Part shown: positions 1 to 64,000 of the stretch, one piece after another
Position numbering within the stretch: the first letter of the stretch is position 1
How the letters are laid out: every line of letters begins with the position of its first letter
Assembly (NCBI GenBank): GCA_963820825.1
Contig: CAWGBN010000006.1
Coordinates: 160,001 to 224,000, forward strand
Direction of reading: 5' to 3'
From: Vulcanimicrobiota bacterium
GTDB taxonomy: Bacteria; Vulcanimicrobiota; Vulcanimicrobiia; Vulcanimicrobiales; Vulcanimicrobiaceae
DNA length: 64,000 nucleotides
Notes under the pieces: model-generated
Databases searched by the model: none
What the model was told of the DNA's origin: nothing
Seen by the model: only the letters and a program-made list of their open reading frames with translations
Program-made: the position numbers and the translations under genes

Positions 1-564
1 GTTCAGCGCGTCTTCGGTACGATCGAGGTCTTCGGCGAGCAGGCCGACGGCGTCTCGATGATCGACCTGCGCAAGATCCTTCAGCTTCCGCTGACGAAGC
101 TCAAAGTAATTCTCGCGCTGCTCAAAAAGTCGGGCTATATCGAGCACGTCGGAAAATCGGCCTACGGTCTGACCGAAGCCGTCCGCAAGCATCGCGACCT
201 CATACTGAATCTCGCCAACTACGAAACGAAGAAGTCGTACGATCAGAGCAAGCTCGCGATGATGCTGCAGTACGCCGAGACGACCGCCTGCCGGCGGCGC
301 TTCATCCTGAACTATTTCGGCGAGGATTTCAACGTCGTCAACTGCGGCGCGTGCGACAACTGCCTGCGCGCCCTGCGGCGCGGTGTGGATGCGCAAGCCG
401 CCACGGGCGGTTTCAAGATCGCCGACGTCGTCCACCATCCGAAGTTCGGCGTCGGAACGGTCGAACGCGCCGAGCGGGATCTGGTCACGGTCCTCTTCCC
501 GAGCGTCGGATACAAGACGCTCTTGGCCTCGGCCGTCAGGCATTCCGAAGCGCAAATTGCGTAG
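1..564 (+). CDS. RecQ-family DNA helicase, C-terminal part (5' truncated by window edge)
   Basis: Frame is open from base 1. RecQ Zn-binding motif CRRRFILNYFGE...NCGACDNC, followed by a short beta-rich C-terminal domain. Confidence 0.8.
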   Translation, partial: VQRVFGTIEVFGEQADGVSMIDLRKILQLPLTKLKVILALLKKSGYIEHVGKSAYGLTEAVRKHRDLILNLANYETKKSYDQSKLAMMLQYAETTACRRRFILNYFGEDFNVVNCGACDNCLRALRRGVDAQAATGGFKIADVVHHPKFGVGTVERAERDLVTVLFPSVGYKTLLASAVRHSEAQIA

Positions 565-2202
565 GAGCCTCTCGGCTCCGAGAGCCGCGTTCCTCATCGC
601 GGTTCTCGCCGCGATCGGCGCGGCGCCGCCGGAGACGCTCTCGCCTGCCCCTTCGTCCTCGCCGGCACCCGCCGCCACGTCCGGTGCTACGCCGGCTGCG
701 ATGCCCGGCGCTGCCGTTCCGACATCGGTTCCGTCACCCGCTGCGACGCAGCCGCCGATCGTCGTAACGCCCGACAACGCCACCGTTCCGGTCGGCCATT
801 CCTTCGATCTCGCGATCGGTTCGGCGATCAGTCCGCTTACCGCAACCGTCGCCGACCCGGCGATTGCCGGCGTCTACGTCGACCAGACCTCGCAGCGCGT
901 AACCGTCGTCGGCAAAGCCCCCGGAACGACGACCGTCACGATCGTCGACGTGCGCGGAATCCGTCGCGACGTGCCCGTGCGCGTGGCATTTTACGCGGGG
1001 GCGGTCGCCGACCGCATCACCCTGCGGTTGACCGGCGACCCCGCCGCGCCCGACTTCGTCCGGGAGCAGGTCGCACGAGCCGTCAGGAGCGCCGCACAAG
1101 CGCGACCCGACGCGCAAGTCGTTGTGACCTCCGACGACGTTCCCGTTCACCGCGCGCTCGAGCAGGACGACGTCGCCTCATTCGACGTTCCAGTGCTCAT
1201 TCAGGGAATCGGAGAGATCGAGGTCGACGGCTCGACCCACGTCGACGTGCAGAACGTGGCGGTTCCGAGAATCTCTCCCGACTCGCTGATGGTGAGCGAT
1301 TATCCCGAGCGGCTCACCGAGAACGGCACGCTCTTCACCGCAGATCTGCGCTACGAGCAGCCTTCGCGATTTCTCTACTTCCATTACAATCCGCCCGGCC
1401 AACCGAACCGGCGCATCGTCCTGCACGCCGCGAACCTTTCGCGCGAGCCTTCGATCGTGCAGTTCATCAGCGGCCGCGGCGGTCCGTCGTCCAACGAGAT
1501 GGAGGTCGGACATACCGCCACGAAACGCTTTCTCATCAACGTCGTGCAGAACCAGGGTCAGCTCTTGACGCTCGCGGGCAACAGCACGACCGATATCGTC
1601 ACGCAGGAACTCCCGCCCGGAAACGTCGTCTGCAACCTGCTCCAACTGCGCGTCTTGTCGGGCGGAAACGTTCATTTGACGCTCGTCGCGCAGAACGACG
1701 ACGGCACCGGCGACGAGGCCGCATCGGCCGGATTGCTCGAAAGCACGCACAAACACGCGCGCGGCATCTATCCGATCGCCGAGTTCCACTTTGCGACGCG
1801 CTGGCGCGTCGACGAGGAGTATCTCGAGCTGCTCGTCGGTCAGCTTCCGCTGCCGAACCATCTGCAAGGCCAGGCCCTGGCGGGCGATTACGGCGTGCTG
1901 CAATCGTTCGTCGTCAACGTCGAGAACCCGATGGGAAGCCCGCAAGCGATTGCGATCTACGAGAATCCCCGCGGCGGGCGCGCGACCGGAACCTATTTGA
2001 TCGACGGCGTCTTGGTGCAATCGCATCAGGTGCCGCCCTACTCGCGCTACAAAGTGCGGCAATACATCGTGCCGGCGCACGGTTTCGTGCGCGTCACGAT
2101 CGTGACGATGCCCGAGGCCGGCTCGAGCCTTCCGCTGCGTTTGGTATTCGCGCCGACGACGGCAGCGTCGCTCCCGGCGCCCCCGGCTCACCGATCTACT
2201 AG
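557..2202 (+). CDS. Secreted protein with Pro/Ala linker, Ig-like/pilus-assembly N-terminal-type domain and uncharacterised C-terminal domain; probable 1-bp frameshift near 2152
   Basis: TTG at 557 overlaps the recQ stop. Signal-like AAFLIAVLAAIGAA, then a PAPSSSPAPAAT linker. Restoring one base near 2152 gives ...FAPDDGSVAPGAPGSPIY* ending at TAG 2200-2202 instead of running 250 bp into the convergent gene. Confidence 0.7.
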
Positions 2203-3210
2203 CGCGTACGCCTGCTCGACGCTGCGCGCGCTGCTCTCCCACGAGAAGCGTTCGACGGCGGCCGCGCGGGCCTGCGCGGCACGCGCCTCGGACTCGCCGT
2301 CGAGTGCGCCGGCAAGCGCGGCGGCCCACCCCTCGACGTCGTCGGCATCGACGACGCCCGCATCGTCGCGCACGACCTCCGGCAACGAACTGCTCCGCGC
2401 GACGACGCACGGCAGGCCGGCAACGAGCGCCTGCGCCGCGGCATAGCCGAACCCTTCGTACTTCGAAGGGACCGCGGCAACCGCCGCGTGCGCGTAGAGC
2501 TCCAAGAGCCGCTCGCGCGGCACGTACCCCGGCATCTCGACGCGATCGTCGACGTGCAATCGCTGCGCGAGCGCTCGGCATTCACTCGCATACGGCGTCA
2601 ACGGACCGATCGCCACCAGCCGCGCCCCGTCGAGGCGGGGCATTGCGCGAACGAGCACCTCGAGATTCTTTCGCCGTTCGACCGTTCCGACCGCGAGGAT
2701 CGTTCGCTCGTCGCCGCGCTCGCGGGCGATCCGTGAAAAATCCGTTGCGACGCCGGGGTAGACGACGATGACGCGATCGGGCTGCAGCCGGGGATCGTAA
2801 CGAAGGAGTTCGTCGCGGGTGAAGTGCGAGTCGACGAGCACCCGCGCCGCCTGGCGATACCGCCGCAGCGAGAACGCACCGAAATAGTATCGCGCGTAGG
2901 CCGGAGCGTGCGACTGGGCCGACTGCCACGCGAGGTCGTGCACGGTCACTACGATCGGAAGCGAAGCCGTACACGGCATCGTTCCGGCCGCGCAATGCAG
3001 AACCGCCGCGCCGCTCGAACGCGCGCGCCGCGGCAGAACGATTTGATCCCAGAGAACGCGACGATCGAAGCGCCACGGATCGAGCGTCGGATCGCGCAGT
3101 TCGACGACGTCGAGCCCGCGCTTGCGCAGCGCGCCCGCCAAACCGCGAACGTACTCGCCGATTCCCGTCGCCGTGCCGACGGTCAGTTGCGCGTCGAGCG
3201 CAACCCTCAC
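2188..3210 (-). CDS. Glycosyltransferase family 4 (GT-B)
   Basis: VRVALDAQL...GIGEY start, VTVHDL, VGTVERRKN, PSKYEGFG motifs. GTG start overlaps the upstream TGA. Confidence 0.9.
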   Translation of the reverse strand: MRVALDAQLTVGTATGIGEYVRGLAGALRKRGLDVVELRDPTLDPWRFDRRVLWDQIVLPRRARSSGAAVLHCAAGTMPCTASLPIVVTVHDLAWQSAQSHAPAYARYYFGAFSLRRYRQAARVLVDSHFTRDELLRYDPRLQPDRVIVVYPGVATDFSRIARERGDERTILAVGTVERRKNLEVLVRAMPRLDGARLVAIGPLTPYASECRALAQRLHVDDRVEMPGYVPRERLLELYAHAAVAAVPSKYEGFGYAAAQALVAGLPCVVARSSSLPEVVRDDAGVVDADDVEGWAAALAGALDGESEARAAQARAAAVERFSWESSARSVEQAYALVDR

Positions 3211-4079
3211 CGCAGATCTCGCTCGAGCGCTCGCACCATCAACGCGTCCGGATCGAGAGCGCGCGCGCGAGCCAAGTAAACCATTGCACCGCGCCGGTCG
3301 CCCTCTTCCCACGCGATGACGCCGAGGCCCGCGACCGCGTCGGCGCTTCGCGGATCGATATCGGCGGCGTGTGCGAAGAGCAGTCTCGCGCGCCGGCGAT
3401 CGCCGAGCAAGTCGGCCTGATTCGCCGCTTCGACGACGTAGCGCTCCGAGAGCGGCGCGAGACCGACAGCGGCGTAGAAATCGTTCAGCGCGATCGCGAG
3501 CCAGCGGCGTTGGCGCGGACTGCCCGAAATCTCGCGCCAGGCTTGGCGATTCGCGAGGCGTCCCATCTGCCAATATGCCTCGGCGACGGCATCGGGATGC
3601 GTGCCGGCTCGCTCGAGACGAATCTCCAGCAGCCGCTCGAGCGCGTAGCCCGCGGCCGGGGCGCGCACCGCGAGCGCCTGCGCGTTTGCGCTGACGGCCG
3701 CCGGGTCGGGAGCGGCGAGAAAGTACTCGGCGGCGAGGAGCGACTGCCCGCGCGCGAGCGCGACCTGCGCCAAGAGCTCGTCGCGAACGGGCGATGCCGG
3801 GAGCCGTACCGCGTATCGTTGCGCGGCGTCTGCGTCGCCGCGCGCGAGCGCCTCACGCGCGAGGCTCGTCTCGACGTACGGTGCCGGCGCGACGCGGTCG
3901 AGCACGCGATAGACCGAGAGACCGAAGCGAACGGGGATGCTGCGTGGAAGGGTTCGCGGGGCCGCGGCAGTTGAGTTCAGCGCGTCCGATGCGACCTGGA
4001 CGGCGCCGAGGCCGACGACGAGTGCCGCCGTGACCGCAGCGATGACGAAGCGTACGAGCGCGTAGCGGCGACGCGGCAC
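3207..4079 (-). CDS. Membrane-anchored TPR-repeat protein
   Basis: N-terminal hydrophobic helix; TPR-like repeats (AEAYWQMG, ADAVAGLGVIAW...ARALDP). Confidence 0.7.
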   Translation of the reverse strand: MPRRRYALVRFVIAAVTAALVVGLGAVQVASDALNSTAAAPRTLPRSIPVRFGLSVYRVLDRVAPAPYVETSLAREALARGDADAAQRYAVRLPASPVRDELLAQVALARGQSLLAAEYFLAAPDPAAVSANAQALAVRAPAAGYALERLLEIRLERAGTHPDAVAEAYWQMGRLANRQAWREISGSPRQRRWLAIALNDFYAAVGLAPLSERYVVEAANQADLLGDRRRARLLFAHAADIDPRSADAVAGLGVIAWEEGDRRGAMVYLARARALDPDALMVRALERDLR

Positions 4080-4080
4080 G

Positions 4081-5193
4081 CTAGAACTTGACGGTAAAGT
4101 TCACGTCCTCGCGCGTCTGAGTGGTACCGTTGAGCGAGAGATTATCCTGGAATCGGTCTTGGTAGGCGCCGATCGAGAGTGAGCTCGAGATCTGCGGAAT
4201 GTTAAGCGTCAGCTTTCCGCCGTAGGTGTTGTTGATCGTGTCGAGATTCACCAATCCCGGCAAGCCGTATCCGCCGTAGAGATGCTGCGCGTCGTAGTTG
4301 AGGTTCAACGTCAGTCCGCGGACCACGGGGACCGAGAGTCCCGCGCCGAGCGAGAGACGATTCAAGTTGGCGTAGCTCGGGACGAGCAGCGGCGCGCCGC
4401 CGGCCCCCGGCAGTTGCCACGACGATGCCGAATCGAGCGGTGAAACGGTAAAGCCCGAGGCATCGTTGCGGCCGACGTGCTCGTATTCGCTCGAGAGATT
4501 GACGTCGAGGCTGCGCTTGCCGGCGCGCAGGTCGAAGTTCGCTCCCGCACCGGCCGAGGTATCGCCGAGCGAAAGCTGTGGCGTCTGCGTCGTCGAGCCT
4601 TGGGCTTGCCCATCGAACTTCACGGTGCCGATCTGCGCCGACGACGTCAGAAAATCGGGGGCACGCATCTCGGGCGGCGCGAAGGCCAAGGTTCCGGGAT
4701 CGGGCGATACCGCCGGTTGGGTCGGCGCTTGATAGGCCGCGGTGAAGCGCGCGGCCGGCGTGGTGAGATCGTCGCCCGCCTGCGCGAGCGCCGGCGGCGA
4801 GAAGCGCACGATGCTGGTGCTCGTGGCAAATGCGACGGCCGCGGCGACGTCGGAGACTTCGGCGGGTGAAAGGTCGCTCAAGGCGAGATGGTCTTGCGCG
4901 AAGGCCACCCCGTCGGTCCCGCTAAAGCCGGGCTTTGCGCCGGCCGGGGGCACGCGCAGAGCGAGCTCGCGCAGGGGCGATTCGCTGCTGAGGTCGCCGT
5001 GGGCGGCCGCAAAAGAGGCGCTCGAATCGGTCGTCTCGCCGAAGAGCCGGAGCATGAGCTGCGACGCAAGATCGAAGCGGCCGCTCACGGGCAGAAGACC
5101 AGACGCGGCCGCAATGGCAGGACAGAGCGCCGCTATTAGCGCTGACGTTGCCACGACGCCGACGACCCGACGCACTTGCCCTCCGCTCTTCAA
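4081..5193 (-). CDS. Hypothetical secreted, probable outer-membrane beta-barrel protein
   Basis: Signal peptide (SALIAALCPAIAAA). C-terminal half has alternating beta-strands and ends ...VNFTVKF, a terminal Phe beta-signal. Start may be a few codons downstream. Confidence 0.6.
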   Translation of the reverse strand: MKSGGQVRRVVGVVATSALIAALCPAIAAASGLLPVSGRFDLASQLMLRLFGETTDSSASFAAAHGDLSSESPLRELALRVPPAGAKPGFSGTDGVAFAQDHLALSDLSPAEVSDVAAAVAFATSTSIVRFSPPALAQAGDDLTTPAARFTAAYQAPTQPAVSPDPGTLAFAPPEMRAPDFLTSSAQIGTVKFDGQAQGSTTQTPQLSLGDTSAGAGANFDLRAGKRSLDVNLSSEYEHVGRNDASGFTVSPLDSASSWQLPGAGGAPLLVPSYANLNRLSLGAGLSVPVVRGLTLNLNYDAQHLYGGYGLPGLVNLDTINNTYGGKLTLNIPQISSSLSIGAYQDRFQDNLSLNGTTQTREDVNFTVKF

Positions 5194-5244
5194 AGCTGTA
5201 ATCCGCGAATGAGGCGATGCCGTGAACGCGCCCGCGGGGATTAG

Positions 5245-5667
5245 CTATCTTGGAGATCGAGCCGCCGCTCCCCTTGCGAGAAAGCGTCGCGCAATCAAGA
5301 CGGCGGCATAATCGTCGATCGGTCGCGGCGGCAGCTGCAAGCCGAGCGGCACGAGCCGGCGCCACCCCCGGGGCGGATGGTCGGCGAAGTAGAGGCCGCG
5401 GGCCTCGCGGCTGGTCTCGTACTCGTCGACGAGATGAACCGGCAGGCCGAGCGCCTCGAGCCCGGCCTTCACGGGGCGGGAGTTGGTCCCACGGCCCAGC
5501 GCGATCGCCGCGATATTGCGGCCGCGAGCGAGCTCGCGAAGGCGCTCGGGCAGTCGCTCGGTCGGCTCTATCCCCGCCTCCAAGACGGCCCCCGACGCAT
5601 CGAGCAGCGCGTAGCCGGCCTTGCTTCGTCCCGGATCGACGCCGATCACCGCCGGCGCCTCGTTCAT
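5245..5667 (-). CDS. YqgF/RuvX family RNase H-fold nuclease
   Basis: VIGVDPGRSKAG, LVDEYETSREAR and IDDYAAVLIARRFL motifs. Confidence 0.85.
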   Translation of the reverse strand: MNEAPAVIGVDPGRSKAGYALLDASGAVLEAGIEPTERLPERLRELARGRNIAAIALGRGTNSRPVKAGLEALGLPVHLVDEYETSREARGLYFADHPPRGWRRLVPLGLQLPPRPIDDYAAVLIARRFLARGAAARSPR

Positions 5668-6605
5668 GGCTGCTGCGTCAGGACGATCACGACCGGTATC
5701 CCACCGACGTGCGGATAGTAATCCTCGCCGGCAAAGGCGGTCAGCAAGTACGTGCCGGGGCGCGCGATGCGCTCCTGCATCTGCTGCACGTCCGGAATCA
5801 ACTGCAGCGGTTGGAAGATGTCCGATAAGAACGGCGGCAAGTGGAGCCGCCGCGCGTTGATCGAGACGTAGTTCTGCAGCTGACTGATCGCGATGTTGAT
5901 GCTCGCTCCGCTCTTGCCCGGAATCACGAGTTGGGCGATGACCTGACCCTTGCGGAAGTAGCGGATATCCGGCGTGACGTTGATGGCAAAGTGAATCTGG
6001 TCGTTTTCAAAGAGATTCTGGTCGGAGGTTACGGTCAGCATGACGTTCGCCTGCGAGAGTGAGGCGGCCGTCGTCAAATCGTTCGCAAGACCGCTCAGCT
6101 TGCGATCCGCATCGGGCGGTATCGCGTAGGGCTTGAGCCCGAGGCGCGGGTAGGTCGCGTTGACGTACTTAACGGCAAAGAAATAGTAATCCCGGATCGT
6201 CTTGAGACGCTGCGAGGCGGAGGCCGTCTGCGAAATGATCCGGTAGAACGGCACCATCAGCGTATCGACGGGAAGTACGAGCCGGCCGTTGTTGACCTTC
6301 GCTTCGAGATCGCGCTGGCGCGCCTGCAGCTCGGTAATCTGCTGGTTGATCGAGTTGAGCTTGAAGAACGCCGTCTTCACCTCTTGCGAGGCAAAGATCG
6401 CCGTAAGCGAAACGACGAGCGCGATGATCACCCCGGTCGCGATCGCGACGATCGTCGACGTGTAGCGCGGCCGAATCCCGAAGAGGCTCAAGCGCCGGCG
6501 CCCGACCTGATGACCGACCCGGTCGCCGACGTAGGCGACCGCGCCGGCAAGCGCCATGACGGCTAACAGGTTTCCGATGCCGCGGACGATCTCGACGAAG
6601 TTCAT
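5664..6605 (-). CDS. DUF3084 domain-containing membrane protein
   Basis: AYVGDRVGHQVGRRRLSLFGIRPRYTS signature, two TM helices, then a coiled coil. ATG 6605 overlaps the lptF/G stop. Confidence 0.85.
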   Translation of the reverse strand: MNFVEIVRGIGNLLAVMALAGAVAYVGDRVGHQVGRRRLSLFGIRPRYTSTIVAIATGVIIALVVSLTAIFASQEVKTAFFKLNSINQQITELQARQRDLEAKVNNGRLVLPVDTLMVPFYRIISQTASASQRLKTIRDYYFFAVKYVNATYPRLGLKPYAIPPDADRKLSGLANDLTTAASLSQANVMLTVTSDQNLFENDQIHFAINVTPDIRYFRKGQVIAQLVIPGKSGASINIAISQLQNYVSINARRLHLPPFLSDIFQPLQLIPDVQQMQERIARPGTYLLTAFAGEDYYPHVGGIPVVIVLTQQP

Positions 6606-7705
6606 ACCAGTGCCGCGCGCCGCAGCCGGATCAGCCCGATCGCCGTAAAGAGGATATTCGGAACCCACGCCCAGAGCGCCGCGAGCGCGAGCATCGCCTC
6701 GGCGGCAAACGAGCAGGCCGTCATTACGACGTAGTAGACGAAGACGATCGCCAGCGAGACGCCGAAGCCGACGCTGGTGCTTCCGCTCGACCGAATCGAG
6801 CGCAGCCCGAACGGAATTGCGATGAGCATGAAGACGAAGCACGCGAACGGGCGCGCGAGCTTCTCTTGATAGGTGGCTACGTACTTGCGGTGCTCGGTCT
6901 CGGTCAGCTGACCCGAACGCACGACGTCCGCGATCTGGGACCGGCTCATGTTCTCCGGATCGTCGTTGCTCATGCGCTTGGTGAGGTCCGTTGGCCTCTC
7001 GCCGATTTCAACCTCCTGCTGCGGCACGCCGGGCTCGGAGAGCGTCGTTCCGTCGGGATTGAAGCGATAGACGCTCGAGTTCTCGAGTGTCCACTTATCG
7101 GCCGTGAACTCAGCGCGGTCGGCGAAGATGATCTGCCGGGGAGAGTTATGATTGTCGTATTGGATCAGCGTGACGTGCAGCAGCGCGCGCGAGTCCGGCT
7201 CGTAGGCCGTCGCAATCGTCACCTGCCTCCCCCCTCCCGGTAGCGGCGCCGAGACCGTGAGATCCCGATTGAACGCGCTGACGTGGTTGATCACCGCGTT
7301 CTCGATTTCGATCAACTGGTCGTTGGCATAGGGCACCACACGCTCTTGCAGCACGTACGTAACGACCGACATCACGATACCCACCGCGAGCAGCGGCGTG
7401 ACGATCCGCACGAAGGTTACCCCGGCAGCCTTTAGTGCCGTGATCTCGCTCTCGCCCGACAGGCGTTGCACCGCAAGCAGCGTTCCGAGCAGCAAGGCCA
7501 TCGGAATGACCAGCACGACGTCGGCCGGAAGCGACCAGCAGAAAACGAGCAGCGCCGCCCAGAGCGGCGCGTGCTCGTTGCTCACGAGCCTGCCGATATT
7601 CAAAATTTCCGTCGCCGCGAAGATCAGCGTAAACGCGGCCACGCCAAAAAGAAACGGCCCCGAAAGCTCGCTGAGCATATACCGATCGAGGATGGTAAAT
7701 CTCAT
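6602..7705 (-). CDS. LptF/LptG family LPS export permease
   Basis: ILDRYMLSEL, RLSGESEITALKAAGV and KLARPFACFVF motifs; six-TM layout. Confidence 0.93.
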   Translation of the reverse strand: MRFTILDRYMLSELSGPFLFGVAAFTLIFAATEILNIGRLVSNEHAPLWAALLVFCWSLPADVVLVIPMALLLGTLLAVQRLSGESEITALKAAGVTFVRIVTPLLAVGIVMSVVTYVLQERVVPYANDQLIEIENAVINHVSAFNRDLTVSAPLPGGGRQVTIATAYEPDSRALLHVTLIQYDNHNSPRQIIFADRAEFTADKWTLENSSVYRFNPDGTTLSEPGVPQQEVEIGERPTDLTKRMSNDDPENMSRSQIADVVRSGQLTETEHRKYVATYQEKLARPFACFVFMLIAIPFGLRSIRSSGSTSVGFGVSLAIVFVYYVVMTACSFAAEAMLALAALWAWVPNILFTAIGLIRLRRAALV

Positions 7706-7717
7706 GGTGACTTGCGC

Positions 7718-7902
7718 GCTCGAACCCTAATGATGGGCGTGCCGCGCGTGCGCCGTCGGACCGCTCGTCGCTCCGCCTCCATGCTCCGCTCCTGCTGCAC
7801 CGCGCTCGCGCCACCTGTCAAGGAAGATTCTTGACATCCTGTCAATGGCGCTCGCGTCGGAGCTCCTCCTTTGCACGTGCGGCACGCCCATCGCGTTCGA
7901 GC
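7718..7902 (-). repeat. Structured intergenic element, copy 1 (lptB to lptF/G)
   Basis: 20-bp terminal inverted repeat (7732-7751 / 7873-7892, 1 mismatch) plus an outer gctcgaac/gttcgagc pair. Core blocks 7788-7812 and 7846-7862 are identical to copy 2. Confidence 0.85.
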
Positions 7903-7910
7903 AGGCGCGT

Positions 7911-8650
<740 letters not shown>

Positions 8651-8654
<4 letters not shown>

Positions 8655-9196
8655 TGCATCCGCATGTGAGTGAGTGAGATATCCGAGTCAAAGCTCGAAC
8701 CGGTCGCTCGGAAACCCTTCGGGTCGGTGACCACGACGTCGCCGGTTCCGTGCAGCATCCCGGTAGCTCGATCGTAAACGAGCTGCGTGCACTCCAACGT
8801 CATCCCCGACGACGTGCGAGCGTGAACGCCATTACGCAGCGTCACGGTCTTCGCCGCCTGATCGACGACCGCTTGGGGCGCGGTCGCGGCGATCGTGGCT
8901 CCGATACGGTGGAAGGTCACGCGCGCGTCTTGGAAGACCGCGAGCGCGCCTCCCTGAGGGCCCTTGCTCTCGTACGAGCTTGCCAGCAGATCGTAGTCGA
9001 CCCGGTTGTGGACTTGCTGAATGAGGTGCACGGGGCGGTGTGCCGTCCCCCGGCCCCTGATATCCAGCACCAGCGGGGTCGCCGTAGCGCGCGCCTTGGG
9101 TGCGGCCGACGGAGAGGGAGTCGCCTTGGGGGCTTGGGGATTGCATCCGGCACCCGCCACAAAGGCGATCGCCGCGACGACGCCGCGGTAGCGCAC
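8651..9196 (-). CDS. lptC: LPS export periplasmic protein, LptC-like (beta-jellyroll, possible lipoprotein)
   Basis: GTG at 9196; hydrophobic stretch ending in GAGC; jellyroll-like strands (LECTQLVYD...LHGTGDVVV); directly upstream of lptB. Confidence 0.75.
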
Positions 9197-9198
9197 GA

Positions 9199-10410
9199 TT
9201 ATCGCTCGATCGTCGGGCTCGGCTCGCCGCCGCGCGCGGCGGCGAGTGCGAGGCTCATGATCGGCATCCACAATCCGAAAATCACCACGGTCACGGTATC
9301 GATGAAGCCTTGCACGGCGACGCCGACCAGTCCCGCCGTAACGCTCAGCGCCAGGAGCGCCTGCGCGGGCGCAGCGACGGCGACGCGGCGCCGCAACTCC
9401 ACGGCGAACCGCCAGAGGGTCCATGCAACCGTAACCAGACCTACGAGCCCGAACTCGACGAAGAACGTCAAGTAGAGGCTATGCGCGTGGAATGCGGTCG
9501 CATCGCCGTCGGGCGCGCGCGCGAGCGCGTAGAGCCGCGAGAAGTTGAACGGCCCGACGCCGGTGAGCGGAAAGCGGTTTGCGATCTGGAGCGCGGCCTG
9601 CCAGATCGACAACCGCGTGTAGTCCTCGCTCGGATCGTGGTGCGCGTTGAAGAGGAGCAATACCGCAACGATTCCACCGGCCGCCACGACGGCCGCACCA
9701 CCGGCCGCACGCCGGCCGCGTGCCGCGAGCAAAAAGGCGACCGCCGCGGCGAATCCCATCCAGCCCGCACGCGAGTACGTGAGCCCCAGTGCGACGAGTC
9801 CGAGGACGAGCGTCGTCCAACCCAAGACTCGCAGAGCGCGACTCTCTCCCGCGTAGCCCAGCGCAAACGCAATCGGCAGCAGCACGATCAGATATCCGGC
9901 CAGCTCGCCGGGCAGGACGAAGGTCCCGGTAGCGCGGCCGTGCGCGATGGCATACTGCGCGGCCGGAAACCGCGTCGCGACCATCGCAATCGCCGCAGCC
10001 GATGCAATCGCGCCGGAAAGAAGAAAGCACCAATAGATCGTTACGGCGGCGTATCGATCCGTATAGAAACGCATCACCGAGGCTTGCCAAATGATCCCCA
10101 TTCCGCCGATTCCCGTAAAGAGCGTACCGGCAATCGGATCGAAGCCGGCGATACCGGCCACGACTCCGGCGCCGAAGACCGCCGCGAGCGGAAGCAGCAG
10201 CGGCTGCGAGCCGCGCTCGGGGTATCGTACGAGCATCGCGATCGCGTAGACGGCGAGCAGCGCGCAGAACGCGAGCACGATCGGCGTTACCGCGCGCGGA
10301 AGCAGCACGATGCCCGGAAAACCGACGGCGGTGAGGGCGATGAAACTCGGAAAGAGCGGTACGATCGCAAAGATCGCTCCGAGCGCCGCAGGCATCAAAC
10401 GCCGCATCAT
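9199..10410 (-). CDS. O-antigen ligase family protein
   Basis: Multi-TM; RATGTF, LTYSRAGW, RLSIWQAAL...PLTGVGPFNF and HAHSLYL motifs. Confidence 0.9.
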   Translation of the reverse strand: MMRRLMPAALGAIFAIVPLFPSFIALTAVGFPGIVLLPRAVTPIVLAFCALLAVYAIAMLVRYPERGSQPLLLPLAAVFGAGVVAGIAGFDPIAGTLFTGIGGMGIIWQASVMRFYTDRYAAVTIYWCFLLSGAIASAAAIAMVATRFPAAQYAIAHGRATGTFVLPGELAGYLIVLLPIAFALGYAGESRALRVLGWTTLVLGLVALGLTYSRAGWMGFAAAVAFLLAARGRRAAGGAAVVAAGGIVAVLLLFNAHHDPSEDYTRLSIWQAALQIANRFPLTGVGPFNFSRLYALARAPDGDATAFHAHSLYLTFFVEFGLVGLVTVAWTLWRFAVELRRRVAVAAPAQALLALSVTAGLVGVAVQGFIDTVTVVIFGLWMPIMSLALAAARGGEPSPTIER

Positions 10411-11567
10411 GATCGTGCGAGCAATTCGGCGATGCGTTCGGCGATCCGGTGCGACGCGCCCGGCGCCCCCATCCGCGACCGCCCGATCGCGCCCATGCGC
10501 GCGCGGCGCGCCGGGTCGTCCAAAATCTCCGCGACGCCCCGCGACGCGTCGCTCGCACCACCGGGAAGAACCGCGAGCGATTCGCCGAGCAGCCCTCGCT
10601 GGCGGCGGCGATACCAGCTCGACGTGCGATCCGATTCGCGTTCGAAGGCGATGACCGGAAGCGCGGCCGCCGCGGCGGCTTCGTTCGCGGTTCCCGCTTG
10701 GCCGAGAACGAGGACGACGCGTCCGAGCAGTGGGCCGAGCGGACCTTGCCAGCCGCGGACGATCTCGCGTCCGGCGCGGCTCAAGACGAACGGCACGCCC
10801 GGATGTGCCCCCGGCGCAACCTCCCAGCCGGCGCTGCGAGCGCCGCGGGCAAAGCGAGCCGGATCGAGTCCGGGCGCGACCGAGAGCACCGCGCCGAGCC
10901 GCTCCCGAGATGCTGCGAGCTCGCCGACGACGTCGAGGAGAAAGGCCGCATCGTCGTACGCGCTCTCTCGGCTTCCCGGAAAGAGCGCCAGCGCTGGCGC
11001 GAATCCGCTCACGGCGGCTTCGACACGCGGATCGTCCGGCGCGGCAAAGAGATCGACGATTGCGTTGGCCGCATCCGCTTCAACGCCGTGGCTTCGCAAT
11101 GCGAGCGCGGTTGCGTCGTCGCGCACGAAGCGGAGCGCGGCACGGGCCATGACCTGCCGTTCAAAGGGCCCGTATGGGGCGACCTCAACGCTCTTTGCCG
11201 TCCCGACGAATACCGCCGGCGCGCGCGTCAACAGCGTCATCGCGAGCGCGTATACGTCGCCGACCGCGACCGCCGCGTCGTACGCACCGCGCGCCTTCCG
11301 CAGGAACTTCGCCTGTGCCCACGTCAATCCGAGGAGACCGGCGCGCAGATCGCTCGCGAGATTGCGCGCGTTTCCCATTGCGATCAATCCGCCGCTGGGC
11401 AGCGCGCGACGCGGTCCGACGTCGCGCAGCTCGGTACCGAACCGGTCGCCGACGAGTGCGAGATGATCGAGCCGAGCGTCGGGCCGGCGCGTGCGAAGCT
11501 CGGCACCGATGCGCTGCGCGATCGCAGCCTCTCCGTGACCGTTGGTAACGAAGAGCACGCGATTCAC
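10407..11567 (-). CDS. Lipid-A-disaccharide synthase-related GT-B protein
   Basis: VLFVTNGHGE, LPSGG, AVGD, LFPGSR and QAGTANE motifs, typical of LpxB-related proteins. Confidence 0.8.
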   Translation of the reverse strand: MNRVLFVTNGHGEAAIAQRIGAELRTRRPDARLDHLALVGDRFGTELRDVGPRRALPSGGLIAMGNARNLASDLRAGLLGLTWAQAKFLRKARGAYDAAVAVGDVYALAMTLLTRAPAVFVGTAKSVEVAPYGPFERQVMARAALRFVRDDATALALRSHGVEADAANAIVDLFAAPDDPRVEAAVSGFAPALALFPGSRESAYDDAAFLLDVVGELAASRERLGAVLSVAPGLDPARFARGARSAGWEVAPGAHPGVPFVLSRAGREIVRGWQGPLGPLLGRVVLVLGQAGTANEAAAAAALPVIAFERESDRTSSWYRRRQRGLLGESLAVLPGGASDASRGVAEILDDPARRARMGAIGRSRMGAPGASHRIAERIAELLARS

Positions 11568-12313
11568 GCCGCGCCGCGTTCCAGCAGCGGAACGAGGGCG
11601 AACCCGGCCAGCGAGAATCGCCGCCGTTGCGGGTCGTACTCGAGCTCGCTGCGCGAAACGAAACGCCCGTAGGGACCGGCGTGCACGATCGGAACGGCTC
11701 CGGCATACTCCGGCTCGACCAGCGTGTCGTGACTATGCCCGCCGAGGATGAGATCGATGCGCGGTACGACCGCGGCGAGCCGACGGTCGAGCCGTAGCCC
11801 AACGTGCGAGAGCACGACCAAACAATCGCCCTCGGGAATTTGGCTTGCGTATGGCGCCACGGCGCTCCACGGCTCGAGAAAACGCCAGCCGAAGAGGCGC
11901 TCCCAGTTGCTTCCCGTTCGATACTGCATGACGAGCAGGCCGAGTACGTGCACCCGGACCGGCTCGCCGCTGTCGCCGGTTACGTCGAATCGGATCGACG
12001 GCAGAAAGGGCAACGCCCGACCCTTCGTGTCTTGCAGGTTGGTGCAGACGAGCGGATGGTGCATGCGCGCGGCGCGCGCGCGAAGCAACGCGAAGAGATA
12101 GTGAAATTCGCGATTGCCGATCGCTTGGGCGTCGTAACCCGCCGCATCCATCTCGGCAACGATCGGCTCGTCGCGATAGTAGAGGCTTTGGCTCCCCCGC
12201 AGCGAGTCGCCGCAATCGAAGAGCAGTCCCGGGTGCGCCGCGCGCAGCGCGCGCAGCGGCGCCACGATCCCTCGCCGGTCGTGGAGATCCGACGTGTGAT
12301 AGATGCGGATCAT
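11564..12313 (-). CDS. Calcineurin-like metallophosphoesterase (5'-nucleotidase N-terminal-type domain only)
   Basis: HTSDLH, DCGD, GNREFH, LSHVG and GGHSH metal-binding motifs. ATG 12313 overlaps the lpxB TGA. Confidence 0.88.
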   Translation of the reverse strand: MIRIYHTSDLHDRRGIVAPLRALRAAHPGLLFDCGDSLRGSQSLYYRDEPIVAEMDAAGYDAQAIGNREFHYLFALLRARAARMHHPLVCTNLQDTKGRALPFLPSIRFDVTGDSGEPVRVHVLGLLVMQYRTGSNWERLFGWRFLEPWSAVAPYASQIPEGDCLVVLSHVGLRLDRRLAAVVPRIDLILGGHSHDTLVEPEYAGAVPIVHAGPYGRFVSRSELEYDPQRRRFSLAGFALVPLLERGAA

Positions 12314-13425
12314 GCTGCGCCGCGCGCCAGCTCGACCGCGTACCGCGCGCAACGCTCGAGCGCGTCTGCAGGTCCGAGCGCCGCGCGCAAGGCGACGAAC
12401 TCTTCGTATTGCCGCGCGGGTTGCGCCATCAGCGATTCGATAGTAGCGGCAAGTGCCTCCGGCGTTGCCCGTTCCTGCAGCAACTCGGGGACGACCTCGC
12501 GTCCCAGTACGAGGTTCGGCAGCGTAATGAACCGGTGCTTGATCATTCGGTGCCCGTACCGGATAAGAATCGGCGGGATGACGTAGATTGCGACGGCCGG
12601 TACGCCGAGCAGCGCCGTCTCCAAGACCGCCGTCCCCGAGGCGACGATTGCCGCGTCGGCATCCTCGACCGCGGCGCCAACGCCGCGTGCGACGCTCACA
12701 TCCTTGAGCTTCTCGTCGTCGATCGAACGCCGGATCGATCGTTGCGCGCGATCGTCCGCCGCTCCGAATATACCGCGAAGGCGCGGCCGCCGCGATTGCA
12801 GCGCGCGCAGCGTCGCCGCCATGACCGGCAGATGCCGGCGCAGCTCGCCCGAGCGGCTCCCGGGCAACATCGCGACCGTTCCGCCGTCGGGCGAAGGCGC
12901 GTCGCGCAGCGGCCGCATCGCGTACCGGCTCGCCAACGGATGGCCGAAGAACTCGATACCGCAGCCGAGACTTCGATAGAAATCGTACTGGTGTTTGAAT
13001 GCCGTCACCGGCGCGGCAACGGCGGCAACGTTGCGCGCTTTCTCCGCGTTGTCGAGCCACGTACCGGGCGGAAAGAGATCCACGATCGGACCGGCGTAAT
13101 GCAAACGGCGGCGCAGCGTATTCGCCAATCGCAGATTGAAGACGCCGAAATCGACCAGCACGACCAAGTCCGGCTTCGACGCCACGATGTGGAAGGCCGT
13201 GCGCAGCATCGCGGCCAGCAGCTTGGGAATCCGCGGTATCGCCGCGAGCGGACCCATGCTCGCCCAGCCGCGGTGATTCATCCAAAGACGAAATCCTGCG
13301 TCTCGCATTCGAGTCCCACCGATTCCCTCGAACTCTGCTTGCGGATCGATTCTCCGAATGGCGTCGGCGAGTAGAATCGCCATCGCTTCGCCACTCGGCT
13401 CCCCCGTTGAAAAGAAGTACCGCAC
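12310..13425 (-). CDS. lpxB: Lipid-A-disaccharide synthase
   Basis: STGEPSGE, EGIGG, VLVDFGVFN, FFGHPL, LPGSRSGE, ASGTAVLE and ITLPNL motifs; GTG start at 13425. Confidence 0.93.
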   Translation of the reverse strand: MRYFFSTGEPSGEAMAILLADAIRRIDPQAEFEGIGGTRMRDAGFRLWMNHRGWASMGPLAAIPRIPKLLAAMLRTAFHIVASKPDLVVLVDFGVFNLRLANTLRRRLHYAGPIVDLFPPGTWLDNAEKARNVAAVAAPVTAFKHQYDFYRSLGCGIEFFGHPLASRYAMRPLRDAPSPDGGTVAMLPGSRSGELRRHLPVMAATLRALQSRRPRLRGIFGAADDRAQRSIRRSIDDEKLKDVSVARGVGAAVEDADAAIVASGTAVLETALLGVPAVAIYVIPPILIRYGHRMIKHRFITLPNLVLGREVVPELLQERATPEALAATIESLMAQPARQYEEFVALRAALGPADALERCARYAVELARGAA

Positions 13426-13429
13426 GCTA

Positions 13430-13601
13430 ACTGCTTCTGCGCCGGCCGCGACGTGCCGCGTCGGGGTCGCTCGTCGCCCGCATCCTGCGGGCTCCTGCTG
13501 CACCGCGCTCGCGCCGCCTGCTAAGAAAAATTATGACCTCCTGTCAGTGGCGCTCGCGTCGGAGGCCCCTCCACGGCACGTCGCAGCCGGCGAAGCGCAG
13601 T
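13430..13601 (-). repeat. Structured intergenic element, copy 2 (lpxA to lpxB)
   Basis: 18-bp terminal inverted repeat (13441-13458 / 13574-13591, 1 mismatch). Core blocks 13491-13515 and 13548-13564 are identical to copy 1. Confidence 0.85.
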
Positions 13602-13611
13602 CGCGGCGATG

Positions 13612-14379
13612 CTACTTTAAGACACCGCGCTGTGATGGGGCCTCTAGAAAGGCGATGATCTCGCGACCTGGATCGGTCGTCACTTGCTGCTTCATCGCCT
13701 CGATTGCTTGAGAGACATTGAGTTTGGGATCGTAAAGGAGCTTGTAGAAGTCCTTGATCTCTTTGCGCTCTTCGGCCGAGAAGGCTGCGCGGCGCAGTCC
13801 GACGCTGTTGAGGCCGTAGGGCCGGCACGGGTTGCCTTCGACGAGAAAGAACGGCGGCACGTCTTTGATGCACTTGCTCATTCCGCCGACCATCGCGTTG
13901 CGCCCGATGCGCGTGAACTGATGGACGCCGGTCTGGCCGCCGATCGTCACGTAGTCGCCGACGTGCACGTGTCCGGCGAGCTGCGCGAGATTGCTCATCG
14001 TCACGCCGTTGCCGAGAATGCAGTTGTGCGCGATGTGCACGTAGGCGAGCAGCAGGCAATCGTCGCCGACGGCGGTGACTTCGTCGTATCCGGTCGCGCG
14101 CTGAATGCTGACGTATTCGCGCAGCGTCGTGCGGTTGCCGACGCGTGTATACGCCCGCTCGCCGGCGTACTTGCGGTCCTGCGAGGCCGCTCCCACGGTC
14201 GAGAACGGATAGAGGACGCAATCGTCGCCGATCTCCGTCCAGCCGTTGACCACGACGTGCGCCTGCAGTACCGTGCGCGCGCCGATGCTGACGTGCTCGC
14301 CGACGATGCAGTAGGGGCCGATCTCCGCGTTCTTTCCGATCTCCGCCTGCGGATGGACGATCGCGCTGGGATGCAGCAT
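13612..14379 (-). CDS. lpxA: Acyl-ACP--UDP-N-acetylglucosamine O-acyltransferase
   Basis: Hexapeptide repeats; QDRKY, HIAHNC, LAGHV, VHQF and LNSVGLRR motifs. Confidence 0.97.
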   Translation of the reverse strand: MLHPSAIVHPQAEIGKNAEIGPYCIVGEHVSIGARTVLQAHVVVNGWTEIGDDCVLYPFSTVGAASQDRKYAGERAYTRVGNRTTLREYVSIQRATGYDEVTAVGDDCLLLAYVHIAHNCILGNGVTMSNLAQLAGHVHVGDYVTIGGQTGVHQFTRIGRNAMVGGMSKCIKDVPPFFLVEGNPCRPYGLNSVGLRRAAFSAEERKEIKDFYKLLYDPKLNVSQAIEAMKQQVTTDPGREIIAFLEAPSQRGVLK

Positions 14380-14397
14380 TAAAGCCGCTCGGCGCTC

Positions 14398-14877
14398 TCA
14401 GACATGCAGTACGCTGGCGTCGGCGCCGAACATGCGCGGGTCTGACACGATCGAGAACATTATCTCCGCGGAGCAGGCGAACTGGCCGTCGACCGTCGCC
14501 TCGCCGGTCACCCAGCCGATGTTTCGCTTGTGGCGCAACATCCGCACTTCCATGTCGAGCCGGTCGCCGGGCACGACCGGACGGCGGAACTTCGCTTTGT
14601 CGATGCCGGCGAGATACGGCGTCTTGCGCGAGAACTCGCCGGGCTCGAGGATCATCGCGCCGCCGAGCTGCGCGAGCGCTTCGATCATGTAGACGCCGGG
14701 CAGAACGGGATTTCCCGGGAAGTGTCCGGCAAAGATCTGCTCGTTGTACGTGATGTTCTTATAACCGCGAACGCGAACCATCGGCTCGAACTCGAGAATT
14801 CGGTCGACGAGCAGCATCGGGTAGCGGTGCGGCAATACTTCGAAGATCGCGCGAATATCGAGCTCGGCCAACGTCAT
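14398..14877 (-). CDS. fabZ: 3-hydroxyacyl-ACP dehydratase
   Basis: LPHRYPMLLVDR, GHFPGNPVLPGV.IEALAQ and FRRPVVPGD motifs. Confidence 0.97.
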   Translation of the reverse strand: MTLAELDIRAIFEVLPHRYPMLLVDRILEFEPMVRVRGYKNITYNEQIFAGHFPGNPVLPGVYMIEALAQLGGAMILEPGEFSRKTPYLAGIDKAKFRRPVVPGDRLDMEVRMLRHKRNIGWVTGEATVDGQFACSAEIMFSIVSDPRMFGADASVLHV

Positions 14878-14880
14878 CTC

Positions 14881-15702
14881 CTAGGCGGACGGAACGCTTA
14901 CGTGGGCGCGCAGTGCGCGCGTCATCGCTGCATGGAGTTCGTGACCGCTCTTGATCGCGACGACTTCACACTGCGGCCACGATCCGAGCAGCGCAAAATC
15001 GCCGATCAGATCGAGTACTTTGTGGCGTACCGGCTCGTCGGGCCAGCGCAGGGGCTGCATCGGCCCGTCGGGCGCGAAGACGAGCGCGTTCTCGAGGCTT
15101 CCGCCGCGTCCCAAGCCGCGCGCCCACAACGCCTCGATCTCGTGCAGATAGGCAAAGGTTCGCGCGCCGGCGATTTCCGTTCGATAACGCGCCGGGTCGA
15201 TCGTTTCGTTGAAATACTGCGTGCCGATCGGTGGGGGGAAATCGGCGACGAAACGTACTCGGAACGCCTCCGCCGGAAAGATCGCAATCATCCGGTCGCC
15301 GGCGCGAATCCAGAGCGGCGTCTCGATCTCCAAGATCCGCCGCGGTTGCGGCTGCGCGGCTAAGCCGCAGGCTTCGATCGCCGCAACGAACTCGGCGGCG
15401 CTTCCGTCCCGAGCCGGAATCTCCGGGCCGTCGACGTGGATCTCCGCATTCGTCACCCCCATTGCGAAGAGCGCGGAGAGCAGATGCTCGGTCGTGGATA
15501 CGGTCGATCCGTTGCGCCCGAGCACGGTCGCGCGCGACGTATCCACAATGTTCTCGGCGAGCGCGGGCACGCGCGTATTCCCGAGCACGAAGCTTATTCC
15601 GTCATCGGGGGGAGCCGGTCGAACCTCCACTGCAGCAGGCGCGCCCGTATGAAGACCGATTCCTTCGAAGTGGAGCGGGGTGCGTAGCGTCGCTTGCGTC
15701 AC
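14881..15702 (-). CDS. lpxC: UDP-3-O-acyl-GlcNAc deacetylase
   Basis: GIGLHTG, TTEHLLSAL, DGSA, IAGARTF, RHKVLDLIGD and KSGH motifs. Confidence 0.97.
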   Translation of the reverse strand: MTQATLRTPLHFEGIGLHTGAPAAVEVRPAPPDDGISFVLGNTRVPALAENIVDTSRATVLGRNGSTVSTTEHLLSALFAMGVTNAEIHVDGPEIPARDGSAAEFVAAIEACGLAAQPQPRRILEIETPLWIRAGDRMIAIFPAEAFRVRFVADFPPPIGTQYFNETIDPARYRTEIAGARTFAYLHEIEALWARGLGRGGSLENALVFAPDGPMQPLRWPDEPVRHKVLDLIGDFALLGSWPQCEVVAIKSGHELHAAMTRALRAHVSVPSA

Positions 15703-15708
15703 GCGGCG

Positions 15709-16728
15709 TCAATCGTCCGAGCGCGAGCGCTCGAGAGCCTTAACACGATCGAACAGCTTTGGCAGCTTGCGAATCATGACCTCTTGACGGAGATCCTCGC
15801 GATGATCGCGCGCCGGGTTGCCGGAGATGGTGGCGCCGTCGGCGACGTCACCCCAGACGCCGGATCGCCCGGCGATGGTTACGTGCGAACCGACGGTCAT
15901 GTGACCCCGGAAACCGACCTGACCGGCAACCTTGACGTAATCGCCGATGACCGTCGAGCCTGCGAGTCCGGTCAGCGACGCGATGACGCAATGCTTGCCA
16001 ATTCGAGAGTTGTGGCCGATCTGAACGAGATTGTCGATCTTGGTTCCCGCGCCGATTCGGGTGCTGCCGGTCTGCGCGCGATCGATGCACGTGTTCGCAC
16101 CGACCTCCACGTCGTCTTCGAGTACGACGTTTCCGACCTGCGGGATGCGCTCGGCACGCCCGTCGACGAACGCCCACCCGAAGCCCTCGCTGCCGATCAC
16201 GCACCCGGCGTGCAGAACCACGCGATCGCCGAGCTGGGCTCCCGCCATGACGCAGACGCGCGGATGGATCCAGACCGAGCTTCCGATGGCGACGCCGTCG
16301 CCGACGTAGGCTCCCGCCTCGACGACGCTGCCGTCGCCGATCGCGGCCCCGCTGCCGATGTAAACGTGCGCACCGATGTAGACGCCGGCCCCGAGTCGCG
16401 CGTCGTCGGCGACGACGGCGCTGGGATCGCGAAACGATCCGCGCGGCCGCGCCGGGCGGAAGGCGTCCAGCAACTGCGCGAGCGCTTGACGCACGTTCTC
16501 GACGACAATGAGCGGCTTTGCTGCCGCCTTCGGCGCCAAAGAAGCCTCCACGACGATCGCTGCCGCCTTGCCGGCGAGCGCGGTCTCGAGGTACTTGTCG
16601 CTGGTCGCGAAGGTCAACGCGTCCCCGCCTGCCTCGTCAACGGTGCTGATACGCGCGATGCGAATGCTTCCGTCGCCGGCAACGCGTCCACCGATGCGCG
16701 CAGCGAGTTCAGCGAGCGTACCCAGCAT
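15709..16728 (-). CDS. lpxD: UDP-3-O-(3-hydroxyacyl)glucosamine N-acyltransferase
   Basis: MLGTLAELA start; hexapeptide repeats; IGSEGFG, IPQVG and TKIDNLVQIGHN motifs. Confidence 0.96.
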   Translation of the reverse strand: MLGTLAELAARIGGRVAGDGSIRIARISTVDEAGGDALTFATSDKYLETALAGKAAAIVVEASLAPKAAAKPLIVVENVRQALAQLLDAFRPARPRGSFRDPSAVVADDARLGAGVYIGAHVYIGSGAAIGDGSVVEAGAYVGDGVAIGSSVWIHPRVCVMAGAQLGDRVVLHAGCVIGSEGFGWAFVDGRAERIPQVGNVVLEDDVEVGANTCIDRAQTGSTRIGAGTKIDNLVQIGHNSRIGKHCVIASLTGLAGSTVIGDYVKVAGQVGFRGHMTVGSHVTIAGRSGVWGDVADGATISGNPARDHREDLRQEVMIRKLPKLFDRVKALERSRSDD

Positions 16729-16742
16729 GACTCTCCAGGCCG

Positions 16743-17150
16743 CTACTTGCCCGGCGTGGGCGTCGCCTTCTCCGTAATGTTGAGCGCCTTCTCGACGTCG
16801 GCGGTGATGTCCACGCCGCCGTAACCGATTCCCTCGCGCGTCAAGACGAGCTTGAGCTGCCGCTGGGAGGCGATTCGACCGGCCGCATCGCGGATCTGCT
16901 GGGAGAGCGCATTGGTGACCCGTTCGTACTTGCGCTGCAGATCGAAGGCCGCGCGCTGCTTGCGCGCCGAGCTCTCGCGCCGCGACTGAATCGAGCGCTC
17001 GTCGTTGTAGAGCTGGTTCTGATAGCCCTGATACTCGGGCCAGTTCGCGACGATCCGCTGCACGTCGACGAGTCCGATCGGACTCTTCGGCGCGCATCCG
17101 GCCAGCGCCGCCGCGGCGCTAAAGAACAGAACGTACGCGTATCTTTTCAT
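16743..17150 (-). CDS. Short Skp/OmpH-like protein with lipobox
   Basis: ALAGC lipobox; IGLVDVQRI N-terminal strand and YGGVDITADV C-terminal motif of OmpH. Confidence 0.75.
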   Translation of the reverse strand: MKRYAYVLFFSAAAALAGCAPKSPIGLVDVQRIVANWPEYQGYQNQLYNDERSIQSRRESSARKQRAAFDLQRKYERVTNALSQQIRDAAGRIASQRQLKLVLTREGIGYGGVDITADVEKALNITEKATPTPGK

Positions 17151-18403
17151 TCGTGTTGACTCTCGACGTCGCTGATCACTTGGTTCGTTAAGTCGTAGCC
17201 GCCCGCGGCCGCCCAAATATCTGAGAAGACGATGCTGAACCCCTTTTCCTTGGCGATGCGCTTCGCGTCCCGCTCTACCTGCCCCACGATCTGTTGGTAG
17301 AGTTCGCCGCGGCGCTTCTGGAGTGCGTCGAGCTCTCTCCCCGCCGCTCCGGTCGCCCCGACGTCCGCTCCGTGCAGCGCCGCAAACTGTCGATCGAGAT
17401 CGCTCTTGGTCGCGTTGTAATCTTGAACCGTCTTGGCCGCGTCGGCCTGAAATTCCCCGACGTACTGCCGATGGATTGCGGCGATGCGGTTCTGGACGTC
17501 GGGCGGAACGTTCGTCGGCATCGAGGGCGGCCCCAGGCTGCGCAACTGCGAGCCGACCTCGTTGCGCCGCTCCTCGAGCTTCGCTCGAGTCTGATCGTGA
17601 ATCGCGCCGACTTGGTTGCGCATCGCGTCGCCGGTTTGACGATCGAGCTCGGCGTGGTAGGCGCGCAGCGTCGCCGCGTCGGCGTTGCGCATCGTTTCGA
17701 GTGCGGCCGCCTCTTTTGCATTGATCGCCCCGAGCTGATCTTGGGCTTGTTTACGCGCCGCCGGATCGAGCGCGAGGTTCGAGAGCCGCATCTTGATTGC
17801 CAGGCGCGCGCCCGCGTCGCTCTGCGTCAAGCGAAGCGAGAGATCGGTCTCGTTCTGCTGGAGCTGCTCGGCTTTGGCACGATACTTTTGCGCCGCCTGG
17901 ATCTGCAGCTGCCTGGCGATCGAGGAGGTGGCGGCGCTGTCTTGCGAGATGACGTTCTGCTGGTAAGCCATGAGATCTTGATCGGCGGCTCGCGCCGCCT
18001 GCTGGACTTGCTGGGCCGAAGCGCCGCTCATCTGTGCGGCGGCAGAAGCCCCCGAACCGTGTATGCCGGCGGCGGCGAGCGCCGCCGAAATCGCCTGATT
18101 CTCGCGATTGGCATAATCCCGCTGCTTCAGCGCCAGAATCTTGTTCGCGCGCGTTTGCGCGTCGTAGAGCTCGCGATTGAGCTGCTTGGTCTGCGCGGCG
18201 ATCTGTGCCGCGCCGAGCGGCACCTGCCGCGGGGTGGATTGCAGGTTGATCGCTGCGATCGCGTCGTCGAGCTGCGAGAGCTGTCCGTAGAGCGGGTGGT
18301 GCTTGACGACGTCGGCTACTCGTATGTAGCCGGCCCCGCGAATCGCCGACGAGTGGACGTTCGGAGCGCAGGCGGCGACCGTCAAAAGTGCGGCGCACGT
18401 CAT
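17147..18403 (-). CDS. Long coiled-coil Skp/OmpH-like protein, probable lipoprotein
   Basis: LLTVAAC; GYIRVADVVKHHP near N-terminus; very long Q/A-rich helices; C-terminal IAKEKGFSIVF...GGYDLTNQV. Confidence 0.7.
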   Translation of the reverse strand: MTCAALLTVAACAPNVHSSAIRGAGYIRVADVVKHHPLYGQLSQLDDAIAAINLQSTPRQVPLGAAQIAAQTKQLNRELYDAQTRANKILALKQRDYANRENQAISAALAAAGIHGSGASAAAQMSGASAQQVQQAARAADQDLMAYQQNVISQDSAATSSIARQLQIQAAQKYRAKAEQLQQNETDLSLRLTQSDAGARLAIKMRLSNLALDPAARKQAQDQLGAINAKEAAALETMRNADAATLRAYHAELDRQTGDAMRNQVGAIHDQTRAKLEERRNEVGSQLRSLGPPSMPTNVPPDVQNRIAAIHRQYVGEFQADAAKTVQDYNATKSDLDRQFAALHGADVGATGAAGRELDALQKRRGELYQQIVGQVERDAKRIAKEKGFSIVFSDIWAAAGGYDLTNQVISDVESQHE

Positions 18404-18407
18404 GGCG

Positions 18408-19211
18408 CTACTTCGTAAGCTCATTTTGGACATCGGTCGTGATGTCCGTGCCCCCATAGATAACGTCGGCCTTGTCGATGACCAGCAGCAAGTTCTTCTT
18501 CCGGGCGACGTCGGCGGTCGCCGAACGCGTCTGATCGACCAGCGGCTTGAGCAGCTGCTCTTGCTTGTCGGAGATCGTTTTGTTGTACTGCTGGAGTATC
18601 TGCTGTTTGTCGCTCGCGCTGCGCGCGCTCGCGATTTGCGCCGAGAAGATCGAACGCTGCGTGCTCTCGAAGGAATTCATCGCGTTGTTCGCCGCTTGCA
18701 CCTTCGGCACGCCGTCGAGCACGTTCTGGTCGACGTAGCCGATCTCCGAGGGCGGCGGCGTCGCACTCGGCGGCTGGACCGCCTGCGAGCTCGCGAATAC
18801 CGCTTCGACGTCCTTGGTGATGTCTTGGCCCCCGTAGATCACGACGCGCTTGTCGACTATGACCGTGAGATTGCGGGAGGCGCTGACCGCAGCGATTGCA
18901 AGCTGCGCGCGCTGGAAGAGCGGACCGACGATCTCGCGCTGCTTATCGTTGAGCTGTTGCTGAAACTGCATGGCAACCTGCTGTTTCTCCGCATCGCTGC
19001 GCGCGTGCTTGACTTGCGCGTTGAACTGGGCGTCGAGCTGCGACTTATAGCCGGCCAGCTGCCGGTTCGCCACGATGAAGACCGGCAAGTTCGCAAGCTG
19101 CGCCTGATCGATGTACCCGACGTCCGTGAGATCCGCCGCAATCGCACCGCGCGCGCTCCATAAAGCGAGCGCGACGCCGCCGGCGAAGAGTATCGCTGAC
19201 CTAATCTTCAT
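18408..19211 (-). CDS. Tandem two-domain Skp/OmpH protein
   Basis: Signal peptide, then two repeats: VGYIDQ...YGGQDITKDV and IGYVDQ...YGGTDITTDV. Confidence 0.85.
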   Translation of the reverse strand: MKIRSAILFAGGVALALWSARGAIAADLTDVGYIDQAQLANLPVFIVANRQLAGYKSQLDAQFNAQVKHARSDAEKQQVAMQFQQQLNDKQREIVGPLFQRAQLAIAAVSASRNLTVIVDKRVVIYGGQDITKDVEAVFASSQAVQPPSATPPPSEIGYVDQNVLDGVPKVQAANNAMNSFESTQRSIFSAQIASARSASDKQQILQQYNKTISDKQEQLLKPLVDQTRSATADVARKKNLLLVIDKADVIYGGTDITTDVQNELTK

Positions 19212-19260
19212 GCGCGTTCTATTGGTCTCCCGGGCGGCGTGGCCTGCCGCGCTCGCGTGG

Positions 19261-21522
19261 CTAGAAGCTCTGGCCGATTCCAAAGCTCGTGTGCGTTCCG
19301 TTTATTCCCTTGGCGAAGTCGATCCGGACCGTGCGCAGGCCGAGTTGCGGCACGTCGAAGCGGATGCCGAACCCGGCGTCCCCATAGAGCGCCCAGTCGG
19401 CCGGATATCCCGTAACACGGTTGGTATACGGATTGAGCAATGGGTAGGCACCTCTGATGTGGTAATCGAGCTCGTCGATAAAGACCGCCAGGGTGATTCG
19501 CCGGTCGAGCGCCACCGGTTGACGGAGCTCGATCTGCCCGAGATACGCATTGGTCGCGTAGAAGACTTGATTGTAGCCGCGCATCTGCTGATCGGAGAAC
19601 GTAAAGAGCGAGCTGGGCGGAATCACGCCGGTAGAGTTATCGGCGACTCCGTGAATGCCCAGCGTGGCGTCCTTAAGTATCGGGAAGAACTTTGCGATGT
19701 CGAGCGTCGACTGGGTAAAGGTGAAGTTCGAGCCGAGCGCCGGTGCCGAGATCGTGGCGTTCAACAGTGCGTGAACGCCCGTGCGAGGATTGAACGGATC
19801 GTCGAGCGTGATCGTCTGTAAGCTGAGCCCCGGCTGAACCAGATTGTACGGCGCGCCGGTGTTCACGTTGGCAATCGACGATGCGGCGATACCGAAGGAA
19901 CCGCCGTAGCTGTTCGACCCGGAGCTGATTGGGCTGGGCGTCGGACCGATGACGATGTTCGGCTGGTTCCCTTGGAAATAGTACGGCGAGGGAACGGTCG
20001 TGTTGTACCGGATCCGTTGCGCGCTCAACGAGAGCGAGAAAAGGGTGTAGTCGCTCAGACGCCGTCCAATATTTCCGGTGACGCCATTTGCGCTCGAGAC
20101 GCTCGTCGCGTTGACGCCCGATACCAGTGAGGAGTTCGTGCTCGAATACAGGGTGACCGGAATGGGAACCGCGGAGCCGCTCTTGATCGCGGTTCCGGAG
20201 CCCGAGATCGCGTAGACCGGATAGTAGTAGGTCGTGTGGTTCGTGAAGATCGAGCCGCCGGCCGTGTACTTTTCGCCTTTCGGCGTATTGCTGAGGTAGG
20301 GCACCGAGACCGTCAGCTGGGCGATTCCGGCGCGCGCACCCTCTTGGAGTTGCAGACCGGCCGAGTTTCCGGTGCCGTGCAGGTTGTTATCGGAGAAACC
20401 GAGGGTCGCATAGAGCCCCAGGCCCGTCAGACCGCCGGAGTAACCGAAACCGACCGAGGCCGTCGCCGTGCGTTGCTCGGTGACGTGCCAAACGAGCGTC
20501 ACGTCTTGCGGCTTCTTCGGATCGGGGCCGGGCTTAATGTCGGGCTCGACCTTCGAGAAAAAGTTCAGCGCGTTGAGGCGCTGGTAGTCGTGTTTGATCG
20601 CGTCGGTGTTGAGCACCATTCCCGGACGCTCGCGCAGTTCGCGCCGGATCACTGCGTCCTTCGTACGCGTGTTGCCGGTGATCTCGACGACCGCGATCCG
20701 CGCGACGTAGATATCGTACTTGACGTCCGCGGTGCCGGCCTGAAGATTGATCGACGACGGGACGATGCCGCCTTCGAAGTTTCCGACCTCGAGGTGGAAG
20801 GTGTCCTCGTACAGCTTCTGCAGCGCTTTGTAGTCGGCGTCGCGCACGGCGTCGGAGTAGATGCCGCCGGGCTTGAGCGTGAGATGCGGCAGAATGTATG
20901 GCGGCGGCAGCAGCGGATCGCCGCCGATGATGATCTGCTTAACGACCAGGCCTTCCTGGATCGTGAGCGTCAGCGCGCCGGTCTGCGAATCGAGATTGAT
21001 GTCCTTGACGTGCGTCGGCACCTGGCCGCCGTAGCCGATCCGCTCGTAATAGTTGTTGATTTTGAGAACGTCTTGCCTGAAGGTGTTCGTATTGAAGACT
21101 TGCCCAACGGAGAGGTCCATGAGCGCGGCGAGCGTATCGCTCGGAACCTTCTGGTTTCCCGTGAAGGCGATTTTGGTGATGACCGGATTCTCGACGACCC
21201 GGTAAGTGATCGCGATGCCGTTGGGTCGCTGACGGATCAGCGGCGGAGCGATGTCGGCGAAGTACCCCAGCGCGTTGATCCGGGCAAGGTCCTGCTGAAC
21301 GATTTTCGGATCGTACGGCTGGCCCGGACGTGCGGCGATCACGGACATGATCGTCTGCGTCGGCACGTGGAGGTTCCCGGTGATATCGACCGAGACGATC
21401 TTCGGCGCTGCTGCGAATGCCGGGACGCTTGGGGTGAGGCACAAACCCGTCATTGCGAGGAGCGCGAGCACCGCCACATAGCGTTGAAACGGCCCCAGTC
21501 GCCGCCGGGGATCAAAGGTCAT
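19261..21522 (-). CDS. bamA: Outer membrane protein assembly factor (Omp85)
   Basis: Signal peptide, about four POTRA repeats (ITGN, FTGN, ITGNTRT...IRREL), MRGY loop motif, C-terminal FGIGQSF. Confidence 0.92.
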   Translation of the reverse strand: MTFDPRRRLGPFQRYVAVLALLAMTGLCLTPSVPAFAAAPKIVSVDITGNLHVPTQTIMSVIAARPGQPYDPKIVQQDLARINALGYFADIAPPLIRQRPNGIAITYRVVENPVITKIAFTGNQKVPSDTLAALMDLSVGQVFNTNTFRQDVLKINNYYERIGYGGQVPTHVKDINLDSQTGALTLTIQEGLVVKQIIIGGDPLLPPPYILPHLTLKPGGIYSDAVRDADYKALQKLYEDTFHLEVGNFEGGIVPSSINLQAGTADVKYDIYVARIAVVEITGNTRTKDAVIRRELRERPGMVLNTDAIKHDYQRLNALNFFSKVEPDIKPGPDPKKPQDVTLVWHVTEQRTATASVGFGYSGGLTGLGLYATLGFSDNNLHGTGNSAGLQLQEGARAGIAQLTVSVPYLSNTPKGEKYTAGGSIFTNHTTYYYPVYAISGSGTAIKSGSAVPIPVTLYSSTNSSLVSGVNATSVSSANGVTGNIGRRLSDYTLFSLSLSAQRIRYNTTVPSPYYFQGNQPNIVIGPTPSPISSGSNSYGGSFGIAASSIANVNTGAPYNLVQPGLSLQTITLDDPFNPRTGVHALLNATISAPALGSNFTFTQSTLDIAKFFPILKDATLGIHGVADNSTGVIPPSSLFTFSDQQMRGYNQVFYATNAYLGQIELRQPVALDRRITLAVFIDELDYHIRGAYPLLNPYTNRVTGYPADWALYGDAGFGIRFDVPQLGLRTVRIDFAKGINGTHTSFGIGQSF

Positions 21523-21688
21523 GTAAAAAAAGTCGTCCTCAATTTACCACGAGGTCCTCTGACGGCCTCAGCAACGGCCGGCGCGAACGTTCGCATCGCA
21601 CCCGACCCGGCTCGCCCTGTTCCGCCCGGCTTTCCCGGGGTCCTTGCGTCGCCCCAAAGCCTGAACGAGCGTCTAATCAAAGCACCAT

Positions 21689-24600
21689 TTACCAGAAATG
21701 ACGTTGCAAGGTAAGGCTGAAGCCGCTATTTCCGATCAACGGCTCGGTTGCGAGATAACCTGCGCCGTAGCCGACCGGGGAGGTGGGCGTCTCGAAGAGC
21801 TTCGTCTGACCGTTCTGCACGAAGAAGCTCAGCGTCGCCGAGGTCTCGGGATTCGGCGCGACCATGAGTCCGAACGACTGCGTCTGCGGGATCCCAAAAG
21901 TTACCGCATAAACCGCGCTCACCGCTTTGCTCAGGAACCGGCTCGCGGTAAATCCGACGTTCCCATAGTATCCGAGCGTGAGGTTGATGCTCGAGAGTCC
22001 CAAGCCTTGACCGAGTGTCGTCTCCAACGGCGACAACAAGCCGGCGGTAAACTGCGCGTTGAGCAGATTGAAGGCCTCCTGACCGACGGTAATCGTGCTG
22101 CGCTGCTGCACCGAGACGTTCGGGATCGGCGAGACGGTGCCGATCGGCGTGATGCCGTTGGGCTGCTGGCGCGCGAGCATGCCTTCGCGGCTGAACCCGA
22201 TACCGCCGACGAACCCGCCGAACGGAGCGATGAGGCCGAGTATCTCCTCGCGCGTATACCCCGGCGGATTCGAGTCGAGCCCGACCTTTAAGCTCGCGAC
22301 CGGGCCGTCGACCCGAATGGTCACCTCGGCGCTGCCATAGGGATTGCGCGCGCGATCGGGATCGGGGTTGACGACCGACGTGCTCGCGACGGCATGGAGC
22401 GTCGGGATAACGCCGTCGGCCGCATTGAATTGAACGCTTCCTTGCTGTACGCGAAACGCCCGATCGAAGTACGTGAGGGTTCCTCCGGTCGAGTTGAAGG
22501 TGCCGGCGAGCGTCGGAGCCGCCAGCGTTCCGCCGAGTTTCACCGAACCGTCGACGCCGATGTCGAGCCCCGCACCGTAACCGCTGCCGCGCACGCGCAC
22601 GTTCCTTCCGGCGGTTGCCTGAAGATCGAAAGCCAATGGCAGCGGCGGTCCGGTCAGCGAGCTCGCGCTCTGCGCGGCCTTCACGAACGCTGCGAACGGC
22701 AACGCCGCATTGCTCAGCGTAACGTTGCCCGATAAGAGCGCGTCCGCGCTCGGACGTTTGGCGAGCAGGATCGATGCGTCGAGCGTCCCGCTTCCGTACG
22801 AGGGAAGATCGAGTTGCGCGCCGCGCGCCGAAGCGCGCAGCGAGAGCGCCGCATTGCCGTGCGAGAAACCGTTCGGAAACTCGACGCTCCCCGAACCGTC
22901 AATCGTACCGGTTCCGAGGCGTGCCGAGGCACGCGCGATCGTCGCACTCGTTCGATTAAAGGCGAGCTCGGCGGCAATTTGCTGGATCGGAACGCGCTCC
23001 AGGTCGCTCACGTACGAGCCGTTGGTCAGCGAGAGACGCCCGACGATCGCCGGTTCGCGAACGGTCCCCGAGAGCCCGAGATGGCCGTCGAGAAGGCCGC
23101 CGAGCTTCGAAATTGACGCCGAAGACCGCGTCGAAGATTGCCGGATCGAGCCCGACGACGTCCAGGTCGAAACTGATCGGCTGGTCGGGCGCGGCGAGCC
23201 GCAGCGGCGCAAGCTGAAGCGGAAGCGAACCGGCGAGCGTCGCCTCACCCCGAGCAAAGCTCGCACCGGCGTTCGAGAGCACGATCGCATGGCGCGCGAC
23301 TCGGACCTCACCGAAGAGCGAAGCGATCGGAATGCCGTACGCAACGACGTCGTTGCCATCGAAGCCGGCGACGAAAGAGGGCGCTTTGAACGTACCGCCG
23401 ACCTTGAGCGTCGATTCAAACGATCCGGTCACCGGCACTTTGAAGCGCGAGAGATCGTAGACGAGCTTCGCCGGCTGATCGGTCGTCGCGTGCACTTGCA
23501 GGTCGAGCGGCTCGTTCACTCCCATTCCCAACGTACCGGTCGCCGTTGCCGAGAGTGCCGAGGTCGCCATCTCGGCGCGATCGACGACGATGCGTTTGCC
23601 GGCGGAGTGCAGCGTGACGCCGGCACGATCGAGCGCGAGTGGCCCGAGCGTCCCGGCGGCCAGACTCGCACTCCCGCGCACGTTCAGGTTCGGATAGCGT
23701 CCGTGGATCGTTGCGATGCCGGAGGCGCGTCCGGTCACCGGCACGCTCTGCATGCCGAGCGCCGGCATCCAGAGTGAGAGGTCGAGATCGTCGACGCTCG
23801 CGGTGAGATCGAAGCGCGAGCGCAGGAGCGTCGATTGCCACGCACCGGCCGGCGTCAAGCCGATCGATCCCCTCGCGCGAAGCATCCCTTCCCGGCCGCC
23901 AACGGCGAGCGTGCCCGTAATGACGTTGCGCGCACTCGACCAGACGGCTTTCGTGTCGCCGACGGGCAAGTTGCGATAACGCAAACCTCGCACGTCGATG
24001 TCGCCGCTCGAGGTGAACTGCGAATCGCGCGACGCCGCAGCGAGCTTGACGCCGCCGGCTCCGTCGAGCGTGTCGCCGGTATCGAAGAAGTTGTTGAAAT
24101 CGGAGAGATCGGCGCGCGGTGCGCGCAGATCGATTGCGCTCTCGTGCGGTCGCGAGAGCGCGCTGAAATAACTCTCAGTGGTACCGACGAGTACCGAACC
24201 GTCGCGGATCGCGGCACCGCGCGGGTCGGCGGACAGCATCGCGCTGCCGTCGATGAAAGGAAGACCGTTGACGTCGCCGCCGGGCACCCCGACATGACCC
24301 GCGACGATCGGCGCAAGACTTCGCCCTCCGATCCGCAGCCGCGCGTTGAACGTGCCGTTAGTCATGTAGTTCGGCAGTCCGAAACTGTGCAGCGCCGGAG
24401 CGATCTGCGCGGCCGGAACGTCGGCGTCGAGCGCGTAGACCGGCGAACCCGAGGTCAGCGCCGAGATGCTGCCCTCGACCTTCGCGTACGTACCGCTGAG
24501 GGCGCCGAGAACACGACGCAGCGCGACGGCGTCGCCGCCGACGCGAATGTCGCCGTTGCCGGTGATCGGAAAATGCGCGATGCGTCCGCGATCGATGACG

Positions 24601-26924
24601 ACGCCGCCGTCGAAGGTCGGGATCGGCGCGCCGGCGGCGAGCCGTCCGGTAGCGGAGAGCGTCCCGGCGTCGAGCGGAAGGCCGATCCCGCGCAACTGGA
24701 CCGCATTCAAACGCCTCGCGATCAGCTCGATACCCGGTGAACTCGCAGCGGCCGAGGGCGCAAGCGCGAAGGTGCCGGCGGCAACGACGTCGCCGTCGGC
24801 CGCGTGCGCCAGTCCCGAGTAGACGCGAAGGCGATTCCCTTCGATCGCCAGCGTTATGCTCGCGCGATCGATGGGGATCGAGTGGAGCGTCGCACCGGGC
24901 ATCGCCAGATTCGATCCCAGGACGACGATGCGCTGAGGCTCGATGCCGATGCCGACGATTCCCGAGACCGGCCCATGGCCGGCGATTGAGCTTCCGATTA
25001 ACGGCTGCAGACCGTCGAACGTGCCGCGATACCGTCCATACGCGACGAATCGCTGCGACGAGAACCCACCGCGCCCGGCGAAGCTTCCCCAGGGGCCAGA
25101 AGCGCGCAGCAAATTGATCGCCGCACTCTGCAGCGTTCCGCCGAAACCCGCCTCGATGACATTAAAGTTCACGCCGGCGATTCGCACGTGGTCCGCGCCG
25201 ACGATCCCAGCGAGAACGATGTTCGTTCCGGCGCCGCCGCCGGCGAGCGACATAGAGACCGAGTGCCCGTCGACCGGCGGCATCTCCGGCAACGCGATTC
25301 CGGGAAACGTCTTATAGCTGGGCGCATGCATTCGCAAGCCGTTTGCCAGCATCCAGAAGAAGCTGGTGGACGAGGGACGATCGAGCACGTAGCCGCCGTC
25401 GAAGTTGCCGCGCTCCGTGTGGAACCAGAACGGCGCGACCGCGGCCGTTCCATTCGGATTCGTGTCGACGAGGGCCGCCACACGCGCAACGCCACGGGCC
25501 GATGCGAGGCTCCCGGTCAGATGAAAGAGCAGATCGTTGCCCTTCGCGGCGGCGTCGATGAGGATCGGTTCGTCACCGAGCATCTCGTCGAGATAGGGAA
25601 GCCGGCTCGCCGGCCCTTCCACGTGCAGCGCGAACTCCGAGTTGAGGTGCCGGCCCACGGTCATGGTGCCGTCGACTCGCAGCGCGATCCCGCTGTAATC
25701 GACTTGGAGCGGCGCAAGTGCGACGACGTTAGCATGATAGACCACGCCGGCGGCGAGCGAGTTGAACGGAAGCGCGCGATAGTAAGCCCTCCCGGCGCTC
25801 ACCTTTGCGACGATGACCGGGTCGTCCATACGCCCGTGGACGAGTACGCCGAGACGCGCCTTGCCGGTAATCGGCTGGTCGCGCGCAAACGTAAAAGCGC
25901 GGCGCAGCGCGGAGAGATCGCCTTCTCCCCAGACGCCCAGACGAAGCTGCGCGTGTCCGGTGAGCGCACCGGTTAAATCGTAGGCTCCCCCCTCGATGTG
26001 CAGCGGAATTCCGGCAAGATTCGCGGTTGCGCCGCGAACGAAGAACGCGTTGTCGATGACCTGCAGCCGGGCTTGGAGATTTTCGACCGGTGCGGCGAGC
26101 ACCGGCATTGCAAGACGCCCCCCGTCGACGTCGAGCCGCAACGAGACGTGGTACTGCGGTGCGACCTCCGGCTCGACGTCGAGCGCGTAGAGCCGTGCGT
26201 CGAGGTTGCGTCCTTCTCCGCCCAGAATTCGCACCGCAGCCGTATCGGCGAAATAGTTCGCCAGCGCACGCGCCGGAAAGTATGCCGCCCGCGCGCGGTG
26301 CATCGCGTAACCCGCCGCCGTATCGATCCGTCCGGCTATCGTAAACGGCTCGGCGCGCCGCTCTTCGAATGCGCCACGCGCGCGATAGGCCGTCATCCCC
26401 GCGGTATCGACCGTCGCATCGACGGTGATGCCGCCGATGCGCACGTCTTTTGCACTGGAATCGTAGGCCGCCGGCTCGCGCAGCTCGATCTGCACGTCGC
26501 GTACGCGCAACCAGAACCGGATCGGAACGCGATTCACGCGCGCCGGTGCCGCCGGTGCGCGCCCGCCGACGGGGATAGCGACGTTAAAACTTCCATCCTT
26601 GAACCGGATGAGCGTCAGCTTGGCGCCGTCGACCTCGGCACCGATCAATCCAAAACGATGCCGGCTTCCGGGAAAGAGATCGCGCGGGGAATAGCGCACG
26701 ACGACGCGGGTTGCGTCCAGGAGCGGCTCGTTACCGCGCCCGGCGTGAACGCCTGCGAACTCCGCTCCATCCCAGCCGAGGTGAAAATCGGCGATGCTCA
26801 GCGAGTAGCCCGCGAGCCCGGCGCCCGCCTGAAATGCAAGGCGCAGCAGATCGTGGCGCCTTGCGACCACGAGCGAAAGAACGAGGATTGCGGCCACGAG
26901 GCCGATCGCAAGGCGTTTGCGCAC
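21689..26924 (-). CDS. tamB: TamB/AsmA-like translocation protein, split by one frameshift near 23112
   Basis: The 1322-aa ORF with N-terminal TM joins the C-terminal ORF carrying TamB-type motifs (LGGTLAAPTLAG, LDSNPPGYTREEILGLI) if one base is removed at aat-t-tcg; directly upstream of bamA. Confidence 0.82.
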
Positions 26925-27000
26925 GAGTGACTCTAGCGGACTTATACCTCCTGCGCTCGCTTATGCCCCGCCGCGCTAAGCACTTTTAAAGATACCTTTA

Positions 27001-27053
27001 TGCCTGCGCGAAGCGCAGTCCCGAGCGAGGCGCGAAGTGCCGAGTCGAAGGAT
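27001..27053. repeat. Short REP-like palindromic element with two GAA-loop hairpins after gyrB
   Basis: ctgcgc-gaa-gcgcag and ggcgc-gaa-gtgcc, ending in gagtcgaagga. Confidence 0.45.
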
Positions 27054-27055
27054 CT

Positions 27056-28951
27056 TTACAGATCCAGGTTTTTGACGCTCCTCGCATACTCGAAGATGTA
27101 CTGCTTGCGCGGCTCGACTTTATCGCCCATGAGGTCGGTGAAGATCTGCTCGGCCTCAACGGCGTCTTCCACCGTGATCTGTTTGAGCCGGCGATGGCCG
27201 ACTTCCATCGTCGTCACGGCGAGCTGCTCGGCGTCCATCTCGCCGAGCCCTTTGTATTGCTGGATCGAGTAATCTTTGCCGTCGTCGCCGACGATCGATT
27301 TGAGCTCGGCCTCGTTGAACGCCCACCACTGCTTCTTGCCCTTGCGGATTCCGTAGAGCGGCGGTTGCGCGATGTATACGTGGCCGTCTTCGACGAGCGG
27401 ACGCATCTGCCGGTAAAAGAAGGTCAAGAGCAGGGTCCGGATGTGCGAGCCGTCGACGTCGGCGTCGGTCATGATGATGATCTTGTTATACCGCAGCTTC
27501 TCGACGTTGAACTCGTCGCCGAAGCCGGTGCCGAGCGCGGTGATCATCGTACGGATCTCTTCGTTGGCGAGCACTTTGTCGAGGCGCGCCTTTTCGACGT
27601 TGAGAATCTTGCCGCGCAACGGAAGAATCGCTTGCGTGTTCGGGTCGCGGCCGCCCTTCGCGGTGCCGCCGGCCGAATCGCCTTCGACCAAGAAGAGCTC
27701 GCTCTCCGCGGCGTTGCCGTTCTTACAATCGACGAGCTTTCCGGGAAGGCCCGAGCCCTCGAGCGCGTTCTTGCGGCGCGATAGGTCGCGCGCTTTTTTC
27801 GCCGCATCGCGGGCGCGCTGCGCTTGCATGCACTTATCCACGATCGTCCGCGCGTACTTCGGGTTTTCTTCGAGAAAGAAGTCCAACCGTTCCGAGACGA
27901 GCCCGGCGACGATGCTCCGCACCCGGGCGTTGCCGAGCTTGGTCTTCGTCTGTCCCTCGAACTGCGGATCCTGAAGCTTTACCGAGACCACCGCGGTCAG
28001 GCCCTCGACCACGTCGTCGGTCGAGAGCGAGCCGTCAGACTCTTTGAGCATGCCGCGCTTGCGCGCGTAACCGTTGACCGCGTTGGTAACGGCCTGGCGG
28101 AAGCCCTGCAAGTGCATCCCGCCCTCGATCGTTCCGATATTGTTCGCATAGGAGAAAATCTGGTCGGCGTAGGCACCGGTGTATTGCATCGCGACCTCGA
28201 CGTCGACGCCGTCGCGCTCCGCATGCGTCGAAATGATCGGATGGAGCGGGTCTTTCTTTTCGTTGAGCCACTCGACGAAGGAGACGATGCCGCCGTCGAA
28301 GGTGTAGGTCCGCTCGCGTACCGTCTCGCCGCGCTCGTCGCGCAGCGTGATCGAAAGACCGCGATTCAGAAAGGCGAGCTCGCGCAATCGCTTCTGCAGG
28401 ATGTCCCAGTGAAACTCCGTTACCTCGAACACGTCGGGGTCGGGCTTGAACCACTGCAGCGTTCCGGTTCCGTCGGTCTTACCCGTCTTCTTGAGTTTCT
28501 GTACGGTGAACCCGCGCTCGAACTTCATCTCCCAGACGAATCCGTCACGCTTCACCGTGGTGATCATCCACGCGGAGAGCGCGTTGACGACCGAGATGCC
28601 GACGCCGTGCAGACCGCCGGAGACTTTGTAGCCGCCCTTTCCGAACTTTGCGCCAGCGTGGAGAATGGTCATCACCACTTCGACGGCCGGTAAACGCTCC
28701 TCGGCGTGAAGGTCGATCGGTATGCCGCGCCCGTCGTCTTCGACCGAGCACGACCCGTCCTTATACAGCACGACGTGCACGTTGTGCGCGTATCCGGCCA
28801 GCGCCTCATCGACGGCGTTGTCGACTGCTTCGTAGACGAGCTGATGGAGCCCGCGCTCGGCGGTGTTGCCGATATACATTCCGGGGCGCTTGCGCACCGC
28901 CTCGAGTCCGCGTAGGACCTCAATTTGCTCGCCGGTATAGTTCGTTGACAT
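27056..28951 (-). CDS. gyrB: DNA gyrase subunit B
   Basis: LEAVRKRPGMYIG, EAVDNAVDE, GGLHGVG, LVEGDSAGG, PLRGKILN, MTDADVDGSHI and YKGLGEM motifs. Confidence 0.96.
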   Translation of the reverse strand: MSTNYTGEQIEVLRGLEAVRKRPGMYIGNTAERGLHQLVYEAVDNAVDEALAGYAHNVHVVLYKDGSCSVEDDGRGIPIDLHAEERLPAVEVVMTILHAGAKFGKGGYKVSGGLHGVGISVVNALSAWMITTVKRDGFVWEMKFERGFTVQKLKKTGKTDGTGTLQWFKPDPDVFEVTEFHWDILQKRLRELAFLNRGLSITLRDERGETVRERTYTFDGGIVSFVEWLNEKKDPLHPIISTHAERDGVDVEVAMQYTGAYADQIFSYANNIGTIEGGMHLQGFRQAVTNAVNGYARKRGMLKESDGSLSTDDVVEGLTAVVSVKLQDPQFEGQTKTKLGNARVRSIVAGLVSERLDFFLEENPKYARTIVDKCMQAQRARDAAKKARDLSRRKNALEGSGLPGKLVDCKNGNAAESELFLVEGDSAGGTAKGGRDPNTQAILPLRGKILNVEKARLDKVLANEEIRTMITALGTGFGDEFNVEKLRYNKIIIMTDADVDGSHIRTLLLTFFYRQMRPLVEDGHVYIAQPPLYGIRKGKKQWWAFNEAELKSIVGDDGKDYSIQQYKGLGEMDAEQLAVTTMEVGHRRLKQITVEDAVEAEQIFTDLMGDKVEPRKQYIFEYARSVKNLDL

Positions 28952-29823
28952 TACACTCTTCGTTTTTGACGTTCTACGGCGTCGCCTTCGCCGGCGGGTT
29001 CGCCGTAGAGAAGCTCGTGCAGATCCTCGCCCAAGATGCTGCGTACCGTCGCGGGCACGATCTCCTCGGGCGGAAGCTTACTGCGCAAAAGGACGTACGA
29101 GCTCGCAATGAGCCGCTCGCGGCCGTCGCGGGAGAGACGCTTTGCGGCGTTCGCTCGCGCAAGCGCCCCCCACCAGTGATTAAGCATCTGGCGTCGCAGC
29201 CGCTCGTACTCCTCTTCTTTTAACCCCTCAACGAGCGCTGCCGTTCCGGCGTAGCCGAGCCAGGGTGCTTCAAAGAGCAGGCGCGCCGTGGCGGCTCCGA
29301 TCGACTCCGAGCGAGCGGCCGCGCAGGTCTGACAGAGCGCCGCCGCTTGCGGTTCGAGGAGCGCTGCGCACCCGCGGCACTCTTTCCAGCCCTCCGCCCG
29401 CCGGCTCCGGCGCCTGCGCTCGACGTCGTTGCGAAAGCGGTCGAGCGCCTCGGCGGTCGAGCTCGAGGCCGGCCGCTCCGCCGGGGCCTGAAGGCGGCGG
29501 CCCCGCCGCGCCGCGGGGGCGGCGCTCCGCCGTTGGGGCATGGCTCCAACCCGAAAGCGCAGCCGAGCGATCTCCGACGCCGGCACGCGCGCACAGACCG
29601 CTCGCAGGACGTGCTCGGAGAGGAAGCTGAGCTGATGACTCCAGGCGCTCGAGCGCGCAACGATCGTGAGTGCGCCGTCGGCAATCCGCAACGGATGCGA
29701 GTTTTGGGCGACGTCCGCGCCGACGATCTCCGCCCAACCGGCTTCGAGCAGCGCGATCGGATCGGTCGCCGTGCCTTCCTTCGCGGGCTTCCACCCGGCG
29801 AGCGCCTCGGATACTCTCAGCAC
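28951..29823 (-). CDS. DUF721/DciA family protein with C-terminal CxxC-CxxC extension
   Basis: WAEIVGADVAQNSHPL...SSAWSHQLSF motif; lies between recF and gyrB; CRGC...CQTC. Confidence 0.8.
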   Translation of the reverse strand: MLRVSEALAGWKPAKEGTATDPIALLEAGWAEIVGADVAQNSHPLRIADGALTIVARSSAWSHQLSFLSEHVLRAVCARVPASEIARLRFRVGAMPQRRSAAPAARRGRRLQAPAERPASSSTAEALDRFRNDVERRRRSRRAEGWKECRGCAALLEPQAAALCQTCAAARSESIGAATARLLFEAPWLGYAGTAALVEGLKEEEYERLRRQMLNHWWGALARANAAKRLSRDGRERLIASSYVLLRSKLPPEEIVPATVRSILGEDLHELLYGEPAGEGDAVERQKRRV

Positions 29824-30926
29824 GCCGCAACGCTCGCAACGCGGGCATCGACGACGCGAGAGAGATGTGCGCCGCTCGGCAATCCGACCGGAAGGTGCGT
29901 CGCGGTGATAAAGGCCTGCTCGTATTCGCCGATCTCGGCCAAGAATGCAGCGGCCCGTTCTTCGTCAAGTTCGGAGAGCACGTCGTCGAGCAGCAGCAGC
30001 GGCGCCTCACCGGTGCGTTCTCGCAATACCGCATACTCCGCAACCTTCAGCGAGAGTATCGCCGTGCGTTGCTGACCCTGCGATCCGTACGCGGCGAGCG
30101 AGACTCCGCCGAGCATCAGGCTGAGGTCGTCGCGATGCGGACCGGCGATCGCGGATTTTCGCGCGCGTTCGGCATCGCGGCATTGCGCGAAGCGCAGCTG
30201 CAGCGCGTCGGCGACCGCAGCCGCCTCCGGCCGTTCGAACGCGACGTTGGGCTCGTAGCTCAGCTCCAGCTCCTCGTTCGGTGCGAAGCGCGCGTGCGCG
30301 ACGCGCGCACTCGCTGCCAGTGCCCCGATGAGTCCGTTGCGAGCCAGCACGATCGCCGTTCCGGCTTCGACGAGCGTCCGGTCGTAGGTTGCAAGAAGCT
30401 CCGCGTCCGGTTCGATCGTGCCGCGAAGAAGCGCATTCTTCTGCTGCAGGGCCTTACGGTACCGAGCCAGTTCGTAATAGTAGCGCGGCTCGCTCTGCGA
30501 CAACGCGATGTTCAAGAACGCGCGGCGCGCGCTTGGCGTCCCGCTAGCCAAGTGTAGATCGGCCGGCACGAAGGTTACGACGCGCATCGTTCCGAGGTAT
30601 CCGGCGTAGCGGACGCTGTGCGCGTTGACCGTGTAGCTCTTGCGCGTGCCGCGGCTCGAGCGCTCGATCGTGCAGGCCAGCTCGACGGTTCCGGAGCGCA
30701 AGGACGCCTCGCCGTAGAGCACCGCACGCTCGCAGCCCTTTCGTACCGTATCGGCCTCGCGCGGCGTACGAAACGACTTCCCCGTTCCGAGCATCGCGAT
30801 GCCTTCCAAGAGGTTGCTCTTCCCCTGTGCGTTGGCCCCGACGAAAACGTTGAGCCCGGCAGCCGGCTCGAGGTCCAGCTCGTGGTAGTTTCTGAAATCG
30901 GAGAGCGTCAAGCGCCGGAGCAGCAC
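29817..30926 (-). CDS. recF: DNA replication/repair protein RecF
   Basis: FRNY, GANAQGKSNLLE, GPHRDDL, GSQGQQR and LLLDDVLSELD motifs. Confidence 0.97.
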   Translation of the reverse strand: MLLRRLTLSDFRNYHELDLEPAAGLNVFVGANAQGKSNLLEGIAMLGTGKSFRTPREADTVRKGCERAVLYGEASLRSGTVELACTIERSSRGTRKSYTVNAHSVRYAGYLGTMRVVTFVPADLHLASGTPSARRAFLNIALSQSEPRYYYELARYRKALQQKNALLRGTIEPDAELLATYDRTLVEAGTAIVLARNGLIGALAASARVAHARFAPNEELELSYEPNVAFERPEAAAVADALQLRFAQCRDAERARKSAIAGPHRDDLSLMLGGVSLAAYGSQGQQRTAILSLKVAEYAVLRERTGEAPLLLLDDVLSELDEERAAAFLAEIGEYEQAFITATHLPVGLPSGAHLSRVVDARVASVAAC

Positions 30927-30927
30927 A

Positions 30928-32043
30928 TTATTGTCGCAACGGCATCAGCACGTAGAGCTGCTGCCCCGTTTCGAGCGGTTCGAGCGGCCGAATCGCCGCC
31001 GGCGAGAGCGGCCCCAGAAACTCAATCGCGGTCTTTTCGCTCTTGATATGGTTGAGAATCTCGACCAGATAGCGCGCGTTGAAGGCGATGGTGAGATCTT
31101 CGCCGGTCTGCTCGACTTCGAGCTCCTCATACGCGTTGCCCGATACGTCGGAGCTCGCGGTGACGATCAGCGTCTGATTCGCGACCGCCAGCTTGACCAT
31201 GCTGGCGCGATCCCCGGCGACGAGTTCGGCACGGCGCAGGCTGCCGATCAGCTGGGCGGTGCTCACCGTGATCGACCGGTCGAATTTCGCGGGAATGACC
31301 TGCTGGTAGTTCGGGTACTGGCCGTCCACGAGGCGGACCGTGATCGACACGTCACCGCTGCTCATCTGTAGCTGATTACTCTGCGCGCCGAGCGCGCTGA
31401 TCGCGATCTCTTCACCCGCTCCGAGATTACGCGCGGCCTCGGCGAGCGCTCGCGAGGGCACAATGAACTTCTCGCTGCCGTCGGGCCCGTTGTCGAGCGT
31501 GGTGGCGAACTTGGCAAGGCGGTACCCGTCGGTCGCGACCATCGTCATCGCGTTTCCGTCGACCTCGAGCAGCGTCCCCATAAGGACCGCTCCGCGCGCC
31601 TCCTCGCTCGATGCGGCGAAGATCGTCGCCTCGATGCCGTCACGGAAGCGCTTCGCCGCAATCGCGAACTGCGCCCCACGCGCCGCGGCGGGCAGCGGCG
31701 GATACTCGTCGGCGGGGAGCGCGTGAAAATCGTAGTTGCTGCGCTCGCACTTGACGCTCGCGCGCGTCGGCGTGCCGGTGAACTCGAGCGTACCCGGAGC
31801 GAGATTCCCCAGATAGCTGGCAAAGAGTTTGGCAGGCACCGTTACCGAACCGCCTTCGGCGACCTGCGCCGAAAAGGCGTGTTCGAGCGTCAGCTCGAGA
31901 TCGGTGGCGCGCACGGAAATCTTTCCGCCCTCGCCTTGGAGCAGCACGTTGGAGAGGATCGGCACCGTCGTGTGCGCGTTAACCACCTTGCTGGCGGCTC
32001 CGACGGCCGTCGCGATGTCCTTCGTAGCGCAGGTGAATCTCAT
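30928..32043 (-). CDS. dnaN: DNA polymerase III beta sliding clamp
   Basis: PILSNVL, ATDLE, VATDGYRLA, GQYPNYQQVIP and IAFNARY motifs; C-terminal VLMPLR. ATG at 32043 (GTG at 32052 also possible). Confidence 0.97.
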   Translation of the reverse strand: MRFTCATKDIATAVGAASKVVNAHTTVPILSNVLLQGEGGKISVRATDLELTLEHAFSAQVAEGGSVTVPAKLFASYLGNLAPGTLEFTGTPTRASVKCERSNYDFHALPADEYPPLPAAARGAQFAIAAKRFRDGIEATIFAASSEEARGAVLMGTLLEVDGNAMTMVATDGYRLAKFATTLDNGPDGSEKFIVPSRALAEAARNLGAGEEIAISALGAQSNQLQMSSGDVSITVRLVDGQYPNYQQVIPAKFDRSITVSTAQLIGSLRRAELVAGDRASMVKLAVANQTLIVTASSDVSGNAYEELEVEQTGEDLTIAFNARYLVEILNHIKSEKTAIEFLGPLSPAAIRPLEPLETGQQLYVLMPLRQ

Positions 32044-32076
32044 CGTTTCCACCGTTGGTCGTAAGCGCGAGTTTTC

Positions 32077-32270
32077 CTAGTAGTAAAGAACGTAAGCCGT
32101 AGTAGCAGTAGGGCGGTGTATTCTGCGGACAACTCGGTAAACGCTCGCCTTAGCCAGGGTTTTTACCTTTGGATAACCCTGTGGAATCAGAGTCTACCCT
32201 ATGCACCGTTCCACGGCTCGGGAGTATTCGGGGAAGTATTCGTACCGGCAGGCGCACCTTGTGGGCAGAG
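32077..32270 (-). promoter_or_regulatory. oriC part 2: DnaA boxes plus DnaA-trio unwinding element
   Basis: Minus strand reads TTGTCCGCA-GAATACACC-GCCC-TACTGCTACTAC (32132-32099). Another box, TTTGGATAA, is at 32168-32176 (1 mismatch to TGTGGATAA). Confidence 0.85.
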
Positions 32271-32273
32271 TGT

Positions 32274-33626
32274 TCAGGGACTCTGACACATAACGATGAG
32301 CTGGCGAATCTTGTTTCGGTAGGCCTCGTCGCGCTGCATCTGCTCTTTAATTTTATCGCGCGCGTACATCACCGTCGTGTGATCTTTCTTTCCGAACTCG
32401 CGAGCGATCTGCGGCAGTGAATAGGTCGTGAGCTCGGTCGCGATATACATCGCGATCTGCCGCGGTGCGGCGAGCCGTTGATCCCGCCGCCCGTTGTCCA
32501 TCTCTTTGACGGTCAAGCCGTGGGCGCTCGAGACGGTCTCTTTGATCTTGGCGATCGTGATCCGGTAGAGGGGTGCCTGAGCGACCGCGCTCTTAAGTAC
32601 GTCGGCGGCCAGGTCGGTGGTGATCGGCGCCTTGGTCAGCGAAGCGTATGCAATAACGCGGATTAAGGCCCCCTCGAGCTCGCGAATGTTCGACGGAATC
32701 ACCTTAGCGATAAACGAGGTCACCTCGTCGGGCACCGGGATGTTCTCGCTCCCGGCCTTCTTTCGGAGAATCGCTTCGCGCGTCTCTAGGTCGGGCGCTT
32801 GAATGTCGGTGAGCAATCCCCATTCGAAGCGCGAACGAAGCCGCGCCTCGAGCGTCTGGATCTCCTTGGGCGGACGATCGGACGAGATGATAAGCTGACG
32901 TCCCGATTCATGCAGCGCGTTAAACGTATGGAAGAACTCTTCTTGCGTCGTCTCTTTGCCGGCGAGGAACTGGATGTCGTCGATCAGCAGAACGTCGACT
33001 TGCCGGTAGCGATTGCGAAACTCGGGCGTGCGATTATTTTGCAGCGCGATGATGAACTCGTTGGTGAACTTCTCGCAGGTGACGTAAACGACGTTCGCCG
33101 CGAGGTTATCCTGAATCACGCGATGGCCGATCGCATGCATCAGGTGCGTCTTCCCTAAGCCGACGCCGCCGTAGAGGAAGAGTGGGTTATATGCGTGCGC
33201 CGGTGCGCCGGCGACCGCTTGCGCCGCGGCGTGCGCGAACCGGTTTGAGTTGCCGACGACAAACTCTTCGAAAGTATAACGAGCATTAAGGTTCGCTGCG
33301 CGGAAATCCTCAAGCGGGCGTGGCTGTAGGCCGGCGCCGCTTGCTCGCACGCTTTCGTTCGGCTCGGCGACCGAGAGCCGAAGCTCCACGCTCGTCCCGA
33401 AGAGCTCGCTCAAGACGCCGATCATCTGCGAGCGCAGCTTCGTGCCGACCCAATCCTGCGCGAACTTGCTGTGAACGGCGAGATGGAGCTCGTTGCCGTG
33501 TAACGATATGAAGCGGATGGGCTTAATCCACATCTCGAAGACCGGCTTCGAAAATGTCCGTTCCAAGGTGTCGAGTGCGGACTGCCACTGCTCGTTGGAG
33601 ATATCGGAGTTGATCGCAAGCGCCAT
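32274..33626 (-). CDS. dnaA: Chromosomal replication initiator
   Basis: YTFEEFVVGNSN, YNPLFLYGGVGLGKTHL, LLIDDIQF, RLRSRFEWGL and KDHTTV motifs. Confidence 0.99.
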   Translation of the reverse strand: MALAINSDISNEQWQSALDTLERTFSKPVFEMWIKPIRFISLHGNELHLAVHSKFAQDWVGTKLRSQMIGVLSELFGTSVELRLSVAEPNESVRASGAGLQPRPLEDFRAANLNARYTFEEFVVGNSNRFAHAAAQAVAGAPAHAYNPLFLYGGVGLGKTHLMHAIGHRVIQDNLAANVVYVTCEKFTNEFIIALQNNRTPEFRNRYRQVDVLLIDDIQFLAGKETTQEEFFHTFNALHESGRQLIISSDRPPKEIQTLEARLRSRFEWGLLTDIQAPDLETREAILRKKAGSENIPVPDEVTSFIAKVIPSNIRELEGALIRVIAYASLTKAPITTDLAADVLKSAVAQAPLYRITIAKIKETVSSAHGLTVKEMDNGRRDQRLAAPRQIAMYIATELTTYSLPQIAREFGKKDHTTVMYARDKIKEQMQRDEAYRNKIRQLIVMCQSP

Positions 33627-33755
33627 CCTGTGGTCCTCTTACAATAGCGTCTAGAAAAAGCACCACGCAGCGGACCCTTCCGATAGGAATTCGGGCTGCG
33701 CCACCCCCGTGAGGGCGCAACCACTTGGCTTAATGAAGCCTTGCTCCTGCGGATT

Positions 33756-33944
33756 CTATGCACGACTTTATACACTTATCCACAGATCAACGAGCACGCT
33801 ATTTCGCGGATTTTTCCGATTTATGAACGCCTATGACGGGAACCCGCACGAAGCTTGAATTCGTCGGCGGTATAAGGGCGGCTGGGGCTCCTAAACGTGG
33901 CTCAAGCCGACCTTCTCCACAACCTTGTCCACAGGTGTGGAAAG
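33756..33944. promoter_or_regulatory. oriC part 1 / dnaA upstream DnaA-box clusters
   Basis: TTATACACT 33768-33776, perfect TTATCCACA 33776-33784, TTCTCCACA 33913-33921, TTGTCCACA 33925-33933, TGTGGAAAG 33936-33944. Confidence 0.85.
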
Positions 33945-34262
33945 GCGGGTCCAGCCGCAGGGAGCGAGCTAGCAAGCCAATGGCCCCCGAAGCCGGGTAG
34001 GTGACTCAAGTTTTTTGAATTGGCCGCTCGAAGCTGGAGGACCTGATCCCACCGAAACCCGCGAAACACTATCCAGCAAAGGACGACAATGGTTAAGACG
34101 GCCGGTGACCCGCCAACCTGGTCGTTGTGGGCACGGGGCGGACCGGCCGCTGCTTGGTAGTTGTACAGAGGGAGCACGGCCGGCCCGTCCGACACTCTTC
34201 TACCCTCGTTGCCCGGAGACCGGGCAAGGAGATGGCGCGGCGCCGCGCGGCCTCGCCCTCCG

Positions 34263-34290
34263 TTGCATTTTTGCTCGCCTTTGGTACAAT
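34263..34290 (+). promoter_or_regulatory. Sigma70-type promoter of rpmA (near-leaderless)
   Basis: TTGCAT-16 bp-TACAAT with extended TG; ATG is 10 nt after the -10 and there is no Shine-Dalgarno. Confidence 0.65.
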
Positions 34291-34299
34291 GGCCCGGCT

Positions 34300-34578
34300 A
34301 TGTTCGACTTCGATCTCCAGCTTTTTGCCTCGAAAAAGGGCGCCGGCTCAACCCGCAACGGCCGGGATTCCAATGCCCAGCGCCTTGGCGTGAAGCGTTT
34401 CGGCGGCGAGCGCGTCCTCGCCGGAAACATTATCGTCCGGCAGCGGGGTACGCGCTTCTATCCGGGCTCGAACGTCGGCATCGGCCGCGATCATACGCTC
34501 TTCGCGCTCACCGACGGAGTCGTGGAGTTCAGTAGTCACAGCGACCGCAAGCACGTTTCGATCGTACCGGCGGCGTAA
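34300..34578 (+). CDS. rpmA: 50S ribosomal protein L27 with N-terminal extension
   Basis: [32 protein letters not shown]...IIVRQRGT...GRDHTLFAL. Confidence 0.97.
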
Positions 34579-34599
34579 CGTCGGCCGGTTCTCGCAAAC

Positions 34600-34624
34600 G
34601 GGGCCGTTTGGCCCCTTTTTGTTT
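34600..34624 (+). terminator. Intrinsic terminator between rpmA and obgE
   Basis: GGGGCC-gttt-GGCCCC followed by TTTTTGTTT. Confidence 0.7.
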
Positions 34625-34644
34625 CGCGGCGAAGCGTAGCGGCC

Positions 34645-35910
34645 GTGCAGTTCATCGACGAAGCGACGATTACGGTCGCCGCGGGAGACGGCGGCGACGG
34701 CATCGTGGCGTGGCGTCGTGAGAAGTACGTGCCCAAAGGCGGCCCGGCCGGCGGCGACGGCGGTCACGGCGGAAGTATTTACATCGAAGCGACGCCCGAG
34801 CTCTCGACGCTCGTCGAGTTTCGATTTCGCCGGAGCTTCTCGGCCGAGTCCGGCAAACCGGGCGGCACGTCGAACAAATCGGGTCGCAGCGGCGAGGATT
34901 TAACCGTTGCCGTTCCGGTTGGGACGCTCGTCTTCAAGATTCGTGATGACGGCGATGAGGAGGCCGTCGCCGATCTCAACCGAGCCGGTGCGCGCGTCGT
35001 CGTCGCAAGAGGCGGGCGCGGCGGCCTCGGCAATCAACACTTTGCAACGAGCGTTCGTCAGGCGCCGCGTTTCTCCGAAAATGGTGAGCCCGGCGAACGC
35101 TTGACGTTGCGTCTCGAACTGCGGCTGCTCGCCGACTGCGGGATCATCGGCGTTCCCAACGCCGGAAAGTCGACGTTGCTCTCGGTGGTCTCGGCGGCGC
35201 GTCCGAAGATCGCAGATTATCCGTTTACGACGCTCGAACCGCAGCTCGGCGTCGTGCGCGTTTCGGAAGACGAGTCGTTCGTCATGGTCGACGTCCCCGG
35301 TTTGGTCGAGGGAGCGCACGCAGGAGTCGGGTTGGGCGACCAGTTCCTCAAGCACGTCGAACGTACGCGCGCGCTGGTGCACTTGCTCGATGGAGCAAAG
35401 CCGCTCGACGAGATCCTCGCCGAGAAAGCGACGATCGAGAGCGAGCTCGCCGCCTGGAATCCGCGGTTGCGCGAAAAGCCGACGCTGCTCGCGATCAACA
35501 AGCTCGATCTGCCCGACGCGCGCGAGTCGTTCGTGCAACTACAGCAGCGCTTCCCGGAAATTCGGGGAATCAGCGCGGCAACCGGCGAGGGCGTACGCGA
35601 TTTGATCCTTGCGATTGCACGAACGATCGAGCGCGCTCCGATGCCCGGGGTCGTCTCGCCCGCGCCTGCCCGCATCGAGCTCACCGCACCCGACGCGTTC
35701 CGGATCGAACGCGATCCCGACGGGAGCTTCGTGATCTCGGGCGAGCGCGTCGAGCGGCTCGCGGCGATGACGAACTTCGAATCGGATGAGGCTTTGGCGC
35801 GCTTCGAGCGCGCGCTGGAGCGGATGGGGGTCGAGAAACGGCTGAGCGAGCTCGGGGCGGTCGAAGGGGATACCGTGCGCATCGGGCCGTACGAGTTTAC
35901 TTACTCATGA
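34645..35910 (+). CDS. obgE: GTPase ObgE
   Basis: FIDEA, GGPAGGDGG, GVPNAGKSTLL, KIADYPFTT, DVPGL and NKLD motifs; C-terminal OCT domain. Confidence 0.97.
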   Translation: MQFIDEATITVAAGDGGDGIVAWRREKYVPKGGPAGGDGGHGGSIYIEATPELSTLVEFRFRRSFSAESGKPGGTSNKSGRSGEDLTVAVPVGTLVFKIRDDGDEEAVADLNRAGARVVVARGGRGGLGNQHFATSVRQAPRFSENGEPGERLTLRLELRLLADCGIIGVPNAGKSTLLSVVSAARPKIADYPFTTLEPQLGVVRVSEDESFVMVDVPGLVEGAHAGVGLGDQFLKHVERTRALVHLLDGAKPLDEILAEKATIESELAAWNPRLREKPTLLAINKLDLPDARESFVQLQQRFPEIRGISAATGEGVRDLILAIARTIERAPMPGVVSPAPARIELTAPDAFRIERDPDGSFVISGERVERLAAMTNFESDEALARFERALERMGVEKRLSELGAVEGDTVRIGPYEFTYS

Positions 35911-36524
35911 GAGTCGGCGTCTTCGGCGGTACGTTCGATCCGATTCACAACGCGCATTGCTTCGTTGCGGAGTCGGCGCGTCTGCTCGAGCGGCTCGACC
36001 GCGTGCTCTTCGTTCCGACCGGCACCCATCACTATCGCAACAAGGCGCAGGCCGATGCGGCGCACCGCTGCGCGATGATTCTCGGCGCGATCGAAAGCAA
36101 CGACGCATTCGAGCTCGACGATACCGATCTGCGCGAGAAGGCGAGCGGCTACACCGCCGACCTCCTGCCGCTGCTGCACGCAAAGTATCCGGACTCGAGT
36201 TTTACCTTCATCATCGGTGCCGATTCGCTGGTCAACGCGAACTGGGTTCGGCTCGACGAGGTCGTCGAATCGCTCGAGCGGTTCGTGATCGCGCCGCGTG
36301 CCGGCGTGCAGTGGGACGCGCTCGCGCGCGTTATCGATGCGATCGCGCCGGCGCTGCGCGAGCGCGTCGCAACGCTCAACCTTCCGGAGATACCGGAATC
36401 GGCCAGTCTGGTCCGCAGCCTGCTGGCGCAAGGACGGAGCGTTCGATATCTCGTTCCCGAGCCGGTCTGGCGGTACGTCGTCGCGCACCGGCTCTACGGC
36501 TTTACCGGCGATGGCGCGGCGTAG
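35907..36524 (+). CDS. nadD: Nicotinate-nucleotide adenylyltransferase
   Basis: GVFGGTFDPIHNAH, FIIGADSL and LVPEPVWRY motifs. Confidence 0.93.
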   Translation: MRVGVFGGTFDPIHNAHCFVAESARLLERLDRVLFVPTGTHHYRNKAQADAAHRCAMILGAIESNDAFELDDTDLREKASGYTADLLPLLHAKYPDSSFTFIIGADSLVNANWVRLDEVVESLERFVIAPRAGVQWDALARVIDAIAPALRERVATLNLPEIPESASLVRSLLAQGRSVRYLVPEPVWRYVVAHRLYGFTGDGAA

Positions 36525-36930
36525 CGCGAGCATCGCACTCGGTGCGTTGCTGGCGGTCGCAGCATCGGGATGCTCGACGACGCAGTCGCCGGACGATGGC
36601 GCCCTCTGCGACGCGTACACGTCGGGGCGCTCGCACGTCGAAGTGGTTGCCGACGGAACGGTAACGCGCGTCTTGGGCATGCAGCAAGGGCGCGTGAGTC
36701 CGCACGAAGGCTTCCTCTTCCGGCTCGCCTCCGGCTGCGACGTCATCGTTCGCGTCGAGGCGAACACCAATTTTACGGGTCCGATTCCGATTACGCAGGG
36801 CGCTCGCGTCACCGTCAAGGGCGAGTACGAATACTATCCGCTCGGCGGCGTGATTCACTGGACGCATCGCGACCCGCGCGGCCGCCACGAAGGCGGCTAC
36901 ATCGAGACCGGCGGCAAGCTCTATTTCTAG
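36511..36930 (+). CDS. DUF3465-like lipoprotein
   Basis: AASGC lipobox; KGEYEY...GGVIHWTHRDPRGRHEGGYI motif. Confidence 0.8.
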   Translation: MARRSASIALGALLAVAASGCSTTQSPDDGALCDAYTSGRSHVEVVADGTVTRVLGMQQGRVSPHEGFLFRLASGCDVIVRVEANTNFTGPIPITQGARVTVKGEYEYYPLGGVIHWTHRDPRGRHEGGYIETGGKLYF

Positions 36931-36931
36931 C

Positions 36932-37540
36932 GTGCCGCTCGCGCGAATCGTTCTGGCGAGCGCGTCGCCTCGCCGCAACGAGCTCTTGCGCTCGCTCGGC
37001 CTTGCCGTCGAGGTGGCGGCCACGGGCTACGATGAGGCGCCGGTGCCGCTGCCGCCCGCCGAGCTCGCGAGCTTTCACGCCGCGGCAAAGCTGCGAGCGG
37101 CGATGGCGCGCCGGCCTCAGCTCGAGGATCTGATGCTCGCCGCCGACACCGTGGTCGACCTGGACGGCACCGCGCTTGGAAAGCCTCAGGACCCGGGCGA
37201 AGCCGTTGCCATGCTGACGAGTCTTTCGGGGCGGGAGCATCTCGTCCACACCGCGTTCGCGCTCGCGATTCCGGGCAGCGACTCGCCGACGGAGGAGCGT
37301 GCAACGACGCGCGTGCGCTTCTATCGGCTCCAACCCGAGGAGATCGACGTCTACGTAGCGAGCGGAGAGCCGTTCGACAAGGCGGGCGGCTACGGAATTC
37401 AGGGAGGAGCGGCGGCGTTGGTCGAGGCGATCGACGGCGACTTTTACACCGTGATGGGCTTGCCGCTGGGCCGATTGGTTCGCGCGTTGCGACGGTTAGG
37501 ATTCGCCCTCCCGGTACCGAATCAAGCGCGCCTGGCATAG
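36932..37540 (+). CDS. maf: Maf family nucleotide pyrophosphatase
   Basis: LASASPRR, AADTVV, LGKP, DKAGGYGIQG and VMGLP motifs. Confidence 0.95.
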   Translation: MPLARIVLASASPRRNELLRSLGLAVEVAATGYDEAPVPLPPAELASFHAAAKLRAAMARRPQLEDLMLAADTVVDLDGTALGKPQDPGEAVAMLTSLSGREHLVHTAFALAIPGSDSPTEERATTRVRFYRLQPEEIDVYVASGEPFDKAGGYGIQGGAAALVEAIDGDFYTVMGLPLGRLVRALRRLGFALPVPNQARLA

Positions 37541-37577
37541 CCGTTTCCGCCGCACCGTAGAAATTCGGGGTCGAACA

Positions 37578-38381
37578 ATCTTTACGTATCGAGACGAACG
37601 CAGAATCTTCGCGCTGATCGCCATCATCATCGTTGCGGCGCTCTTGGCGCTGCTGCAGATCGGCGCGCAACGCTCGGGTTCGGTCAGTCCGATCGCGACG
37701 GTCGCGAGTTCGCTCTTCGGCGTCGCCGAAACGGCGGTCGTCGCCACCGTGCGTGCCGTCCGCGCCGCCGGAACCGCGGTGCTCGCGCTACCCGGTCTGG
37801 AATCGGAGAATGCCGCGCTGCGCGCCCGAAATCGCCTGCTGACGCAGGAGAATGCGCGGCTGCACGAGCTGGCGGCCGCTTACGCCGCCGAGAGCGCGGT
37901 GCGTCCGGTCGTCGATCTCTATCACGGGGTCGAGGCGCGCGTCATCGGCTTTCCGCCCGAGAACGAGTCGCGTTCGGTGACGATCGACAAAGGGTCGCGT
38001 CAAGGCGTGCGCCGCAACGACGGCGTGCTCGCTGCCGACGGCGTGGTCGGCCGCATCTCGGCAGTCGGACCGTTCTCGAGTACCGTCGTCCTTGCCACCG
38101 ATTACACGAGTCGCCTTCCGGCGATCGTGCGGCGAGGACGCTGGTGGGGCATCGCGCGCGGCAATCTCACCAGCATCGTCGTGGAGTACATTCCGCAGGA
38201 TGCACCGCTGCACGTCGGGGACGTCGTCGTAACCGGAGAGGGCCGATCGTTTCACTCCGGCGTTCCGATCGGCGAAGTGAGCTCGATCGAGCGCGGCGAC
38301 GCGACGCTCTATCAAACCGCCGTCTTGAAGACGTTCGTCGATTTCGGTGCGCTCGATCGCGTTGTCGTCGTCTCGCAGTAA
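37578..38381 (+). CDS. mreC: Rod shape-determining protein MreC (start uncertain; possibly ATC at 37578)
   Basis: TM helix, coiled coil LESENAALR, IDKGSRQGV, GVVGRI and GDVVVTG..GVPIG motifs. Confidence 0.88.
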   Translation: MFTYRDERRIFALIAIIIVAALLALLQIGAQRSGSVSPIATVASSLFGVAETAVVATVRAVRAAGTAVLALPGLESENAALRARNRLLTQENARLHELAAAYAAESAVRPVVDLYHGVEARVIGFPPENESRSVTIDKGSRQGVRRNDGVLAADGVVGRISAVGPFSSTVVLATDYTSRLPAIVRRGRWWGIARGNLTSIVVEYIPQDAPLHVGDVVVTGEGRSFHSGVPIGEVSSIERGDATLYQTAVLKTFVDFGALDRVVVVSQ

Positions 38382-38889
38382 GCCGCACGAAGCACCCTTT
38401 GTCGGGCCGCCCTGGTATGTAGCCGGGGCGTGGCTCGTCGGCGCGGTCGTGGCCCAGGCGACGGTCGTGCATTACCTGGCCGTGCGCGGCGTCGTGCCGA
38501 GCTTCGTCTTGGCCGTCGTCGTCTGGTATGCGATTCGAGTCGACGTTCGCCGCGCCGCGCTCTACGGTTTGGTCGCCGGCCTCTGCGAAGACGCGCTCTC
38601 GTCGCAGACCGGTGCGGCATGGACGATCTCGACCTGCATCAGCGCGTTGCTCGCCGGCGTTCTCTCGCGCGGATTCTTTGCCGACTCGATTCCGCTGGCG
38701 ACCGCCATTACCGTCGTCGCGACGCTCGTGCGCGCGCTGCTCTTCTGGGTCGTGATGGCACTTGCCGGATATCCGTCGGGCCTGGGTTCGATGCATTTTC
38801 GCGAGGCGCTGTTCCAAGCGGTCCTCAACGCGGCGGTAATTCTCGCAGCGATGCTCGTCGTTCGCCGCCTCGACGTATCGCGCACGTGA
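38347..38889 (+). CDS. mreD: Rod shape-determining protein MreD (start uncertain)
   Basis: Five hydrophobic helices; GVVPSFVL and GLVAGLCED motifs; lies between mreC and mrdA. Confidence 0.85.
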   Translation: MRSIALSSSRSKPHEAPFVGPPWYVAGAWLVGAVVAQATVVHYLAVRGVVPSFVLAVVVWYAIRVDVRRAALYGLVAGLCEDALSSQTGAAWTISTCISALLAGVLSRGFFADSIPLATAITVVATLVRALLFWVVMALAGYPSGLGSMHFREALFQAVLNAAVILAAMLVVRRLDVSRT

Positions 38890-40736
38890 GCTCCGTGCGG
38901 CCGCCGCGGCCGAAGGCGTGGCAGGTTCCGGGCTGGCGCCTCGCCGCGTTCTGTGCGGTGGTTGCACTCGCGCTGATCGCGCTCGTGGTGCGGCTCGTGC
39001 AAGTGCAACTCATCGACGGCGCGCGCTATCGTGCGGCAGCGCAGGAGAATCAGGTCCGGTTGATTCCCGTCGCCGCGCCGCGGGGAATGATCTTCGATCG
39101 GCACGGCGCCGTGGTCGCACGCAGCCGTCCCTCGTTCGTCGTCGGTTTGATCCCGTCGGAGGTGACCGATGCGCCGCGCGAGCTCGCAACGCTGGCGAAT
39201 ATTCTCGGTGCCGGCACGCAGCCGATCTGGTACCGCCTGCTGCACCATCGCGGGATCAACTATTCGAGCTTCGACGAGGTCGTCGCAAACGAGCCCTACG
39301 GGCCGATTATCCTGGCACGGAACTTGCCGGTTGCCGCGGTCGCGCGGCTCTCGGAGGTGCTCAACGATCTTCCCGGCGTCGATCTGGAAGCGGAACCGGT
39401 GCGCGATTATCCGCAGGGTTCGATGGGCTCGCACCTCGTCGGTTACGTCGGCGCGATCACGCAAGAGGAGTACGAGCGTCTCAAATACGCCGGCTACTCA
39501 CCCAACGACGTGATCGGCAAGGACGGCTTGGAGTTCACGTACGACAAGTATTTGCGCGGAACGCCCGGTGGCCAGCGAGTCGTGGTCGACGCTGCGGGGG
39601 CGGTCGTGGCGAACGTCAAGCTCGCCTCGAAGGCTGCGGTACCCGGCGATACGCTCCTCACCAATCTCGATTGGCGATTGCAACGGATCGTCGAAGAGGC
39701 GCTCGCCGACGGAATCCGCGGGCGCAACCGCGCGCTCTCCGGCGCGGTCGTCGCCGAGGATCCGTGGACCGGAGGCATTCTCGCGCTCGCGAGCTATCCG
39801 AACTACAATCCCAACGACTTCACCGGCGATCGCTGGAAACGCATCGCCATCGACCTTACCGACCCGCGCCAACCGCTCTTCGATCGGGCGATCGCGGCCG
39901 CGACGCCGACGGGTTCGACCTTCAAAATGGTTACCGGCTCGGCCGCCCTGACCGAGGGCGTCGTGAAAGTCGATCAAGTGATCGACGACACCGGAGGCTG
40001 GAATTGCGGCGGGTACTACGCGCGCGACATCGCCGCCGGCGGTCTCGGCAACACGACCTTCGTGCCGGCGCTGGCGGCATCGAGCGACGGCTACTTCTTC
40101 CGCCTAGCATGGTGGCTGGGAAACGCGCGGCTGCGCAAGTACGCACTCGCCTTCGGTCTCAATGCAAAGACGGGCGTCGATCTCCCGGGCGAAAACGAGG
40201 GAAACTGGCCGACGAACGCCTGGGAGATGCGCGTCTTCGGCGTGCCGATGGAGCCGAGCGAGGCATGCTTCTTGGGCATCGGCCAAGGGGCGATGCAAGC
40301 GACGCCGCTGCAGATAACCAACGTCGCGTCGGCGGTGATCAACGGCGGGACGCTCTATCGCCCACGGGTGGTTCGCGAGATTCGCAGTCCGCGCGGAGAG
40401 ACCATCGCCCGGTTCGGGCCGCAGGTTATTCGCCGCGTTCCGGTCAGCGCGTCGTCGCTTGCCGCGGTGCGCTTGGGGATGGCGCGCGTTACCGATCCTG
40501 GCGGCACGGCCTATGGCTTAGCGATCGACGGTCTGCCGTTTTCGGGCAAGACCGGTACCGTTGAAACGGCGAATGGCAACGGCCCGAATACGACCTGGTT
40601 CGTCGCCTGGGCGCCGACCGCGCATCCGCGTCTGGCGCTCGCCGTTTTCGTCGATCGCAGCGGTGGTTACGGCGCGACCGTTGCCGCGCCGATCGCGCGC
40701 GAGATACTCGTCAAGTACTTCAACAAGAAACCGTAG
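38886..40736 (+). CDS. mrdA: Penicillin-binding protein 2
   Basis: APRGMIFDR, GSTFK (SxxK), SSD and GKTGT motifs; GTG overlaps the mreD stop. Confidence 0.94.
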   Translation: MSSVRPPRPKAWQVPGWRLAAFCAVVALALIALVVRLVQVQLIDGARYRAAAQENQVRLIPVAAPRGMIFDRHGAVVARSRPSFVVGLIPSEVTDAPRELATLANILGAGTQPIWYRLLHHRGINYSSFDEVVANEPYGPIILARNLPVAAVARLSEVLNDLPGVDLEAEPVRDYPQGSMGSHLVGYVGAITQEEYERLKYAGYSPNDVIGKDGLEFTYDKYLRGTPGGQRVVVDAAGAVVANVKLASKAAVPGDTLLTNLDWRLQRIVEEALADGIRGRNRALSGAVVAEDPWTGGILALASYPNYNPNDFTGDRWKRIAIDLTDPRQPLFDRAIAAATPTGSTFKMVTGSAALTEGVVKVDQVIDDTGGWNCGGYYARDIAAGGLGNTTFVPALAASSDGYFFRLAWWLGNARLRKYALAFGLNAKTGVDLPGENEGNWPTNAWEMRVFGVPMEPSEACFLGIGQGAMQATPLQITNVASAVINGGTLYRPRVVREIRSPRGETIARFGPQVIRRVPVSASSLAAVRLGMARVTDPGGTAYGLAIDGLPFSGKTGTVETANGNGPNTTWFVAWAPTAHPRLALAVFVDRSGGYGATVAAPIAREILVKYFNKKP

Positions 40737-40747
40737 CCGCGCCGCCG

Positions 40748-41131
40748 CTAGGCAAAGAGTTCGAGCGCCTGTGAAATCCGTCGCGTTCGCTCGCCGGGAT
40801 GCGCGTTGAAGTAGCGCTCGAGCGCGTCGCCGCGGTCGAGTTTTGCGAGCGCACGGGCGGCCGCCAGGCAGACGCCTTCTGAGGGATCGTCGAGCGCGCG
40901 CTCGAGCATCGCGCGTGACGGTTCGTCGTCGAAGGCGGCCAGCGCGAATACCAGATCGCACCGCTCGGCCTCGGTGAGCGCCGCGAACTCTTCGCCGGCG
41001 GCCGTCGCCCATGGCCGCGCCGGCAGTGAGATCACCGGTTGCGCGCGAGGGCGCCGAGTGAGAAGCAATGCGAGCGCGATGCAGGCCAGCGCGAGCAGCG
41101 CTACCGCGACGATCGCGATCGTGCTGGTCAA
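40748..41131 (-). CDS. Small membrane-anchored HEAT-repeat-like protein
   Basis: N-terminal TM; LERALDDPSEGVCLAAARALA. TTG overlaps the upstream TGA. Confidence 0.7.
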   Translation of the reverse strand: MTSTIAIVAVALLALACIALALLLTRRPRAQPVISLPARPWATAAGEEFAALTEAERCDLVFALAAFDDEPSRAMLERALDDPSEGVCLAAARALAKLDRGDALERYFNAHPGERTRRISQALELFA

Positions 41132-44100
41132 GCCTGCGCGGTCACGTGCAGCGAGGCGCACATCGCGTCGAGCGCCTCATCGAGCTCCGGGTCGTGGCGA
41201 TGCGCCAGCGCATCGATGAACTCGTTCGCTTCACCGGCTGCCAGCGCGTCGAACGATTCGATGAGACGCGCGCGGTATGCGGCATACGGCGGCTCGCCGT
41301 CGGGAAGCAGCCGCGCGAGGGCGGCCCACGGAAGCGCGCCGGCAACCTCGGCCGAATCGAGCCGCTCGGCAAAATCGTGCAGCTCGTCCCGGCCGGCGCT
41401 GCCGTTGAGCTCGAGCGTTGCCGACGGCGAACCCGTCGGAACCCCGTGCGCGGTCGCGGCTTCGTGGAGAAGACGCTCGATTGTGGCGCGCAGCGACGGG
41501 GTCTCGATGTCGCGCGGAGCGATCGCATAGCGCGGCAAACGCAGCTTGATAAAGAGCCGGTCGAACTCTTCGTGGAGGGACTCGCGCAGCGGCGCGAGCG
41601 CGCTGCAGTGTGCGTCGCCGATTGCACCGGGAAGGAAGGCGCGCACCGCAAAGAGGTGCGTGACCAATCCTTCGAAGCGCGCCTCGCGGAGAAACCGAAG
41701 TGTACGCGCCAGCTCGTCCGCGCCGAATCCGATCGTCGTTCCGACGCGCTCGGCACCCTCCGGCCGGACCGCTTCGACGGCTGCGCATGAGCTGCGCCGG
41801 ATAGGGCGCCCCGTTGCCGTCGCCGACCGGCGTCGCCGGCGGAAGCTCCAAGAACCGATCGGCCGCGATTGCGCGCGGCTCGCCGGCGAGCGGCGGGCCC
41901 GAGAACGCCGTCGAGTCCGAAGGGCAACCCGGGAATCGAGTTGGCAAAGAGCGGGGCGGCGCGCACCTTCAACTCGGGCGAAACGATGCACGTCTTCGCG
42001 GTCGCCGTCGTAGTCCAGGCGCGCGGTGTAGGCGATCGCTTCGCCCGCCGGCAGGCCGTTGTGCACGACGTCTCGCCAACCGATCGTCGCTTCGACGCCG
42101 GGGTCGACGTCGTTGAGCACGACGCCTTGCCCCGCAGCAAAGGGCGGTAGCGGCGCCGACGTCGCGGACCGGCACGTCGTTGACCGTCGTCGAGTTCGGC
42201 ACGTAGATAAGCGACATCGGGCTGATCGATCGCGATCCGCAGCGCGTCGCGCCAGCCCGTCGCCGCCGTTGCGCAGGTGCAGCACCCACTCTACCGTTTC
42301 GCCGACGTCGACGATCGTCGGCCGGTTCGCTGCGCAGCGTTCCGACCGAGAAGTCCGACTCGGCCAGCGTCGCGATCGTCAGGCGCGCGAGCGGCACGGG
42401 CAGCAGCGAGTCGGCGGTCAGCACGCCGTCGACGGTAACCGGATGCTCTTTGGCAAGGCTGCGCAGCAAGTCGCAGACCGAGGCGCGCTCGCGCGCGCGC
42501 GCCGGGCGATATCTCGCCGAAGAGTAGACGAGGAGCGTCTCGCGCGTCGCGCCTTCAACGCTCTCCAGCCGTGCCTCGGGCGAAATGTAGAGCCGCAGCG
42601 CAACGTTTTGGGCAACGTCGCTTCCGGCGTTCGTAACGCGAACGTCGATCTGCGCGAGTTGGTTCGGCCGAAGCGCCGCGTCGTCGGCGAGCTCGAGACG
42701 CGAGCTCTCCTCGCTGAAGACCGGATGCGAATCGACGCGCCAGAATGCGTCGCCGAGCGACGTTTCACCGAGTTCGCGCGTATGCAGGCTCGCACCGACG
42801 CGCAGCTCGGTGCGGTCGGAACAGGGTGCCGGAACGCGCGCGCGAATCGCGAGCCGGCGCGTCGACGTACGCGTCGAGCGCGCCGAGGTCGACGGTGTCG
42901 CGCTCCAACGCCAATCGGATGGTACCGTCGAAGACGGCGCACTTCGTTGAGCGCCGGCTCGATGCGCAGATGGAGAACGCCGTCGTCGCGCGGCGGCGCT
43001 GTCCGTCGTTGGTCACGTTCACGACGGCCTCGATCTGCTCGCCCGGACGTACGGTCGCGCTGCCGCGGCGTTCGATCGCGTTGCGGCGCGGCGCGAATGC
43101 CGGTTTCGGAGTGCACCGCGATGCTGCACTCCACTCGGCGCGCCGCGTCGGGCGGCGCGGGCTCCCACTCGAGCGTGGCGCTTGCCGTCAGCACGCTGCC
43201 GTCGGCGAGCGGCGATGCGACGATCGTTTCCACGCGCAGCGTTACCGCCTCGCCGGCGTCGATCTTTCCGAGGTGAAAGCGCGAGCGGTTCTTTCCGGCG
43301 TTCGCGCACCGGCTGTCCGTCGATGCTCGACGCGCCGCGCACCCAGACGAGCGCTTCGGGGAGCTCGATCGTTGCGTGCACGCGCTCGGCGCCGGCGCTT
43401 CCCGCGTTATGCGCGGTCAAGAGCAGCGCGACGCGCTCGCCGGGGCGCACGTTCGTCGCGGGTTCGGCGCTCAGCGCCGTGGCGTCGTCGCCGAACGCGG
43501 GCGCGGCGACGATCGTCAGCGAGCCCGGCTCGAGCGCGAAGCCGGGCGTCTCTTGCGACGCGACCTGCGCGCGCGCCGACGATCTGCGACTCGTTGGCCA
43601 GCGGCTTGTCGATGCGTATCCGGTAGACGAGCGTCGCCGACGCTCCGGCGGGCAGCATCCGCACCACGACCGGCGCGTAGATGCGGTCGAACGCGGAGCC
43701 GAGCTCGCGCTCGAACTCGCGCCCGTTGACGCGCACCGATCCGGGAACGTAGACGGCGTGCTCGGGAATCGGTACGACCGACGACGACGTCGTGCGCGCT
43801 CGATTCGCCCGGCGTTATGAATTCGCAGCGTGACCAGCGCCTCGGAACCCGGGCACCGGATCGTAGTGAGGCTCGATCGCGATCTGGGTCAACGCGTTGC
43901 GAAGCTGCGGACGGCTGCGCACGACCAATCGCACGACGTTCGAACCGACCGGCGCGAGCTCGAACGAAGCGACGCGCCGCCTGCAGCTCGACGATCGTTC
44001 CGTTCTCGATCGCGCCCGCGACGCTGTAGGCGATCTCGACGTGGCGCTCTTCGCCGGGAAGTACGTCGCCGATGTGCGCGCCGGTACGCGCGATCAGCGG

Positions 44101-44356
44101 CGAGTTACCGACGTCGTCGTCGAGATCGTTGCCGTCGAGCTCGCCCGCTGCCGACGAGATAGACCAGATCCGTCGGGGACGTTGAAACGCACGCGCACGC
44201 CGGTCGCCGTCGCACCGCCTTGGTTGCGAAAGGTGAACGTCGCGTCGCACCGTCATCCCAGGTTCCAACTCGCGGTCGGGCGAAACGACGAGCGTTCGGA
44301 GGCCCTCGGGCAGCGTCGGTGCTCCTGGCGCGAAGACTTCCGACAGAGGTGCGCAT
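41128..44356 (-). pseudogene. Large DUF11-like Ig-repeat protein broken by many frameshifts (probably sequencing errors)
   Basis: Repeated PG-x-...-(H/R/T)N-x-G...A..V......P....Y(V)PGS...G units are spread across several frames (e.g. VRPGERVALLLTAHNAGSAGAERV, AVYVPGSVRVNG). Confidence 0.7.
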
Positions 44357-44420
44357 GACGCGGGGACGTTTCGCCGCCCGCGCAGGCGTGCTCCCGCGAC
44401 AGCAGTAGGAAGGAGTCACA

Positions 44421-45626
44421 ATGCTCGCAGTTCACGAAGATCGGCATCGCCGCCGCCGTCGAACGGCTCGGCTCCGAGAACGCCTTCGAAGTGCTCGCGC
44501 GCGCGCGCCAGCTCGAAGCGCAGGGCCGGCGCGTCGTGCATATGGAGATCGGCGAACCCGACTTCGATACGCCCGAGCATATCAAGAAGGCAGCGGTCGA
44601 CGCGCTCTACGACAACCACACGCACTATACGCCGTCGGCGGGCATGCCCTCGCTGCGCGCCGACGATCGCCGAGTACGCGAGCCGGTTCCGCCACATAAC
44701 GCCGGCGTGGGGCGCCGGAGAACGTCGTCGTGGCGCCCGGCGCCAAACCGGTCATTTGGAATATCGTTGTCGCGCGCTGCTCGATCCGGGCGACGAGTTC
44801 GTCTACTTCGACCCGGCCTATCCGGCCTATGCGTCGTGCGCGAGCTATCATGCAAGCGAACGTCCATGCGATACCGCTGCTCGAGTCGCGAAACTGGCGG
44901 ATGGATCTCGACGAGCTGGCGCGGCGTGTCTCCTCGAAGACCAAAGTCGTGGTCATCAACTCGCCGCATAATCCGACCGGCGGCGTGCTGACCACGAGCG
45001 ACCTCGAGCTCATTGCCGAGCTGGCCCAGCGCCACGATTTCCTCGTTCTCGCCGACGAGATCTACAGCCGCAACTTCTATCTCGGCACCGAGTACGTCTC
45101 GATCGCCTCGCTTGCCGGGGATGCGCGAGCGCACGATCGTCGTCGACGGTTTTTCGAAGGCCTACGCGATGACCGGTTGGCGACTCGGATACGCGATCAT
45201 GCCCGAGCGCCTTGCAAAGACGGTGACGCTCTTCAACAACAACACGTTCAGCTGCGTCGCGACCTTCGTGCAGATGGCCGGAATCGCCGCGCTGACCGGA
45301 ACCGACGAGCCCGTGCTGCGCATGAACGAGATCTTCCGCGCCGCGCCGCGACCGCCTCGTGAACGGTCTCAACGAAATCCCCGGCATCTCGTGCACGCTG
45401 CCCGAAGGCGCATTCTACGCCTTCCCCAACGTCATCGTCGATCACGCAGGACGACCGCGCGCTCGCGAAGTTCTTGCTCGAGGAAGGCGGCGTCGCGTGC
45501 GGCGGCGGCTCGTCGTTCGGCGCGGCCGGCAAAGGCTATCTGCGCTTCTCCTACGCGGCCTCGCTGGAGGATATCGACTGGGCGCTCCAATCGATCCGAG
45601 AGACGCTGCCGAAGTTTAAAGGTTAG
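44421..45626 (+). pseudogene. PLP-dependent aminotransferase class I/II broken by multiple frameshifts (probably sequencing errors)
   Basis: IGEPDFDTP, LLDPGDE, INSPHNPTG, ADEIY, GFSKAYAMTGWRLGY, PEGAFYAFP and YLRFSYA occur in different frames. RBS AGGAAGGAG precedes the ATG. Confidence 0.85.
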
Positions 45627-45963
45627 CTTTACGCAGAGCCGCCGCGACGTCGGGGCGGCTCCGCGCGAGCCATTCCAGCGCCGCGGCCGCGTCTACGGAA
45701 CATCGGAAGCCGCTTCGCAGTCCGCCGTGTCGAAGGTACATGACGTACTGCAGCACGTCGGCTAGGGCATCGTTTGCGGCAAGGCAGTGGGCGGCAAGGT
45801 CGCGGGCGAAGCGATCTCCGCGCCACGAGTCGCGAGCCAACGCGACGATCGTCTCCGCCGGAGCGGTTGCGAACCATCCGCTGGCGTCCAACTCGGCGCG
45901 CTTCGCGAAATCGCTGCTGGAAATCGCCGCCGGAATCGCCGGGCGGCGCACTCGTTTTGCCAC
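45616..45963 (-). CDS. Hypothetical protein (~115 aa)
   Basis: GTG start; protein-like helical composition (ELDASGWF...ALEWLARSRPDV); fills the gap convergent with the aminotransferase. Confidence 0.55.
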   Translation of the reverse strand: MAKRVRRPAIPAAISSSDFAKRAELDASGWFATAPAETIVALARDSWRGDRFARDLAAHCLAANDALADVLQYVMYLRHGGLRSGFRCSVDAAAALEWLARSRPDVAAALRKANL

Positions 45964-46013
45964 CGTTTCGCACCATACACCGCGGCGCTGCTGCGCGGCA
46001 TCCGCCGATCGGA

Positions 46014-46187
46014 CTATCCGGACGGACTGAAATGCTCGGGCCAAATCTCCGGCGCGATCGCGCGCAGGAGGGCGCCGTGCTCCGCCGGCCGGCCCTCTTG
46101 CTGATCGTAGGCCATAATGAGCAGCAACTTTTGAACGACCCGAAGATCTTCGTGCAGCTGCGCCGGGTCAAACGATGGGTCGGGCAT
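46014..46187 (-). CDS. Small hypothetical protein (57 aa), below the ORF-track cut-off
   Basis: AAAGGA RBS, then MPDPSFDPAQLHEDLRVVQKLLLIMAYDQQEGRPAEHGALLRAIAPEIWPEHFSPSG*. Confidence 0.55.
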   Translation of the reverse strand: MPDPSFDPAQLHEDLRVVQKLLLIMAYDQQEGRPAEHGALLRAIAPEIWPEHFSPSG

Positions 46188-46230
46188 TCGGGTTCCTTTC
46201 CGATGAAGTTCTTTTTTGGGAGGTCTAGAG

Positions 46231-47229
46231 TCAGATTAGTTTCATCGCCCGTTTGACGTCGGCCAGCACGCCGGCGGCGATCTCGCGTGCGCGAACGGTA
46301 CCGTCGGCGATGATCCCCTCGACCAACCCGGGCTCGCTGCGGTAGGCGTGGTAGCGCTCGCGCACCGGCCGCAAATAGAGGTTGAGCTGTTCGGCGAAGT
46401 CCGTCTTGTCCGCAACGCATCCGAGTGCGCCCGAGCGGCACTCGGCGGCGATGCCGTCGAGTTTGAGCGGATTGACGAAGCGCCACAAGGCGAAGAGCGG
46501 GCAGATCTCCGGGCGTCCGGGATCGCCGCGCCGGACCTTGAGCGGATCGGTCATCATCGCGCGGACTCTTTTCGTCGTCGTCTCTTCGTCGTCGGCGATG
46601 AAGATGGCGTTGTCGTAGGATTTGCTCATCTTTCGGCCGTCGGTGCCCGGCACTTCCGGAAACTCCGAGAGCGTCGCCTGCGGCTCGACCAAGATCGTCG
46701 CTCCGTTGCCGTAGAGATAGTTGAAGCGGCGCACGATCTCGCGTCCCAGCTCGAGATGGGCGACCTGATCGCGTCCGACCGGCACGTACTCGCCGCGAAA
46801 GATCGCGATATCGCAGAGCTGCAAGAGCGGGTAACCGAGGAACCCGTAGGTCGCGATCTTCTGCCCGAGCGCCTCGATTTGGCCCTTGTATGTCGGCACG
46901 CGCTCGAGCCAGGAGACCGGCGTAATCATCGCGAGCAGCGCCTGCAGCTCGCCGATCTCGGGAACGCCCGACTGCAAGAAGATCGTCGCGCGTTGCGGAT
47001 CGACGCCTGCGGCGAGCCAAACGGCGACCATCTCGTCGCGCGCACCGCGAATCTTTGAGGGATCGTCGAAGTCGGTCGTATACGCGTGCAGATCGGCGAT
47101 CTCGAAGAAGGCGTCGGCCGTATCGCAGTAGTTCGCCCACTGCGTGAGCACGCCGACCAAATGGCCGAGATGGAGGTCGCCGGTCGGGCGCATGCCCGAC
47201 ATCACGCGCGGCTTCTGCGATTGCGACAT
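46231..47229 (-). CDS. trpS: Tryptophan--tRNA ligase
   Basis: SGMRPTGDLHLGH, IADLHAYT, GYPLLQ, VPVGRDQ and KMSKS motifs. Confidence 0.97.
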   Translation of the reverse strand: MSQSQKPRVMSGMRPTGDLHLGHLVGVLTQWANYCDTADAFFEIADLHAYTTDFDDPSKIRGARDEMVAVWLAAGVDPQRATIFLQSGVPEIGELQALLAMITPVSWLERVPTYKGQIEALGQKIATYGFLGYPLLQLCDIAIFRGEYVPVGRDQVAHLELGREIVRRFNYLYGNGATILVEPQATLSEFPEVPGTDGRKMSKSYDNAIFIADDEETTTKRVRAMMTDPLKVRRGDPGRPEICPLFALWRFVNPLKLDGIAAECRSGALGCVADKTDFAEQLNLYLRPVRERYHAYRSEPGLVEGIIADGTVRAREIAAGVLADVKRAMKLI

Positions 47230-47269
47230 CACCGGCGCCAAGTACTGAAGATCGAAGGCGAAATCATCC

Positions 47270-48001
47270 TCAATGGCGCGCCAGCTGCGCGCGCACGAAG
47301 GCCCGCGCCGCGCGAACCGCGTGCGCGATCGGCGTTCCGGCCGCGAGCTCGCACGCGAGCGCCATCGCGAGGGTGCAGCCGGTTCCGTGCATCGAGCCGG
47401 CGATCCGCGCCTCGCTGAAGATCTCGACGCCCTCGACGGTGGCAAGCGCGTCGGCCGGATCGCCGTCGAGATGGCCGCCCTTGAGCAAGACCGCGGCCGC
47501 TCCGAACGCGCGCAAAGAGACGGCGGCCTCGCCGATTGCGTCGCGACCGATCGCCGGAGCTCCGAGCAAGAAGGCGGCCTCGTCGAGATTCGGGGTGAGG
47601 ACGACGCTGCCAAGACTCACGAGCTCGTCGCGAACCGCGCAGCACGCGGCGCTCTCGGCGAGCTCGCCCCCGCTGCTCGCACTAAAGACCGGATCGACGA
47701 CCGCCGGGAGCCACGGGCGCAGGCGCAACGGCTCGGCGACGGCCCGCACGGCCGCGACCGTCGGCAAGGCACCGACGCGAACCGCCCCGGCTGCCTCCCA
47801 TGGCAGCGTCGCGAGCTGTGCGGCCAGAACGTCGGCTGGAATCGCATGGAGCGCCGTTACTCCCCGTCCATCTTGGGCGCTGACCGCGGCGACTGCGGTG
47901 AAGACCCGCACGCCAAACTCGCCCGCCACGACGATATCGCGGCCGACGCCTGCAACGTTCCACGGATGCGTCGTACCGATCGAGAGGACGATCGCGCTCA
48001 C
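47270..48001 (-). CDS. thiD: Hydroxymethylpyrimidine/phosphomethylpyrimidine kinase family
   Basis: VVDPV, LTPNLDEA, LLKGGH and HGTGCTLA motifs; coupled to thiE. Confidence 0.85.
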   Translation of the reverse strand: MSAIVLSIGTTHPWNVAGVGRDIVVAGEFGVRVFTAVAAVSAQDGRGVTALHAIPADVLAAQLATLPWEAAGAVRVGALPTVAAVRAVAEPLRLRPWLPAVVDPVFSASSGGELAESAACCAVRDELVSLGSVVLTPNLDEAAFLLGAPAIGRDAIGEAAVSLRAFGAAAVLLKGGHLDGDPADALATVEGVEIFSEARIAGSMHGTGCTLAMALACELAAGTPIAHAVRAARAFVRAQLARH

Positions 48002-48630
48002 GCCGCCCTCTTCCACGCGTTCACGAGCTCGGCAGCGGCCGAAAACGGGTCGGCGGCGCCGGCGATCGCCGAGATGACTGCGGCCATCGCCGCGCCGGAG
48101 CGCCGCACCTCGCCAAGCCGCTGCGCGTCGATTCCGCCGATCGCCGCGACGGGCACCCGGCTCGCGCCGGCGAGCGCGCGCAGCCCCGCGCTTCCGATCG
48201 GGCTGCCCGCATCGGATTTCGAGTACGTTGCGTAGACCGAACCGATGCCGAGATAGTCGACGTCGCTCGCGTTTGCGGCGCGTACTTCAGCGATCGTACC
48301 GCACGAGAGCCCGACGAGCCGTTCGCGCAGCGCTTGCCGAACCGGCGCGAGGCGATCGAACCCGGCATCGCCGGGGCCAAGATGGACGCCGTCGCAATCG
48401 TACTCGAGCGCGGCCTTCCAGTCGTCGTTCACGACGAGCAGCGCGCCGCATTCGCGCGTCAGCGCGCGCAGCGCTCGAATACGATCGCCGTCGATGCCCT
48501 TTTTCGCGCGGTATTGCACGAGTCGCACGCCCGCAGCGAGTACCGCTCCTGCGAGTTCGAGCGCGCGCGGCTCTTCGTTGACGATGACGTAGATTCCACG
48601 GAGCAGCTCGGCGCGCTGCGAACGCGTCAT
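47998..48630 (-). CDS. thiE: Thiamine phosphate synthase
   Basis: VQYRAK, VVNDD, DGVHLG, DYLGIG, ATYSK and AIGGI motifs. Confidence 0.93.
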   Translation of the reverse strand: MTRSQRAELLRGIYVIVNEEPRALELAGAVLAAGVRLVQYRAKKGIDGDRIRALRALTRECGALLVVNDDWKAALEYDCDGVHLGPGDAGFDRLAPVRQALRERLVGLSCGTIAEVRAANASDVDYLGIGSVYATYSKSDAGSPIGSAGLRALAGASRVPVAAIGGIDAQRLGEVRRSGAAMAAVISAIAGAADPFSAAAELVNAWKRAA

Positions 48631-48806
48631 TCGCCCCGTCGCGTGCGCTGCCACAGCATCACGTTTGCAGTGAGATAGCCAAAGAAGACGACGACGACGA
48701 GAAGTGCGACCCACGCGTGATGCGTTGCGAACGACATCGGCACGAGAAATGCAAAGCAGAGAACCGCGGCCATCAGCAACGCAATGATGCGCGAAAAGGG
48801 AAGCAC
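48627..48806 (-). CDS. Small two-TM membrane protein (59 aa), below the ORF-track cut-off
   Basis: MLPFSRIIALLMAAVLCFAFLVPMSFATHHAWVALLVVVVFFGYLTANVMLWQRTRRGE*; exactly fills the parB-thiE gap with an ATGA overlap. Confidence 0.75.
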   Translation of the reverse strand: MLPFSRIIALLMAAVLCFAFLVPMSFATHHAWVALLVVVVFFGYLTANVMLWQRTRRGE

Positions 48807-48812
48807 GCGCCG

Positions 48813-49676
48813 CTACTCTTCTTCTATGCCGAGCAGGAGATCGCCGAGGCGTTGCAACTCCTCGTCGCCGGAGAAGCGGAGCTCGATCCGGCCGCCGCGC
48901 CCCTGCCGAACGAGTGCGGCGGGGACGCCGAACCGCTCGCGCAGGCGCGCTTCGAAATCGCGCTCGTCGGGGGAGAGCGCGCGGACCGCCGGACTCTTCG
49001 GCGGCGTCTCCGCGGCGGAGGCTGCGAGCCGCTCGAGCGCCCGCACGGACAAGGCTTCGTTGGCGGCACGCTGCGCGAGCACGACCCGCTGCGCCTCCGG
49101 GGCCGAGAGCAGCGCCCGAGCGTGGCCGGCGGAGAGCCGGCCGTCGACGAGCATCGTCTTGATCGCGTCGGCGAGCGAGAGGAGACGCAGGGTATTGGCG
49201 ACGGTGGGCCGGCTCTTCCCGAGCCGCCGTGCGAGCTCTTCCTGCGTCAGGTCGTACTCGTCGAGGAGGTACTGAAAGCCGGCGGCCTCTTCGAGCGGAT
49301 TGAGATTCTCGCGCTGCAGATTCTCTACGATCGCAAACTCGAGCGTCTGACGGTCGTCGCTCGTACGGACGATCGCCGGAATCGTCGCACGCATCAGCGC
49401 GGCGCAGGCGCGCCACCGCCGTTCGCCGGCGATGAGCTCGTAGCCGTCGCCGCGGCGCCGAACGATGATCGGCACCAGCACGCCGTACTCCGCAATCGAC
49501 CTCTTGAGCTCGTCGAGCGTAGCGCTGTCGAAACTCTTGCGCGGCTGAAATGGGTTCGGCGTGATTTCGGCGACGGGAATTTCGCGCACGACTTCGTGCG
49601 AGCTCGCGACCGGCACCGCCGTATCGCCGAGCAACGCCGCCAAACCGCGGCCCAGACCGCGTTTCGGCTCGCTCAT
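48813..49676 (-). CDS. parB: ParB/Spo0J partition protein
   Basis: KRGLGRGL, NPFQPRK, IAGERRWRA, ENLQRENL and GKSRPTVANTLRL motifs. Confidence 0.97.
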   Translation of the reverse strand: MSEPKRGLGRGLAALLGDTAVPVASSHEVVREIPVAEITPNPFQPRKSFDSATLDELKRSIAEYGVLVPIIVRRRGDGYELIAGERRWRACAALMRATIPAIVRTSDDRQTLEFAIVENLQRENLNPLEEAAGFQYLLDEYDLTQEELARRLGKSRPTVANTLRLLSLADAIKTMLVDGRLSAGHARALLSAPEAQRVVLAQRAANEALSVRALERLAASAAETPPKSPAVRALSPDERDFEARLRERFGVPAALVRQGRGGRIELRFSGDEELQRLGDLLLGIEEE

Positions 49677-50446
49677 GCCGGCTGCCGGACCGGTTCGAGC
49701 ATCTCGCGCGCGAGCGCGAGGTAGGCCTGCGCGCCGCGGCTCTTCGGATCGAAGAGAATCGCCGGTTTGCCGTAGGAGGGCGCCTCCGAGAGGCGCACGT
49801 TTCGCGGAATCTGCGTCTTGAAAATCTGCTGCGGAAAGTACTTCTCGAGCTCGCGAATGACTTCCATCGCCAGCCGCGTCCGTCCGTCGAACATGGTGAC
49901 GAGCACGCCGCTGACGTGCAATCCCGGATTGAGCGCGTCGCGCACGCGCCAAATCACTCCGGTAAGCTGAGCGAGCCCTTCCAGCGCGTAGAATTCCGCT
50001 TGTACCGGAATGATGCACTCGTCCGCCGCGGTGAGCGCATTGATCGTCAAAAGCCCAAGCGACGGCGGCGAATCGAGCAGCACGAAATCGTAGCGATCCC
50101 TCATTGATGCGAGTGCCTGTCGCAGACGCGTTTCGCGGCTGAGCGCCGCGACGAGCTCGACGTCGGCTCCGGCGAGATTGATCGTCGCGGGGGCGAGCGA
50201 CAAGTTCTCGATCTCCGTGGGCACGACGATCTCTTCGAGCGGAACCTCTTGCATCAGCACGTGATAGATGTCGTGCGCCAAGCGCGTTTTGTCGATGCCG
50301 AAACCGGTCGTGGTATTCCCTTGCGGATCCGTATCGATGACGAGCACGCGCTTTCCGTTCACCGCGAGCGCGGCGCCGAGATTGACGGCGGTCGTGCTCT
50401 TCCCGACACCGCCCTTTTGATTCACGAGCGCGATGATGCGGCTCAG
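49673..50446 (-). CDS. parA: ParA/Soj ATPase (probable CTG start)
   Basis: NQKGGVGKST, IDTDPQGN, DSPPSLG, PVQAEFYALEG and IPRNVRLSEAPSYG motifs. Confidence 0.96.
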   Translation of the reverse strand: MSRIIALVNQKGGVGKSTTAVNLGAALAVNGKRVLVIDTDPQGNTTTGFGIDKTRLAHDIYHVLMQEVPLEEIVVPTEIENLSLAPATINLAGADVELVAALSRETRLRQALASMRDRYDFVLLDSPPSLGLLTINALTAADECIIPVQAEFYALEGLAQLTGVIWRVRDALNPGLHVSGVLVTMFDGRTRLAMEVIRELEKYFPQQIFKTQIPRNVRLSEAPSYGKPAILFDPKSRGAQAYLALAREMLEPVRQPA

Positions 50447-51843
50447 TTCGTTTCTCCTGCGCGTTGCAACGCGGCGGTATCGAGATACTGCTCGAGGAGC
50501 TCGAGCAGCAACGACCGCTCGTTACGTTCGGGTTCATCGGTGACCTGCTCGAAAAGCCAGCGCAACGCCGCACCGATGCGCTCGTCGCCGTTGAAATCGG
50601 TAGGAGCTTCGCCGCGTGCAACGAGCGTGGCGATGACGTCATCGCCGCTGACCGCAAGCTCGCGGATCGAAAAGGCCGGCTTACGCGCGAGTTCGTCGCG
50701 GACGCGCGCCTCGAAGGCCTCGTTGGAACCGTCGCGCTTCGGCAGACCGCTGCCAGCGATGTCCGCGTGCCGAATATCGAACAAGTGTTCGATATTCTCC
50801 GGTCCCACGCGTTGGATGAAGCGACGGAGCGCTGCGTCGCTTAATCCCGGATCGGCCGAGTACATGTGCTGACGAACCAGGTGCTCGGTTGCTTTAACGA
50901 TCTCGTTCGAGAAGCGGAAGCGCTCGAGCATCGCGCGCGCCATCTCGGAGCCCACGATCTCGTGGCGATAGAAGTGTGGTCCCGCCTTCGTGCGGGGCTT
51001 GCCGACGTCGTGCAGGAGCGCCGCGAGCCGGACGGCGAGCGCTCCGGAAGGAGCGGCGTCGAGGGTAGCCAGGCTATGCCGCCAGACGTCGTAGGCGTGC
51101 CACTCGTTCTGCTCGACCCCGACCCCTTCGACGAGCTCGGGCCAGAGATGGACCAGCACCCCGGTCTGCTCGAGCAGCAGCAAGCCGATCGATGGCCTCT
51201 TAGCTTGAAAGAGCTTCACCAGCTCGTCGTGGACTCGCTCAGCCGAGACGCTCGCGACCAGGGGCGCCGCCTCGCGCATCGCCTGCGCAAGGTCCGGCGT
51301 GACCTCGTATTCGAACCGGGCGGCAAACTGCGCGGCCCGCAGCATCCGCAGCGGATCGTCGCGAAAGGCCGCCGGCGTCAAGATGTCGATACGGCGCGCG
51401 CGGATATCCGCCTCGCCGCCGTACGGGTCGACGAGCCGGCCCGACGGAATCGCCCGGGCGAGCATATTCATGCGGAAGTCGCGCCGGCCGAGATCCTCGT
51501 CGAGGGTGACCTCGGGTCCGCTCTCGACGGCAAAATCGCGATGACCGAGGCCGGTCGAACGCTCCCGCCGCGGCATCGCGACGTCGACGGTCTGGCCGTC
51601 GAGGGTCAACTTGAGGACGGAGAAGGAGGCGCCGACCACGTCGACCCGCCCGATCTCGCGCAACCGTCCGATGAGATCGTCGAGCGGCAAGCCGACCACG
51701 ACGTAGTCCCAGTCGACCGCCGGTGCTTCGACGCCCTCGAGCTCGGCCCGGATCTCGTCGCGAACGCGGCCGCCGACGGCATAGAGGCGGCCGTCGGGGA
51801 GCGCTTCTGCCAGACGCGCGTCAATTGGCGATAGTCGCTGCAT
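50443..51843 (-). CDS. CCA tRNA nucleotidyltransferase / poly(A) polymerase family with HD domain
   Basis: VGGRVRD, DWD, EDLGRRDFRMN, FRDDPLRMLRAAQF and LLHDVGKP motifs. Confidence 0.92.
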   Translation of the reverse strand: MQRLSPIDARLAEALPDGRLYAVGGRVRDEIRAELEGVEAPAVDWDYVVVGLPLDDLIGRLREIGRVDVVGASFSVLKLTLDGQTVDVAMPRRERSTGLGHRDFAVESGPEVTLDEDLGRRDFRMNMLARAIPSGRLVDPYGGEADIRARRIDILTPAAFRDDPLRMLRAAQFAARFEYEVTPDLAQAMREAAPLVASVSAERVHDELVKLFQAKRPSIGLLLLEQTGVLVHLWPELVEGVGVEQNEWHAYDVWRHSLATLDAAPSGALAVRLAALLHDVGKPRTKAGPHFYRHEIVGSEMARAMLERFRFSNEIVKATEHLVRQHMYSADPGLSDAALRRFIQRVGPENIEHLFDIRHADIAGSGLPKRDGSNEAFEARVRDELARKPAFSIRELAVSGDDVIATLVARGEAPTDFNGDERIGAALRWLFEQVTDEPERNERSLLLELLEQYLDTAALQRAGETN

Positions 51844-51868
51844 GCGGTCTCATCGTACCGCACCGAAT

Positions 51869-51884
51869 TGTTTCACGGTAAACA
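51869..51884. promoter_or_regulatory. parS-like site 1
   Basis: TGTTTCACGGTAAACA, 2 mismatches to TGTTTCACGTGAAACA; about 1.4 kb from parA. Confidence 0.8.
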
Positions 51885-52231
51885 TTTCGGCAAGTATCGC
51901 TGCGCGCCACGTACGCTTCGGGGTAGGCTTGGTTTAGTGAGCAAGCAATTTAGCCCTGGCCCGAGCCTGTTCACCGTAGTCGTCCTTGGCTTGCGGGATC
52001 CACGCTACTGAGCGCCGGCTTTCTCATCGCAGCCTACGGAAGAGGCGCTTGGTTTGGAATCGGCCTTACGATGCTCTTGTTTGGCTTCTTGCTATTCCTT
52101 GCGGCGATTATAACGCTGCTCGCCTTGCCGTGAGCCTGTTTAGGAGCTAGGCGATGCGGACGCCGATCCTATCGCGGGAGCTGAAATACGCGTTCGTGAC
52201 CTGTGCGAGTTCGCCGGCACAACCACTGCGC

Positions 52232-52247
52232 TGTTTCACGGTAAACA
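52232..52247. promoter_or_regulatory. parS-like site 2
   Basis: Identical 16-mer with the same 3' flank TTTCGG. Confidence 0.8.
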
Positions 52248-52262
52248 TTTCGGTAATGCCCG

Positions 52263-52946
52263 TCAGGAGCAGAGCGGGCGCTTTGCCGGGATGCCGCTCC
52301 GGCGCGGGAATCGCGCGGAGGTCGGGGTGCGCTTTCGGAGCAGAACGAGCCGGCGGTTCCCTTCGAGCGGGACCTGCGCCTCAAGCGTTCCGCCCAGCAT
52401 CAGCGACGCATCCTCGAGAGCGATCTCCTCGTCGGCAGCGAGGATCCCCCGCTGCAAGACCGCGACTCCGCCCAGTTCCAAAAAGGGCAGCACGAGCTCG
52501 GCGAGGGTCGGCGCGCCGCCGAGCGCGCGCGCCGTCGCGACAGAGAAACCTTCGCGCAGGTCGGGACGGTGCGCCGCGGTCTCGGCCCGTTCGGCGACGA
52601 CCCGGCCGGCCAGGTTCAGTTCTTCGAGCAGCGACTCCAGGAATCGCGCCTTCTTCGCGGTCGCCTCGACGAGCGTGACGCCGAATCCGGTTGCAATCGC
52701 TATCGGGATCCCCGGCAGGCCGGCTCCCGAGCCGACGTCGAGATAGGGCTCGCGGACGAATGGGAGGACGGTCAGGCTATCGAGCAGATGCTCCGCGAGC
52801 TCGCCGGCGCTCTTCGCTCCGGTCACGTTGAAGCGGCGGTTCGCCGCGAGGACGAGCTCGCCGTAGCGCGCGAGCCGGCCCCGGAGGTTCGAGGCGACGC
52901 CGCCCCGCTCGAGCAGCGCTTCGAGCTGCGATGCCTCGGCGGTCAA
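52263..52946 (-). CDS. rsmG: 16S rRNA m7G527 methyltransferase
   Basis: FNVTG, HLLDSL, LDVGSGAGLPGIP, RAE, ATARA and FPRRSGIP motifs. Confidence 0.95.
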   Translation of the reverse strand: MTAEASQLEALLERGGVASNLRGRLARYGELVLAANRRFNVTGAKSAGELAEHLLDSLTVLPFVREPYLDVGSGAGLPGIPIAIATGFGVTLVEATAKKARFLESLLEELNLAGRVVAERAETAAHRPDLREGFSVATARALGGAPTLAELVLPFLELGGVAVLQRGILAADEEIALEDASLMLGGTLEAQVPLEGNRRLVLLRKRTPTSARFPRRSGIPAKRPLCS

Positions 52947-52948
52947 GC

Positions 52949-54805
52949 TCAGGCGCCGGAAGCGGCTTCGCGCCTCTGCTTGTGGACGTAGAGGGCGACG
53001 ATCGCGACGTCGGAGGGCGTGATCCCGGAGATTCGCGAGGCGATGCCGAGCGTTCGAGGGCGCCGGCTCGCGAACTTCTCGCGCGCTTCGCGCGAGAGCG
53101 CCCGAATCGATTCGTAATCGAATTCCATGGGAATCTCGACCTGCTCGGTCCGGGCGGCTCTCTCGATGGCGAGCTCCTCGCGCCGCACGTACCCTTCGCA
53201 CTTGAGCTCGATCGCGAGCCGCTCGCCGATCTCCGCGGGGAGCGGCGGGGCGAAATGCTCGGCGACGTCGGGGTAGCCGAGCTGCGGGCGGCGCAACGCA
53301 TCGGCCAGCGTGCTCCCAGGCTCGAATCGCTCGCCGCCGGCGGCGGCGCCCGAAAGGCGCGTGCGCTCGGCTTGCGTGCGTGCGTTGCGAAGCGCCGCGC
53401 GGCGTTCTTCGAAGGCCTCCCAGGCATCGTCGGCAACGACCCCGATCGAGCGGCCGATCGGGGTGAGTCGCAGATCGGCATTGTCGTGGCGCAGGACGAT
53501 GCGGTGCTCCGCGCGCGAGGTCAGCATCCGGTACGGTTCGTCGACGCCTTTGGTAACCAGATCGTCGACGAGCACGCCGATATAGGCCTGCGCGCGCGAG
53601 AGGCGAAGCGGTTCCTCCCCGCGCGCGGCGCGTGCCGCATTGATTCCGGCGAGCAAGCCTTGCGCCGCGGCCTCTTCGTATCCCGAGGTGCCGTTGAGCT
53701 GGCCGCAGTGGTAGAGCCCGGCGATGCGACGCGTCTCGAGCGTCTCGTGCAGCTCGGTGGGCGGTACCATGTCGTATTCGACGGCATAACCGGCGCGCAG
53801 CATGACGCAGGCCTCGAGTCCCGGCAGCGTCTGAAGCATTGCGAGTTGGATCTCGGCCGGAAGCGACGTCGAAAAGCCGCCGACGTAGAGCGTCGGCTCG
53901 TCCCAGCCCTCCGGCTCGATGAAGATCTGGTGGGTCGGATTGTGTGCGAACTTGACGACCTTATCTTCGATCGAGGGACAGTAGCGCGGACCGATCCCCC
54001 GAATTAAATCGAGCCCGTAAAGCGGCGAACGATGCAGATTCTCGGCGACGAGGGCGTGGGTTCGGGCGTTGGTCTCGGTGAGGTAACAGGGAAGCTGCGG
54101 GCCGGCGAAGCGCGACGGGCTCGTGTAGGAGAAGAGCAGCGGCTCGGAACTAGGCGGCTGAGCGCGCATCGCGCCGTAATCGACGCTCGTCTTGTCGATG
54201 CGCGGCGGCGTTCCGGTCTTGAGCCTGGCAGTTGGAAATCCCAAGCGGCGCAGCGCGGCCGATAAGCCGATCGCGGGGGCTTCGCCAAAGCGCCCCTCGG
54301 CGCGCACGAGCTCGCCTTGGAAGGACTTCCCTCCTAAAAAGGTGCCGGTGGCCAACACGACGCTCCTCGAGCGCAGGCGCGCGCCGTCGGCGCAGCGGAG
54401 GCCGCGAACGGCCCCGCCTTCGACGATGAGATCTTCGGCAAGCCCTTGGACGATGGTCAGATTCGGCTGCGCGCGCAGCATCGCGAGCGCTTCGCTCGCG
54501 TACGACGGTTTGTCCATCTGCTGGCGCAGCGCGCGTACTGCCGGGCCTTTGCTTTCGTTCAAGAATCGAGCGTGGAGGCTACAGCGGTCGGCGATTCTCG
54601 CCATCGCGCCGCCGAGCGCATCGATTTCGCGTACGAGTTGCCCTTTTGCGCTGCCGCCGATCGACGGATTGCAGGGCAGCGTGCAGATCTTTGCCGGATC
54701 GCCGGTAACGAGCAGCGTCGGTACGCCCAGACGTGCCGACGCAAGTGCGGCTTCGACGCCGGCATGACCGCCGCCGACGACGATCGTGCCGGCGTCGTCG
54801 CTCAC
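52949..54805 (-). CDS. mnmG: tRNA uridine 5-carboxymethylaminomethyl modification enzyme
   Basis: [38 protein letters not shown] and [16 protein letters not shown] motifs. Confidence 0.98.
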
Positions 54806-54806
54806 G

Positions 54807-55367
54807 TCAGGTCGTCGCCGGCGATTGCGCGTGACTGCGCAAGCGCAGCGCGAAGCCGATCATGATCGAGCCGAAGACGATCGCGTAGGCGGCGATGAGC
54901 CAGATGACCGCGAGCATGCCGGCGAGTGGAAACCAGACCATCAGCACGCCGAATGCAATCGAGGCCACGCCGCCGATGATCAGCCAGATTTCGTTCGAGA
55001 TATGCTTGCGCAACTGGATTGCGGCAACGATCTCGAGGATTCCGGTGAGAAACGCCCAGGCCGCGATCGTAAAGTAGAGCGCTAAGAGCGTGATCCGAAC
55101 GTCGTAGAAAGTAATCGCCGCGATCAAAAGGCCGACGATTCCCTCGACCAAAAACGGCCACCACCGCTGGTGCGTTTCGGCCGCGCGAATCGTCGCGTAG
55201 ATCGCGAAGATCCCGTCGACGAATGCGTACGCCCCGAAGAGAATCGCGATCGTCACCCACGTCGCCGCGGGCCAGATCCACGCCAGGACGCCGAAGACGA
55301 TCGCGGCGATCCCGCGGATGAGCCACATCCACCAGTTACGCGTCAGCGTTGCGACCATCGGGTGCAT
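54807..55367 (-). CDS. HdeD/DUF308 family membrane protein
   Basis: [25 protein letters not shown] and [13 protein letters not shown] motifs; six TM helices. Confidence 0.9.
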
Positions 55368-55377
55368 CGGCGCCGCG

Positions 55378-55743
55378 CTACTGGAGAACATTCCCGTTCT
55401 CCAAGTAGACTCGTTGGACCGTGCAGCGCTTCGGCGTCGGACCCTGCCAGGGCTGGCCTGTGAGCGAGTTGGTTAGATTGTGATTGATCTGCGAGCCGCG
55501 CGAAAACGTCCCTTTGTCGATGAGGACGTACTTCTGCTTGTTGTAGTTGACCATGAAGTCGACTTCGGTCGCGGGAGAGTCGTGCGTGTTGTAATAGACG
55601 ACGTTGATGCCGTTGGTCGTGTTGTTTCCGTTGGAGTTGACGACGCAACTCACGATATTGACGCCGAAATTCGATACGTTCTTCGCCGCCGCCGGGGCGG
55701 CGATGGCGCAGAGCGCAATGCAGGCCAAGAGTGCTCGTTTCAT
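55378..55743 (-). CDS. Small secreted beta-rich protein with two Cys
   Basis: Signal peptide MKRALLACIALCAIAAPAAA; DKGTFS motif; probable disulfide. Confidence 0.75.
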   Translation of the reverse strand: MKRALLACIALCAIAAPAAAKNVSNFGVNIVSCVVNSNGNNTTNGINVVYYNTHDSPATEVDFMVNYNKQKYVLIDKGTFSRGSQINHNLTNSLTGQPWQGPTPKRCTVQRVYLENGNVLQ

Positions 55744-55757
55744 GCTAGGCAGCCTCC

Positions 55758-57110
55758 TTATTTTCCGATGCAAAATCGCGAAAAAATTCCATCGATGACC
55801 TCTTCGGCGGCTACCTGCTCGCTTACATGCCCGAGCGCCGAAAATGCGCGCTGCAGTTCGGTCGTCACAAAATCGAGAGGCTCGCGCGAGCGCAAGGTCT
55901 CACACGCGCGTTGGAGCGCATCGATCGCCGCGTTTACCGCATCGAACTCGTGCAGCGCCGTGAGATGCGGGCGCGTTGCGTCGACCTCCTCACCGCCCCA
56001 TCCGATCCGGGCGATTGCCGCGCGCAGGGCGTCGAGCGTCGAGGCGCGCTGGACGCTCCCCACCACCGCATCGGCGTACTCGCGCGCGCCGCGCGTGCCG
56101 AGGTCGGCTTTGTTGAAGAAAACGATGCGTTCGCGCTCTCGCGTTCGATCGAGCAGCGCGAGGGCGTCGTCTCCCAGCGGCTGCGAGCCGTCGATAACGA
56201 GCAGCGCCACGCGGGCCGAGGCCAAGGCGCGATCGGTGCGCTCGATGCCGAGGGCCTCGAGCCGGTCGGCGTGAGCCCGAATTCCGGCGGTATCGATCAG
56301 CCGCACCGGTACGCCGCCGATGGCGATACTCTCCTCGATCGTGTCGCGGGTCGTCCCGGGCAGCTCCGAAACGATCGCGCGCTCGGCGCCGAGCAGCGCG
56401 TTGAGCAGCGAGGACTTGCCGGCATTCGGGGGGCCGACGATGGCGACCGGCAGCCCTTCGCGCACGAGGCGGCCGACCTCGCCGTCGCGGCGCAGCCGTT
56501 CGAGTTCAGAAAGAATTGGGGCGAGCCGTGCGGCGAGCGACTCGCGGTCCGGCTCGGGAACCTCATCGGGAAAGTCGATCGTGCCGGCGAGCTCTTCGAG
56601 GATCACCGCCAGATCGTTGCGCAGCTCCCGCACCCGCTTGGCCAGCGCGCCGTCGAAATTGGCCAACGCCGCGCGCGCGGCCGCGCGCGTCTCGGCGTCG
56701 ATGACGTCGGCGACTGCGGCCGCGGCGTGCAAGTCGATCTTGCCGTTGAAGAATGCCCGGCGGGTGAACTCGCCGGGCTGCGCGAGGCGCGCTCCGCAGG
56801 CCAGCATCGCGCGCACGAGCTCGCGGGCCACCACCGGCGAGCCGTGGACGTGCAGCTCGAGCATATCCTCGCCGGTGTAACTCTGCGGCGCCTCAAAGAG
56901 AATCGCGAGTCCGGCATCGAGCGGCTCGCCGCGCTCGTCGAGAATCGTCGCGCGGGTCGCGACGCGCGCGTGCAACGGATGATTCGTTCGAATTAAACGG
57001 CGCGCGAGCTCGGGCACCGCCGGCCCGCTCGCGCGCACGATGGAGATCGCACCCTTTCCCGGCGGCGTCGCGATCGCCGCAATGGTCTCGGTTGCCGCTG
57101 GGCGGCTCAA
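55758..57110 (-). CDS. mnmE: tRNA modification GTPase
   Basis: TIAAIATP, SYTGED, GEFTRRAF.NGK, GPPNAGKSSLLN, GTTRD and DTAG motifs; C-terminal FCIGK. Confidence 0.97.
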   Translation of the reverse strand: MSRPAATETIAAIATPPGKGAISIVRASGPAVPELARRLIRTNHPLHARVATRATILDERGEPLDAGLAILFEAPQSYTGEDMLELHVHGSPVVARELVRAMLACGARLAQPGEFTRRAFFNGKIDLHAAAAVADVIDAETRAAARAALANFDGALAKRVRELRNDLAVILEELAGTIDFPDEVPEPDRESLAARLAPILSELERLRRDGEVGRLVREGLPVAIVGPPNAGKSSLLNALLGAERAIVSELPGTTRDTIEESIAIGGVPVRLIDTAGIRAHADRLEALGIERTDRALASARVALLVIDGSQPLGDDALALLDRTRERERIVFFNKADLGTRGAREYADAVVGSVQRASTLDALRAAIARIGWGGEEVDATRPHLTALHEFDAVNAAIDALQRACETLRSREPLDFVTTELQRAFSALGHVSEQVAAEEVIDGIFSRFCIGK

Positions 57111-57733
57111 TCCCGCGGGAAGATGACGACTCGCCGCTCGGGCTCCTCTCCTTCGGATTCGGTGCGTACGAGTTCCGAGCTCGCCAGGGCGAGATGGACG
57201 ATCTTGCGTTCCGAGGGAAGCATCGGTTCGAGCTTCTGCGGCTTGCGCTCGCGCACGCATCGATCGAGCGTCGCGAGTGCGAGACTCTTGAGCTGATCGG
57301 CGCGATGCGCGCGGTAACCCTCGGCATCGATCGTATAGTAGCGGCGGTTGTTGCGCACGCCGGCATTGAACGAGTTGTTGAAAATGAGATTGAGCGCTTC
57401 GAGCGTGTTGCCGTGGCGCCCGATCAACATGGCCAGATGGGGACCGGTGACCTCGAGGTACTCCCCCTCGGTCCGATTGACGTAGCCGATCTCGACGGGT
57501 CCGATACCCATGCGCATCAGAATCTCCCGCAGCAGATCGCTTGCGGGCTTGGCGTCCTCTGGAATCTCACCAACCTCGCGTACTTCGGAGTTTCCGCGGC
57601 GCGGCTCGCGCCGGCGGCGCATTCCGCCCCCGCGTCCGCCGCCCGGCCGCCCGCCTCCCGGCCGGCCGCCGATGGTGCGATCCCGCACGTCGGCGGGCTG
57701 TTCTTCGAACTCGAAATCGTCTTCGTAGAGCAT
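57107..57733 (-). CDS. jag: Jag/KhpB (EloR) KH-R3H RNA-binding protein
   Basis: LIGRHGNTLEAL (KH); LEPMLPSERKIVH and SEGEEPERRVVI (R3H). Confidence 0.9.
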   Translation of the reverse strand: MLYEDDFEFEEQPADVRDRTIGGRPGGGRPGGGRGGGMRRRREPRRGNSEVREVGEIPEDAKPASDLLREILMRMGIGPVEIGYVNRTEGEYLEVTGPHLAMLIGRHGNTLEALNLIFNNSFNAGVRNNRRYYTIDAEGYRAHRADQLKSLALATLDRCVRERKPQKLEPMLPSERKIVHLALASSELVRTESEGEEPERRVVIFPRD

Positions 57734-57746
57734 CTATCGACCCTTA

Positions 57747-58616
57747 TTAACGCTTATTGCGGCGCTTCGAGCGGCCCGACTGCGGCGGCTTCGGCTTCGC
57801 GACGCCGTTGTTGCTGGGCGAGGCTTTCGTCAGCGCCTTTGGTGATGAACCGCCCGGCCCCGTCTCGGTGAGCACGTGCTCGCTGTCGATCAACGCGAGC
57901 GGCTGATGGTAGCGGCGCAGCAAATAGAACTGCTGCCCCATCGTAAAGATATTGTACGCGAACCAGTAGAGCACCATCGCCGACGGCCAGCCGTATCGCC
58001 ATCCGAGAAAGCCGAGCATGACGGGCGAGATGACCGCCATCATCCGCTGCGTCTGCGCCTGCTGCGGATCGGTCGCCGGCATGCTGACGTAACGAACGCT
58101 CAAATACATCGAGAGCGCATAGAAGAGAATCAAGATCAAGTCCGGCATCGCGAGGCTTGCGGCGAGCAGCGGCTTGCCGAAGATGACCGGAACCGAGACC
58201 GATTTCGAGATGGCGCTGCCGATCCAGAACCAGCTCTGGTTCGAGAAGAGCGACTTGTGGTTGAGGACGACGTAGTAGACGCTGATGATCACCGGGTACT
58301 GAACGAGCATCGGCCAGCACCCGGCGAACGGATTGACGTTGTGCTGTTTGTAGAGCGTCATCGTCTCGGCTTGGAGGCGCTGCTTATCGTCCTTGTAGCG
58401 TTCTTGCAGCTTTTTGAGCTGCGGTCCCACCTTCTGCATCGCGAGAAACGACTTGAACTGCAGCGTGTTGAGCGGCCAGAAGAGCAGGCGAATGAGCGCC
58501 GCGAGAATGATGAGGCTCCAGCCGAGGTTGTGAATCGGCTTGTCGATCGTGAGAACGACCGACGAGAGAAAGTCGACGATCGGCTGCAGCCACGACGCGG
58601 CAAGAATCAGATGCAA
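57747..58616 (-). CDS. yidC: YidC/Oxa1 membrane protein insertase
   Basis: [32 protein letters not shown] and LYW motifs. Confidence 0.95.
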
Positions 58617-58858
58617 GAGTGGGTTCCTTTACGAGGTGCGCTCCTCGGCGCGGGAACGAGGTCGACGCCGCCGGGATTCCAAGGATGGCAGCGAGCGAGG
58701 CGCGCGGCGGCCAGCCAGACCCCTCGGATGGGACCGTGATCGCGGATCGCGACGAGCGCGTACTGGGAGCAGGACGGATAAAAACGGCACGACGGCGGCA
58801 AGAGGGGAGAGAGAAGGAGTTGGTAGAGCCGGATCAGACCGGCGAAGAGCAGCCGCAT
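58607..58858 (-). CDS. yidD: Membrane protein insertion efficiency factor
   Basis: [17 protein letters not shown] and [11 protein letters not shown] motifs. Confidence 0.96.
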
Positions 58859-58865
58859 CGAGCGG

Positions 58866-59192
58866 TCAGGCTCGTTCGAGGGCCGAGCCGACCTCGGCTC
58901 GGAGAACGGCGAAGCCCGCCTCGGCCGCCCCGGGGCGCGCAACGACGAGCAGGCGCATCGAGGCGTGCTGCCCGAGCGCTTCATCGACGATAGCCGCCAG
59001 GCGGCGGCGGAGCTTATTGCGGATGACGGCCTTTCCGATCGACTTGCTGACCGTGATCCCAACCAGCGACGTGGGGTCGCTCGGAAGCGGATCACTGCGA
59101 TAAATGACGAGGCTTTTGGTCGATACGCGCTTCCCTCGCCGGCGCAAGCGGGCAAAGTCCGCTTGGCGGTTCAAGCTCGCGAAGCGGCGCAT
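58866..59192 (-). CDS. rnpA: Ribonuclease P protein component
   Basis: [22 protein letters not shown] motif. Confidence 0.95.
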
Positions 59193-59326
59193 CAGACCGT
59201 CAGACGATGACGTCCCTTCTTCCGGCGGCGTGCGAGGACCTTACGTCCCGCCTTGGTTTGCATACGTTCGAGGAAGCCGTGCACGCGTTTGCGGCGTCGA
59301 TTATGCGGCTGATACGTCCGCTTCAT
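59192..59326 (-). CDS. rpmH: 50S ribosomal protein L34 (not in ORF track)
   Basis: [44 protein letters not shown]. Confidence 0.98.
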
Positions 59327-59381
59327 AAAGTCCCTTTAGACAAAAGAGTAAGCCCTGCACCTTCGTGGCAGACAGCCCCTG

Positions 59382-59411
59382 ATTATAGCCAGCGGGCCGT
59401 CGGGGGCGCAA
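59382..59411 (-). promoter_or_regulatory. Sigma70-type promoter of the rpmH operon
   Basis: Minus strand TTGCGC-18 bp-TATAAT, about 55 nt upstream of rpmH. Confidence 0.65.
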
Positions 59412-59484
59412 GCACCCCGCGCGGAAGGCGCCTAGAATACGAAGGCGGGGATGCGCCCGGAGGTCGCCGTAACTTGCTGAAGTT

Positions 59485-60756
59485 TTGAGCGTTTCGAGTA
59501 TGCAGCCGCCTGGCCGCCGGCGCGTCGTCGTCACGGGCCTGGGGGCCGTCACCCCGGTCGGCAACACCCGCGAGGACTTTTGGAGGCGTCTGATCGCCGG
59601 CGAATCGGGCGTCGCTCCGATTACGGCCTTCGACGCGAGCCTCTTCGACGCACGCATCGCCGCCGAAGTCAAGGACTTCAAGCCCGAAGAACTGATCGGC
59701 CGCAAAGAGGCGCGCCGAATGGATCGCTTCACGCAGTTTGCCTTCGTCGCCGCGCGCGAGGCGATCGCCGACGCGAAGCTTCCCGACGACCCCGAGTTCC
59801 GCCAGCGCGTCGGCGGCGTAATCGGCACCGGCATCGGCGGCATCATCACGTTCTGGCTGAACTCCGACAAGGCGAACGAAAACGGTACGTGGTCGAAGGT
59901 CACGCCGTTCTTCATTCCGATGCTGATGGCCAACGCCGCCACGGCGCATATCTCGATGGCATACGGCTATCACGGGCCATTCTTTGCAGTCGCCAGCGCT
60001 TGCGCGAGCGCCAACGACGCGATCTGCACCGCGTACAATGCAATCGCCTACGGCGATGCGATTGCGATGATCACCGGCGGCAGCGAAGCGACCGTTTCGC
60101 CGTTGGCAATCGGGGGCTTCGGCTCGATGCGTGCGCTCTCGACCCGCAACGACGATCCGACGCGCGCGAGCCGCCCCTTCGATCGCGAGCGCGACGGCTT
60201 CGTGCTCGGCGAAGGCGCCGGCATTCTCGTTCTCGAGGAGCACGAACACGCACGCGCGCGCGGCGCTTCGATCTATTGCGAACTGCTCGGCTACGGCCAA
60301 TCCGCCGATGCATACGATCTGGTTGCCCCCGATCCCGACGGCAGCGGAGTCTTGCTCGCCTTCGCCCGCGCCTTTACCAGTGCCGGCATCGCTCCGAGCG
60401 ACGTGGACTATATCAACGCTCACGGCACGTCCACCCCGATGGGCGATCCGGCGGAGTCGAGGGCGATCGAGAAGACCTTCGGCGAACACGCCTTCGAGAT
60501 CGGCGTCAGCTCGACGAAATCGATGCACGGTCATGCGCTCGGCGCGGCCGGCGGAATCGAGGGTGTCGCGACGGCGCTGGCCGTGCTTCACGATACGATG
60601 CCCCCGACGACGAATTACGAGTTTCCCGACCCCGAATGCCGCCTCGACTACGTTCCGAACGTCGCGCGTCACGCGCCGATTCGGGTCGCGCTCTCGAACT
60701 CGTTCGGCTTCGGCGGTCACAACAGCGTGATCGTCTTCGGCAAGGTCCGGTCATAG
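59485..60756 (+). CDS. fabF: Beta-ketoacyl-ACP synthase II
   Basis: RRVVVTGLG, SACAS, SRPFDRERDGF, YINAHGTST, STKSMHGH and NSFGFGGHN motifs. Confidence 0.96.
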   Translation: MSVSSMQPPGRRRVVVTGLGAVTPVGNTREDFWRRLIAGESGVAPITAFDASLFDARIAAEVKDFKPEELIGRKEARRMDRFTQFAFVAAREAIADAKLPDDPEFRQRVGGVIGTGIGGIITFWLNSDKANENGTWSKVTPFFIPMLMANAATAHISMAYGYHGPFFAVASACASANDAICTAYNAIAYGDAIAMITGGSEATVSPLAIGGFGSMRALSTRNDDPTRASRPFDRERDGFVLGEGAGILVLEEHEHARARGASIYCELLGYGQSADAYDLVAPDPDGSGVLLAFARAFTSAGIAPSDVDYINAHGTSTPMGDPAESRAIEKTFGEHAFEIGVSSTKSMHGHALGAAGGIEGVATALAVLHDTMPPTTNYEFPDPECRLDYVPNVARHAPIRVALSNSFGFGGHNSVIVFGKVRS

Positions 60757-60768
60757 GAAATCTGACGC

Positions 60769-61491
60769 GTGAGCGGCGAGAACTACCGCCGGCGCCTGCG
60801 CGCTCTGCTTCGCCTTGCGGGCGTTGCGCGCGTTGACGACTTCAGTATCTTCGAGCGCGCATTCGTGCACGAGAGCTACGCGAAGGAGCACGGCGGCGGT
60901 TCGAACGAGCGCATGGAGTTTCTCGGTGACTCCGTTCTCGGCTGCATCACGGCGGCATGGCTCTTCGACCGCTTCGCCGACGAGCCGGAGGGATTGCTGA
61001 CGCTGCGCAAGGCGGCGATCGTCAACGACGGACAACTCGCGCAGACCGCGCGGCGGCTCGCCTTCGGCGAGCTGGTCCGGCTCGGCGCCGGTATGCGCGC
61101 CGCCGGCGGGGATGATAATACTTCGGTGCTCGCCGACGCGTTCGAAGCCTTCGTCGGCGCGCTCTACCTGCGTTTCGGTCTGGAAAAGACGCACGCGTTC
61201 GTCCTCTCGCAGCACGTCGAACAACTCGATCACTCCTCGGACGCACTGCTCGACGCGAAGACGCGCCTGCAGCACTACACACAGGAGCATCTCGCGGCAA
61301 CCCCGGTCTACCGCGAAACGAGCCGAGGAACGCCGCAGCACCCCGCGTTTAAGTCGCGGGTGAGCGTAAAGGGTAAGGTCTTGGGCAAGGGCGAGGGCGC
61401 TTCGAAGAAGGCCGCGCAACAAGCGGCCGCCGAGGCGGCACTCCATTCGATCGCGGGCGCGGTGGAGACGAAGAGTCCGGTGCGGCAATGA
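60769..61491 (+). CDS. rnc: Ribonuclease III
   Basis: NERMEFLGDS and LADAFEAFVGALY motifs; dsRBD with GEGASKKAAQQAAA. Confidence 0.96.
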   Translation: MSGENYRRRLRALLRLAGVARVDDFSIFERAFVHESYAKEHGGGSNERMEFLGDSVLGCITAAWLFDRFADEPEGLLTLRKAAIVNDGQLAQTARRLAFGELVRLGAGMRAAGGDDNTSVLADAFEAFVGALYLRFGLEKTHAFVLSQHVEQLDHSSDALLDAKTRLQHYTQEHLAATPVYRETSRGTPQHPAFKSRVSVKGKVLGKGEGASKKAAQQAAAEAALHSIAGAVETKSPVRQ

Positions 61492-64000
61492 AGCTTCGGC
61501 GCATTCGCTCCTTCGGATTCAAGACGTTTGCCGAACCCACCGTGCTCGAGTTCGGCGACGGCGTAACGGCGATCGTCGGGCCGAACGGATCGGGCAAGTC
61601 GAATCTCGTCGATGCGTTTCGCTGGGTCTTGGGCGAGACGTCGAGCAAGAGCCTGCGCGGCCGCGCGCTCGAAGACGTCATCTTCTCCGGCAACGAAGTG
61701 CGCAAACCACTCGGCCTGGCGGAGGTATCGATTCTCTTCGACAACGCCGATCGCAAGCTTCCGATTGAATTTGCGGAAGTCGAGATTACGCGACGCGCCT
61801 ACCGCGTCGGCGAGAGCGAATACTTCATCAATCGCACGCAGGTGCGGCTGCGCGACATCGTCGATCTGCTGACGGGTACCGGACTCGGTCCCGGCTCCTA
61901 CGCGATCGTTTCGCAAGGCCAGATCGACGCGATTCTCACGAGCAAACCGGTCGAACGGCGCGCGCTCTTCGAGGAGACGGCCGGGATCGGAAAGTTCCTC
62001 TCGCGCAAGAACGAGTCGCTGCGGCGTCTCGAGCGAACCGAGCAGAACGGGATTCGCATCAGCGACCTGATCGCCGAACTCGAACGGCGTATCCCGGAGC
62101 TCGAGACGCAGATGCGCCGCGCGCGGCGATACCGCCGCGTCAGCACGCGCGTCCGCGATCTCGAGATCTTAGGATACTTGCGCGCGAGCGCGACGCGCCG
62201 AGCCGAATCGGTCGCGTTGCGCGAGGAGATTGCCAAGAACGAGGAGCTCCGCAGTGCGAACGCGGCGAAAGCCGAGCAGGCCGCGGGCGAGTTCGCGCGC
62301 GTGCGCACGCAGCTCTATCGCGGCGAGCTGCAACTCGAGGAGCTGCGCTCGCAAGCCCAGACAAAGCGCGGCGAACTCGCGCAGCTCGAAGCCCGGTATG
62401 CGGCGGCGCTGGCGCGCCGAGAGGCGCTCGAACGGCAGTCTACCCAGACCAGCCAGGACGCCGCGCGCGTTACCGCCGAGCGCACCTCGCTGGTGACGGC
62501 GATCGAGGGGTTGGAGGGGCGCATAACGCCGCTCGCGCGCGAGATCGACGAATCGCGCGAGCGCGAACTCGCCGCAGCCGCGGCGCTGGCCCAAGCGCGC
62601 GGCAATCTCGAAGCAGTCTTCACGCGGCTGCGTGAAGTCGAGGCGTCGGCCGCCGAGTTTGCAACGCGCAAGGCCGAACGGCGCGTCCAGGCCGAAACGC
62701 TGCGCGCCGAGGCGGAGCGCCTCGACGCCGAAGAGCGAACCGCTCGCGAGCGCGCCGAACAGCTCGAGATCGCGGCGGGCGGCGCATCGCATCGAGAGAA
62801 CGAACGCCGGCGTCAGCTCGCCGCCGCCGAGGAGGAGGTGCTCGAGGCGCGCGGCCGTGCTGAGGACTCCGACCGTGAGGCCGCGCTCGCTCAAGAGGAC
62901 GTCGCGCGCGCGCTCACCGCGCATCGCGATCATTCCGTCGAGGTCAAGGCCGCGGAGTCGCGGCTGCACACCATCGAAGAGCTCGAGAACTCGCTCGAGG
63001 GCCACGTGCCGGGAACGCGCGCCATCGTCGAGGCATGGCAGCGCGGCGAGCTGCGCGGCATCGAAGGAATCGTTTCGAACTTGATCACGACCGACGAGCA
63101 CTACGCGCGTGCGATGGACGTTGCGTTTGGTGCCCGGCTCTCCAACGTCGTGACGAAGACCTCGGAGGATGCGGAGCGCTGCGTCGAGTTTCTCAATCGC
63201 AAAGAGGCCGGGCGAGCGACGTTCCTTCCGCTCGATACGCTCGCGAAGCGCGAAGGCCGCACGCTCGACGATCGACTGGCCGAAGTAACCGGAGTCCTGG
63301 GATACGCGCACACGCTCGTGCACACCGCGCCGCAATTCGCGGGCATCGTCAACTTCTTAGTCGGCAACGTGCTCATCGTTACGACGCTGGAAGTGGGAAT
63401 CGAGCTCGTTCGCGGGCGCGGCCTGCGCGACACGATCGTGACGTTGAACGGCGAGCAGATCACCGGCGGCGGGGCGATTACCGGCGGGCGATTCGTGCGC
63501 GAGCGCTCGATCCTATCGCGGCGTTTTGCCGCCGCCAGCCTGCGCGAAGCCCTCGTCGGGATGCGCCAGCGGCTCGAAGAGGCCGACCAGGCCTTACGCG
63601 CGGCACACCTGCGCGCCGGCGCGGCGATCGGCCAGCGAGATTCGGCGCGCGGTCGTCAGAGCCGAGGCGAAGCGCAGCTCGTCGGTCTACGTGCCGAAAC
63701 GGCGGGGCTTGCGGCCGAAGTGCAGCGCGCGAACGGGGACCTCGAAGCGGCTCGCGCGACGCTAAACGACCTGCGCGCTCGGGCGGCCCGCGCGCGCGAG
63801 CTCGAACGCGCGGCCGAACGCAACGAGCCGTCGGGCGAACGCGGCGAAGAGGAGCGCACCGAGCTCGAAGCGCGGTTGGCGGCCGTACGCGAGGAGATCG
63901 CCGCTGCCGAGGCGGCGCAGAGTACGACGAACGCGCGGGGCGCCGAGCTGCGCGAGCGAGCCGCGGCCCTCACTGCCGAGCGCGACGCAGCGCGGGCGCG
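61488..64000 (+). CDS. smc: Chromosome segregation protein SMC (3' truncated; absent from ORF track)
   Basis: MKLRRIRSFGFKTF, GPNGSGKSN, LRG...DVIF and SQGQID motifs; coiled coil; hinge GRATFLPL...GAITGG. Confidence 0.96.
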   Translation, partial: MKLRRIRSFGFKTFAEPTVLEFGDGVTAIVGPNGSGKSNLVDAFRWVLGETSSKSLRGRALEDVIFSGNEVRKPLGLAEVSILFDNADRKLPIEFAEVEITRRAYRVGESEYFINRTQVRLRDIVDLLTGTGLGPGSYAIVSQGQIDAILTSKPVERRALFEETAGIGKFLSRKNESLRRLERTEQNGIRISDLIAELERRIPELETQMRRARRYRRVSTRVRDLEILGYLRASATRRAESVALREEIAKNEELRSANAAKAEQAAGEFARVRTQLYRGELQLEELRSQAQTKRGELAQLEARYAAALARREALERQSTQTSQDAARVTAERTSLVTAIEGLEGRITPLAREIDESRERELAAAAALAQARGNLEAVFTRLREVEASAAEFATRKAERRVQAETLRAEAERLDAEERTARERAEQLEIAAGGASHRENERRRQLAAAEEEVLEARGRAEDSDREAALAQEDVARALTAHRDHSVEVKAAESRLHTIEELENSLEGHVPGTRAIVEAWQRGELRGIEGIVSNLITTDEHYARAMDVAFGARLSNVVTKTSEDAERCVEFLNRKEAGRATFLPLDTLAKREGRTLDDRLAEVTGVLGYAHTLVHTAPQFAGIVNFLVGNVLIVTTLEVGIELVRGRGLRDTIVTLNGEQITGGGAITGGRFVRERSILSRRFAAASLREALVGMRQRLEEADQALRAAHLRAGAAIGQRDSARGRQSRGEAQLVGLRAETAGLAAEVQRANGDLEAARATLNDLRARAARARELERAAERNEPSGERGEEERTELEARLAAVREEIAAAEAAQSTTNARGAELRERAAALTAERDAARA

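Follow-up and report, generated by a model that had tools for sequence, protein, structure and literature searches.

We propose that P0001, our shorthand for a 249-aa metallophosphoesterase encoded in the lipid A cluster of an Eremiobacterota genome, may be a convergent fourth UDP-2,3-diacylglucosamine pyrophosphatase beside LpxH, LpxI and LpxG, a reading to which we give a probability of roughly 55%. The broader statement that P0001 is a lipid A pathway gene in Eremiobacterota is well supported. A cytoplasmic N domain, an arginine in motif III, residence in an lpx cluster and a phylum in which the known enzymes were not found would together be explained most simply by UDP-diacylglucosamine pyrophosphatase activity. 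Below, "the window" is the whole 64,000-nucleotide stretch of DNA that was analysed, and "the host genome" is its source assembly (G000).

The lipid X step is the only step of lipid A synthesis for which three separate solutions are known. If our proposal is true, a nucleotidase domain that acquired the LpxH arginine on its own would provide the fourth, a clear instance of convergence at an active site; it would also fill the pathway gap of an entire phylum, perhaps of Armatimonadota as well, and would bear on the making of the outer membrane in deep-branching diderms. The link to the TIGR03492-type gene next to P0001 points to a second uncharacterised enzyme, one that is also carried by cyanobacteria. 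Within the literature searched, largely the main texts of papers outside subscription, we found no paper on such an enzyme or on how Eremiobacterota or Armatimonadota make lipid X, and none that deals with TIGR03492 or names it.

The phosphoesterase gene and its cluster

The initial annotation of this locus had described a calcineurin-like frame overlapping the lpxB stop, and its coordinates and overlap (ATGA, shared with the P0001 start codon) proved exact (Table 1). The P0001 stop overlaps in turn the GTG start (GTGA) of a TIGR03492-type gene that the initial annotation did not mention, although it turned out to be the steadier of the two neighbours. The cluster runs in the order bamA, three ompH-like genes, lpxD, lpxC, fabZ, lpxA, lpxB, P0001, TIGR03492, O-antigen ligase, lptC, lptB, lptF/G and DUF3084. 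The five genes lpxD, lpxC, fabZ, lpxA and lpxB, as previously listed, all lie upstream of P0001 and are recognised by profile or Pfam matches; the window lpxB reaches 141.7 bits with TIGR00215, below the cut-off of 190, and passes Pfam PF02684. Neither lptA nor msbA was recognised in the window cluster, which has one lptF/G gene only, and promoter and terminator scans gave results at or below chance.

Table 1. Positions of P0001, its third motif and the surrounding cluster genes in the window
Feature	Position	Strand	Remarks
lptF/lptG family permease, single gene	6602..7705	-	profile match
lptB	7911..8654	-	profile match
LptC-like protein	8651..9142	-	weak match, start approximate
O-antigen ligase family protein	9199..10410	-	PF04932
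TIGR03492-type "lipid-A-disaccharide synthase-related" protein	10407..11567	-	203.6 bits (cut-off 219.2); GT-B fold; start overlaps P0001 stop
P0001, stand-alone UshA-type metallophosphoesterase	11564..12313	-	249 aa; predicted metal ligands D9, H11, D36, N67, H170, H193, H195
P0001 motif III, GNRE	12107..12118	-	R68 aligns with UshA His117, H71 with UshA Asp120
lpxB, lipid A disaccharide synthase	12310..13503	-	longest frame; true start probably near 13410-13430; stop overlaps P0001 start
lpxA	13612..14379	-	profile match
fabZ	14398..14877	-	profile match
lpxC	14881..15702	-	profile match
lpxD	15709..16737	-	profile match, start approximate
Three OmpH/Skp-like genes, tandem	16743..19283	-	Pfam
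bamA-type Omp85 gene	19261..21522	-	profile match

The sole Pfam match in P0001 is PF00149 (22.8 bits, cut-off 21.5); the chain does not contain the 5'-nucleotidase C-terminal domain (PF02872), so the earlier description of a stand-alone calcineurin-like domain holds. Its best NCBIfam, PDB-sequence and fold matches are N-terminal domains of the SoxB/UshA/CD73 type, with YunD and NadN also among them. The predicted model has a pLDDT of 96, and in the fold search 5'-nucleotidase-type N-terminal domains matched it with Z 25-27 (best 27.2) and an rmsd of 2.5-3.4; P. aeruginosa LpxH ranked 43 with Z 10.5. Alignment to E. coli UshA keeps all seven metal ligands (Table 1). With the metal-binding Asp as early as residue 9 and the 19-residue hydropathy peaking at 1.17, there is no room for a membrane anchor or for a signal peptide, the latter as the initial annotation had stated; within the family, the motif I Asp falls in the first 24 residues in 216 of the 218 proteins where it was located. 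The model has 22 residues between H170 and H193 with one 10-residue helix there, and a helical insertion domain of the LpxH lid type is absent from it. The nearest relatives of P0001 are 80-87% identical and labelled Ca. Cybelea or Eremiobacterota, and on this ground the host is assigned to that phylum.

The apparent gap at the lipid X step across the phylum

The absence of a recognisable lpxH or lpxI, remarked on in the initial annotation, extends well beyond the cluster. In the host genome (85% complete), lpxH, lpxI and lpxG profiles gave no match, and E. coli LpxH and YaeI as queries found nothing (best E 0.27 and 0.078). Across a sample of 251 genomes from Eremiobacterota, including 8 unpublished genomes that enter these tallies only, neither LpxI (PF06230) nor LpxH (TIGR01854) was matched at E<=0.001; Caulobacter served as the positive control for the former profile, and E. 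coli and Bacteroides for the latter. LpxG (NF033458) is over its cut-off in 0/251, a cut-off that no control genome passes. Weak YkuE/LpxG-type matches to NF033458 occur in 81/251 genomes, 59/69 in the phylum's other class (hereafter the second class) and 22/181 in the class of the source genome (the host class).

A P0001 orthologue is present in 180 of 182 host-class genomes, and a short stand-alone orthologue in 34 of the 35 second-class genomes tested, the raw tally of 249/251 including ordinary nucleotidases. Two of the three misses have the TIGR03492 gene cut by a contig end; in the third, lpxC opens a late-numbered contig and no good match to TIGR03492 was obtained. Such clusters, cut or placed on short contig pieces, fit assembly gaps.

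Other candidates for the lipid X enzyme were rejected. Cdh occurs in only 4 of 101 phylum genomes. A YfcE-like GNRD protein (G000:C7:316196-316924) is family-restricted, with matches at E<=1e-20 in 31/32 against 0/68, and carries the Arg in just one of 30 copies (motif III being GNTD in 25, GNKD in 3, GNRD in 1 and GNTE in 1). The only other PF00149/PF12850 proteins of the host genome, namely a second YfcE-like protein, a TIGR00282 protein and a secreted phosphoesterase, are not lpx-linked.

LpxK is marginally over its cut-off in 1/101 phylum genomes and WaaA has no match in the host genome (85% complete), so that other lipid A steps must differ too. These absences recall the four-enzyme pathway of Cyanobacteria, which the passages cited from PMC3087551 credit, together with Dictyoglomi, with lpxA, C, D and B only. 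Since Cyanobacteria lack a known lipid X enzyme as well, the gap in the phylum does not by itself demand P0001. A cultured member of the phylum has been described as having an LPS-covered outer membrane with abundant 3-OH fatty acids (PMC9758169).

Conserved residues and descent of the family

In UshA, the catalytic residues His117 and Asp120 act as a dyad. We compared 47 GNRE family rows, picked partly for that motif, with 29 outgroup domains. The seven metal ligands and Arg68 are invariant in 47/47 family rows, the Arg68 position being His in 28/29 outgroup rows. Asp occupies the Asp120 position in 25/29 of the outgroup and in 0/47 family rows, where His or Asn mostly takes its place, and position 80 has a new basic residue in 47/47. 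As descriptive averages over related sequences, the helix after motif III (segment 68-85) has a net charge of +2.9 in the family versus -0.7 in the outgroup, and segment 128-146 has an aromatic fraction of 0.20 versus 0.08. The GNRE motif, correctly read in the initial annotation, is carried by all of the best 120 P0001 matches and by all 140 loci, a result that does not depend on how the rows were chosen. Only among the weakest matches of a wider search is it replaced by GNHE or GNHD.

In the tree (midpoint root), one branch with support 100/96 parts the family from the outgroup, and it holds two clades, a Vulcanimicrobiia-type and an Armatimonadota-type; the latter labels rest on four named proteins and Atlas clusters. 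The metagenome scan for the family covered 3 of 64 parts. No family member was found in viral contigs, and the 25 listed of 312 plasmid matches did not exceed 34% identity and resembled ordinary nucleotidases; TIGR03492 had no match in plasmids. Judged by sequence and fold, P0001 belongs to the 5'-nucleotidase branch, in a derived and truncated form, and not to the LpxH family.

Gene neighbourhood

Among close relatives (80 loci fetched), lpxB is directly upstream and TIGR03492 directly downstream of P0001 in 79/79 assessable cases each, counts that are not independent but show that the arrangement is not due to chance. At 31-40% identity the orthologue is still single-copy and in the lpx cluster across both classes, with lpxB within 5 kb in 36 of 43 more distant genomes. 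Of the 30 second-class genomes that could be assessed, 29 have TIGR03492 downstream (4 of the 34 were not counted) versus lpxB nearby in 27 of 34, the exception being G002, in which P0001 stays with lpxB and TIGR03492 does not adjoin. The seven genomes without a nearby lpxB comprise contig breaks (G100, G009, G046), true separations (G007, G014) and ambiguous cases (G020, G066). TIGR03492 is still attached to P0001 in every lpxB-separated genome that has downstream DNA, and in G007 and G014, possibly also in G020 and G066, the two genes moved away from lpxB as a unit. TIGR03492 is thus the steadier neighbour of P0001.

Fusions add to this picture. Four of the 120 longer forms listed have GNRE. 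P0285 (640 aa) and P0292 (650 aa) contain both domains whole and in frame, with TIGR03492 over its cut-off, each as one sequence on one contig; the two look unrelated in sequence and differ in GC style (high versus low). P0286 (LpxB plus the P0001 domain) and P0294 were rejected as true fusions, since their out-of-frame-looking stretches are probable sequencing frameshifts, and we therefore claim no LpxB fusion. Long frames joining neighbours are common in the lpx cluster (lpxC-fabZ, lpxB-second glycosyltransferase, second glycosyltransferase-LmtA-like), so a P0001-TIGR03492 fusion shows a shared pathway and not which step is shared.

Armatimonadota-type metagenome loci differ. In 0/7 does lpxB or TIGR03492 adjoin the gene, although two of the loci are shorter than 3 kb and in two more a single flank is visible. 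The contexts are mixed (release factor, argB/lgt, secA region). In L162, kdsD-kdsC immediately precedes the GNRE gene, and predicted membrane glycosyltransferases follow it in L162 and L163. Stand-alone 5'-nucleotidase C-domain (PF02872) genes are directly upstream in L166 (9208-9885) and L176 (9126-9851), a reversed domain order that is possibly a trace of origin of the family by fission. The expectation in the initial annotation that homologues would be lpx-linked is thus borne out in 36/43 distant genomes and fails in the seven Armatimonadota-type loci, and the gene follows TIGR03492 where the Eremiobacterota cluster breaks.

In second-class clusters, lpxB and P0001 are often separated by genes for another LpxB-like glycosyltransferase and for an LmtA-like methyltransferase, the latter a weak match (62.7 bits, cut-off 325), with GnnA/GnnB-like genes upstream. 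The LmtA-like and GnnA/GnnB-like genes of L141-L160 have homologues in the host genome in a sugar-nucleotide cluster on contig C8. By their sequences, these genes suggest a diaminoglucose lipid A with a methylated 1-phosphate, which the passages cited from PMC10248169 describe for Leptospira only so far. The LmtA-like gene is a hint that the 1-phosphate, and thus lipid X, is kept. Many second-class clusters also have an unannotated gene of 580-600 aa between lpxD and lpxC (L143:13709-15499, L147:1296-3038), with two homologues in the host genome, one of them at about 770-2140 of the window. In G003:C1 and G012:C1 (L156, L157) an inversion splits the cluster so that lpxD, the P0001 homologue and TIGR03492 face lpxB, whose frame of 816-845 aa is apparently fused to the second glycosyltransferase.

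Both the Synechococcus and the Deinococcus control contain TIGR03492, although lpxB has no match in Deinococcus. In fold its model is nearest to UDP-GlcNAc 2-epimerases; these and other GT-B folds match too loosely (TM ~0.6) to indicate which reaction it catalyses. A third LpxB-like GT-B gene, 8 kb past the window (G000:C6:232051-233163; L245:3037-4266), is located among gmhA, both hldE halves and a heptosyltransferase, and its homologue follows lpxB in second-class clusters. With WaaA and LpxK unmatched, this gene may be the one that attaches the first core sugar to lipid A.

Proposed function and alternative explanations

The initial annotation suggested a replacement for LpxH/LpxI. The gap is real in the genomes sampled from the phylum, and position, distribution and the invariant His-to-Arg change that parallels LpxH favour such a role. 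At the family level P0001 is not a homologue of LpxH: its descent is from 5'-nucleotidases. In the mechanism we propose, P0001 would cut UDP-2,3-diacylglucosamine into lipid X and UMP and so feed LpxB, which needs lipid X as its acceptor (PMC10248169). The two metals, probably Mn, of a cytoplasmic centre would coordinate the alpha-phosphate and activate a water molecule, and Arg68 would grip the beta-phosphate in the manner of LpxH Arg80. The enzyme may dock on the inner membrane through its basic helix 68-85 and aromatic loop 128-146, with the acyl chains staying in the bilayer rather than entering an LpxH-type lid. Several reports on related enzymes bear on this proposal. According to the passages cited from Okada 2016 (PMC5016852) and Opiyo 2010 (PMC3087551), the motif III His is an Arg only in LpxH, and in the LpxH structure this Arg grips the lipid X phosphate (PMC5016852). 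CpdB loses nearly all of its nucleotidase activity when either the C domain or His117 is missing, and the kcat of its lone N domain on CDP-choline rises (PMC7922932). Among the counterpoints are the lack of a lid, the departure of the gene from lpxB together with TIGR03492, the two TIGR03492 fusions, the 0/7 Armatimonadota-type loci beside lpxB, and the fact that a motif III Arg also arises by drift, as in one of 30 YfcE-like copies.

The main alternative is that P0001 partners TIGR03492 in another lipid A or glycolipid step, for instance by stripping off a phosphate to make way for a sugar or by breaking down released UDP, with lipid X made otherwise. We regard this as less likely than our proposal. 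The greater constancy of TIGR03492 (79/79 and 29/30), the joint moves in G007 and G014, the in-frame fusions P0285 and P0292 and the lack of LpxK (1/101, marginal) and of a WaaA match in the host genome all speak for it, yet fusions of neighbours are common in the cluster and each P0001 fusion is one sequence on one contig, and G002 keeps its P0001 orthologue with lpxB where TIGR03492 does not adjoin. TIGR03492 probably also works without a P0001-type enzyme, since it occurs in the Synechococcus and Deinococcus controls and no cyanobacterial or Deinococcus name appears among the minority of GNRE matches that bear names. Phosphate removal would moreover be at odds with CthPnkp, in which the motif III His is needed for the Mn-dependent monoesterase activity and not for the acyclic diesterase activity (PMC2190708), although the same paper also credits this His with charge neutralisation, which an Arg could supply. 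The pyrophosphatase reading and this one can both hold: P0001 and TIGR03492 might form a two-enzyme module, sometimes in one chain, in which P0001, a 5'-nucleotidase scaffold converged on the LpxH arginine, makes lipid X and TIGR03492, as an LpxB-like GT-B enzyme, builds on it without LpxK or WaaA. This combination is rather doubtful at present; if it were true, it would provide a fourth enzyme class and a first handle on the short lpxACDB pathway common to Eremiobacterota and cyanobacteria.

It is unlikely, in our judgement, that P0001 is a cytoplasmic pyrophosphatase of general use, acting on nucleotide sugars, CDP-alcohols or dinucleotides, that happens to be encoded in an envelope operon and has no dedicated lipid A role. 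UshA does act on UDP-sugars, CDP-alcohols and diadenosine polyphosphates (PMC7922932), and the mixed Armatimonadota-type contexts described above would suit such an enzyme. However, an unspecific cytoplasmic UDP-sugar hydrolase would presumably be wasteful, the gene stays single-copy and within the lpx cluster in both classes at identities of 31-40%, and even among the Armatimonadota-type loci L162 has the kdsD-kdsC genes upstream and both L162 and L163 the predicted membrane glycosyltransferases downstream. That P0001 is half of a split 5'-nucleotidase whose C domain is encoded separately, as the PF02872 genes upstream in L166 and L176 might indicate, seems highly improbable: PF02872 has no match in the host genome (85% complete), in 63 of 71 family genomes or in 9/9 of family f3, the catalytic His is lost in P0001, and by eye the C-domain protein of L176 starts with a signal-like stretch whereas the phosphoesterase does not.

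Comparison with known systems

By profile and fold, P0001 is not a member of the LpxH, LpxG or LpxI families. With LpxH (TIGR01854; P. aeruginosa 5B49, E. coli b0524) it shares a two-metal site of the calcineurin-like kind, built from seven ligands of matching type, the motif III Arg, a cytoplasmic location and, as proposed here, the reaction. It belongs nevertheless to another branch of the superfamily (hhalign probability 0.6%, Z 10.5), has GNRE where LpxH has GNRD, and gives no hit to TIGR01854 (cut-off 190.35), with which the E. coli LpxH control scores 388.9. The lid of LpxH, a four-helix insertion at residues 119-173 that buries the acyl chains (PMC5016852), has no equivalent in the P0001 model.

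LpxI (PF06230) would have the same product and adjoins lpxB in the lpxACDIBK clusters of diderm Firmicutes (PMC5007114), but it is unrelated in sequence, PF06230 is not found in P0001, and LpxI attacks the beta-phosphate (PMC4807358). LpxG of Chlamydia (NF033458) is the precedent for recruitment of a second calcineurin-like family to the lipid X step (PMC4807358). Unlike P0001, with its GNRE motif and top hydropathy of 1.17, LpxG has GNHD, an N-terminal membrane helix and YaeI/YkuE kin (PMC4807358), and NF033458 (cut-off 350) has no match to P0001.

The closest likeness, in both fold and sequence, is to the N-terminal domain of the UshA/5'-nucleotidase family (UshA 1USH, T. thermophilus 2Z1A, CD73, CpdB, SoxB, B. 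subtilis YunD). From these proteins P0001 differs in having neither the C-terminal substrate domain nor a signal peptide, in being held in an lpx cluster, and in the replacement of His117 by Arg, with Asp120 mostly replaced by His or Asn within its family.
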